Shown here: positions 1 through 34,194 of the stretch, piece after piece
How the letters are laid out: each line of letters begins with the position of its first letter
Position numbering within the stretch: the first letter of the stretch is position 1
NCBI GenBank assembly: GCA_964342655.1
Contig: CAYFFZ010000003.1
Span: 1-34,194, forward strand
Origin: an uncultured Nitrososphaerales archaeon
GTDB lineage: Archaea; Thermoproteota; Nitrososphaeria; Conexivisphaerales; UBA164
Reading direction: 5' to 3'
DNA: 34,194 nt
Translations under genes and position numbers: made by a program
The notes under the pieces: model-generated
Told to the model about the DNA's origin: nothing
Database searches by the model: none
What the model saw: only the letters and a program-made list of their open reading frames with translations

Positions 1-235
1 GTATATTCATAGAAAATAAATTTAAAATAATTTATGATGCTTAAATCTCAGCAAGATTTCAAACAATTTGAAAGTTATGAAGATAATGCGTTCAAAAGTT
101 TAATTTTTAAATTAATGCTGTATATTTGTATAATTTTTTTATAATATACGTATGTGTAATCATTTTTTATTATTTTTTAAGAACATTTGTTAATAGAAAT
201 GTGTTTATTTTCTTAAATTTTAAAATAATTTAAAG

Positions 236-709
236 ATGAACAAGATCAACGGTAATTTTAATTCAGGTCCTGAAAATATTGTAGGAACCATCATAAAACC
301 TAGAATAACTTCTGTCTGTGCTTATATTCTGTCTTATCTAGCAATAGTCGGATTTGCATTTTTCATTCTCTTGGCTATCATACCTTATATAGCTATCTTG
401 ATTTACCCTTATGTGTTCATAATTGGTGTGCCATATTTAGCTTTGGGTATTCTGTGTTTTTTTGTTTGTTGTAATGAGAGATATGTACTTACAGAAGATT
501 CTCTATATATATTTAACAGATTAAAAATTAAAAAAGTGAGAATACCAAAAGAAGATATTGCGGCTGTAAATATCAAGTATCCTTCTTTTTGTGACTGCTT
601 TGGAATAGGCGATGTCCTAATAAAGACCAAATCGGGCACGAGCTATAAAATAAGGTATGTTAAAAATCCGGCCTCCGTAGCAGAGCTCATAAAAACATTT
701 AATGCTTAA
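236..709 (+). CDS. Membrane protein with bacterial PH-like (bPH_2/YdbS-like) domain
   Basis: Two N-terminal hydrophobic helices, then Y-x-LT, I-x-x-V and FGIGDVLIKT..I.YV.NP motifs typical of bPH_2 proteins; AT-rich. Confidence 0.6.
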   Translation: MNKINGNFNSGPENIVGTIIKPRITSVCAYILSYLAIVGFAFFILLAIIPYIAILIYPYVFIIGVPYLALGILCFFVCCNERYVLTEDSLYIFNRLKIKKVRIPKEDIAAVNIKYPSFCDCFGIGDVLIKTKSGTSYKIRYVKNPASVAELIKTFNA

Positions 710-892
710 CAATTTTTTTGATCAAAATAAAACTACGCTCAATACACTAGCAAACGACGGCTCAGTAAATAATCGATTTTGCTTTTATAAACATAAAACG
801 AAGCGCAATAACAGATATTTGTGTTAAAATGTTTATACCTGTACACACGTGTTTAATAATTTCTTTTTTTAATTTTATATTGGTGATGAAAA

Positions 893-1303
893 ATGGTTAA
901 AAAGATGTGTGTTTCCGTGTTTTCGGGCAGCGTTGACAGGCTTACCGGATTAGCAATGCTTGTAAGCGGCGCTGCCGCGATGGGTATGAAGGTTGAACTT
1001 TTTCTTCAATTGTGGGGGGCTTATGCATTTAAAAAAGATGTGATAGGCAAGAACATGAACTTTAGCGAGTTCCAAGATAAAGCTCCGGAGGTTGCAAAAA
1101 GGTTGCAGGAGCTAAAGCTTCCGTCTTGGTTTGAGCTAATAAAAGAAGCAAAAAAAGTAGGAGATGTAAAGATATACCTTTGCTCTACAGCAGCGGCAAT
1201 ATGGAACGTTAAGAAAGAAGATCTTGAACTTGTGGATGATATAATTGGGGCAGGAGAATGGGCCGAGAAGAGTGCTGAAGCAGACATCACGCTCTTTGTT
1301 TAG
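893..1303 (+). CDS. dsrE: DsrE/DsrF/DrsH-like (DsrE2-type) sulfur relay protein
   Basis: SG..D..A...SGAAAMG..V.LF...WG and C-terminal VKIYLC with conserved Cys, ending ADITLFV; GGTGA Shine-Dalgarno upstream. Confidence 0.85.
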   Translation: MVKKMCVSVFSGSVDRLTGLAMLVSGAAAMGMKVELFLQLWGAYAFKKDVIGKNMNFSEFQDKAPEVAKRLQELKLPSWFELIKEAKKVGDVKIYLCSTAAAIWNVKKEDLELVDDIIGAGEWAEKSAEADITLFV

Positions 1304-1312
1304 TGATGGAAA

Positions 1313-1576
1313 ATGAGCGAACTTCCAGTTGAAGAGTTAAAAAAACTAAAAGTTAACAAGACTGTAGATGCGAGGGGCACATCGTGTCCCGGACCGCTTC
1401 TGGCGGCTAAAGCCGCAATTTCAGAAGTACCGGTTGGAGGGATACTTGAAGTTCTATCCTCTGATCCAGGTACAAAGAGAGACCTGCCGCTGTGGGCTAA
1501 AAAGATGGGGCATGTTTACCTAGGGACTTTGGAAGAACCCGGCTACTGGAGAATATTTGTAAAGAGGATGAAGTAG
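1313..1576 (+). CDS. tusA: Sulfur carrier protein TusA/SirA family
   Basis: DARGTSCPGP (CPxP) motif, LEVLSSDP..RDLP.W...GH; 87 aa. Confidence 0.93.
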   Translation: MSELPVEELKKLKVNKTVDARGTSCPGPLLAAKAAISEVPVGGILEVLSSDPGTKRDLPLWAKKMGHVYLGTLEEPGYWRIFVKRMK

Positions 1577-1986
1577 TGGAAATGCCAGAACTTCAGGTTC
1601 TGGTGTTTTCCACAAACCTGATTTCTGATGTGGGCATCGATTCAGCAGGGCTTATGCACTTCCCATATCCAGCAAATACCACAATTATAAGGTTACCTTG
1701 CTCATCTATGCTTAGACCCGAATGGGTTCTTCTGGCCATTAAGAGCGGCTTTGACGGCGTGTTCGTAGCAGCAGATGGCAGCGATTGTCCGTATCTAAAG
1801 GATTGTACCGAAAGGACCGCAAGGAGGGTGGATATGGCTCAAAATATCTTAAGAGAAAATGGTATAGAGCCGGAAAGGGTTAAGATGGCCGCTATATGCT
1901 CTGTCTGTGCTGAACCTTTTGCCAACCTTATAAAGGATTTTATCAGCAGCTTAGAAAAAATAGGGCCCGCGAGGAGAGGTAAATGA
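1576..1986 (+). CDS. mvhD: MvhD/FlpD-like iron-sulfur subunit with atypical Cys pattern
   Basis: D.AG...YP....IR.PCS, GFDGVFV, DCPY and GIEPERV motifs; GTG start overlaps the tusA stop. Confidence 0.85.
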   Translation: MEMPELQVLVFSTNLISDVGIDSAGLMHFPYPANTTIIRLPCSSMLRPEWVLLAIKSGFDGVFVAADGSDCPYLKDCTERTARRVDMAQNILRENGIEPERVKMAAICSVCAEPFANLIKDFISSLEKIGPARRGK

Positions 1987-3335
1987 ATTCTGTGTTTTCA
2001 AAAATTATCGAGCAGGCAGAAGAAGAGCCTGAAGAAAAGGAGTTTGACGTTGCGGTAATAGGAGCTGGAATAGCGGGCATGGAAGCTTCATTGGACCTTG
2101 CTGACATGGGTTATTCTGTGCTCCTTGTTGAAAGAGAACCTACTATAGGAGGAAAGATGTTTCTCCTCAGTAAGGTTTTTCCTACGCTTGATTGTGCAAG
2201 CTGCATCTCGACGCCAAAAATGGCCGCTGTTGCTCACCACCCGAAAATATCTCTTTGGACTTATAGCGAAGTATTAAAGATAAAGCAGCTCCATGAAAAA
2301 GGATACGAACTCAGGGTGATGAAAAAACCGAGGTTTGTAGATGAAGCTGCCTGCACTGGATGCTACACATGTGAAGAAGTGTGTCCGATAGATGTGCCAA
2401 AGGAGCTTGACTTTAACTTGAGGGCAAGGAGGGCAGCATACATACCTTTTGACACAGCTGTTCCCAAGGTCGCTGTAATAGACATAGATAACTGCATATT
2501 CTGTGGAAAATGCGAAAGGGAATGCCCGGTCAACGCTATAAACTTTCTCCAGAAGCCAAAAATTTATAGAATAAAAGTAAAATCTATAATACTAGCAACT
2601 GGCTATAACCTTTTCCAGGCAGAAAAGAAGGAGCAGTACGGCTTCGGGAAAATACCGAACGTCATAACATCTATGCAGATGGAGAGGTTGCTTTCTCCGA
2701 CAAGACCTTTTAATCACGTGCTGAGACCTATGGACGGAAAGGAACCGGGAAGCATAGGATATGTTCTCTGTACAGGATCAAGAGATAAAACTGTGGGCAA
2801 CCCGCTCTGCTCTCAGGTTTGTTGCATGTATTCGATGAAACAGGCACAGCTCATACTGGGCGCTCTTCCGCTGGCGGACGTGACGATATACTACATGGAC
2901 ATTAGGGCCTATGGAAAGGGGTTTGAAGAGTTCTACAATCAGGCGCAGGCCATGGGTGTAAAGTTCGTGCATGGAAGGATTGCAAAAGTTGAAAAGGGAG
3001 AAGGTGGGTCTGTCAGGGTTAAATATGAAAACATAGATGAAGGTGGAAAGTTAGAAACCTCAGAGCATGACCTCCTGGTGCTTTCTGTGGGGCTGCTCCC
3101 CAACTGTGAGATAGCAAAGACGTTTGAAGGGGTTTCTTTGTCTCTTGATGAGTTCGGATGGTTGCTGACCCCCGATCCTACAAATCCAGTAAAGACAAAC
3201 CTTGAAGGCGTTTTTGCTGCAGGGTGTTCAACTGGACCAAAAGATATCCCCGATACTGTTGTGCAGGCCGCATCAGCTGCCGCAGAATGCGCGGCCTATC
3301 TTAACAAGGTGAGGGTAGTTGCAGAAGAGCGATAA
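1983..3335 (+). CDS. hdrA: Short HdrA-like (QmoA-sized) FAD/Fe-S subunit
   Basis: GAGIAG FAD motif, KVFPTLDCASC, inserted 2x[4Fe-4S] (CTGCYTCEEVCP, CIFCGKCERECP), CTGSRD..CSQVCC, YMDIRAYGKGFEEFY, GPKDIPDTV. Lacks the N-terminal CHCG domain and the C-terminal ferredoxin. Confidence 0.92.
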   Translation: MNSVFSKIIEQAEEEPEEKEFDVAVIGAGIAGMEASLDLADMGYSVLLVEREPTIGGKMFLLSKVFPTLDCASCISTPKMAAVAHHPKISLWTYSEVLKIKQLHEKGYELRVMKKPRFVDEAACTGCYTCEEVCPIDVPKELDFNLRARRAAYIPFDTAVPKVAVIDIDNCIFCGKCERECPVNAINFLQKPKIYRIKVKSIILATGYNLFQAEKKEQYGFGKIPNVITSMQMERLLSPTRPFNHVLRPMDGKEPGSIGYVLCTGSRDKTVGNPLCSQVCCMYSMKQAQLILGALPLADVTIYYMDIRAYGKGFEEFYNQAQAMGVKFVHGRIAKVEKGEGGSVRVKYENIDEGGKLETSEHDLLVLSVGLLPNCEIAKTFEGVSLSLDEFGWLLTPDPTNPVKTNLEGVFAAGCSTGPKDIPDTVVQAASAAAECAAYLNKVRVVAEER

Positions 3336-5244
3336 GAAGATAGGGGTCTACGTTTGCCACTGCGGAGGGAACATAGCTGATGTGGTTGATGTAAAGAAGG
3401 TAGCAGACGAAGCTGCAAGGATCGATGGCGTTGTAGTATCGCGCGATTATATGTTTATGTGTTCTGAAGCCGGACAGAAGATGATCGAGGAGGACGTTAA
3501 AAATCTTAAGCTTGACGCTGTAGTTGTTGCAGCATGTTCGCCAAAGCTGCACGAATCAACGTTTAGAAATGTGCTGAAAAGAGCTGGAGGTAACCCTTAC
3601 ATGTACTATCATGCTAACATAAGGGAACAGGTTTCATGGGTTCACGAGCATGAAAAAGATAAGGCGACAGAAAAGGCGATAAGGGAGGTAAAGGCCGCCG
3701 TTGCCTACGTTTCAATGGCTGAACCCCTTGAAAAGATAACGGTTAAGGCAGAAAAATCGGTGCTGATAATCGGAGGGGGCATAGCAGGAATAAGGGCTGC
3801 AATAGATATAGCCGATATGGGGATGAACGCCTTCTTGGTCGAAAAGCAACCTTTTCTTGGCGGCATGACTGCTCAATTTAAGCAAGATATTTTTCCCTAC
3901 AACAAGGACTCTTTAACCCTCGTTAGAGACCTGATAGCAGAGCTTAAGAAGAGGCAGAACATAGCTGTTTTTACAAACGCTGAGCTTGAAGAGCTTACTG
4001 GTTATATAGGAAACTTCAGAGCAAAAATAAGGGTCAAACCAAGGTATTTTAAAGAAAGCTGCAATGGTGCTGATCTATTATCGGTTTGCCCCAAGAAAGT
4101 TAAAGACGGCGAAACATCAGAAGAGAGATCGGCCATCATGATGCCTCCTTTTGAAGGAGCTTATCCAGAAATTCCAGCCATAGATGCAAATATTTGCGAT
4201 TTTTGTGGGGAATGTGCCAGAGCTTGTAGCGCTGTAGACCTTTCGCAGAAAGAAGAAATTATTGAAATGAATGTTGGAGCCGTCATAATAGCGACGGGCT
4301 TTGAAACTTATAAACCAAAGGAAGGGGAATATGGTTACGGTAAGGAAGGCGTAATTACGCTTTCGATTCTAGCAAGAGTTTTGGGGAAAAAGGGCTACGT
4401 TGCATTGGATGGCAAAAGGGCCGAAAGCATAGCCATGATATACTGCGTTGGAAGCAGGCAGCAGGATGGAAACCAATACTGCTCAAGATACTGTTGCAAT
4501 GCCGCTTTGGAAGCAGCGATCTCGGCACAGAAATCTGGTACAAGGGTTTATCATATATTCAGGGACGTGCGATCCTATGGAAAGAACGAACTTCTGTATG
4601 AAAGGGCTTCAGCAGGCGGTTCAGTGTTTCTAAAGTACAGTCCAGAGTCTCCTCCTGTGGTTACCCATAAAGATGACAAGCTTACTGTTAAGGTTAAGGA
4701 TCTTCTTACTGAAGGAAAAGAGGTTGAGCTTTCAGTTGATGCGGTTGTGCTCGTGACGGGCATGGTTCCCCGAGAAAACGAAAAGCTCAACAGTATAATA
4801 AAGATCTCTGTAGGAAAAGACGGCTTTTACCAAGAAGTTCATCCAAAACTTAAACCTGTTGAGACAATGATTCCAGGAATTTTTATATGCGGAACAGCTC
4901 AGGGGCCTAAAATGGCAGTTGAGAGCATTTCTTCAGCTTCAGCTGCTGCGGCAAAAGCTGCATCCCTTATACTCAAAGGATACACTGAACTTGAACCTTA
5001 TGTAGCGACAGTTGATCCTTCACTATGCACTTTGAGCGAGGAGTGTATCAAAGAATGTCCCTATAACGCAATATACGTGTATGAATACGAGGGTTCTGGT
5101 AAAAAGGCAAAGGTAAATGAAGCTTTATGCAAGGGTTGTGGAGCTTGTGTGGCTGTATGTCCCAATGGAGCAATTCAGCTAAAAGGGTTGAAAAACGATC
5201 AGATAGAAAGAATGATAGTAAGCGCTGGTGGTGTTAATGGCTAA
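3319..5244 (+). CDS. hdrA: Full-length HdrA-like FAD/Fe-S subunit
   Basis: IGVYVCHCGGNI, FMCS, AACSP, NIREQ, GGGIAG, CVGSR..CSRYCC, C-terminal ferredoxin (CKGCGACVAVCP); TTG start after GGTGA. Confidence 0.92.
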   Translation: MQKSDKKIGVYVCHCGGNIADVVDVKKVADEAARIDGVVVSRDYMFMCSEAGQKMIEEDVKNLKLDAVVVAACSPKLHESTFRNVLKRAGGNPYMYYHANIREQVSWVHEHEKDKATEKAIREVKAAVAYVSMAEPLEKITVKAEKSVLIIGGGIAGIRAAIDIADMGMNAFLVEKQPFLGGMTAQFKQDIFPYNKDSLTLVRDLIAELKKRQNIAVFTNAELEELTGYIGNFRAKIRVKPRYFKESCNGADLLSVCPKKVKDGETSEERSAIMMPPFEGAYPEIPAIDANICDFCGECARACSAVDLSQKEEIIEMNVGAVIIATGFETYKPKEGEYGYGKEGVITLSILARVLGKKGYVALDGKRAESIAMIYCVGSRQQDGNQYCSRYCCNAALEAAISAQKSGTRVYHIFRDVRSYGKNELLYERASAGGSVFLKYSPESPPVVTHKDDKLTVKVKDLLTEGKEVELSVDAVVLVTGMVPRENEKLNSIIKISVGKDGFYQEVHPKLKPVETMIPGIFICGTAQGPKMAVESISSASAAAAKAASLILKGYTELEPYVATVDPSLCTLSEECIKECPYNAIYVYEYEGSGKKAKVNEALCKGCGACVAVCPNGAIQLKGLKNDQIERMIVSAGGVNG

Positions 5245-5509
5245 GTTAACCGCCCAGCAGCTCAGGGACATGATGAACATAAAGGTAAGCGAAAGGCTTG
5301 CTGAAATATCAAGAGAACAGGCTATCACAAGGACAAAAATAATAAATGCTTTATCGAACAAACCAAAAACTATACCCGAGATTTCTGAAGAGACAGGAAT
5401 GCCGGTTGAAAAGGTAACATGGAACGTCATGACGCTTTACAGGTACGGTGTCGTTGAACCTGTGGAAAAAACAGATGACGGTTATTATAGGTATAGGGTG
5501 AGGAAATGA
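5237..5509 (+). CDS. Small winged helix-turn-helix protein
   Basis: KIINAL..PKTIPEISEETGMPVEKV..V..L..YGVV plus a beta-wing. ATG 5237 preferred over 5228; overlaps both neighbours. Confidence 0.75.
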   Translation: MAKLTAQQLRDMMNIKVSERLAEISREQAITRTKIINALSNKPKTIPEISEETGMPVEKVTWNVMTLYRYGVVEPVEKTDDGYYRYRVRK

Positions 5510-6534
5510 TGCTTATAGATGAAATCAAAAAGATGGGGGCATTTGATGTTAATGCTTGCTTTAGCTGTGGGGTCTGCACCGCAACATGCCCGCTTTCAGA
5601 AAACGGTGATGAATTTCCAAGAAAGGTCATAAGGTACGCCATGGTGGGGCTTGAAAATGAGCTTCTGGGCTCTCCGCAGCTCTGGGAATGCTACTACTGT
5701 GGAGAATGCACGAAGAGCTGTCCGAGACAAGCTGATCCTGGAGGGTTCATGATGGCAGCAAGGAAGTATGCGATAACCAAATATTCTTTAGGAAAAATAG
5801 GAAAGGCTTTTTATAACAAAATAACGGCCCCAATCATCTATGCCATACTTTCAGCTTTTTCATTGATCGGAATATTCTTGATTTCTGGCGACCCGACAGC
5901 GAGCATGATATTTACAGTACCTGAGGACTATATACACCTAGCAGGCCTTGTTCTTGGAGCGTTTGTGCTTATAATCGCTCTTACAAACATACTTATAATG
6001 TACAGATACATATCTGGCAAAAGAAGGTTTTCAAAGAGTGTAAGGGTCTGGATAGCGTCGCTGGTCGGCGTGATAGTAAAGGAAGTAATAGCTCAAAAAA
6101 GATTTTCAAAATGTTCTGACCGTGTGAGGAGATATGCTCACATCTCTTTAGTGTGGGGCTTTATACTTCTCATGATAGCAACATCAATAGACTACATAAC
6201 AGGTTCAAGACCTTTGGAAGGAATGCTGTTCGGGTTTACAGGAGGAGCCATGATAATATTTGGCTCAGGTTTCTTTATATATCAGAGGTTGAAGAGGAAA
6301 GAACTTTATTCTCTTCACAGCGATTTTATCGATTGGGCGTTCATCATTTTAATATTTCTCGCAGGGTGCACCGGGTTTGCTCTAGACTTTCTGACAGGAA
6401 TGGCTGCTGTAGCGATGATGTATGCGCACCTGACCATAGTCTTTGATCTTATTGTAACGGCGCCGTTTACAAAGTTTGCGCATGCAATTTACAGAACCCT
6501 TGCCTTATGGTTAAAAGAAGTTCAGATCAAATGA
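5506..6534 (+). CDS. QmoC-like subunit: HdrC-type 2x[4Fe-4S] domain fused to a membrane cytochrome b (NarI/HdrE-like) domain
   Basis: CFSCGVCTATCP and CYYCGECTKSCP, then about 6 TM helices with candidate heme His residues (YIHLAG, YAHISL.WGF, YAHL, PFTKFAHAIYR). Confidence 0.85.
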   Translation: MMLIDEIKKMGAFDVNACFSCGVCTATCPLSENGDEFPRKVIRYAMVGLENELLGSPQLWECYYCGECTKSCPRQADPGGFMMAARKYAITKYSLGKIGKAFYNKITAPIIYAILSAFSLIGIFLISGDPTASMIFTVPEDYIHLAGLVLGAFVLIIALTNILIMYRYISGKRRFSKSVRVWIASLVGVIVKEVIAQKRFSKCSDRVRRYAHISLVWGFILLMIATSIDYITGSRPLEGMLFGFTGGAMIIFGSGFFIYQRLKRKELYSLHSDFIDWAFIILIFLAGCTGFALDFLTGMAAVAMMYAHLTIVFDLIVTAPFTKFAHAIYRTLALWLKEVQIK

Positions 6535-6537
6535 GCT

Positions 6538-7116
6538 TCATAAAGGATAAACTCTTACTTCCATACCGATTATTCCTTTAGACATTTCACATCTGCATAC
6601 CTGAAGCTTTCCATAACTTGTTATCAATCCCTCTATCATTTTGTTGAATACATCTGTAGCTTCTACAGAATTACCCGCACCTACTATCTTCATTACGTAG
6701 CCGTTATCAGACTCAGAAACATCAATCCTTTTTATAGGTAAAACCCTTTCTATCACATCTGAATATTTCTTTATAAGGTCTATAAAATCAGGATAAAGTA
6801 TAGAGAGAGAACGTCCGATAGCCTCCCCGTATTCTTTTGCCTTGTCAAGGAGCTCTCTTTTGTTTGTTTTATAAAGCGTACTGATCATCCATTCAAGAAA
6901 TTCGCCAGGAACTGGCCTGAAGTCTAGGTCTTTCATTACTGGAGAAAGTCTCCATAGATCAAAAACAAGCTCAGGGTTCCCCCCGCTCTTTGTTATCTGA
7001 AGGCACGTCTTTAGCATCTGATTTGCCAGGGCATACATGGTCTTACCTTCCCTTTCGGCCTCGTCTGCAAGCTCCCTTGCCAACACATCATCAACCGCTA
7101 TGTTTGTCCTTCCCAT
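6538..7116 (-). CDS. Putative transcription regulator: N-terminal ribbon-helix-helix plus a C-terminal V4R-like domain
   Basis: RTNIAVDD.LARELADEAEREGKTMYALAN fits the RHH strand-helix-helix pattern; YGEAIG..L and F.K.IEGLI..YG resemble V4R-like folds. Confidence 0.6.
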   Translation of the reverse strand: MGRTNIAVDDVLARELADEAEREGKTMYALANQMLKTCLQITKSGGNPELVFDLWRLSPVMKDLDFRPVPGEFLEWMISTLYKTNKRELLDKAKEYGEAIGRSLSILYPDFIDLIKKYSDVIERVLPIKRIDVSESDNGYVMKIVGAGNSVEATDVFNKMIEGLITSYGKLQVCRCEMSKGIIGMEVRVYPL

Positions 7117-7274
7117 CTTGTGTGTAGTTATGAGCAGATGTACATATAACTTTATTCAAAAAATTCAAATTTATGAATTTTTAGTTTTTTGCCACTTAAG
7201 CTGGGGTAGCTAATTCTGCAAGCCTTTTTGTGCATTCTCGCTAAATTTATCTATCGGTTTAGAGAATAAAATCT

Positions 7275-7664
7275 GTGGAAGAGTGGATCGCTAAAATAAA
7301 ATATATGATACCCAAACTCATCGAAGAACATAAAGAAATCCATGATCTTTTGCTTAAAAATACAGAAAATTATGCGACTGACAGACAATCCTTCGATGAG
7401 CTTGTAGAAAAACTTCAGAACCATATGTACAGTGAAGAAACTTGGATATTTCCGTTTATGATCGAAAAAGGAATATTCGATGAGAGGTCCGAAGAGATTG
7501 CGTCCCAGCACCAAGAAATAACTTCGATTCTTGTTTATCTTGAAAAGGCTGAAAAAGAAGATTTTTCAAAAAAGTACAGCGAGCTAGTAGGGCTTTTAAT
7601 AGAGCACCACAATGCTGAAGAAGAATACGTTTTTCCGCGTGTCCTAAATTCTATAGAAAAATAG
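7275..7664 (+). CDS. Hemerythrin/HHE cation-binding domain protein
   Basis: EEH..I, HMYSEE..FP, QH.EI, HHNAEEEYVFP. The true start may be ATG at 7305. Confidence 0.85.
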   Translation: MEEWIAKIKYMIPKLIEEHKEIHDLLLKNTENYATDRQSFDELVEKLQNHMYSEETWIFPFMIEKGIFDERSEEIASQHQEITSILVYLEKAEKEDFSKKYSELVGLLIEHHNAEEEYVFPRVLNSIEK

Positions 7665-7677
7665 ATAATCCTAATCC

Positions 7678-7705
7678 TTTTGCGAAATCGGCAAAAAGCT
7701 TTTTT
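7678..7705 (+). terminator. Possible terminator after the hemerythrin gene
   Basis: TTTTGC-N7-GCAAAA weak hairpin followed by a T-run. Confidence 0.3.
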
Positions 7706-7780
7706 AAAAAATTAAGAAAAAGGTCAGACAGCTATTTATATATTAATGTTATAGGAATATTTCTTAAGACAAGATAAAAA

Positions 7781-8287
7781 ATGAAGGTAATAAATATAAT
7801 TGGTGAAAGCGAAACCGGCAAAACCAGAACCATAGAGCTTATAGTTAAAAAGCTAACTGAAGAAGGCAAAAACGTAGGCACGGTGAAACATATTCATTCT
7901 GATGATTTTACTCTAGATATGAAAGGAAAAGACACATGGCGGCACTTAAATGCAGGCGCCTCGACTGTTGTAGCAATAACAGATAGTGAAATAATTACTA
8001 TAAAGAGATCAGAAACAAAGAACATCAAGTTTGACGATATTCTTAGAATCTTTCAGGATCAGAAAGATTACATAATTATAGAAGGATTTAAGGGGATGAG
8101 CTTCCCGGCCAATGTCAAAAGAGTGCTGTGTGCTTCAGAAATAGAGCAGATAGAAACGTTCATTAAAAATTTTGGAAAGCCAGATTGTATTGTAACTTAC
8201 AGCATTAAAGATTTAAAGGAAATAAACGGCATACCTGTTTTATTTATGCCTATAGAAGCCGAGAGATTATTTAAAATAATATTATAA
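7781..8287 (+). CDS. mobB: Molybdopterin-guanine dinucleotide biosynthesis protein B
   Basis: GESETGKT P-loop, VKHIH, D..GKDTWRH..AGA, IIIEGFK. Confidence 0.92.
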   Translation: MKVINIIGESETGKTRTIELIVKKLTEEGKNVGTVKHIHSDDFTLDMKGKDTWRHLNAGASTVVAITDSEIITIKRSETKNIKFDDILRIFQDQKDYIIIEGFKGMSFPANVKRVLCASEIEQIETFIKNFGKPDCIVTYSIKDLKEINGIPVLFMPIEAERLFKIIL

Positions 8288-8354
8288 AAAGTAATAGAAT
8301 TAAAATTTAACTCTAAGACGGCTAAACAAAAGTTGTTTTTGTCAATGTCTATCG

Positions 8355-8377
8355 GTTATCATAAATTATATGATAAC
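8355..8377. promoter_or_regulatory. Palindromic candidate operator GTTATCATA-N5-TATGATAAC
   Basis: Perfect 9-bp inverted repeat in the 303-bp mobB-mobA gap. Confidence 0.4.
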
Positions 8378-8590
8378 GCCGTATTTTGCTTAATTTGCTT
8401 CATATCTTTATCGCTAAAAATATAGTGATGGCGAATAACGAATACAAAATTCATCTAGATTTTTTGCAGTTCGGGCTTGGGCGCAACCGTATTGGGGATT
8501 TTCTTTTTCTTAGGATCATAATCCAATTTTAGAAGTTTATTTGCAAATAGAGTGTACAAGCATTAATATATCATTATATATAATATTATT

Positions 8591-9196
8591 ATGTTGGAAC
8601 TTTCGATAGCCATACTAGCTGGCGGAAAGGGTTCAAGGATGGGTTCAGATAAGGCATTTTTGAAAGTTAACGGCTTGCCTTTTTTAAGGGTTATCTACGA
8701 TAGAATTTCAGGACTTTCCGATGACATCATGATAATTATAGGAAACAAGGAAGATAAAGAGTTTAAAAACTCGCTTCCTATTCAGACAAGGATTTTAAAA
8801 GACTCGGTTTATACTATGAGCCCAGTTGGTGGTCTGTTAACAGCTGCGCAAAGTTCGAGACATCAATACTTTGCAGTTTTGGCTGTAGACATGCCTCTTA
8901 TAAACCCTAAAGTTATTGAGATGCTTTATTTTAAGGCTCAAAATCATTCGGCAGCTTTGCCAGTCCTTAAAGACGGAACACTGGAAGTTCTATGCGCGGT
9001 CTATAATAAAGCAGATTTAAAAGAAATAAAACCAAATTCTGTAACATCTGTAAAAGAACTCGTAAGGAAGCTGCCAGATCCTATTTTTATTGATGCGGAG
9101 AAATTTATTGATGTTGATCCTGGCCTTGATAGTTTTTTTAATGTCAATACAAAAGAAGACCTGAAAGTTTTGATGAAAAAGCTGCAATTGGTTTAA
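8591..9196 (+). CDS. mobA: Molybdenum cofactor guanylyltransferase
   Basis: ILAGGKGSRMGSDKA, AVDMP, LCAVY, FFNVNT.ED. Confidence 0.93.
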   Translation: MLELSIAILAGGKGSRMGSDKAFLKVNGLPFLRVIYDRISGLSDDIMIIIGNKEDKEFKNSLPIQTRILKDSVYTMSPVGGLLTAAQSSRHQYFAVLAVDMPLINPKVIEMLYFKAQNHSAALPVLKDGTLEVLCAVYNKADLKEIKPNSVTSVKELVRKLPDPIFIDAEKFIDVDPGLDSFFNVNTKEDLKVLMKKLQLV

Positions 9197-9220
9197 AGAG
9201 ATAATAAATTAAAATTTATT

Positions 9221-9550
9221 TTATAAGAAATCGGAAATCCTTTTCATGTTTACCTTTGCTTTTATTATTGGATTATAAGCTCCGGCACCCAGCTTTATTA
9301 TCAGGCCCTTTGAATCTGAAATTGATATGCCGATACCTATTTTGTTCAATTTTTCAGATATTTCTCCTAGCTTTGTTATGTTTTTTATACTCAAGCCTGT
9401 TTTTTTAAGGATTTTGCTAAACAACTCTTTTTCAAAAATAAAAAAAGATATTTTATTTTTGTTAAAATGTACAGTAGCAAAGGCTTTATCGTTTATCTTT
9501 ACTTTAATTGTGCCGTATACTTCAAGCTTTTCAAGCGTGTTCTTTTTCAA
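9221..9550 (-). CDS. Hypothetical protein (Lys-rich)
   Basis: 109-aa ORF overlapping the upstream small ORF; no recognised motif. Confidence 0.6.
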   Translation of the reverse strand: MKKNTLEKLEVYGTIKVKINDKAFATVHFNKNKISFFIFEKELFSKILKKTGLSIKNITKLGEISEKLNKIGIGISISDSKGLIIKLGAGAYNPIIKAKVNMKRISDFL

Positions 9551-9722
9551 CTTTTTCGGACTGTAACGGATAAGCCGTAAACGTTATTTTTCCAGTTATA
9601 ATTATAGCTGTGCTCGTTCCTTGAATCTTTACACTAAGATTGTCAAAAGTTATTTCGGCCGTGCTTTTTGTACCTTCTATAGCCTTTATTATGCTACTTA
9701 TCCATGATTCTTCTTCGCTCAT
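9531..9722 (-). CDS. Small hypothetical protein
   Basis: ATG at 9722 (MSEEESW...) with a TTTATAA TATA-like element about 25-30 nt upstream; predicted helix plus three beta strands. Confidence 0.6.
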   Translation of the reverse strand: MSEEESWISSIIKAIEGTKSTAEITFDNLSVKIQGTSTAIIITGKITFTAYPLQSEKVEKEHA

Positions 9723-9767
9723 ATTATATTTTTGATTTAACAAAGTTATAAATGTATCGAATGAGTA

Positions 9768-10901
9768 TTAAGGCGAGCCCTTCCAAAAAAGCTGCACGGT
9801 TATCCTTTCCCCTTTTCTGTATTCTCTGTTTCTTTCTAAGTAACCAAAAGCATCTGCTTTAGCCAGCTCACTGTAAAGGCCTGTCCCCCACCTTAGAGGA
9901 TAAGCTTTGCTGTCATCGAGCTTAAAGAGGAAAGTCGCATTCATGCTGTGCTTCACATCTACATCTTCTCCAAGTTCAACGTCCTTGTACTTTCTTAGCT
10001 CAACGCCTATCATCTTTGAAACAACGTGAAGCCCTTCAGCGTTGAATACTGTTGCTGCAGAAACTATCCTTCCTGGTAGCGCTATAACAGGCTTCCCGTT
10101 AACTATACCAAGGCCTCCCCTCTTTATGACATTGGTCTGAACACCTTCGTAAAGTAGCTGTCCAACTTCAGAAATAGCCTTCTTGGTATAATCTTTTTTG
10201 CCCACAGAAGAGCCTCCAATTGTGAAGATTAAATCGCAATCCTTAGAAAACTCGTTAAGCGCTTGCTTTATCTTTTCCTTATCGTCCCCTATCAGCGTGT
10301 ATTTCTTTTCAGCAAACGGTAGGAGGTTCATTATCATGGGAGCTATAGCATCCCTTATACCATTATCATGATTATAAGGCACAAGCTCATCGCCTATTGA
10401 TACTAATCCAGCGCATATTTCAAATACCTTTACCGATTTTATGCCTGCTGCTATAAATAAAGGAACATGATAAGGCGAAACAAAGCTTCCTTTTCTAAGA
10501 AGCGCTACTCCAGCTTTTATATCTTCTCCAGCCCTCTCTACATCTTTCCACGGTTTTGGCCCCCTTGCAGGATAAAGTTTGTTGTCAACAACCCTTGCTT
10601 CTTCTATCCTGATTATCGAGTTAGCTCCTACAGGAAGCTTCATGCCAGTCATAACATAAGATGCCTGTCCTTTTTTGAGCTCATTCGAGCTTACTATTTC
10701 ATAGCTTTCTCCTTCATGGATGCTTACAGCGTAACCATCTTGGGCAGCTATATTTTCCTGCGGTATATCGTTCTGGCTCAAAACATCCTCAGCAACTATC
10801 ATGTTGACGGAATTAATAACATCGACATCCTTCGTCTTTAAGGGCTGTAACTTTAAGCCCTCTATTATCTTCTCGACTTCTTCGTACTTGATGAGAGGCA
10901 T
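9768..10901 (-). CDS. moeA: Molybdopterin molybdenum/tungsten transferase
   Basis: AAQDGYAV, VMTG..LP.GA.SIIRIE, GEDIKAG, SIGDEL, GGSSVGKKDYT, ALPG. Confidence 0.92.
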   Translation of the reverse strand: MPLIKYEEVEKIIEGLKLQPLKTKDVDVINSVNMIVAEDVLSQNDIPQENIAAQDGYAVSIHEGESYEIVSSNELKKGQASYVMTGMKLPVGANSIIRIEEARVVDNKLYPARGPKPWKDVERAGEDIKAGVALLRKGSFVSPYHVPLFIAAGIKSVKVFEICAGLVSIGDELVPYNHDNGIRDAIAPMIMNLLPFAEKKYTLIGDDKEKIKQALNEFSKDCDLIFTIGGSSVGKKDYTKKAISEVGQLLYEGVQTNVIKRGGLGIVNGKPVIALPGRIVSAATVFNAEGLHVVSKMIGVELRKYKDVELGEDVDVKHSMNATFLFKLDDSKAYPLRWGTGLYSELAKADAFGYLERNREYRKGERITVQLFWKGSP

Positions 10902-11087
10902 AACTTATATGACGGAATATAGTTTATATGTATAATGTAAGATCCAATTAAATTTTATACTCCAGCTTATCTTAAGCATACAAATGTAAAACTGTTTTAT
11001 TAAAAAATAAAACACTCGCCTTTATAAATGAGTCACTAGCAACGTTTATTAACGCGTTGTGCAAACTTCTGATTAAGGTGAACATGT

Positions 11088-11363
11088 GTGATAGGTAGCG
11101 CCACCGATATAATAATAGTGATAATAGTAGCCGTAGTCCTTCTAGCTGGAACTAGCAAGATACCTGAAATATTTAGATCTATGGGAAGGGCGAAAGGCGA
11201 GTTCAAGAAGGGCGAACTGGAAGCAGAGATGGAGCTCAAACAGATGACTCAGGCAAATTCTACTCAATCTAAAGAGCAGAAGGTTGAAGAGCTCCAGAAG
11301 CAGATAGCTGAGCTTCAGAAGCAGTTAGAAGAACTGAAGAAAGAAGAAAAGACAACGAGCTAA
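11088..11363 (+). CDS. tatA: Twin-arginine translocase TatA with a coiled-coil tail
   Basis: Single TM helix, G..KIPEIFRSMGRA.GEFKKG amphipathic helix. Confidence 0.92.
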   Translation: MIGSATDIIIVIIVAVVLLAGTSKIPEIFRSMGRAKGEFKKGELEAEMELKQMTQANSTQSKEQKVEELQKQIAELQKQLEELKKEEKTTS

Positions 11364-11364
11364 A

Positions 11365-11685
11365 ATGCTCGGAAGCCTTACCGATACCCTCATACTTGTT
11401 TTTGTAGCTATTTTGCTGTTAGGCGGAGAAGGGGATCTTTCCGGCACGTTCAGAAAGTTTGGCAAATGGTGGGGCGAGCTAAAGAGATCTGAAGAAGAGT
11501 TCAGAAAGGAGATAACAAAAGAGCTTTCCGACATGGACATGAACTATTCTTTCACAGATAACAGCACAGCAAGCAGAAGCTATACAAACAGCAACAACGA
11601 CATAAGGGTTAAGGAATTGGAAAGACAGGTAAGGGAATTGCAGGAAGAAGTAAAAAGGTTAAAGAAAGAAAATGGAGAGAACTGA
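11365..11685 (+). CDS. Second TatA/TatB-family subunit
   Basis: TM helix, LLGG..DL....RKFGK.WGELK, coiled-coil tail; lies between tatA and tatC. Confidence 0.8.
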   Translation: MLGSLTDTLILVFVAILLLGGEGDLSGTFRKFGKWWGELKRSEEEFRKEITKELSDMDMNYSFTDNSTASRSYTNSNNDIRVKELERQVRELQEEVKRLKKENGEN

Positions 11686-12490
11686 GCTGGAAAACAACGA
11701 AAGACCATTAATCTCTCACATAACTGAGCTTCTAAGAAGGCTAAGGACGATATTGGTTGTTCTGGCCTTGGTATTTTTTGTATCATTTGCTTTCGGCATA
11801 AGGATGGTCGAGTATGCAGGGTACACAATACCTGTGCCCTATCCGAGCATATATTCAAGCATATCAGACTATGTCATAAAGGCATTCATATACAACGAGC
11901 TGCCAAAGGGAATGATACTTATAAACGTGAACACATTCGACCCTCTTTTCGCTTCGTTTTATGTATCTTTCTTTCTTTCTCTTTTTATAGCCGTTCCAAT
12001 AGCCATCTATGAGCTGTGGGCCTTTGTAGCCCCAGGTCTTTACAAGCACGAAAAGAAGCTGATAAAGCTCGCGGTGTTTCCTGCTGGAGCGCTTTTTGCC
12101 GCAGGCGCTTCTTTTGCCTATTTTATAATTGTTCCTTTCATGCTTAGGTTCGTTGTCATATACGCAAAGGTTCTCGGTATAATGCCAACGCTGAGCGTGA
12201 GGGCTTTTATAAACACGGTAATATCTCTTATGATGGCAACCGGCATAGCTTTTGAGTATCCAATGGCGATGGCAGTGCTGACTTTCATGGGTATAGTTTC
12301 AGCAAAGAGCTGGAAGAGCGGATGGAGGTGGGGAATAATAGGCGCGTTCATAATAGCCTGGATAATTTCGCCAGGAACCACAGGAGGGATAATAGAGACT
12401 ACAATAGGAATAATACTTTCTGGGCTTTACTTTGTTGGTGTTGCTGCAGCCTACATTATTGAAAGAAGATTAAAGAGAAACAAAAAGTGA
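11672..12490 (+). CDS. tatC: Twin-arginine translocase TatC
   Basis: PLISHITEL.RRL, YELWAFVAPGLYKHEK, LF.AG..FAY, GIAFEYP; about 6 TM helices. Confidence 0.95.
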   Translation: MERTELENNERPLISHITELLRRLRTILVVLALVFFVSFAFGIRMVEYAGYTIPVPYPSIYSSISDYVIKAFIYNELPKGMILINVNTFDPLFASFYVSFFLSLFIAVPIAIYELWAFVAPGLYKHEKKLIKLAVFPAGALFAAGASFAYFIIVPFMLRFVVIYAKVLGIMPTLSVRAFINTVISLMMATGIAFEYPMAMAVLTFMGIVSAKSWKSGWRWGIIGAFIIAWIISPGTTGGIIETTIGIILSGLYFVGVAAAYIIERRLKRNKK

Positions 12491-12539
12491 GTATTTAAAA
12501 ATAGCTTAAAATATTGCGTTTTGTATTTAAACCTAAGAA

Positions 12540-12923
12540 ATGTCGAGAGAAAAGACAGAATACACTGTTTACATGCCAAAGGATCTTAAGGAAAGCGTCA
12601 TTGAATATGCCAAAGAAAATTTTCCTAATGAAATAATACTTTTGCTTAAAGGCAGACTCGAGAAAGAATCGGCACGCGTTGAATCATTTGTCATACCCCC
12701 CATGGCCCGGGGCGGAAGGACAAGGGCTATCTTTAACATGAACCTTCTACCTCCTGACAGAAGCATAATAGGTTCTATTCATTCACATCCAAGCGGTGTA
12801 GCTCTCCCATCAAAAGAGGACCTTTTATATGGTATGGGTCCTATAATAATGATCATAGGGCTTCCATCTGAAATTAGAGCTTTCGATAAAAATGGAAGAG
12901 AGCTAAAGGTTAGATTTACTTAA
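12540..12923 (+). CDS. JAMM/MPN+ metallo-isopeptidase (Mov34 family)
   Basis: FPNE...HSHPSGVALPSKED matches E-xn-HxH-x7-S-x2-D. Confidence 0.9.
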   Translation: MSREKTEYTVYMPKDLKESVIEYAKENFPNEIILLLKGRLEKESARVESFVIPPMARGGRTRAIFNMNLLPPDRSIIGSIHSHPSGVALPSKEDLLYGMGPIIMIIGLPSEIRAFDKNGRELKVRFT

Positions 12924-13506
12924 GGCTTAGCTGATATTCACTGATGTCTATGTATTCTGAGAAAGGCTGTAGCTTTTCGTGAGATGTCATGATTATTATC
13001 TTTTCTTTTGTTTGATCTATTACAGATTTTACAAGAATTGAATTTTCTTCTGAAACAAAAGCAAAAGGCTCATCCAAAAGGATAACTGTGGACTTACTAC
13101 CTATGGCCATGGAGACCTGAATAAGTTTTTTAATGCCGTCGCTAAGCCTGTAAGCTTTTTGAAAGAATACGTTTTTTAAGCCTATACTTTCAGCTATCTC
13201 AACAGCTCTTTCACCTGAAATCTTAAGATTTTCAAGCGCAGTTATGCTGTTTATGAGCGATGGTTTTGCAGGAGCATAAGTTATCCCCCTTTTATCAAGA
13301 GATTCAGAAGTAACCAATCTATTGTCAAGCAGTATTTCTCCTGAATGCTTCATTATTCCTGCGATTGCTAAAAGGAGCGTCGTCTTCCCGTATCCGTTGG
13401 GCCCATATACGAGAACCTTTTCGTCTTCTCTAAATATTTTGTTAAATATACCTATAACTAGGTTCCCCCTCGTTATTGTCAAATTCCTGAGTTCAAGAGT
13501 GTGCAT
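12916..13506 (-). CDS. wtpC: Tungstate/molybdate ABC transporter ATPase (short, no TOBE domain)
   Basis: GPNGYGKT Walker A, LSDG signature, ILLDEP, SH switch; in an operon with wtpAB. Confidence 0.75.
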   Translation of the reverse strand: MHTLELRNLTITRGNLVIGIFNKIFREDEKVLVYGPNGYGKTTLLLAIAGIMKHSGEILLDNRLVTSESLDKRGITYAPAKPSLINSITALENLKISGERAVEIAESIGLKNVFFQKAYRLSDGIKKLIQVSMAIGSKSTVILLDEPFAFVSEENSILVKSVIDQTKEKIIIMTSHEKLQPFSEYIDISEYQLSLK

Positions 13507-14281
13507 TTTTTCTTGTTAAAACATAGATGAAGAAAGATATAAACAATGAGATTGTAAGAAGGGCAGATGCATAACCTAGAGCTGAAGCTAGGCCATAAAC
13601 ATCGTATCTGTACCATATAAAAACAGTGGCGGGCATAACGTATTGAAATATTGGGAGCAACGTGACGCTGTAAGCTATTATTATTATTGAGCCGAACTCG
13701 CTTATTGCCCTTCCTAACGAAAGCAATGCTATCCTAATAATACTTCCTGAAAATTCTGGGAGAATGACCCTATGAAAGATAAAATACATGTCCTTTCCAA
13801 GGCTTTGTATAAAGTATTCGAGTTCAGGATCGGCTTTGTCAAAAGCCTCCTTTATAGACATAATGTATATAGGCGAAGAAACGTAAAACATTGCAAGCGA
13901 TAAGCCAAACATATCATCTACAGGGTTTATGTACCTTAAAAGAGGAAAAAATGGAGAAGATGGGGAAAAAGTAAGAAGTAGCATTATCCCTACTACAGTG
14001 TGGGGGATAGAAACGGGGGAAAGGAACACATCATAAAAAGCGGATTCTAGGTTTACTATCTTTCTGGATAAAGCGTACGCAACAGGAGTACCAAGGAAGA
14101 CGTTTATCATGGTAGCAATTGTAGCTCCCATAAAAGTTACACCAAGAGATTCAAGGAATTGAACATTATCAAAAGCTGAGGTTAGCCCCGTAAAACCCGC
14201 TTCGTAATAAAGAACTATCATGGGCAGGATTATCAGAAGCATCATCAAGTAAGTAAGTGAGATAAAGAGTTTTTCATTCAT
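13493..14281 (-). CDS. wtpB: Tungstate/molybdate ABC transporter permease
   Basis: GTPVAYALSR, IPHTVVGIMLL, FYVSSP, RAISEFGS. Confidence 0.88.
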   Translation of the reverse strand: MNEKLFISLTYLMMLLIILPMIVLYYEAGFTGLTSAFDNVQFLESLGVTFMGATIATMINVFLGTPVAYALSRKIVNLESAFYDVFLSPVSIPHTVVGIMLLLTFSPSSPFFPLLRYINPVDDMFGLSLAMFYVSSPIYIMSIKEAFDKADPELEYFIQSLGKDMYFIFHRVILPEFSGSIIRIALLSLGRAISEFGSIIIIAYSVTLLPIFQYVMPATVFIWYRYDVYGLASALGYASALLTISLFISFFIYVLTRKNAHS

Positions 14282-15317
14282 ATGTCAGCACACTTGTGTT
14301 GATAAAAGATCTTAACGGTTCTGGAGCCGCTTCTGGGTTACCGTAAAATATTGCTGTGCTAAGCGGTTTGACCCCGTAGCTTTTAAGCACCTTTTTTCCC
14401 TGAGGAGATATTAAGAACAGAGCTATGGCAGAAGCAAGCTGTTTGTTTGGGTATGAATTTGGTATCGTTATCGAAACATAAATAGGGGCCCCTTGTAGTG
14501 TTACCATTCTGCCTTCGGATATAATTGTAACTTTGGCTTCAGAATAAAATGAAGAGTAATTTGCAGATCCGAGATTTACCTGAGGCGGAAGCAGGATGTA
14601 CGGGATCTTATGAGAAACAGCAGAAGAGAGGTAGAGCGCTATATCATAGTAAATCTTTCCAGACTGAAGATAGGCAAACAATTCTGAGCCCATCGGAACC
14701 TCCGTAATTCTACCAGACTCATTTAACTGTTTGAGCTCGTTGAGGTAATAATTCTCATTTTCTTTTACAAAGAGGGATGAAAGTTGTAACATCATTAATG
14801 CCCTATAACCCTCAGGATCTGTGTTTGGGTTAGAAGTTCCGATCTCCGAATTATTCGAGAGCACTATGCTAAGTATTTTTGAAAAGTAAAACCTTTCAGA
14901 AGAAACGTTACCTGAAGCAATAGCTGAGTAAAGACTTGTGTTAAGCTGCTTTAATTGGGAAAAATAAGGCGAATACCTCGAGACCCCTATGACCATCTGA
15001 TCTGAAGCAAGAGCAATATACCATGAGCTTATGTTATTTGGGTAAAGAAGATCCTCTATAACAGCGGGATCTACTGAGAGGAAAAGAGCGTATCGCGAAG
15101 GAGCAAGCAGAACGTTTTGAGCTGCAGCGACTGAGCCCATAGAAACCACGGATCCGCTTAAGTTCATTTCCTTTAGAGTTTTCGTAAGAACTGGCGTATA
15201 AAGTGAAGCTGATATAAGGTAAACCCCTTGAGCAGGTCTACTTGCACCGAGGTTATATGAGATCAAAGATGCGGCCAATACTATGAATAAGAAAATCACC
15301 GCTTCTAACGCTTTCAT
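14274..15317 (-). CDS. wtpA: Tungstate/molybdate-binding protein (WtpA/archaeal ModA type)
   Basis: SASL, GSV, SVD, SNPNTDPEGYRA, Y.SSA, LP.QVNLG, G.PIY..ITIP; N-terminal membrane anchor. Confidence 0.85.
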   Translation of the reverse strand: MKALEAVIFLFIVLAASLISYNLGASRPAQGVYLISASLYTPVLTKTLKEMNLSGSVVSMGSVAAAQNVLLAPSRYALFLSVDPAVIEDLLYPNNISSWYIALASDQMVIGVSRYSPYFSQLKQLNTSLYSAIASGNVSSERFYFSKILSIVLSNNSEIGTSNPNTDPEGYRALMMLQLSSLFVKENENYYLNELKQLNESGRITEVPMGSELFAYLQSGKIYYDIALYLSSAVSHKIPYILLPPQVNLGSANYSSFYSEAKVTIISEGRMVTLQGAPIYVSITIPNSYPNKQLASAIALFLISPQGKKVLKSYGVKPLSTAIFYGNPEAAPEPLRSFINTSVLTYE

Positions 15318-15386
15318 GGGATTTATCTTTATAAACAGTTTTATTTAATATTTGCTAAATTTTTAACAAATACGTTTATTAAAAAA

Positions 15387-16868
15387 CTAATCGTAAAGGC
15401 TTAGCAAAAACGTAAGCACTATAAACTCAAGCATACCAGTGATTACCATAGCAATTATTGAATTAAACAACCCTAAGCCGAAAAATCTTATTAAAAAGTA
15501 AACTGCATAAGGCACAGCGACTATTATAGCCGAAACCATAAAGAAAGCTATCGTAAGCATAACAGTTGGACTGCCTCCAGACTTCAGCGTTTCCTCAAAT
15601 ATTATCCCAGTCATGGGTATGCTGGCCGCAGGTCCAAAAAATCCTATGAGGAATGGCAACATGCTCAAAATTCCAGCGTGCTTTATCAGCATGACAACGG
15701 TAAGACTGCCTTCATAAAGATAATACGTTATCAATAGCAGGAGAAGTTTTGGCAAAGCTATTTTAACCTTGCTCAATGGGAGCATCCTTAAAGCTGATGC
15801 CCCCCGCATTTCCATGGCGTAAAATGCGTAAGGTATCATTATAGAAAGGTATGCCATTTCTATCCCGAGCGTAAAGGCCAGAACATTCGAGGCTGATGAA
15901 GAAATGCCATTCATGAGTATAACCAAAAAAACTATGAGCGGACCACCTATCAACGCTCCTAACAGGGATCTGCTCGCTGCCTGAAAGTCGGCTCTCAGAA
16001 GCGCTAAAGTTTTCGAACGTATTATCTTCCATTCCTTTGAAACTTTTTTAGCAAGAACAGGAAAAAACGCAGAAGGGGGTCCGCTCACGAGTTTCCAGCT
16101 GACATCGGGGATAAGCCTGTAAACTCCATAAACAAATACAGCAATCCAGAAAAGGTTCGTTATTGCACCGTATAAGCTGTTTCCAAAGGCTGCACTAATC
16201 GGTGGTATAAAATAAAAAGAGCTTAAGCTTGAAAGGCTTAACCTATAAAGGGTTCCCGAAAGGAATATTGGTATAATGAAAACCATCGGGAGTAATGAAG
16301 CAACGCTCCTAGTAGCAACTGAAGACGCCCTAGTTCTTGATCTTCTGTATGATAGCTCAAGAGCTGCAAGTTGCAAAAGCATTCCTAGAGAAAGGCCAAT
16401 TGCAACGCTGAAGAAAATGTAAAACTCTTTAAAAACGAGGCTCATTATCAAAGATACTCCGAGAGTTCCATAAACTATATAGTCTACAGTTTTGAAAATA
16501 GCCTTGCCTACAAGCCTATGTATCTGATCAGCATCAAGTGAAGTGCTGAGAAGGAAGTCCCTTATGTTGGTTGATCCGTATATTGCATATGAAAGGGGAG
16601 TCATCATGCTGCTGACCGAAAGACCGCTCATTGCAAATGTTAGCATAGAAGCTGCAAAAACGCCGAAACCTATTTGCTTGAAGCTTGTGAATAGTGCGAA
16701 AAGAGCTATATAAAACGAAAAAATAACAGTATAAATGATCTTTGTAAATCTTACGTTTCTGATGGATCTCCTAAGGTTAGACGGTCTGAACCCGGTTTGT
16801 CTTGCCGCTATGTAGCCAGTAACGAGAAACTCTCTCGCAAGAGCGTCCTCTATGCTAACTCTTTTCAT
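15387..16868 (-). CDS. ABC exporter multi-pass permease
   Basis: About 12 hydrophobic segments; ATGA-type coupling with the upstream ATPase. Confidence 0.75.
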   Translation of the reverse strand: MKRVSIEDALAREFLVTGYIAARQTGFRPSNLRRSIRNVRFTKIIYTVIFSFYIALFALFTSFKQIGFGVFAASMLTFAMSGLSVSSMMTPLSYAIYGSTNIRDFLLSTSLDADQIHRLVGKAIFKTVDYIVYGTLGVSLIMSLVFKEFYIFFSVAIGLSLGMLLQLAALELSYRRSRTRASSVATRSVASLLPMVFIIPIFLSGTLYRLSLSSLSSFYFIPPISAAFGNSLYGAITNLFWIAVFVYGVYRLIPDVSWKLVSGPPSAFFPVLAKKVSKEWKIIRSKTLALLRADFQAASRSLLGALIGGPLIVFLVILMNGISSSASNVLAFTLGIEMAYLSIMIPYAFYAMEMRGASALRMLPLSKVKIALPKLLLLLITYYLYEGSLTVVMLIKHAGILSMLPFLIGFFGPAASIPMTGIIFEETLKSGGSPTVMLTIAFFMVSAIIVAVPYAVYFLIRFFGLGLFNSIIAMVITGMLEFIVLTFLLSLYD

Positions 16869-17605
16869 AGAGCTTCTGTTAGCTCCTTAATCTGTTCCTC
16901 TGCATGTATTGCTTTGAGGAAAGCCTCTTCAAGAGACCCCGCATGGAGCTTTTCCAGTATTTCTTGAGTTGGTCCTGAAGTTACCTCTGAACCTTTATCT
17001 ATTATAGTTATACGATCGCATATCTTTTCTGCTATTTCCATTATATGCGTTGAGAAAAGCACTGCTCCACCTTCTTTCTTGTGGTTTTGAATTATCTCCT
17101 TGAAAATTCTCGCAGATTTTACGTCAAGCGCGTTAAAAGGTTCATCTAGAATAAGCAGCTTGGGCCTGTGCATGATTGCTGCAACTATCGATACCTTCTG
17201 TTTGTTACCCTGCGAAAGGTTCATTATATAATTTCCCAGGTACTGTCTGAGCTCAAAAGCGTCTATAAGATGATCTAGCCTCTGAGTATCGTTTACATTT
17301 CTCAGAGAAGCAACCAGCTCAAGGAACTCCTTGACTGTAAGCGATTCAAGAAGTGCAGGACTTTCCATGACAGCCCCTATGTTGTTCATGAGTTCTCCTT
17401 TGGGTCTTCCCTTGCCAAGAAGGTCGATAGACCCCTGATAATCTACAATGTTCATTATAGCCCTAATAGTTGAAGTTTTGCCAGCACCGTTAGGACCCAA
17501 AAGCCCAAAAACTTCTCCTTCGTTTATGATAAACGATAAACCGTTTACAGCCACTTTATCTCCGTACTTAACAACAAGCCTATCAACTTTTAAAACATAG
17601 CTCAA
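16865..17605 (-). CDS. ABC transporter ATP-binding protein (CcmA/drug-export type)
   Basis: GPNGAGKT, LSQG, LILDEP, STH. TTG at 17605 after AGGTG preferred over GTG 17614. Confidence 0.92.
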   Translation of the reverse strand: MSYVLKVDRLVVKYGDKVAVNGLSFIINEGEVFGLLGPNGAGKTSTIRAIMNIVDYQGSIDLLGKGRPKGELMNNIGAVMESPALLESLTVKEFLELVASLRNVNDTQRLDHLIDAFELRQYLGNYIMNLSQGNKQKVSIVAAIMHRPKLLILDEPFNALDVKSARIFKEIIQNHKKEGGAVLFSTHIMEIAEKICDRITIIDKGSEVTSGPTQEILEKLHAGSLEEAFLKAIHAEEQIKELTEAL

Positions 17606-17761
17606 TCCTTGCACCTTTTATTAAAAACTTAAACTGAGTAAATAAGATTTACGTAGAAAATGCAGATGTTGGCTTAAAAATTCTGACGTTTATTATGCAA
17701 TTGAATCTGTAGAAGATCAGTTTTATAAATACCAGCAATAAAAAGTCATTTGGTATTTAAA

Positions 17762-19267
17762 TTAGGTCACTTTTATGAGAAATTGTTTGTGCTGATCGCT
17801 GAAATTGCTACTCTTTAATGCAAAGTAGAATCCTCCAGTTAGAAAAGATGCATGAAAAGCTGCCCATGCTAAGTTTATTATCAGGGCTTCTTTAAGAAGC
17901 ATATTTCCAGTTAAGTATGTCATAATAATTCCTTTAGCCAGCGTTAAATAGAGCAATATAAGGAACAATATGTGTGCTATGAGCTGCCTGCTATATTTTA
18001 CGGTTTTTCCTTTGGGTGTTACCCTAAAAGGCACCCTTCTTCTAAAAAGCCACGCTAAGAACGATAGAGTTACAGGGAAAAATACCATATATTCCAGAAA
18101 CTGGTGATATAAGAACCCTTTCAATCCATACTCTTTTTCTTTCATTACCAAACCATAAAACGAAAAGGAAAAAACTACAAAAGGAAGGTAAATCAAAGCA
18201 TAAAGCGCGGGATTTATCCTTACTATCGGTATGTAGAATAGTATAAAGATAGGTGGAGCTAGCAGCTGGAAAAGCGTTAAAGGCCCAGCTTCAACCCAGT
18301 AAAACCATCCAGATAAGTAGTCGATAAAGGCTGAAAAGCTTAGATCCGATTTAAGTATCTTTTTTATAATTTGAAAACTTCCAAATGACCATCTGGATTG
18401 CTGAATAAAATAAGCATTTATGTCAGTAGGGGGTTCTCCATACCATATAAGAGGTTTGTTTACGTATTTAGATTGATAACCTAGCTCGTGTATTTTTATA
18501 GAAGTTGCGACATCTTCTGTAATGCTACTTTCATCTAAATAACCCACTTGTTTTAAAACCGAAATTCTGTAAACTGTACCCGATCCTAACGAAAAGGCAG
18601 ACGTGTAATCCCTCCCCTGCATTATAAGATAAAGAAATGGGTTTTGCTGATACCTTGAACCTTCTGCTACCTTTGTTCTCAGCTCTGTATATTTTTGAGG
18701 AACCTGTACAAAAGCAATTGTTTCATCCTTAAAATAAGGTAAAACTTCATCAAAAAAGTCCTCAGTAGGCCTCTGGTCGGCGTCAAAAATGGCGACCAAA
18801 TCATATTTATCATCTATCTGTTTTAAGGCATCGTTTATAGCACCAGCCTTAAAACCCCTTCTTGTACTTCTGTGAAAGTAATAAATTCCATTATTTTTGC
18901 AAAAATCAGAGAGTTCCTTTGCTATTTTTTCATCTGTAGAATCGTCAAGCAGGAAAACATCACCTCTGTTACGTAGCGCAACCTTTACCGACCTTAAAGT
19001 CCCCTTAACAATTTCCGGATCCTCATTATATGAAGTAACAAACGCTGCAACTCTTAGGTTCTGATCTTTACCTATTACTCTTGTTTTGTATCTTCTGGAT
19101 CTTAAATACAGTATAAAGAAAGTTATGAAATTAAAGAAACCAACAAATATAGATAGCCACAGAAAATAAGTGAACCAAATTAGGTAAACGTTTGCAAAAG
19201 TAAAGTAAGTAACTATAAAAGAAATTAAAAAAGGAAGCAAAAAATAAAGGATGTTTATTAATTTCAT
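17762..19267 (-). CDS. Processive GT2 glycosyltransferase, cellulose synthase (BcsA)-like, lacking PilZ
   Basis: YNED, LDDS, FKAGAIN, FDAD, QVPQ, GSG, ITED, QQSRW, FRVTPK; 2 N-terminal and several C-terminal TM helices. Confidence 0.88.
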   Translation of the reverse strand: MKLINILYFLLPFLISFIVTYFTFANVYLIWFTYFLWLSIFVGFFNFITFFILYLRSRRYKTRVIGKDQNLRVAAFVTSYNEDPEIVKGTLRSVKVALRNRGDVFLLDDSTDEKIAKELSDFCKNNGIYYFHRSTRRGFKAGAINDALKQIDDKYDLVAIFDADQRPTEDFFDEVLPYFKDETIAFVQVPQKYTELRTKVAEGSRYQQNPFLYLIMQGRDYTSAFSLGSGTVYRISVLKQVGYLDESSITEDVATSIKIHELGYQSKYVNKPLIWYGEPPTDINAYFIQQSRWSFGSFQIIKKILKSDLSFSAFIDYLSGWFYWVEAGPLTLFQLLAPPIFILFYIPIVRINPALYALIYLPFVVFSFSFYGLVMKEKEYGLKGFLYHQFLEYMVFFPVTLSFLAWLFRRRVPFRVTPKGKTVKYSRQLIAHILFLILLYLTLAKGIIMTYLTGNMLLKEALIINLAWAAFHASFLTGGFYFALKSSNFSDQHKQFLIKVT

Positions 19268-19370
19268 TAACTATATTAACTATTTTTTAAACTAAAATTT
19301 AAACATTATACAAAAAATGAAAGATAATAAAGATTTATAATCAAATATTAATAAAATATTAAAATGAGTA

Positions 19371-20615
19371 ATGAAAATAGAAGTATTCCCCGCTTTAAGC
19401 TATAGCTTAGTATATCCATCGATCATTAGTTTAGCTTCTAACATAGCTTTCAGAGGCAAAACGGTTGCGCTTATCGATTTTATCTCAAAAAGCGAAATTA
19501 AAAAGGCAATTACTGGGAATTCTATTTCGGATTTTTACAGCGAAAAAGTAGGAGATGGCATGGTTTTTTACGTTAACGTCGTAACGTCTCAAGAAAAAAT
19601 TGGAATAAAAGAGGCCATAGAGAGTGCCTACAAAAGGCTTAAAGAAAAAAGAATAGAAATAAAGATCGTTCTGTTTCCCGGAATTGTAGAATCAAATACA
19701 TCTCTTTTAAACGAAGAACGGTCAGTTTATAAAGAGAACTTTGGAGATGAAGAAACACGACATTTGTTGCTTATTGGGTTGGAGAGGCTTTTTACCTCAC
19801 AGAGCCTTCATTCGTTAGCTTCAGGTTTAGATTTAAAAAGGACGTATGCGGTTTTTGTTTATGAAAGATGGCAGGAATATATGGTTTCTTCTATGGAGCA
19901 AAGGATAAAGGAAAAAGTTTCTGAGGAAGGCTTTGCTGGTTACTTTTTTTTGATAGCGGAAATAGGGAGGCTTCCGATCTCTTTCGGTAGCTCACGAGAG
20001 TACGAGCCAGATCACAGAATAATAGAAGAAATATTAAAAAAATCAGAAGAACGCCCTATAATTGGCAAAATAAGGGGGGCTGAAAACTTAGAAGAAGTTA
20101 TTACAAAGAAAAGGGTCATAGTCATTAACGGTTCATCTTTTACGCTGAGGGATCAGATTCTTGAAATGATTATCGATAGGTTAGGATCTTCTAACGTGAT
20201 TGTCCTTAATGCTGGTAAGTTCAAAACAAAAATTGGGGTTGAAGAACTTAAAGTGTTGCCAAGCTTTGTTGATGATAGGTTCAAGGGTAAAAACATGGGA
20301 GACGTAAAGGCTATTGCAAAAAGGCTTGCAGAGGAAGTCATAAAAAACGCCGAGAAAAAAGAAAACGTAGTGCTTGTGGTCTACGAGACAGGTAATATAA
20401 CGCCTGGAATCATAGGTTATGACAGCAGAACAATAAGCTATGAATTCTGGAACAGCTTTTTGACTCATATTAATTATAGCATGAAAGTTTCAAAGGTAAT
20501 ATTCGTATGCGACCCTGACGTGGAATCTTGTGGACCAATAGAAGCTCTCGCAGAAGCCGTTATAATGTGCAAAGGAGAAATGGAAAACGAAGTTATAATA
20601 AAAACAAAAGAATAA
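19371..20615 (+). CDS. Hypothetical protein, possibly two degenerate P-loop domains (MinD/ParA-like plus RecA/KaiC-like)
   Basis: 414-aa ORF. LASNIAFRGKTVALIDF resembles the ParA/MinD segment after Walker A, but no intact GKT/S Walker A is present. Confidence 0.55.
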   Translation: MKIEVFPALSYSLVYPSIISLASNIAFRGKTVALIDFISKSEIKKAITGNSISDFYSEKVGDGMVFYVNVVTSQEKIGIKEAIESAYKRLKEKRIEIKIVLFPGIVESNTSLLNEERSVYKENFGDEETRHLLLIGLERLFTSQSLHSLASGLDLKRTYAVFVYERWQEYMVSSMEQRIKEKVSEEGFAGYFFLIAEIGRLPISFGSSREYEPDHRIIEEILKKSEERPIIGKIRGAENLEEVITKKRVIVINGSSFTLRDQILEMIIDRLGSSNVIVLNAGKFKTKIGVEELKVLPSFVDDRFKGKNMGDVKAIAKRLAEEVIKNAEKKENVVLVVYETGNITPGIIGYDSRTISYEFWNSFLTHINYSMKVSKVIFVCDPDVESCGPIEALAEAVIMCKGEMENEVIIKTKE

Positions 20616-20619
20616 AAAT

Positions 20620-21270
20620 TTACTTTGCGCTTTGCGCTTGCTGTTGCTGTACTGGAGGCAGGACGTAGATCTTGTTTCCGAGTATCATGTTATTAGGTAT
20701 CAAAACTGTTGTCGTGTTATCCATCTTCTTTATTACCGTAAACAGTATGCCTAAATCCTCTACTATACCTTCTTCACCAAGCAAGTTAACATGGTCGTTG
20801 ATCTTAAAAGGCCTAGAAATAAGAAGGAACAAGCCGGCTACCGCCTGACCCATAACCTGTTGTGTAGCAAAGCCTATCACTATTCCAAGAAAACCACCTA
20901 CGCTTACGCCTGCGAGTCCTCCGCCAACAGCTCCTGCTATCGCGGTTATCAGAGCACCAACTCCTATGAGAAGGAAGACGTTTCTGAAAGCCCTCGCAAC
21001 GTCATGAGGGTATCTGATCCGCATAAAATGATAGATGGTATCGGCAAATGCAACTATTATGAGGTAGCCGAAAACAAATGTGAGTCCGACGTTTATATAA
21101 ACGCTATAAGCTTTGAGCTCGGGCAGAACGTTTATTTCCAACCATTGGAAGGCTGCCATTACAACCGCATAAATTATTATATATATTACTAGCTTGGTGA
21201 GAGACTTTACGTAACCTTTCTCCAGCATGTTTCCCTGTGTTCCTTTAGAATTTTGCAAACTTTGAGACAT
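20620..21270 (-). CDS. mscS: Small-conductance mechanosensitive channel
   Basis: GIVIGFATQQ...AVAGLFLLISRPFKINDHV, G.VEDL, LIPN. Confidence 0.9.
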   Translation of the reverse strand: MSQSLQNSKGTQGNMLEKGYVKSLTKLVIYIIIYAVVMAAFQWLEINVLPELKAYSVYINVGLTFVFGYLIIVAFADTIYHFMRIRYPHDVARAFRNVFLLIGVGALITAIAGAVGGGLAGVSVGGFLGIVIGFATQQVMGQAVAGLFLLISRPFKINDHVNLLGEEGIVEDLGILFTVIKKMDNTTTVLIPNNMILGNKIYVLPPVQQQQAQSAK

Positions 21271-21420
21271 TTTGTATATTTTTAGTCAGAAGATCCATAT
21301 AAATTTTTCAATTTATTACATAATATAACAATATTTAACTTAATTTTTACATTTTATTAGCAGGTGTTATTATTTAGAAATATCAAAATCGTTTTATATA
21401 TCCTTTACAACGGTTTTGGT

Positions 21421-22962
21421 ATGAAAAAATCAATACTGTCTCTTGTACTGATATGTTTAATGATAGCTGCGACGCCCGTTTATGCTCAAGTACAGGAGCT
21501 TTCAATAACGGGGGTAAGCTTTGGACCATCTTCTTCTCCGATAGAGGTTGAGCCTGGTTCCTTTAATGTGCCACTTTTTATATACGTAACTAACGCTGGG
21601 CAACTTCCTGCTACAAATGTAAGCGTGAAAGCTGAAAGTACAAACGTTTTTTACGTTATAAGTGAACCTCAAAACGCCTCCTTCATACCTCCTGGAGGGA
21701 CAGTTCCGTTTATCTCATACATTAACGTGAGCTATAAAGCTGTGAGTGGCATTTATGCATTACCTGTAACGGTAAGTTATATTGAAGCAGGCTCTCAGAA
21801 GAACTTTACATACTATGCTCAGCTCCCGATATCAACCTTTTCAAGCATGCAAGTTTATTCTTTGTACTGGGGAAGCGGAACAACACTTGCATATCCTGGT
21901 GCTTCTGGGCTTCCGCTTACGCTTGTTGTTAGAAACGCGGGAACCAATACAGCTTATAACGCCACGGTAAGCTTGAATTTAAAGTACCCGTTTTACGCGG
22001 CTTCTGGCAGCAAGCTTCAGGAGTTCGTGGGCACCGTGCCTCCGGGCGTTAGCGTGCCTCTGGAATTTTACCTAAATGTGAACTCTTCGGCAGTTACTGG
22101 ATACTACCCGCTAAATGTAACATTGCAGTGGAACAACGGGATAGAAACCGTACAGCAAGTGTATGTGCCTGTTCTCGGAGCTCCTGATGTAACTGTTCAG
22201 GGCTTTGGTCTTAACCCCACTCAGATATTTCCTGGAACTCAGGACGCTGAGCTCATGATATCGGTAGTAAACTCAGGCAACGTAACAGCCAGCAACGTAA
22301 ACGTAAACGTTTCTGTTTCGAGACCAATGAGCCTTGCATCGCCATCCAGCACTACAATAGGATTGTTGCCTCCTGGAACACCAGTGCAGCTTACTTACCT
22401 TGTAAGCATTAACAGCAGCGCCTCATCACCATCGTATGCTGAAGTCAGCTTGAAAATATCATATAACGGAAAAAGCTACATTTCAGATTTGAGTGTTCCG
22501 ATTTCTTCCAGAGCTCAGCTAAGCGTTTCTCCCGAATCAGTTTCATTAACCCAGGGAGCTTCAGACGTAACCATAACCTACAATATAACCAATTATGGCA
22601 ACTCTACAGCTAAGGACGTCCAAGCTGAGCTTCTGCTCCCCAACATGCTCAGCGGAAATACATACGACTATCTGGGGGATATACCTCCTGGGGGAAGCGC
22701 AACAGCGGTGTTTTCGCTTGAAGTGGGATCAGGCGCCCCAACAGGTACATTCAGGGGTACAATGGTGACTACTTGGCTTCAGGACAACGCTCCTGGACAG
22801 CTTTTCAGCGAAAGGATGCCGGTAAACTTTATAATAAAGGAATCTTACATCAACCAAATTTTAGCCTACGTTTCTACTCCTCCCGTCTTTTACGGAATTG
22901 TAATAGCTATAGTGCTGGTTATCGTGGCGATCATAGTCGCAGCCATGGCGAGGAGAAGATGA
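21421..22962 (+). CDS. COG1361/S-layer-domain surface protein with repeated Ig/CARDB-like domains
   Basis: Sec signal MKKSILSLVL..VYA; four repeats of N.G...A.NV...G.(I/L)PPG; C-terminal TM plus RRR. ATG 21421 preferred. Confidence 0.85.
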   Translation: MKKSILSLVLICLMIAATPVYAQVQELSITGVSFGPSSSPIEVEPGSFNVPLFIYVTNAGQLPATNVSVKAESTNVFYVISEPQNASFIPPGGTVPFISYINVSYKAVSGIYALPVTVSYIEAGSQKNFTYYAQLPISTFSSMQVYSLYWGSGTTLAYPGASGLPLTLVVRNAGTNTAYNATVSLNLKYPFYAASGSKLQEFVGTVPPGVSVPLEFYLNVNSSAVTGYYPLNVTLQWNNGIETVQQVYVPVLGAPDVTVQGFGLNPTQIFPGTQDAELMISVVNSGNVTASNVNVNVSVSRPMSLASPSSTTIGLLPPGTPVQLTYLVSINSSASSPSYAEVSLKISYNGKSYISDLSVPISSRAQLSVSPESVSLTQGASDVTITYNITNYGNSTAKDVQAELLLPNMLSGNTYDYLGDIPPGGSATAVFSLEVGSGAPTGTFRGTMVTTWLQDNAPGQLFSERMPVNFIIKESYINQILAYVSTPPVFYGIVIAIVLVIVAIIVAAMARRR

Positions 22963-23729
22963 GCTACGCTGTAGAAGCAGAAAACCTGACAAAATATTTT
23001 GGTAACCTTATAGCAGTAGACGGAGTATCGTTTAAGGTAAAGAAGGGAGAAATATTCGGGCTGGTTGGACCGAACGGTGCCGGTAAAAGCACGCTAATAA
23101 GGATGATATGCACAGTACTTAGGCCAAGCACAGGCAGAGCTTATGTTGAAGGCTATGACATAATGAAGCAGGCTCAGGAAGTTAGAAAACTTATAGGCGT
23201 AGTTCAGGAAAAGCTTATACTTTATGCGCCGTTAACCCCAGTTGAAAACCTTGAATTTTTCGGTAAACTTTACGGGCTTGAGCCAAAGGTTTTAAAAGAG
23301 AGGATCAAAGAGCTCCTTGAGGAAGTAAAGCTCATAGCGGTAAAGGACAAACCAGTTGGAACATTTTCAACAGGTATGAGGCAAAGGGTGAACATAGCCA
23401 GAGCGCTCCTACACGATCCAAAACTCGTGATTCTGGACGAGCCGACTAACGGGCTCGACCCGCAGAGCGTAAGATGGGTTCGAGATTACATATTAAACCT
23501 GAAAAACAAAGGGCTAACAGTAATACTTACGTCACATGACATGTATGAAATAGATGAGCTTTCTGATACAGTGGCGATAATGGATAAGGGAAAGATACTC
23601 GAAATCGGTAAAAAAGAAGACCTTAAAGCGAAATATAAGGCCAGCAAGATAGAAGATGTGTTTCTGGAGCTAACAGGAAGAGAACTAAGGGATGAAATAA
23701 CTGGTAGGCTGCGAAGAAGGGGATGGTGA
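22959..23729 (+). CDS. ABC transporter ATP-binding protein (DrrA-like)
   Basis: GPNGAGKS, FSTGMRQR, ILDEPT, SH. ATG 22959 overlaps the upstream TGA. Confidence 0.93.
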   Translation: MSYAVEAENLTKYFGNLIAVDGVSFKVKKGEIFGLVGPNGAGKSTLIRMICTVLRPSTGRAYVEGYDIMKQAQEVRKLIGVVQEKLILYAPLTPVENLEFFGKLYGLEPKVLKERIKELLEEVKLIAVKDKPVGTFSTGMRQRVNIARALLHDPKLVILDEPTNGLDPQSVRWVRDYILNLKNKGLTVILTSHDMYEIDELSDTVAIMDKGKILEIGKKEDLKAKYKASKIEDVFLELTGRELRDEITGRLRRRGW

Positions 23730-24868
23730 TGAAAGGACCTTTATATCATCTTTACGTGATAATGAGAAAAGACCTGACAGAGTTCTACAGGGTAAGGGCT
23801 AGGCTCGTTTCCATGATTTTGCTTCCGATTTTGCTCATGCTACTTTTTGGATACATGTTCCCTAGTAACGGGACGATTACTCATATACCTATAGCCGTAG
23901 TCAATCAGGATCAGTCTGCTGCTGCCCTCAGCACCATAAATAGTTTTATCTACATGGCTCAATCAGGAGGTTCCTTTAACGTTATAACTTACAGCTCACT
24001 TGCGCAGGCTGAACAGGCTTTGCTACAGGGTAAAGTTTATGCTGTTGTTATATTCAGACAGGGTCTTGGACAAGAACTTAGCTCGGGAAAGGCAAATGTA
24101 CAGGTTATAGTTGATCAGATGAACCCAACCCTTGATCAGATAGTGACTGCTGGGATTCAGCAGATTTTCTCGCAGCTGAATGTGCAGCTTAACATGAATC
24201 AAGGCTTCCCAACATCTCTTGGGACCATATCCGTTAACTTTCAGGGGTTGATTCCCGGATCCCCGAGCAGTTTTGAATTCCTCGCTCCTGGTTTTATAGC
24301 TATGAGCGTTGTAATGGGCGGACTTGCAGGGCTTGCTATGGCATTCTCAAGGGAAAGAGAGCTCGGAACTATGGATGGGATCCTTATGACACCGGTTTCA
24401 AGATTTTCAATAGTTATGGGAAAAGCTATGGCACAGGCAGTTAGAGGGATAATAAGCGGGATCATTATAGTCATTTTATCAATTTTGCTGTTTGGAGTAA
24501 AGATATACGGAAATGTTTTCCTGATGGCGTTGATACTTTTCCTAGGAATACTCGCTTTTACAGGTTTGGGGATTATAGCTACGAGCTTTGTAAGCGATCA
24601 GGAGTCAGCCCAGATGATAATGCTGATGCTAGAAATGCCCATGATATTCATTTCGGGTATATTCTATCCAGTCCTTCAGCTGCCTTGGTGGCTAAGGGAC
24701 ATAGCATACATGTTTCCCCTTGTTTACACCGTTACGGGATTCAGGTCCGTAATGGTCATGAACGCACCATTTTCCGCTGTCTGGAACGACGTGCTAGTGC
24801 TTCTCATATACTCAGTCGTAACCTTTGCTGTAGCGATACCTCTTTTCCAGAGAATGGTTACAAAGTAG
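23723..24868 (+). CDS. ABC-2 type permease with an extracellular domain
   Basis: IPIAVVNQD, FLAPG, RERELGTMD.IL.TP, ISGIFYP..LP.WL. Confidence 0.92.
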   Translation: MVMKGPLYHLYVIMRKDLTEFYRVRARLVSMILLPILLMLLFGYMFPSNGTITHIPIAVVNQDQSAAALSTINSFIYMAQSGGSFNVITYSSLAQAEQALLQGKVYAVVIFRQGLGQELSSGKANVQVIVDQMNPTLDQIVTAGIQQIFSQLNVQLNMNQGFPTSLGTISVNFQGLIPGSPSSFEFLAPGFIAMSVVMGGLAGLAMAFSRERELGTMDGILMTPVSRFSIVMGKAMAQAVRGIISGIIIVILSILLFGVKIYGNVFLMALILFLGILAFTGLGIIATSFVSDQESAQMIMLMLEMPMIFISGIFYPVLQLPWWLRDIAYMFPLVYTVTGFRSVMVMNAPFSAVWNDVLVLLIYSVVTFAVAIPLFQRMVTK

Positions 24869-25006
24869 ATTGTTAGGATTTTAAACCGCTTTGAGTTTTA
24901 TGCATCAAAATGCGTTAAAACAATTTAAATTTTTTTAAAAATAAAAACATTAAAAGACAAAAATTCAACCTTAAAACATAAATAATAACACTGTTATAAA
25001 AGCCGC

Positions 25007-25588
25007 ATGAACGCAGATAAGCTAAATGTTTTAGGTATACCTGGAAGCGTAAGGAAAGGGTCCTACAACAGGTTACTGCTTGAAAACGCCTTTATGATGC
25101 TTCCGCAGGGTTCTCATGCTGAAATTTTTGACATTTCAAGGATACCGTTGTTCAATCAAGATATGGAAAAGGATCCCCCTGAAGATGTTAAACTGCTAAA
25201 AGAAAAGGTTAGGGCCTCTGATGTCATTCTTATATCAACGCCAGAATACAATCACAGCTATTCAGGAGTTTTAAAGAACGCTTTGGACTGGGTCTCAAGA
25301 CCACCTGCTGATAATCCATTTGTCTCAAAGGTTGTCGCAGTGTTTTCTGCATCTACTGGCAACGTAGGGGGGTCAAGGGCCCAAGAGCACTTAAGAGTGG
25401 TCTTAGAGGCTCTAGGTGCATATGTAATACCAAGGCCTGAGGTGATCCTCACAAACGCAGACAAAAAGTTCAACCCTGAAGGTAAGCTAATTGATACGGT
25501 TGCCGTTGAACTAACTAAAAGGCTTATAGAAGAAGCTGTAAGGCTTGCCATTGCGATAAGGGAAAACCCGGTAATCCAAGTCTTTTAG
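25007..25588 (+). CDS. NAD(P)H-dependent FMN reductase (SsuE/ChrR family)
   Basis: GSVRKGSYN, TPEYNHSYSGVLKNALDWVSR, GGSRAQEHLR. Confidence 0.93.
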   Translation: MNADKLNVLGIPGSVRKGSYNRLLLENAFMMLPQGSHAEIFDISRIPLFNQDMEKDPPEDVKLLKEKVRASDVILISTPEYNHSYSGVLKNALDWVSRPPADNPFVSKVVAVFSASTGNVGGSRAQEHLRVVLEALGAYVIPRPEVILTNADKKFNPEGKLIDTVAVELTKRLIEEAVRLAIAIRENPVIQVF

Positions 25589-25687
25589 ATTTAAACGCTT
25601 TAGTCGAAATCAAAGCGCAGCAAGTTTTTAGCTAACAAATTAATTTCAATGAAAGATTTTTATGAGTTTATTCTGTAAATTGTTATA

Positions 25688-26554
25688 ATGTCTGAATACT
25701 GGAAAGGTATAGCCAAAAGGTCAAGGGACGTTCAGTATGAAGAGCCGGGGCAAAGGTTAGAAATCAAAATGGTAGGGATAAGAGGATTTTCAGTCCCCGT
25801 ATCAAAATTTTCAAGGGATAACTTAAATTTTGCAATGGCAAGCGTAAACGCTTTTGTTGACCTTCCTGAGAAAATGAGGGGCATAAACATGTCAAGGACA
25901 GCTGTAAGCATATCCAGCGCTGTATCTTCTGTTTCAAAAATAGAGGAGCTTGCCAGCATGATAGCGCTTAAGTTATTGGAAGTTCACGAATATTCATTAA
26001 GAAGCGTTGTAAAGTTAAAAGGCGAAGGGTTTATTTTTACAAAATCTCCAGTAACGGGGCTTGAATCCATAGAAAGGTTTGGCTTTTTTGAAATCTCAAA
26101 GATTGAGCGTGGAAAGATTGAAGAAAACATAATCGGCACTGAAGTTACTGGAATTTCTGCGTGTCCTTGTGGGGCTGAGCTTATGAGAACAAAACTCAAC
26201 GGTATTGACGTTAACCCGACTCACATGCAGAGAGCAGAGGTTAAGGTCGCGTTAAAGGTTAGTGGCAAATACTTTGCCAAGTTTGAAGAGCTCATAGATA
26301 TCGCATACAGGTCACTGAGCGAAAGGGCCTACAGCTCTTTGAAGAGGGCTGATGAGGCTTTCCTAATATATTCTTCACTCAAAAATACAAAGTTTGTTGA
26401 AGATATTTACCGTTCGGCTGTTAGCGATTTATATCAGAAATTTAAAGACATGAACGGGATTTCTGGAGTCTTCGCAATGGTTAGGAGTATGGAGAGCATA
26501 CATGGGTACGATGCGGTCGCATCAGGCTGGCTGAACATAACAGCTAAAAAGTAA
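25688..26554 (+). CDS. GTP cyclohydrolase, FolE2/MptA family
   Basis: DVQ, RGINMSR, SACPC, THMQR, LKRADE, KFVED, ESIH.YDA. Confidence 0.9.
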   Translation: MSEYWKGIAKRSRDVQYEEPGQRLEIKMVGIRGFSVPVSKFSRDNLNFAMASVNAFVDLPEKMRGINMSRTAVSISSAVSSVSKIEELASMIALKLLEVHEYSLRSVVKLKGEGFIFTKSPVTGLESIERFGFFEISKIERGKIEENIIGTEVTGISACPCGAELMRTKLNGIDVNPTHMQRAEVKVALKVSGKYFAKFEELIDIAYRSLSERAYSSLKRADEAFLIYSSLKNTKFVEDIYRSAVSDLYQKFKDMNGISGVFAMVRSMESIHGYDAVASGWLNITAKK

Positions 26555-26561
26555 TTGTTTT

Positions 26562-27020
26562 TTAATTTAATTTTTGAAAACTATGTTTGCCCCTAGCAGA
26601 GCTCATCAATGCTGTAATTATGAAAAGGATTATGGAAATAAAGAACACGAACCTCTGTCCCGCAAGGTAATCGCTTGCCAGCTGCAGGCTGAGCCCCCTG
26701 TAAAAGGATAAGGAACAGTTATGACAATCTTTAAAAAAATCCTGTATAAAAATAATATAAGCGTGGAAAAGCTTTATACTATGAGCGAAGCCAGCATTGT
26801 AAAGTTTCTTTCTTCTGCAGATGTCAGCTATTCTTCCGAGGCTAAGCATCAGAGAAGCGTTAACAAGTATATATGCAACCTTGACCCAGACAGCGGTTAT
26901 ATAATCCGTCTTCAAGTCTTCAGCAATAGGTAGAATAGCAAGTATAACTATGGAGCTATCAATTGTCGTCATAAGGCTTCCTATAACGGTGACGGGCCAC
27001 ACAGTCTATTTATATTCTAT
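26562..27020 (-). pseudogene. Decayed EmrB/QacA-type MFS transporter
   Basis: TM1-TM2 (IDSSIV, GRIAD..RKK) joined to a C-terminal-like helix, about 150 codons in total. The upstream in-frame sequence reads ATA-GAA-TAT-AAA-TAG (I-E-Y-K-stop). Confidence 0.8.
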
Positions 27021-27072
27021 GATTCAGAACATAATACATTAACGTTATATGAATTATAGAAAAATTAGCGGC

Positions 27073-29004
27073 TTAAGCTTGTAGGTGTTCCCTAAACCAT
27101 GAAATTATCTGATTGATCCTTTCTACCCTATTTTTTGGTTTTCCCTTTCTCGAAAGGTCATGATTTTCACCGTGAAATATAACGAGCTTTGTCTTAACCC
27201 CCTTTAGTTTGAGTGCAGTGAACATCTGGTAAGCCTGATCTATCCAGCACCTATAATCTTGATCTGAATGTAGTATTAATGTAGGTGTCTTCACCTTATC
27301 TGCGTACTTTAATGGGCTTTTTTCCCAGTAAATCTGTATCAGACCGTCATTCCACAGATCTTTTCCAACGTCCCCACCAATCTGGTCTTCTGCAAAATAA
27401 TACCCTATATCTGAAGTTCCGTAGAAGCTTATCCAGTTGCTTATCGATCTCTGGGTAACAGCAGCCTTAAACCTGTCAGTGTGTCCTATTATCCAGTTAG
27501 TCATGAATCCTCCGTAACTGCCACCTGCAACCCCTATCCTGTTTTTATCTATAAAATCAAAACGATTAACTGCATAATCCAATCCTTCCATGATATCCAT
27601 ATAATCCCTAGATCCATATTTTCCTCTTATGTCTTTAAATGACTCTCCATAACCCGCGCTCCCTCTCGGATTCATGTATACAAGCGCAAAACCAGATTCC
27701 GAAAGCACATGAAACTCATGCTGAAAACTTTCTCCATAAGTTGTTGCTGGACCGCCGTGTATATACAGTATTGCGGGATACTTTATTCCTTTTTTAAAGT
27801 TATTTGGCCTAAGAACCCAGCCCTCTATTTCTTGACCGTCGGAAGCTTTAAAAGTAAAGCGTTCTGGAACCTGTAACTTAGAGTTTTTAATAATTTCATC
27901 GTTAAACCCAGTGACTTTTTTCAGTTTCCCATTTTTATATATATGAAGCTCCGAAGGCTTCGTAGAACTCATCAAAGTAAGAGCTACAGTTTCATTTATT
28001 ACAGAAAAATCTTCAACGGTTACGTTGTCTTCAACCAAACATTCAGTATGCCCTTCTAAATCCGTTCTAAGAAGGGATACTTTGCCTCCGTCGTTAAGAG
28101 GGAAGTATATCCACTTGCCGTCCCACTGGATTTTTCCAAGCGAAGATGGTCCTCTCACATCTGAATTCATGTAATTTCCTATATCCCAGTCATCTGGGGT
28201 CAGCTTTTTAAAAAACCCCGAGGAGACATCCAACGTCCAGAGCTTGACGTTTGAATTTAGCCCATGAGAATAGTCGCCAGCTCTGAAAGCAATAGCCGAA
28301 GATTCTCTGTTCCATGCAAAGTCTTCAACTGTAAACTGCCCTTTAGTTAGTTTTTTGATTTCTCCGTTCGTGAGGTCAATCATCTTTATGTCAGTCCTGT
28401 AAGGTTTCTGATGGTCTTCAGATGAAACGTAAGCAATCTTGTTACCGTCAGGACTGAACTGGGCAAAACTTATTTCCTCATTTCCGTCAGTGAGCTTCTC
28501 CATATTACCAGTTTCAGAATCGGCTAAGTAAAGCGTGTTCCTTACACCATAAATGTAACCTTTCCCATTGAACCAGAAAGGAACTTCTTCAATAACTGTA
28601 GGCTCTTCCTTTTTCTTTTGGCTTGATAAGCTCAGGAGTATTTTTCCTTTATGATGGCCAAAAATCTCAAAACCGCTGTCCAGTTTAAGAACAATCCGTG
28701 GTTCAGTAAACCTTTCTGTATCGACTTCCCAGAGCTCAACTCCTGTTTCTTCCTCCTTTAATGTCCTCCTTGAAAGGAAAAAAACTTTTGAGCTTTCACT
28801 CCACACTGGGGAGTAATCGGACGGCCCGTTGGTTAGATGGAAAGTTTCGTCTTTTTCAACGTCGTAAATCCAGAGCTTTGAATAATACCTGTTGTCAGAA
28901 ATAGAGGGCTTTGTAACAACGAAAACAACCTTATCGCCCTTAGGGGAGAGCTTTGGGTCTGAAATAAATACTATTTTTTCAAGGTCTTCAGCCTTTAAAC
29001 CCAT
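27073..29004 (-). CDS. S9 family serine peptidase (acylaminoacyl/dipeptidyl peptidase)
   Basis: Propeller repeats (SP.G.K), IHGGP, NPRGS.GYG, GGSYGG nucleophile, HSDQDYRC, GENH. Confidence 0.93.
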   Translation of the reverse strand: MGLKAEDLEKIVFISDPKLSPKGDKVVFVVTKPSISDNRYYSKLWIYDVEKDETFHLTNGPSDYSPVWSESSKVFFLSRRTLKEEETGVELWEVDTERFTEPRIVLKLDSGFEIFGHHKGKILLSLSSQKKKEEPTVIEEVPFWFNGKGYIYGVRNTLYLADSETGNMEKLTDGNEEISFAQFSPDGNKIAYVSSEDHQKPYRTDIKMIDLTNGEIKKLTKGQFTVEDFAWNRESSAIAFRAGDYSHGLNSNVKLWTLDVSSGFFKKLTPDDWDIGNYMNSDVRGPSSLGKIQWDGKWIYFPLNDGGKVSLLRTDLEGHTECLVEDNVTVEDFSVINETVALTLMSSTKPSELHIYKNGKLKKVTGFNDEIIKNSKLQVPERFTFKASDGQEIEGWVLRPNNFKKGIKYPAILYIHGGPATTYGESFQHEFHVLSESGFALVYMNPRGSAGYGESFKDIRGKYGSRDYMDIMEGLDYAVNRFDFIDKNRIGVAGGSYGGFMTNWIIGHTDRFKAAVTQRSISNWISFYGTSDIGYYFAEDQIGGDVGKDLWNDGLIQIYWEKSPLKYADKVKTPTLILHSDQDYRCWIDQAYQMFTALKLKGVKTKLVIFHGENHDLSRKGKPKNRVERINQIISWFREHLQA

Positions 29005-29106
29005 TCTTTTTCCCTATCTTTTAATAGCTTTAAGCTTATTTAAACCCTTGTGAAGCGATGGCCTTTGTGCTTGCGGGAAAGTATTTATTTTGGCATTATG
29101 ATTTAA

Positions 29107-30357
29107 ATGGTGTTGTCAAGGAGCCTTTTAGATGTTATAAACACTCAAGGTTATGTCACAACCATCGAGGGGCCACCAGGCATAGGGAAGACTACACTTT
29201 CTCTTAAGGCGTGCGTTTCACGGGGGAGATGCACCTACATATCTTATGCTGACCCTGAGAGTTCGATTAAGGCTAAATTAAAAGTGCTGGGCACAGAATC
29301 AAGCATAAACATAATAAACGCAATGAGTGGAAGCGTTGAAACTGTGTTTTCTGATCTAGTTAACGCACTTCAGGAAGGGGATCTTGTTATAGTTGATTCT
29401 CTAGATGCGATGTTTTACGGAATAGAAAGCGAGAAAGGAATAAGGGCCTTTCTTCAGCTAATTTACGGTTCAGCAAAAATGAAACGCGGTTCACTAGCTC
29501 TGATATCTGAAGGGTTAAACCCTGTTGCAAAACAGGTTAGATTTGTAAGCGACGCGATTATAAGCATGGAGTTCAGAGAAATTTTAGGTAAGCCAGCGCG
29601 AGAAGCTAGCCTTCTGAAGGACAGAGATTTTGCGATAGAAAATAGGTCTTATTTTTTGACATGGGAAAGCGGGCTCAAAATAATTGAGCCTGTTTTTGTT
29701 GATGTTGGCAAAAAACCCAGAAATGTACACTCAATAAAGGGCCCGCCTGAAACGTCTTTTAAGTATATAATTCCCAACGCCTACAGGGTGCTAACGGTTT
29801 TCAGCAATTCAATTCATCCAGCTATAGCGGACACTATAAGACAGTGGGTAATAGCTGATTTTCTTAAATTTGGGTACGGTGTAAACTTGTTGATTTCATC
29901 TAAATCTAGCGAGGCTTCTGAGAAAGAAGCTTTAGAGCTTATGACCGGAGGGAAAAACATGGATAAGCTTAACATCATAAGCATTAACGATCCAGTAGTA
30001 AAGAAAGATTCTAGAAAGTACTATAATACATATAAAGATATGATAAAAACTGGAAATTACGTTAACATAGTAGATCTCCTTGCGCATGAACCCTTAGCTG
30101 TTACCGATCCATCTGGATATGAAACGTTCATAAGCGATGTTACAGAACTTGAGAAGGAGTTGAGAATGTCAGAAGCTCTTTATGGCTATCAGGATTATTC
30201 TTCTTTGAGAGTGATAAGCAAGTACGTTCACATGCAGTGGTCTACTGAGATGGTAAACGGTACGCTTTTCTACCTTACAGTTAAGCCTGATGGTCCTCTT
30301 TATTACATAGATGCAGACCTTGAAGAAGGAAGAGCAGAATTCAAAAAGATGCTTTAA
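29107..30357 (+). CDS. KaiC/RAD55/GvpD-like RecA-superfamily ATPase with a second degenerate domain
   Basis: GPPGIGKTT Walker A, VIVDSLD Walker B, ISE, FVSDAII; the C-terminal half has no Walker A. Confidence 0.75.
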   Translation: MVLSRSLLDVINTQGYVTTIEGPPGIGKTTLSLKACVSRGRCTYISYADPESSIKAKLKVLGTESSINIINAMSGSVETVFSDLVNALQEGDLVIVDSLDAMFYGIESEKGIRAFLQLIYGSAKMKRGSLALISEGLNPVAKQVRFVSDAIISMEFREILGKPAREASLLKDRDFAIENRSYFLTWESGLKIIEPVFVDVGKKPRNVHSIKGPPETSFKYIIPNAYRVLTVFSNSIHPAIADTIRQWVIADFLKFGYGVNLLISSKSSEASEKEALELMTGGKNMDKLNIISINDPVVKKDSRKYYNTYKDMIKTGNYVNIVDLLAHEPLAVTDPSGYETFISDVTELEKELRMSEALYGYQDYSSLRVISKYVHMQWSTEMVNGTLFYLTVKPDGPLYYIDADLEEGRAEFKKML

Positions 30358-30606
30358 ACGCTAAACTTTTGAGTTAAGAGGAGGGAATCGTTTAAATTAA
30401 GTAGGGATCGTATGACCCCTTTGTGAGCGCAATAAAAAAGCCTTTAGCTAATCAAAAATAATAACTAGAATTTGCGCATAAAGCGCAGGTAAACCGCTCA
30501 CAGATGAAGCCTCACGTCCAAGTAGTTGCGCTGAATAAAGCTAGAAGTCCTAAACCACAAGTTTGTGGCTGTTCATGAGCAACCTTATATAGAAAGAAGT
30601 CCATAA

Positions 30607-30993
30607 ATGGTCATGGAATATTATAAATCCAGCATCAGAGACGTGAAACCACAAGAAGTTCCGATCGATGGTAGTAGGGGTGCAACTGTTCAATGGCTTG
30701 TTACTAATGAGCACGGAGCGAACTATGCAGCAAGGAAGTTTACTGTAGAGCCTAGCGGTTTGATACCAATGCACTTTCACGAATATCAAGAGACGATGAT
30801 CATAACAAAGGGCAGCTGCACTTTATGTGTCGGAGATAAAACCATCGACCTAAAAGAAGGGGATTTTATATTCATAAACAAAAATGTAAAGCACGCATTG
30901 ATAAACAAAAATGACACGCTAGAATTTTTCTGCATGATTGATTACCCAAAAGATATGAGCGTAAAGCTTCTCCAAGAAAAATGTAATGGCTAG
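30607..30993 (+). CDS. Cupin domain protein
   Basis: [13 protein letters not shown] and GDFIFI....KH metal-binding motifs. Confidence 0.9.
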
Positions 30994-31006
30994 TAAAAAT
31001 AAAAAG

Positions 31007-32200
31007 TTAAACGGCTTCGCTTATAGCGGAAGCTACTTTCTTAACCTGCTCATCTGTAATTTTCTCTCTGAACGTTTCAACAAAGAGAACTTTAAGTCCA
31101 GCTTCATTTAATGCTGTCTCCATATACTTTATGGCATTTGAACCCCAGCCATAAGAAACTAAAGCACCGAAAGGTTTACCCGTGCCTCTAAACTTATCCT
31201 TTATAAGCTCTAAAAGAACCTTCATCCTCGGATGAACGCCTGTATCGTAAGTGGGTGTTGCCAGCAAAACAGCGGCTGAGCTGTTAGCTTCTGTAAGAAA
31301 GTCTTCAAAGTCAGGATATTCAGAATCAGTAATAGCAAAAGTTTTCACTTTTATACCTTTTGAGTAAAGCTCATTATAAATCCTGGATATCGCTTCTTCT
31401 ACTGATCCGTACATAGATACATATGCTATCGTGAGTTTTTTCTTTTCAGGATCGCCCCTAGCCCAACTTTCAAACAGCCTTAGAGGTTCATCTGTGTTTC
31501 CCTCCCATATACCTCCATGCGATGGGGCTATTTTTGAAATTTTAAGTTTCATATCTCTTACTTTTTCTATTGCGTTTATGACGTATTTCCTGTAGTAGCC
31601 CATCACAGTTATAAGATATTTTTCAGCGCTTTTGAGGTAAAAAGCATCATTTGGGTCAGCTGTATGTCCTGGTGGAATTGAGAAAGAACCAAAAACATCG
31701 CACGTGTAAAGAATTCCTGTCCTCTTCTGGTACATAAGCATCGTCTCAGGCCAGTGAACCCATGGGACGTGAATAAAGATAAAATCTTCGCCAAGTAAGT
31801 TCATCTCTTTAGTTCCTTCTATGGCAGTTATTTCGTTTTTTATGTCATACTTAGCTTTAAGAACCTTAACCCCTGCAACATTAACTGCTAGGCTGGCATC
31901 CTTTGCCTCTTTTAGAATCGCGGGTAGGCTTCCAGTATGATCTGGTTCTGCATGATTTATTATAATACGTTTTATCCGAGAAGGGTCAGTAACTTCTTTT
32001 ACGGCTCTAACAAACAGTTCTGAATACTGACCTTTCCACGTGTCGATCAAAATCTCACCTTCTAGCGAATCTATAAGATAAGAGTTATAGGTAACGCCTT
32101 CAGGAATATGCCATGCGGCTTCAAAGTACCTTGTTCTGTCATCATCTAATCTAAGCAATCTTACACCTTCAGCTATTTCCTTTATCAGATATTTTACCAT
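31007..32200 (-). CDS. fprA: Flavodiiron protein (FprA/NorV-like O2/NO reductase)
   Basis: GVTYNSYLI, NHAEPDH, HWPE, CDVFG, PSHG; flavodoxin domain SMYG..TPTY..SYGW. Confidence 0.93.
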   Translation of the reverse strand: MVKYLIKEIAEGVRLLRLDDDRTRYFEAAWHIPEGVTYNSYLIDSLEGEILIDTWKGQYSELFVRAVKEVTDPSRIKRIIINHAEPDHTGSLPAILKEAKDASLAVNVAGVKVLKAKYDIKNEITAIEGTKEMNLLGEDFIFIHVPWVHWPETMLMYQKRTGILYTCDVFGSFSIPPGHTADPNDAFYLKSAEKYLITVMGYYRKYVINAIEKVRDMKLKISKIAPSHGGIWEGNTDEPLRLFESWARGDPEKKKLTIAYVSMYGSVEEAISRIYNELYSKGIKVKTFAITDSEYPDFEDFLTEANSSAAVLLATPTYDTGVHPRMKVLLELIKDKFRGTGKPFGALVSYGWGSNAIKYMETALNEAGLKVLFVETFREKITDEQVKKVASAISEAV

Positions 32201-32269
32201 AACAATGCTTACAAATCCTGAAAATTAACCTTTTTAGACAAATCTTATAAATGACTTACCAGCAATCGT

Positions 32270-32296
32270 TATATAGATAAATTACTTATCTATATA
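32270..32296. promoter_or_regulatory. Perfect 11-bp inverted repeat TATATAGATAA-N5-TTATCTATATA over the promoter of the molybdopterin enzyme
   Basis: Read directly. The left arm overlaps a TTATATA TATA-like box and the right arm ends 1 nt before ATG 32298. Confidence 0.6.
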
Positions 32297-32297
32297 C

Positions 32298-34194
32298 ATG
32301 GAGGCTCTTGAAGAAAGAGAAATTTACGGTTACACGTTCTGCGACGCATGCACAACGCCCTTCTGCGGAATAAAGGCACACGTCAAGGAAGGCAAAATAA
32401 CGAAAATAGAAAGCTGGGAAAACTTTCCAAACGGACCGCTTTGCGCAAAAGGATATGCAACTTTGCAAACAGAATACAGCCCGGCAAGATTAGGTTATCC
32501 GCTGATGAGAACCAATCCAAAGGGCTCACCAGACCCCGGATGGATCAGAATTAGCTGGGAAAAGGCCTATGAGATAATAGCCCAGAAGCTAAAAGAAATA
32601 AGGGAAAAATACGGGCCGGAATCTGTATTGTTCTACGTTGGGGATCCGAAGGAACCAAGGCTTGCAGTATCAAGGCTTGCTTCTGTTTTTGGTTCCCCAA
32701 ACTATGGCACAGAAAGCTCCACTTGCTACAGAGCGGCGGCTCTGGCATCTCAGCTCGTTTTTGGAGTAACTTCAGCCGCCATGGCAGCAGCCATGGGTAG
32801 CATTTCAGAGCAGACAAAATCTATCTTGATATGGGGCACTAACCCGGCTTGGACAAGCCATACGTTAATGCCGAGACTTTTTGCGGCTAAATCCAGGGGC
32901 GTTAAGTTCATAGTGATAGACCCCAGAAGAACGCCTACGGCTGAAAAACTTGCAGACATTCATCTCAGACCAAGGCCAGGGACAGACGGCGCTTTAGCTC
33001 TGGGCATGGCAGAAATAGTTATTGAAAGAGGGCTTTACGATAAAAACTTTGTTAAGGAATGGGTCTATGGTTTTGATAGCTTTAAAGATTACGTCAAGGG
33101 ATTCACGCCAGACAAGGTTGAGAGGATAACAGGCGTTAAGGCAACAGATATAGAAAACGCATCAATGATGTATGCAGAGAATTCTCCGGGTACGCTCCTT
33201 GCTGGAGTTTCTACGCTCATGCATAACACTAACGGTGTTCAGAACTTTAGGGCTATACTCTCACTTATAGCCATACTCGGGTATTTTGATGTTCCAGGAG
33301 GCGTTGCTGTGCCTACATATCCGCTCCTGCCGTTCTTCATCAGCGGAGACATGCTCAGAACTGCTGAAGAAATGCTTGATGTTGACTTTGTAAAGCTCAA
33401 AGATAAGATTGCGATGAAGGAAAAAAGGGTTGACAGAGAATTTGTTCCAGTTTGGGCAGACCTTGTGCCAGAGCAGATTCAGATGAATTTTCTCCCCGAA
33501 TATGTTAAAAGTGGAAAAATAAAGGCAGCGTTGCTCTTTGCAGCAAATGCGACTATGTGGCCTCAATACAGGGAATACCAGGAGGCGCTGGAGAAGCTGG
33601 AGTTTTCAGTAGCCGTTGACTATTTTCTCAGGCCTTGGACCCACAACTATGTAGATATAGTGCTTCCAGCTGCAACGAACTATGAAAGGTCAGAACCTTT
33701 TGCTGTTTTTGGCAGAAAGGTCTATGTCAGGAAACCAGTGGTCAAGCCATACATGGAGGCAAGGTCAGACTGGCAGATAGTATTTGACATAGCCGTAAGG
33801 CTTGGATATGCAGAAGATTTCTGGGGAGGAGATACAAAGAAGGCCATGGACTGGATATTAGAAAAAGCTGTTGGCATAACGACAGATGAAGTCCAGATAC
33901 CAGAAGGAAAGGTGATACCGCCACCAGGGCCAGAAATCTTCAGAAAATATGAAACAGGAATGCTCAGGAAGGATAAAGAAAAAGGGTTCCCGACACCAAC
34001 CGGGAAGGTTGAAATATGGTCTACCGTGCTTGAAAAGTACGGGTTTGACCCACTGCCTGTTTACAAAGAGCCAGAAGAATCTCCTGTGAGCAGGCCAGAA
34101 CTCGCAGAAAAGTACCCGCTCGTGCTCATGACCGGTGATAGAATTCCAGTTTTTACACATTCAAAGCACAGGGAGCTTTCCTGGGTAAGAGAAA
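32298..34194 (+). CDS. Bis-MGD Mo/W oxidoreductase catalytic subunit (DMSO reductase family), 3'-truncated by the window edge
   Basis: Manual translation (about 632 codons, frame consistent to the end): MEALEEREIYGYTFCDACTTPFCG..LCAKG..RISWE.A..ESSTC..WGTNP..VIDPRRT..PRPGTDGALALGM..DIVLPAAT.YE..FPTPTGKVE..YPLVLMTG.R...HS. Confidence 0.92.
   Translation, partial: MEALEEREIYGYTFCDACTTPFCGIKAHVKEGKITKIESWENFPNGPLCAKGYATLQTEYSPARLGYPLMRTNPKGSPDPGWIRISWEKAYEIIAQKLKEIREKYGPESVLFYVGDPKEPRLAVSRLASVFGSPNYGTESSTCYRAAALASQLVFGVTSAAMAAAMGSISEQTKSILIWGTNPAWTSHTLMPRLFAAKSRGVKFIVIDPRRTPTAEKLADIHLRPRPGTDGALALGMAEIVIERGLYDKNFVKEWVYGFDSFKDYVKGFTPDKVERITGVKATDIENASMMYAENSPGTLLAGVSTLMHNTNGVQNFRAILSLIAILGYFDVPGGVAVPTYPLLPFFISGDMLRTAEEMLDVDFVKLKDKIAMKEKRVDREFVPVWADLVPEQIQMNFLPEYVKSGKIKAALLFAANATMWPQYREYQEALEKLEFSVAVDYFLRPWTHNYVDIVLPAATNYERSEPFAVFGRKVYVRKPVVKPYMEARSDWQIVFDIAVRLGYAEDFWGGDTKKAMDWILEKAVGITTDEVQIPEGKVIPPPGPEIFRKYETGMLRKDKEKGFPTPTGKVEIWSTVLEKYGFDPLPVYKEPEESPVSRPELAEKYPLVLMTGDRIPVFTHSKHRELSWVRE

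Follow-up and report, generated by a model that had tools for sequence, protein, structure and literature searches.

The window analysed here, a 34,194-nucleotide stretch of DNA from an uncultured Nitrososphaerales archaeon, carries seven co-directional plus-strand open reading frames at positions 893-6534, all of which were confirmed at the coordinates given in Table 1. The gene junctions consist, in order, of a 9-nt gap between dsrE and tusA and overlaps of 1, 4, 17, 17 and 4 nt, in agreement with the first-pass annotation, which had described genes overlapping everywhere except at this gap. The gene downstream of the qmoC-like gene is convergent (6538-7116, minus strand). Because of the overlaps and the single 9-nt gap, the seven genes constitute one operon, which encodes a "type II Qmo"-type complex together with two soluble sulfur carriers; the arrangement of the reading frames indicates that dsrE2B and tusA are translationally coupled and lie upstream of the complex genes. 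The contig begins just 892 bp upstream of dsrE2.

Table 1. Coordinates of the operon genes and of the region upstream of them.
Feature	Coordinates	Strand	Size	Description
upstream intergenic region	710..892	+	183 bp	AT-rich (27% GC), presumed promoter region
dsrE2B	893..1303	+	136 aa	soluble DsrE2B-type sulfur-carrier protein
tusA	1313..1576	+	87 aa	TusA sulfur-carrier protein
mvhD-like	1576..1986	+	136 aa	MvhD/FlpD-family iron-sulfur protein, separate gene
short hdrA	1983..3335	+	450 aa	QmoA-like
long hdrA	3319..5244	+	641 aa	full methanogen-type HdrA architecture
wHTH gene	5228..5509	+	93 aa	small winged-helix protein, probable structural subunit
qmoC-like	5506..6534	+	342 aa	membrane subunit

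Protein families encoded by the operon

The product of the first gene matched two Pfam families (PF13686, 4e-11; PF02635, 2e-8), and its best PDB match was 2QS7 (E 1.6e-27), a protein named DsrE2B in Liu 2014 (PMC4175335) and Tanabe 2024 (PMC11094781). No transmembrane segment was predicted in it, and its Cys97 is kept in 15/15 aligned homologues. TusA (PF01206, 2.5e-22) carries the motif C25-P-G-P, with Cys25 present in 24/24 aligned sequences and 29 columns invariant across archaea and Bacteroidales. It is the best conserved of the seven proteins: identity to the window's protein is 79-88% for Thermoproteota TusA copies and 34-36% for their QmoC, and in Bacteroidales the corresponding medians are 55% and 30.5%. 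The alignments point to one conserved cysteine in each of the two carriers.

The MvhD/FlpD protein (PF02662, 1e-29; 4e-19 against PDB 5odc_D) is encoded by its own ORF and no MvhD domain was found in the long HdrA by domain search, so that the earlier description of MvhD as a separate gene held. Its five conserved cysteines are 42, 71, 77, 108 and 111, only two of which align with methanogen MvhD cysteines in an alignment read by eye. The short HdrA (NF040770, 485 bits, profile positions 130-565) consists of an FAD domain with a 2x[4Fe-4S] ferredoxin domain inserted, matched the PDB HdrA structures 8rvv/5odc with E about 1e-117, and shows conserved Cys motifs in the alignment of homologues; it shares 32-37% identity with canonical QmoA (236-261 bits) and falls in its own clade of the HdrA tree (support 99). 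By hand count on the alignment, its conserved C71-x2-C74 aligns with Cys194/Cys197 of methanogen HdrA and is therefore a family feature, which we take to be probably a cluster ligand. The long HdrA matched NF040770 over profile positions 1-639 (578 bits), and its residues 5-635 matched PDB HdrA 8rvu/5odc with E about 1e-145; its identity to canonical QmoB is only 24-27% (90-108 bits). Judged from these architectures, the short and the full-length HdrA probably form a heterodimeric core with two FADs and multiple [4Fe-4S] clusters. An in-frame Fer4_20 plus Pyr_redox_2 module, which is GltD/NfnB-like and NAD(P)H-binding, lies within the short HdrA of 23 Paludibacter-type Bacteroidales loci and is absent from that of the window; its presence there indicates that the core can take on an additional soluble redox partner. 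These 23 proteins resemble the HdrL-type HdrA with NAD(P)H-binding domain reported from Desulfobacterium autotrophicum (PMC12142623).

The last protein matched NF038018 over profile positions 5-358 of 360 with 191 bits, below the 300-bit cut-off, and canonical QmoC proteins score 496-521 bits on this profile. An HdrC-like 2x[4Fe-4S] domain, the N-terminal part that matches HdrC structures, is fused to a NarI/HdrE-like cytochrome b domain with about 5-6 hydrophobic segments starting at residue 108, and eight cysteines together with His212/308/326 are kept in 24/24 aligned sequences. The sequence features thus indicate an HdrC-like two-cluster domain and a di-haem-type cytochrome b that acts as membrane anchor and presumably interacts with menaquinone. 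The wHTH protein contains no Cys, gave a weak ArsR/TrmB-type match (PF01022, 6.5e-5), and its AF2 model (pLDDT 89.5) has an ArsR/SmtB-like fold (TM about 0.56). A wHTH was found in every readable locus (n=82), as a separate gene in 52 and as a C-terminal extension of the long HdrA in 30, and all fused tails (30/30) matched the HMM of the separate proteins with E 1e-17 to 1e-23. Because it is fused to the long HdrA in 30/82 loci, the wHTH protein is probably a subunit, and a structural role is likelier than a regulatory one.

Relation to known Qmo and Hdr systems

The operon resembles canonical QmoABC of Desulfovibrio, Chlorobaculum and Archaeoglobus in combining short and long HdrA-like subunits, an MvhD module and an HdrC-cytochrome b membrane subunit. 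It differs in its separate MvhD gene, placed first among the complex genes, whereas MvhD is a C-terminal domain of canonical QmoB (749-750 aa, with the match inside), in the extra winged-helix gene between hdrA and qmoC, and in its location away from aprBA and its occurrence also without AprB. The QmoC and HdrA trees separate the subunits from their canonical counterparts with support 99-100, and the canonical QmoC clade excludes the QmoC-like protein; on these trees, the subunits fall outside canonical Qmo.

The operon matches the published, uncharacterised "type II Qmo" and is a member of a known, poorly understood kind. Type II Qmo is reportedly also attributed to Chernyh et al. 2020. In Neukirchen, Pereira & Sousa 2023 (PMC10504309, section 9), it is described as having qmoA/B-like genes that are more closely related to hdrA than to bacterial qmoAB, a QmoC of separate type, and an occurrence in organisms both with and without Apr/Dsr, and its function is left open there. 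Neither the dsrE2B-tusA pair nor a separate MvhD gene, a winged-helix subunit or an occurrence in Bacteroidales is mentioned in that section. QmoB and QmoC in Thaumarchaeota with dsr had already been listed by DiSCo (PMC8477390). The first-pass annotation had called the locus the best candidate for a new system in the window, one fitting none of the known systems; this stood insofar as the subunits do not branch inside canonical Qmo clades, but was overstated in view of type II Qmo and the DiSCo listing.

Likeness to methanogen HdrABC-MvhAGD lies in the long HdrA, which aligns over its full length with the HdrA of 5ODC/8RVU, and in the MvhD homologue and HdrC-like domain; in contrast, the operon has no HdrB, its HdrC is fused to cytochrome b, a second, short HdrA is added, the MvhD cysteine pattern differs, and no [NiFe] hydrogenase was found in the 73%-complete genome. 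The sHdr systems with dsrE3A-dsrE2B-tusA of Sulfolobales and others (PMC4175335, PMC11094781) likewise have a DsrE2B-TusA pair directly beside an Hdr-type complex, an established theme in Liu 2014 (PMC4175335), where M. cuprina DsrE2B was inert with six of six sulfur compounds in vitro. Unlike sHdr, however, the present locus has no hdrB or hdrC pairs, no sHdr-type hyp gene and no DsrE3A, its core consists of two HdrA and a membrane-anchored QmoC, and the organism has reductive-type genes nearby.

Genomic context and distribution

Profile searches of the genome's contigs, a 73%-complete MAG, found AprB on contig C34 only and not in the window, and CCG/HdrB domains on contigs C10, C18 and C34 and not in the window; a [NiFe] hydrogenase large subunit was not found anywhere in this genome. 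The reported lack of hdrB, aprBA and hydrogenase in the window was thus confirmed, but the label "orphan" was not, as the same genome encodes sat, aprBA with an AprM-like membrane gene, dsrABC, dsrN and dsrMK. The AprM-like protein (251 aa; NF038018 positions 161-355, 69 bits; about 5 hydrophobic segments) resembles the half of QmoC that forms the cytochrome b, owes its AprM-like label to position and topology alone, and is encoded outside the seven-gene operon; in some sulfur oxidisers, AprM serves AprBA as its membrane partner (PMC10504309, PMC8477390).

This gene content speaks for a reading in which the operon would be the archaeon's own Qmo, passing menaquinol-derived, possibly confurcated electrons to APS reductase in sulfate reduction, as proposed for Vulcanisaeta type II Qmo, with DsrE2B-TusA as neighbours serving Dsr/DsrC or general sulfur trafficking. 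All seven genes were found in the relatives L017 and L018, and their whole order recurs in two further genomes of Conexivisphaerales, G621 and the AprB-negative G628, and in four AprB-positive Thermoproteota genomes (G472, G465, G531 and G573). AprB occurs in 9/10 archaeal genomes seen with the module as against only 25 of 301 sampled Thermoproteota, and within genus g1 in 4/4 carriers versus 1/5 non-carriers; in the close relative G003, about 9 kb separate the operon from aprMBA-sat, which is located upstream on the same strand. Type II Qmo has also been placed in cultured sulfate reducers, with that of V. moutnovskia counted among the components of sulfate reduction (PMC10504309, section 9), and Desulfovibrio QmoA contacts AprAB, a missing third partner being postulated (PMC3333476). 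However, 19 of the 25 AprB-positive Thermoproteota have no QmoC-like match and G585 has a C-terminal one only, covering the membrane part; an AprM-like gene directly precedes aprB in 6/7 genomes holding both; and the operon never adjoins aprBA in the loci examined, whereas canonical qmoABC directly follows aprBA in 4/4. A canonical-like split Qmo adjoins aprBA in the thermoproteotal G585, which shows the look of an apr-dedicated set in that phylum. The seven genes also occur without detected AprB in G628 (95% complete) and in Bacteroidales, and we consider the APS reductase reading rather unlikely.

In Bacteroidales, the order tusA-mvhD-hdrA-hdrA-qmoC was found in 54/54 loci with at least 6.2 kb upstream, and a DrsE_2 gene lies upstream of tusA in 36 of the 37 loci that span at least 15 kb (two representatives matched Pfam at 2e-42 and 3e-43), so the dsrE-tusA pair is conserved beside homologous clusters across two domains. 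Among 301 sampled Bacteroidota, AprB was found in 13/13 genomes with canonical QmoC and in 0/8 with a full-length sub-cut-off QmoC-like gene, and five Bacteroidales module carriers had neither DsrA over the cut-off (0/5) nor DsrC (0/5). Because the gene set is also found in bacteria unable to reduce sulfate, the operon's job probably differs from the textbook one.

Proposed function

In another reading, the complex would serve energy conversion in general as a ferredoxin (and/or NAD(P)H):menaquinone oxidoreductase that functions like bifurcating EtfABCX/Fix. Its HdrA flavins would link quinone and ferredoxin to a mid-potential donor, and TusA/DsrE2B would be regulators, sulfane-sulfur sensors or Fe-S maturation/repair factors rather than substrates. 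The long HdrA retains the whole architecture of bifurcating methanogen HdrA, QmoC takes the place of HdrB as high-potential exit, and the NAD(P)H module of the 23 Bacteroidales loci fits such a role, as does the operon itself, in which a catalytic site for S-S chemistry was not found and no HdrB/CCG protein is encoded. Sets without adjoining tusA/dsrE exist, namely a paralogous or variant set (G628:C5) and qmoC-first variants in G475, G411, G499, G471, G387, G579, G622, G230 and G038, and E. coli TusA has pleiotropic cofactor roles (cited in PMC8477390). Yet TusA, with its tight translational coupling and top conservation, looks more like a stoichiometric partner than a maturation factor, the active-site Cys of DsrE2B does not vary, and the archaeal distribution tracks sulfur-metabolising genomes, which makes this explanation improbable.

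Most likely, the operon product would be a two-flavin complex that is linked to menaquinone and works with sulfur bound to TusA/DsrE2B; we put the probability at about 0.5 that this type II Qmo-type complex exchanges electrons with that sulfur and is not AprBA's obligatory donor. The first-pass annotation had likewise inferred a quinone-linked, possibly bifurcating complex with protein-bound sulfane sulfur as its substrate. Against the proposal speak the failure to find a catalytic S-S site, the inert DsrE2B of M. cuprina, the sets that lack adjoining tusA/dsrE, the mostly AprB-positive archaeal carriers, the nearby aprMBA-sat of G003 and the published placement of type II Qmo in sulfate reduction. 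QmoC and the HdrA flavins would carry electrons between the menaquinone pool and the cytoplasm, with the separate MvhD-like Fe-S protein and the small winged-helix subunit completing the complex; flavin-based bifurcation or confurcation with ferredoxin is possible, and one Bacteroidales subgroup may additionally use NAD(P)H as a partner. On the cytoplasmic side, the partner would not be APS reductase but sulfur bound to cysteine on TusA/DsrE2B, as a persulfide or thiosulfonate. Within the dissimilatory sulfur metabolism of this archaeon, the operon would form a branch beside the sat-aprMBA-dsr pathway that handles sulfane sulfur or serves as an electron sink.

Gene content and layout of the operon

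The first-pass annotation had proposed seven co-directional genes, and all seven were recovered as ORFs on the + strand with coordinates in exact agreement. Domain scans matched the gene list, returning a DsrE-family protein, TusA, an MvhD/FlpD protein, two HdrA proteins, a winged-helix (wHTH) protein with a weak ArsR/TrmB-type match, and a QmoC-like protein. The dsrE-tusA spacing is 9 nt, and the remaining junctions are overlaps of 1, 4, 17, 17, and 4 nt. The internal starts are preceded by GGTGA/GGAGG-like motifs. The gene 3′ of the operon is convergent, and the 183 bp 5′ of the operon have a GC content of 27%. By domain scan, the short HdrA (450 aa) lacks the N- and C-terminal HdrA domains, and the long HdrA (641 aa) spans positions 1-639 of the 777-position HdrA2 model and has no MvhD domain. 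The QmoC-like protein is full length relative to NF038018, and its score of 191 bits lies under the NCBIfam equivalog cut-off of 300 bits.

In both the source genome and its relative G004, the assembly ends within a few hundred bases 5′ of dsrE2, where the DNA is very AT-rich; the close relative G003 has this region unbroken, with genes for a bPH-domain protein and a regulator of the Lrp/AsnC type. Genes for a hemerythrin-domain protein, molybdenum-cofactor synthesis, TatA and TatC lie 3′ of the operon, and a gene for the catalytic subunit of a molybdopterin oxidoreductase (PF00384, PF04879) runs off the 3′ end of the window. Given the Tat and molybdenum-cofactor genes nearby, this oxidoreductase could bear on sulfur or other anaerobic respiration.

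Coordinates of the operon, its surroundings and related genes (positions without a contig or locus name refer to the window)
Feature	Position	Strand	Remark
Seven-gene operon	893-6534	+	dsrE, tusA, mvhD, short hdrA, long hdrA, wHTH, qmoC-like
MvhD-like, own gene	1576-1986	+	domain scan
Short and long HdrA	1983-5244	+
QmoC-like	5506-6534	+
DNA 5′ of dsrE2, source genome	1-892
DNA 5′ of dsrE2, G004	L018 1-366
Hemerythrin-domain gene	7275-7664
MobB	7781-8287
MobA	8591-9196
MoeA	9768-10901	-
TatA	11088-11363
TatC	11672-12490
Molybdopterin oxidoreductase, catalytic subunit	32298-34193
AprM-like, 251 aa	C34:977-1732	-	directly upstream of aprB; resembles only the cytochrome b half of QmoC; AprM-like by position and topology
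DsrE-family gene	C34:10295-10639	-	adjoins dsrK
Second cluster copy, first part	C65:3-3614		corresponds to window 822-4433
Second cluster copy, second part	C89:3-2620		corresponds to window 4462-7080
Third dsrE-tusA pair	C115:18-511
Short HdrA with insertion, Paludibacter-type	L020:4840-7698
apr region of G585 (locus L136)	G585:C1:355000-368000

Subunit features

The DsrE of the window is of the DsrE2B type, with the best PDB match to 2QS7 (1.6e-27) and the C-S-T motif aligned, a structure that is named DsrE2B in two papers (PMC4175335, PMC11094781). Its single conserved cysteine, Cys97, was present in 15 of 15 aligned sequences; this and the other cysteine counts over loci draw on 24 loci hand-picked from a working set of 86. 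In TusA (PF01206, 2.5e-22) the C25-P-G-P motif was invariant in 22 of 22 aligned sequences. The MvhD-like protein has five conserved cysteines, only two of which align, as read by eye, with cysteines of M. thermolithotrophicus MvhD; given this different cysteine pattern, it may ligate its clusters in another way than known MvhD does. The Cys-Cys-x2-Cys found at the N-terminus of the M. thermolithotrophicus protein is absent from it, and Cys77 and Cys108-x2-Cys111 are conserved instead. The QmoC-like protein carries eight cysteines, the conserved His212, His308, and His326, and ~5-6 hydrophobic segments.

The short HdrA contains two ferredoxin-type motifs, a C-x12-C-x3-CC motif, and the pair C71-x2-C74, which by eye count aligns with Cys194/Cys197 of the methanogen HdrA in 5ODC. 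The long HdrA has no pair of this type, and its N-terminal cysteine set is kept in 20 of 24 loci. In methanogen HdrA, the N-terminal cluster of one protomer is presumably completed by Cys197 of the other, and if so, the cysteine pattern fits a short/long heterodimer, which we infer for the two HdrA proteins. The C71-x2-C74 pair had been considered as a novel redox-active disulfide, a reading discarded because its methanogen counterpart makes it a family feature. Selenocysteine at in-frame stops in hdrA matches was likewise dismissed, since tblastn had over-extended its matches as far as the stop codons of the gene lying upstream.

The 93-aa wHTH protein was predicted to adopt a generic ArsR/SmtB-type winged helix (confident fold, pLDDT 89.5) and has no cysteine. 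Across 82 readable loci it is encoded by a separate gene in 52 and fused to the C-terminus of the long HdrA in 30, and all 30 fused tails matched an HMM built from the separate proteins. This gene fusion argues that the wHTH protein is a subunit of the complex that binds the long HdrA and not a free regulator. Homology to DsrD was rejected, with no Pfam DsrD match and no DsrD among the Foldseek matches listed. Furthermore, a Bacteroidales subgroup has an in-frame Fer4_20 plus Pyr_redox_2 module (GltD/NfnB-like, NAD(P)H-binding) inside a short HdrA of 926-972 aa, found in locus L020 and 22 further Paludibacter-type loci, and the link of this insertion to wHTH fusion is complete (fusion in 23/23 loci with the insertion, 0/48 without it). 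Complex prediction of TusA with the short HdrA, MvhD, and wHTH, each entered as an alignment, in a run without controls, gave 0.05 against a mark of 0.32, a value that counts neither for nor against binding.

Relation to canonical Qmo, type II Qmo and other Hdr systems

The locus fits the description of the type II Qmo of Neukirchen et al. (2023), a type defined on V. moutnovskia and A. degensii proteins, and would be a Conexivisphaerales representative of this published, uncharacterised kind, whose role that paper leaves open (PMC10504309). DiSCo had earlier listed QmoB and QmoC in dsr-bearing Thaumarchaeota (PMC8477390). In keeping with the type II trait of QmoA/B-like proteins nearer to typical HdrA, the long HdrA scored 487 bits with methanogen HdrA (phmmer) versus 90-108 bits with canonical QmoB (blastp), a rough comparison as the programs differ; the type II trait of carriers with and without Apr/Dsr is present here too. 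Over its whole length the long HdrA aligned with structures of methanogen HdrA (E ~1e-145), and it shares only 24-27% identity with canonical QmoB.

Scores of the qmoC model over 301 Bacteroidota genomes were bimodal, with a high group of 13 genomes at 496-521 bits and a low group of eight genomes with full-length matches at 142-223 bits; G055, truncated by a contig end, also looks canonical. None of 301 Thermoproteota reached the qmoC cut-off. The locus differs from canonical QmoABC in QmoC score (191 versus 496-521 bits in Bacteroidota), in its separate MvhD and a long HdrA without it, whereas canonical QmoB is a 749-750 aa ORF that includes an MvhD match, and in the lack of any apr gene in the window, whereas all four canonical loci examined have the order aprB-aprA-qmoA-qmoB-qmoC. 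Unlike sHdr (hdrC1B1A-hyp-hdrC2B2), in which HdrB carries CCG domains, neither the operon nor its contig yielded a CCG/HdrB domain in the domain search; and unlike methanogen HdrABC-MvhAGD, which has HdrB and the MvhAG hydrogenase, the operon lacks HdrB and no [NiFe] hydrogenase (PF00374) was found in the 73% complete genome.

The quick ML tree of 43 QmoC sequences, from which eight duplicate loci had been removed, united the 13 canonical sequences in a single clade (support 100, branch length 2.5), and the window fell outside it. The quick tree of 40 HdrA-family proteins, from which four incomplete ORFs had been removed (L138, L139, and two fragments of L151), split with support 99 into one group that joins canonical QmoA and QmoB to the HdrA encoded beside apr in the archaeon G585, and another of the short and long HdrAs of the module and its variants. 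Both trees are midpoint-rooted with SH-aLRT support only, take their canonical rows from Bacteroidota only, and leave out methanogen, Desulfobacterota, and Archaeoglobus sequences. The expectation that the subunits branch outside the canonical Qmo clades held in these quick trees with their Bacteroidota canonical rows (QmoC support 100, HdrA support 99), and the HdrA split indicates that the short/long pair arose separately from QmoA/QmoB. The neighbours of aprB/aprA in G585 are an HdrC-like gene, a gene for an 826-aa HdrA, an MvhD match, and a membrane gene resembling the C-terminal part of QmoC. These genes appear to form a split Qmo-like set dedicated to apr, and the HdrA among them groups with canonical QmoA/QmoB.

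The short and long HdrA of the window each join Thermoproteales copies (support 99 and 97) ahead of copies from their own family or order, and the window QmoC groups with qmoC-first variants (G475, G411), in discord with the HdrAs. This pattern suggests that the module was transferred laterally and that its membrane subunit was exchanged; the discord of QmoC and its low identity (34-36%, versus 79-88% for TusA) may reflect exchange or much faster evolution.

Distribution and synteny

The QmoC scan returned three loci of ~80% identity, titled as Nitrososphaeria, Thaumarchaeota, and Conexivisphaerales MAGs, and 77 Bacteroidales loci of ~30% identity, including Paludibacter, Proteiniphilum, and the isolates Seramator thermalis and Anaerorudis cellulosivorans. 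All seven genes are present in two loci of relatives (L017 and L018). TusA, MvhD, both HdrAs, and QmoC occur in the same order in 54 of 54 Bacteroidales loci with at least 6.2 kb upstream, the other 23 of the 77 ending too early for the synteny count. DsrE was detected by tblastn in 0/77, a false negative of diverged sequences, since Pfam and clustering detect DrsE_2: a DrsE_2 protein is encoded directly 5′ of tusA in Seramator (Pfam 2e-42), and clustering placed a DrsE_2 gene in 36 of 37 Bacteroidales loci of at least 15 kb (representative Pfam 3e-43). These 37 loci carry a divergent Crp/FNR-type regulator in 33 cases, and clustering found no conserved gene downstream of the module.

Four of 301 sampled Thermoproteota (G472, G465, G531, and G573) have the seven genes together, as do G621 and G628, which belong to the same order as the source. 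Other genomes have variants without adjacent tusA/dsrE: in one form qmoC comes first, and G628 has a set of five genes. The AprB-negative G628 (L156 on contig C5, L151 on C18) holds the full module with an extra qmoC in front and a paralogous mvhD-hdrA-hdrA-wHTH-qmoC set, upstream of which tusA/dsrE were not detectable. Identity to the window drops steeply along the operon, in Thermoproteota from 79-88% for TusA, 61-79% for DsrE, 66-71% for short HdrA, and 66-68% for MvhD to 56-57% for long HdrA, 41-44% for wHTH, and 34-36% for QmoC; the Bacteroidales medians are 55, 52, 49, 42, 36, and 30.5% for TusA, short HdrA, MvhD, long HdrA, wHTH, and QmoC, respectively, with no tblastn value for DsrE.

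Sulfur genes of the genome and AprBA as a possible partner

The first-pass annotation had described the complex as an orphan, a view that the source MAG (1.11 Mb, 121 contigs, 73% complete; the window is its contig C3) contradicts: the genome-wide search found aprBA (C34), sat (C50), dsrA/dsrB/dsrC, and dsrM/dsrK, so the absence of aprBA holds for the window only. On contig C34, aprA is cut by the contig end and is accompanied by aprB, the AprM-like membrane protein gene, cobA, a DsrN-like amidase gene, dsrC, dsrB, and dsrA, with dsrM and dsrK in opposite orientation and a DsrE-family gene next to dsrK. CCG domains in the genome occur in DsrK, in a further DsrMK-like pair (C18), and in a 662-aa HdrD-like protein (C10). 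A second copy of the cluster, comprising the seven genes and the downstream 192-aa gene at 81-83% nucleotide and 78-94% amino acid identity, is split over two short contigs; because many short contigs of this MAG have long-contig twins at 72-93%, a co-binned related population is a simpler reading than a true paralogue. G606, of the same genus, likewise has two QmoC matches. The third dsrE-tusA pair shares ~40% amino acid identity with that of the window.

That the complex serves as the electron donor of AprBA is suggested by its archaeal occurrence, in that 9 of 10 observed archaeal seven-gene carriers are AprB-positive, that in genus g1 AprB is present in 4/4 carriers and 1/5 non-carriers, and that G003 encodes an AprM-like protein, AprB, AprA, Sat, DUF6955, and two TauE proteins in that order ~9 kb upstream on the same strand. 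Between this string and the cluster lie helicase genes of the opposite strand and an Lrp/AsnC regulator. Against the donor role, G628, at 95% completeness, has the seven genes and no AprB. Six of the 11 Thermoproteota with a full-length QmoC-like gene also lack AprB, and of the 25 AprB-positive sampled Thermoproteota, 19 have no QmoC-like match and G585 matches only in the C-terminal membrane part. An AprM-like gene stands directly 5′ of aprB in six of the seven genomes with both (G000, the source, G003, G004, G472, G465, and G531; G573 differs). Among Bacteroidales, AprB was absent from 3/3 carriers tested and from 8/8 genomes of the low-scoring QmoC group, and of five carriers none had DsrA over the cut-off (0/5) and none had DsrC (0/5); the canonical Bacteroidota group has AprB in 13/13, on the contig of qmoC. 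We regard a role as AprBA donor as less likely than the sulfur-partner reading given below. With apr evidence pointing both ways, the archaeal operon lies within a sulfur-metabolising gene neighbourhood yet outside the apr operon.

Proposed function

By sequence, this single translationally coupled operon encodes a membrane cytochrome b that includes an HdrC-like module, together with the two HdrA flavoproteins, the MvhD-like protein, the winged-helix subunit, and a pair of cysteine-based sulfur carriers. The reading we prefer, at a probability of roughly 0.5, is a complex that would exchange electrons between menaquinone and the HdrA flavins, possibly with bifurcation or confurcation involving ferredoxin as known for HdrA enzymes, and that would have the sulfur bound to TusA/DsrE2B as its cytoplasmic partner. 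Against a sulfur partner count the lack of any S-S-active site found in the operon and the inertness in vitro of DsrE2B of M. cuprina (PMC4175335); the sets without tusA are a further weak point. The reading as a general site of Fd/NAD(P)H:menaquinone coupling, in which TusA/DsrE2B would be accessories, appears improbable, more so than the AprBA role. The preferred sulfur-partner reading extends, more tentatively, to a mobile respiratory module shared across domains, in which an HdrB-less two-flavin HdrA complex on menaquinone may directly oxidise or reduce the cysteine sulfane sulfur of TusA/DsrE2B, with ferredoxin or NAD(P)H taking part in a flavin-based bifurcation or confurcation.

The papers searched contain no link between type II or Qmo-like complexes and TusA/DsrE, and the searchable literature, which did not extend to the paper defining type II Qmo and its supplements, makes no mention of the fixed dsrE2B-tusA linkage, the wHTH subunit or its fusion with the long HdrA, the NAD(P)H module inserted in the short HdrA, or the wide Bacteroidales spread. 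The question at stake is the path of electrons to and from the cytoplasmic reactions of dissimilatory sulfur metabolism. The type II set moves as a fixed seven-gene unit with DsrE2B, TusA, and a dedicated winged-helix subunit, and it is plentiful in Bacteroidales without Apr, Dsr, or DsrC, cultured isolates included; TusA-bound sulfur as partner is therefore offered as a testable hypothesis, with tractable organisms at hand. If the complex served AprBA instead, it would be an ordinary archaeal Qmo variant. If the mobile-module reading is true, type II Qmo would not be an APS-reductase partner at all, and the complex would represent an unrecognised energy-converting route for cytoplasmic sulfur, common to thermophilic sulfate/sulfur-reducing archaea and fermentative Bacteroidales.

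Follow-up and report, generated by a model that had tools for sequence, protein, structure and literature searches.

The window, that is, the whole stretch of 34,194 nucleotides that was analysed, carries near its beginning a series of genes encoding a DsrE-family protein, the sulfur carrier TusA, a small protein of the FlpD/MvhD family with a relocated cysteine set (hereafter the MvhD variant), two HdrA-type flavoproteins, a winged-helix-like protein and a QmoC-like subunit (Table 1). The MvhD variant matches the Pfam FlpD family (PF02662) over the full length of the profile (residues 8–130 against positions 1–123 of 123; E 1e-29, 103.5 bits, cut-off 22.3). Its AF2 model has a mean pLDDT of 92.7 and finds chain D of PDB 5ODC as the top Foldseek match (TM 0.87, rmsd 1.3 Å, 128 columns), with similar scores for 8RVU chain F and 7BKB chain F, and the predicted fold is that of MvhD. 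Together with a residue-by-residue alignment to 5ODC chain D, the profile match and the fold uphold the assignment to the MvhD family that had been made in the initial annotation. The overlap with the tusA stop codon proposed there depends on the start codon, since it exists with the GTG start at 1576 (tusA TAG at 1574–1576), whereas the ATG at 1582 leaves a gap of 5 bases.

Table 1. Genes and cysteine segments of the cluster, with positions in the window.
Feature	Position	Strand	Basis or remarks
DsrE-family sulfur-transferase-like gene, 136 aa, Cys6 and Cys97	893..1303	+	Pfam DrsE_2 E 4e-11, DsrE E 1.7e-8
tusA, 87 aa, single Cys25 in DARGxxCPGP motif	1313..1576	+	Pfam TusA E 2.5e-22, 78.9 bits
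Variant mvhD (FlpD/MvhD family, relocated cysteine set)	1576..1986	+	136 aa; alternative ATG start 1582
FSTNLISD (aa 11–18), where canonical MvhD has FCCNWCSY	1606..1629	+	5ODC_D alignment
PCSS (aa 41–44), canonical Cys42 kept	1696..1707	+	C42 in 120/120 best homologues
AADGSDCPYLKDC (aa 65–77), GC cysteine deleted, D70 and C71 kept, C77 new	1768..1806	+	5ODC_D alignment, homologues
ICSVC (aa 107–111), new C108xxC111	1894..1908	+	120/120 best homologues
First HdrA-type flavoprotein (QmoA-like), 450 aa	1983..3335	+	NCBIfam HdrA2 E 2e-145, profile 130–565
Second HdrA-type flavoprotein (QmoB-like), 641 aa	3319..5244	+	NCBIfam HdrA2 E 2e-173, profile 1–639 of 777
Small Cys-free winged-helix-like protein, 93 aa	5228..5509	+	Weak Pfam HTH_5 match, E 6.5e-5
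QmoC-like subunit, HdrC-type 2x[4Fe-4S] domain fused to membrane domain	5506..6534	+	NCBIfam qmoC E 3.9e-56, 191 bits (cut-off 300)

The Cysteine Set of the MvhD Variant

When the protein is aligned residue by residue with MvhD (PDB 5ODC, chain D; E 4e-19), only C42 and C71 are found of the canonical cysteines at positions 12, 13, 16, 42, 66' and 71 (query numbering). The N-terminal segment f-C-C-n-w-C-t-y of the reference is replaced by f-S-T-n-L-I-S-d, and vmCsgr by lpCssm, in which C42 is kept, while ggC-hlgdC-hy becomes aa-.dgsdC-py, where a one-residue deletion has removed the first cysteine and the second remains as C71. New cysteines are C77, from LKDC, and the pair C108xxC111, with aiCsvCae in place of wiSasEge. 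In order, the five cysteine codons are TGC 1699–1701, TGT 1786–1788, TGT 1804–1806, TGC 1897–1899 and TGT 1906–1908. A published account of MvhD describes Cys16 as an additional cysteine and not as a cluster ligand; the four canonical ligands must therefore lie among the other five conserved positions, at which the variant has only two cysteines. Thus at least two canonical ligands are missing, as the initial annotation had proposed for the usual [2Fe-2S] site.

This arrangement is strictly kept among relatives. All five cysteines are present, and those at 12, 13 and 16 absent, in each of the best 120 homologues (55–90% identity), in which position 12 is S, T or A, position 13 is T and position 16 is I or V; D or E at position 70, C71 and C77 each occur in 120 of the 120. 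The five cysteines form invariant columns in an 83-row alignment of the variant, and the CxxC together with the motif G.[DE]C...C is present in all of 80 metagenome relatives. The C-terminal CxxC is absent from the canonical MvhD sequences compared. Since the rearranged set is conserved both across homologues and across metagenome relatives, it is not a product of chance, and the expectation that the new cysteines are kept in orthologues was borne out for C77, C108 and C111 in the best 120 homologues.

Linkage to tusA and Distribution of the Clade

The variant gene is closely tied to tusA, which lies directly 5' of it in 18 of 18 genome loci (at least 50% identity) and in 75 of the 78 metagenome loci with 300 bp or more of upstream sequence. 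A sister clade from Desulfobacterota, in which the CxxC is present at all 30 loci listed and C42 is absent, has tusA directly upstream at 29 of them and 344 bp upstream at the 30th. In total, tusA adjoins the mvhD-type gene at 122 of 126 CxxC-clade loci and at none of 26 canonical MvhD loci, so that the co-occurrence of the cysteine variant with tusA/dsrE, which had been raised in the initial annotation, is strongly positive. TusA proteins from 17 loci are 54–94% identical, with C25 invariant. Of 59 metagenome loci with at least 1000 bp upstream, 33 have a DsrE-like gene in the same orientation; the one in the window matches the NCBIfam DsrE2 family weakly (28.6 bits, cut-off 210). A complex prediction for the MvhD variant (83-row alignment) and TusA (17-row alignment), run without controls, scored 0.01 against a mark of 0.32 and counts neither for nor against their binding. 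In the literature on TusA with MvhD, HdrA, Qmo or HdrL, no paper was found linking TusA to an MvhD variant; three that name both TusA and MvhD do so in unconnected passages, and the gene neighbourhood is possibly covered in Chernyh et al. 2020 or Appel et al. 2021.

The MvhD variant of the window belongs to a distinct, conserved clade of the FlpD/MvhD family, in which the N-terminal CCxxC has been lost and a C-terminal CxxC gained. In a quick IQ-TREE tree of 112 rows, with support by SH-aLRT only, the 22 variant rows fall on one side of a branch (SH-aLRT 94), and the same 22 together with 6 other CxxC rows again fall on one side of a branch (SH-aLRT 94). Like the TusA-linked clade as a whole, the window protein has C71 and C108xxC111, no cysteine at 12 or 13, and tusA directly upstream. 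With the sister clade it has only C71, C108 and C111 in common, and the sister-clade sequences listed mostly have five or more cysteines. Judged by the names of records and sources, carriers of the clade include Thermoproteota, Thermoplasmata, Asgard archaea, Desulfobacterota, Aminicenantes, Bacillota and candidate phyla, the phylum names Thermoproteota and Desulfobacterota being inferred from these names. Further CxxC lineages of the FlpD family belong to Acidobacteriaceae, Anaerolineales and Thermoanaerobacterales.

The CxxC is the most conserved feature across the whole clade, and two related cluster representatives (P0162 and P0184) have it as their only cysteines, so that a four-cysteine cluster could not be bound there; a third (P0157) has the CxxC and one other cysteine. 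Such sequences, like the loss of the canonical ligands at 12/13 and 66', would be in keeping with a variant that holds no cluster at all, and in which the CxxC acts, thioredoxin-like, as a redox-active dithiol/disulfide relay between the cysteine pair of the flavoprotein and TusA or DsrE. We consider this unlikely, as the five invariant cysteines of the best homologues, and the five or more of most listed sister-clade sequences, exceed what a dithiol needs, and the MvhD fold is otherwise unchanged.

Some longer proteins (3 among 392 candidates, and further long representatives) gave the appearance of fusions between TusA, the MvhD variant and HdrA, but were not counted as physical fusions. Four of the representatives (P0122, P0131, P0139 and P0149) lapse into meaningless Arg-rich sequence, as frameshifts in gene calls from high-GC DNA typically produce, and P0121 is garbled further along.

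Downstream Genes and Genomic Context

The operon has a conserved order, (dsrE)-tusA-variant mvhD-hdrA'-hdrA''-small winged-helix gene, followed by either a QmoC-like membrane module or HdrC and HdrB. An HdrA-type gene is found downstream of the variant in 68 of 69 metagenome loci, the exception being a 2-base overlap. The QmoA-like flavoprotein of the window is without the N- and C-terminal HdrA domains and has an inserted 2x[4Fe-4S] domain and the cysteine pair FPTLDCASC, formed by C71 and C74 of this subunit; all 63 first flavoproteins have the pair (61 found by regex, 2 reading DCCSC), and none of 43 second flavoproteins does. The QmoB-like flavoprotein combines the N-terminal domain of HdrA with a 2x[4Fe-4S] domain at its C-terminus, and carries neither the cysteine pair nor a fused MvhD domain. 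The best NCBIfam matches of both are HdrA2 models. Relatives are found in records of Vulcanisaeta and Caldivirga. Homologues of the winged-helix gene hold the same operon place in archaeal, bacterial and Desulfobacterota clusters. The QmoC-like subunit also matches HdrC (E 8e-18, residues 15–95) and, weakly, Pfam Nitrate_red_gam.

As the QmoB-like protein ends at position 639 of the 777 in the HdrA2 profile, and the MvhD variant matches positions 649–774, the variant might be read as the C-terminal MvhD-like domain of QmoB, split off into a separate gene. This is hardly credible, since variant mvhD lies upstream of qmoA and not after qmoB, and since in one type I QmoB used for comparison, a protein of 724 aa whose gene neighbours are aprA and a qmoC (453 bits, NCBIfam NF038018), the C-terminal domain has C42, C66' and C71, reads IGHSD where the variant has ICSVC, and is matched by the variant profile at only E 4e-9.

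The initial annotation had further suggested that the MvhD variant replaces HdrB. A CCG-domain protein of the HdrB type is indeed absent from the window cluster and from the other QmoC-type clusters, a long QmoC lies downstream in 19 of 32 resolved metagenome loci, and at one locus (L140) the 6 kb downstream contain no HdrB and no QmoC. As a general role, however, such replacement is contradicted by the 13 of 32 resolved loci in which HdrC and a CCG-domain HdrB follow the same variant, as they also do at L012 and L014, with HdrB present at L057 as well. That the variant strictly takes the place of HdrB as the catalytic site is therefore very unlikely.

Because HdrB is present in 13 of the resolved loci, the sulfur chemistry could occur there and not on the MvhD variant, which might then be an ordinary electron-wire adaptor with a normal Fe-S cluster and drifted ligand positions. 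The sulfur of TusA/DsrE would in that case be handled elsewhere, by HdrB, by the QmoA-like cysteine pair or by external Apr/Dsr enzymes, and the linkage to tusA would reflect a shared operon and not contact. Consistent with this, the genome itself has dsrA- and dsrB-like genes, dsrC and aprA and, as identified by eye on contig C34, dsrM, dsrK and aprB, and the thioredoxin-reductase-like cysteine pair is kept in every one of the 63 first flavoproteins. Yet rewiring and tusA adjacency strictly co-vary in the counts of CxxC-clade and canonical loci given above, and both the archaeal form and L140 are without HdrB. Moreover, according to the literature, the HdrA cysteine pair also occurs in canonical systems that lack TusA, and thus does not explain the specificity. 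An ordinary wire is a possible account, but we regard it as somewhat unlikely.

Ten other genomes with the cluster gave dsrA matches over the family cut-off in 3 cases, just under it in 1 and no match in 6, these being MAGs of unknown completeness; the cluster thus occurs both with and without dsrA. An electron-donor module (hydrogenase, formate dehydrogenase or FrhB-like) is absent from the window cluster. Flanks were scanned at 15 loci, of which one (L057) has genes for a [NiFe] hydrogenase and an FrhB-like protein upstream, and another scan of four loci found no hydrogenase or formate dehydrogenase genes.

Comparison with Known Systems

MvhD, VhuD and ElpC, the [2Fe-2S] adaptors of the methanogen Mvh-, Fdh- and Elp-Hdr complexes (5ODC chain D, 7BKB chain F, 8RVU chain F), have their Pfam family and fold in common with the MvhD variant, and their genes likewise adjoin those of HdrA-type flavoproteins; the variant also retains C42, C71 and the acidic residue that precedes the latter. 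In contrast to these adaptors, the variant has no cysteines at 12, 13, 16 and 66', has the new C77 and C108xxC111, and adjoins tusA (often also dsrE) and not a hydrogenase, formate dehydrogenase or F420 module. Across the whole clade the cysteine set has been exchanged, and in place of a donor enzyme the clade has a sulfur carrier as its neighbour.

In 'Ca. Vulcanisaeta moutnovskia' and Ammonifex degensii, type II QmoABC consists of two HdrA-like proteins, nearer to HdrA than to bacterial QmoAB, and a QmoC-like protein (Neukirchen et al. 2023, PMC10504309). The archaeal operon of the MvhD variant corresponds to it in having two HdrA-like proteins and a QmoC-like protein, a comparison at the level of gene sets. 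Section 9 and one supplementary spreadsheet of that paper do not name TusA, MvhD or the winged-helix gene as parts of type II Qmo, and these portions do not mention the rewiring of cysteines. Type I QmoABC of sulfate reducers and sulfur oxidisers resembles the window cluster in its flavoprotein pair, QmoC membrane anchor and MvhD-like module. It differs in that the MvhD-like domain is fused to the C-terminus of QmoB and has no CxxC (in one example), where the window has a separate upstream gene, and in that the qmoC of the window remains below the family cut-off (191 against 300 bits). Nor is the type I synteny with aprBA seen in the window; aprA pieces are on contigs C34 and C50, with an aprB-like gene (by eye) on C34, in an assembly of 121 contigs in which linkage at a larger scale is possible.

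The sHdr complex, HdrC1B1A-Hyp-C2B2, has one HdrA, two HdrB-type subunits and lipoate-binding proteins, and to our knowledge contains no MvhD. In the window cluster, by contrast, there are two types of HdrA, the MvhD variant and no HdrB. Common to both is the pairing of an Hdr-type redox complex with TusA and DsrE carriers, which for the sHdr system (TusA, DsrE3, LbpA) is described by Tanabe et al. 2024 (PMC11094781). A likeness of another kind is found in BamF of class II benzoyl-CoA reductase, an MvhD homologue that, according to a recent preprint, has Sec19 near its cluster (bioRxiv 10.64898/2026.04.10.717634). The same preprint proposes that a cysteine beside the MvhD cluster serves thiol chemistry like that of ferredoxin:thioredoxin reductase (FTR). 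The principle proposed for FTR and BamF, by which an Fe-S cluster next to a redox-active cysteine or selenocysteine turns one-electron into two-electron thiol chemistry, may apply to the MvhD variant as well. The variant is, however, not a member of FTR by sequence, and BamF keeps the N-terminal site, whereas the extra cysteines of the variant have moved to the β4 loop.

Proposed Role in Persulfide Chemistry

From the sequence data, we propose that the MvhD variant may be the adaptor of a TusA/DsrE-coupled complex, with a relocated Fe-S cluster and a spare thiol acting on the persulfide of TusA or DsrE, a proposal whose chances of being right or wrong we judge to be balanced. In this complex, the FAD of the QmoA-like subunit and its FPTLDCASC cysteine pair would lie opposite the variant. 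The acidic residue that precedes C71 corresponds to the Asp71 by which MvhD contacts the HdrA cysteine pair, and it is kept. The variant most likely still holds an Fe-S cluster, with ligands provided by the β3 and β4 loops, namely C71, C108 and C111 together with C77 or C42, which would leave one spare thiol beside the cluster. Flavodoxin-like folds have the strand order 2-1-3-4; in the variant C42 comes after β2 and the CxxC after β4, so that, if this order applies, C42 and the CxxC would be far apart in the sheet. Cluster and spare thiol would resemble the arrangement in ferredoxin:thioredoxin reductase and link one-electron steps at the cluster with two-electron conversion of the sulfur in the persulfide of TusA (or DsrE). 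Electrons could then pass between sulfur, flavins and, via QmoC, quinone, and in other lineages the electron partner may be NAD(P)H, via an HdrL-type subunit, or HdrB.

A more far-reaching possibility, which we consider doubtful, is that TusA, the MvhD variant, the two HdrA-type flavoproteins and the winged-helix protein (often with DsrE) constitute a protein-persulfide oxidoreductase of a new class. Its catalytic subunit would be the rewired MvhD itself, which would reduce or oxidise the sulfane sulfur of TusA at an FTR-like cluster-plus-CxxC site. If so, it would represent a third kind of Hdr-type active site besides HdrB and HdrD, and the HdrA-type flavin might bifurcate or confurcate electrons among the sulfur couple, ferredoxin, and quinone or NAD(P)H.

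The gene neighbours suggest that the clade of the MvhD variant marks a so far unstudied redox complex that handles sulfur and occurs in numerous archaea and bacteria, and the absence of CCxxC, a C-terminal CxxC and tusA upstream provide a simple genome marker for such complexes. The adaptor proposed above also offers a concrete, testable hypothesis for type II Qmo complexes, the role of which is called unclear in the literature. Should TusA persulfide be the substrate, the clade would join the trafficking of sulfur directly to the flavin chemistry of HdrA-type proteins, whether HdrB is present or not. Regulators adjoining the clusters are of the sigma-54 activator, ArsR and CsoR families, which include known persulfide sensors.

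Cysteine set and fold

The FlpD/MvhD-family protein of the window (the window MvhD, whose residue numbering is used throughout; relatives with the same cysteines are called variants) matches the whole Pfam FlpD profile (E 1e-29, 103.5 bits against a cut-off of 22.3), and aligns in HMMER with 5odc_D, the MvhD of the solved Mvh-Hdr complex, at E 4e-19. This alignment bears out the cysteine changes described in the initial annotation. FSTNLISD stands where MvhD of the 5odc_D type has FCCNWC(T/S)Y, with loss of the N-terminal cysteines, and GGCHLGDCHY has become AA-DGSDCPY, in which the first cysteine (66', a canonical position deleted here) is gone and C71 is retained. C42 is the retained cysteine of the canonical VMCSGR, LKDC is the source of the additional C77, and AICSVCAE, against WISASEGE in 5odc_D, brings in the new C108 and C111 of the CxxC. 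Since the confident AF2 model (pLDDT 92.7) superposes on MvhD, ElpC and Fdh-MvhD chains with TM 0.86-0.87, the protein keeps the MvhD fold, and the shift is confined to the cysteine set.

Conservation and spread

A word-indexed protein search with the window MvhD returned 814 proteins at E <= 1e-3 among 833 candidates. The CxxC, whose loss in orthologues would have counted against the role first proposed, is kept: C42, C71, C77, C108 and C111 occur in 120/120 of the best of these 814 homologues (55-90% identity), all 120 of which also lack cysteine at 12, 13 and 16 and have D or E at position 70. When 1.84 billion cluster representatives were searched exhaustively with HMMER, 1015 members of the family came up at E <= 1e-3, with a sharp drop in identity from variant (41-66%) to canonical MvhD (28-37%), the latter having the CC..C / C / gC...DC pattern without the CxxC. 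By source names and record titles, archaeal carriers include Caldivirga, Vulcanisaeta, Fervidicoccaceae, Desulfurococcales, Odinarchaeota, Njordarchaeia and Thermoplasmata, and bacterial ones Aminicenantes, Bacillota, Desulfotomaculum copahuensis, FCPU426, Firestonebacteria and Ca. Electryonea. The closest records (93% identity) are MAGs titled Conexivisphaerales, Nitrososphaeria or Thaumarchaeota; the variant is rare in the window's own phylum, being present in 5 of 400 other genomes sampled. In two Vulcanisaeta drafts the mvhD frame is broken, with no full ORF (tblastn identity 67-69%), and qmoB is likewise in pieces, which could reflect draft errors or decay.

A quick IQ-TREE tree was built from 112 rows, namely the query, 14 added variants and the 97 of 150 representatives whose coverage reaches 115 or more of 136 columns. 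A branch (SH-aLRT 94) separates the 22 variant rows from the rest, and another (SH-aLRT 94) sets these and six further rows with a C-terminal CxxC apart from 80 canonical and four unclassified rows. As far as they are named, the six are Acidobacteriaceae, Anaerolineales and Thermoanaerobacterales/Bacillota records. The genome that contains the canonical locus L018 also encodes a member of a fuller sister lineage, with relatives (E <= 1e-25) in 31 of 401 sampled genomes of that phylum, Desulfobacterota. Its sequence pattern is ILILATESCAYPG ... RVKAPVL ... MSCGVECPY ... ICTVC; C16, C66', C71, C108 and C111 are present and C42 and C77 absent, so that only C71 and the CxxC are common to it and the window MvhD.

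Linkage to tusA and organization of the operon

A widespread, conserved MvhD clade exists, and its cysteine rewiring co-varies with tusA adjacency. The co-occurrence raised in the initial annotation is borne out by all 18 genome loci whose identity is 50% or more (L001-L017, L024), tusA lying directly upstream in each. The same holds for 75 of the 78 metagenome loci with at least 300 bp upstream; two more had too little upstream sequence and were left out of the count. Among the exceptions, one (L052) has dsrE-tusA within the same cluster but at its 3' end, and in L058 and L060 tusA was not found in 946 and 589 bp of upstream sequence. It is directly upstream in 29/30 sister-lineage loci and 344 bp upstream in the thirtieth. 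Canonical MvhD loci have it directly upstream in 0 of 26 cases (L018-L023, L025-L044; 31-36% identity; Syntrophobacteraceae and others), their neighbours being large HdrA/HdrL genes.

The window operon lies entirely on the + strand and is tightly packed, with stops and starts overlapping or nearly so from tusA onward (see table). The proposed overlap of the mvhD start with the tusA stop stands for a GTG start at 1576 and falls for an ATG six bases further on. The genes downstream of the cluster (hemerythrin-domain gene to tatA/tatC-like genes in the table) are without evident link to the MvhD finding.

Members of the CxxC-bearing, CCxxC-less clade are encoded within operons for an HdrA-type complex that has two flavoproteins and whose terminal module varies. 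Two HdrA-type genes are found downstream in every one of the 18 variant genome loci, as far as the contig reaches. Of the 69 metagenome loci with enough sequence on that side, 68 have an HdrA-type gene next, and the other shows a 2-base overlap; a QmoA-like gene is next in 29 of 30 sister-lineage loci, the remaining contig ending there. The first flavoprotein, QmoA- or HdrL-like, has the cysteine pair FPTxDCxxC in 63/63 cases (61 by regular expression, two as DCCSC) and the second in 0/43; the second alone has the HdrA N-terminal and C-terminal domains. In many bacterial versions (e.g. L012, L014) the first is HdrL-like, of ~900 aa with a GltD-like NAD(P)-binding insertion. In Ca. Electryonea (L013) it is shorter (597 aa), and DRTGG, CBS/HATPase, PHP, HATPase and NuoE-like [2Fe-2S] genes follow in place of the second HdrA.

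The gene after the second flavoprotein gene always encodes, in archaeal as in bacterial clusters, a cysteine-free winged-helix protein of ~80-117 aa, which is also present at this position in L004, L007-L009, L012, L014, L015 and L140 (27-45% identity). This protein either regulates the operon or serves as a structural subunit; a winged-helix motif forms an interface in BamF of class II benzoyl-CoA reductase, according to bioRxiv 10.64898/2026.04.10.717634. In 39 metagenome loci this gene is followed by a long QmoC-like gene (19), by HdrC and a CCG-domain HdrB (13) or by an unresolved end (7). The initial annotation suggested that MvhD could replace HdrB, a reading that fails in its strict general form because HdrB is also present in 13 of the 32 resolved loci; where HdrB exists, the sulfur chemistry may reside there. 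In the sister-lineage locus L140, the cluster is made up of a tandem-TusA gene followed by mvhD, the two flavoprotein genes, the small gene and dsrE, a sigma-54 activator is encoded divergently, and neither HdrC/B nor QmoC occurs within 6 kb downstream; two other sister genomes have an HdrC-like match ~4 kb downstream on the same strand. The dsrE-like gene ending the L140 cluster contains one in-frame stop codon, for which selenocysteine, a frameshift and a sequencing error are all conceivable.

Neither the FlpD/MvhD family nor the HdrA/Qmo framework is new, and the archaeal form of the operon probably represents the published "type II Qmo". In the literature searched, of which coverage was partial, we found no definition of the CxxC-bearing, CCxxC-less clade, nor its near-obligate tusA pairing in archaea and bacteria, nor the conserved small winged-helix gene.

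Coordinates of the features discussed (window, C contigs of the source assembly, L loci carrying relatives)
Feature	Position	Strand	Length	Basis
DsrE-family gene	window 893-1303	+	136 aa	family search
tusA	window 1313-1576	+	87 aa	family search
mvhD variant	window 1576-1986	+	136 aa	Pfam FlpD
QmoA-like HdrA-type flavoprotein	window 1983-3335	+	450 aa	family search
QmoB-like HdrA-type flavoprotein	window 3319-5244	+	641 aa	family search
Small winged-helix-like protein	window 5228-5509	+	93 aa	family search
QmoC-like protein	window 5506-6534	+	342 aa	family search
Hemerythrin-domain gene	window 7275-7664			Pfam
mobB	window 7781-8287			Pfam
mobA	window 8591-9196			Pfam
moeA-like gene	window 9768-10901			ORF reading alone
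tatA/tatC-like genes	window 11088-12490			ORF reading alone
Second dsrE-tusA-mvhD-qmoA-qmoB (L134)	C65:1-3928
Contigs with the two parts of aprA	C34:1-10639, C50:1-1359			family search
Broken mvhD frames, Vulcanisaeta	L017:7001-7380, L024:7001-7379			tblastn
Shorter first flavoprotein and the genes after it, Ca. Electryonea	L013:9179-12654
dsrE-like gene with in-frame stop	L140:13928-14293
Hydrogenase and FrhB-like genes	L057:2109-4842
Sigma-54 activator-family regulators	L012:3387-4736, L013:3472-4827, L055:1398-2789, L140:7692-9107
ArsR-family and CsoR-family regulators	L064:5292-5624, L089:5206-5598; L067:4784-5209, L107:5015-5374
Canonical mvhD ORFs stopping after GVFV (examples)	L018:6920-7186, L022:2703-3191

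Proposed role

The persulfide/sulfide couple has a potential between those of ferredoxin and menaquinone, and both reductive (sulfur or persulfide reduction) and oxidative roles of the operon are thermodynamically conceivable. In the canonical complex, as described in PMC13580544 and PMC12350162, MvhD faces the FAD of the other HdrA, and between them lie the HdrA Cys202/205 pair and Cys16, His68 and Asp71 of MvhD. By transfer, the window MvhD would be seated on the QmoB-like subunit, facing the FAD and cysteine pair of the QmoA-like subunit. The Asp71 equivalent is retained as D/E70, and that of Cys16 is I or V. Canonical MvhD is an adaptor between a donor enzyme and HdrA, and tusA here takes the donor's place; we therefore infer that the sulfur carrier TusA is the most economical candidate for the partner. 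A cysteine beside the canonical cluster is proposed to carry out thiol chemistry of the FTR kind, and BamF has Sec19 there (bioRxiv 10.64898/2026.04.10.717634); the window MvhD might combine a cluster with an adjacent thiol or the CxxC on the same principle. We give TusA partnership and such chemistry, taken together, an even chance; an Fe-S cluster is fairly probable, and direct contact between TusA and MvhD is somewhat less likely than not.

C42 lies after beta2 and the CxxC after beta4. If the strands follow a flavodoxin-like order, these two are not neighbours, which would count against a single cluster made from both. Three representatives of the CxxC clade (P0162, P0184, P0157) have too few cysteines for a four-cysteine cluster, which would speak for a dithiol function or for a cluster whose ligands come partly from a partner subunit. 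The variant is unlikely to be a C-terminal domain of QmoB that became detached: in the single type I QmoB compared, which neighbours aprA and a QmoC scoring over the family cut-off, C42, C66' and C71 are retained and IGHSD stands where the window MvhD has ICSVC.

Genomic context of the carriers

The source assembly, GCA_964342655.1 (1.1 Mb, 121 contigs, 73% complete), holds only two FlpD genes, that of the window and one on the 3.9-kb contig C65, where the same gene order is repeated and MvhD is 92% identical; this copy could come from a co-assembled variant strain or be a genuine paralogue. Family searches confirmed dsrC, aprA (split between contig ends of C34 and C50) and dsrA-/dsrB-like genes; against the dsrA model these last two reach 318 and 126 bits, which, as in Caldivirga, is under the cut-off. 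By reading of ORFs, C34 carries aprA (5' part), aprB, a 251-aa multi-helix membrane protein, dsrN-like, dsrC, dsrB, dsrA, dsrM and dsrK genes and a further DsrE-like gene. The neighbour of aprB, this membrane protein, might serve as an anchor of the AprM type, in which case the Qmo-like complex would be dispensable for Apr. Among ten other genomes with the cluster (MAGs, completeness not established), dsrA exceeded the cut-off in three, fell just under it in one and had no match in six.

Flanks were scanned at 15 further loci (80 ORFs). L057 alone showed a hydrogenase link, with [NiFe]-hydrogenase large and small subunit and FrhB-like genes directly upstream of dsrE-tusA-mvhD-hdrA-hdrA-small gene-HdrC-HdrB on the same strand. 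ArsR-type, CsoR-type or sigma-54 regulators flank several of the loci, and these families include the persulfide sensors FisR, SqrR/BigR and CstR. Three of the four sigma-54 activators have a PAS domain, and that of L055 has a response-regulator receiver domain.

At Syntrophobacteraceae loci (L018-L044), many canonical mvhD ORFs end with GVFV; in full-length relatives gCH.GDCHY comes next. One in-frame TGA was seen in two such matches of the sampled genome G415, a pattern that would fit selenocysteine at the canonical Cys66' position.
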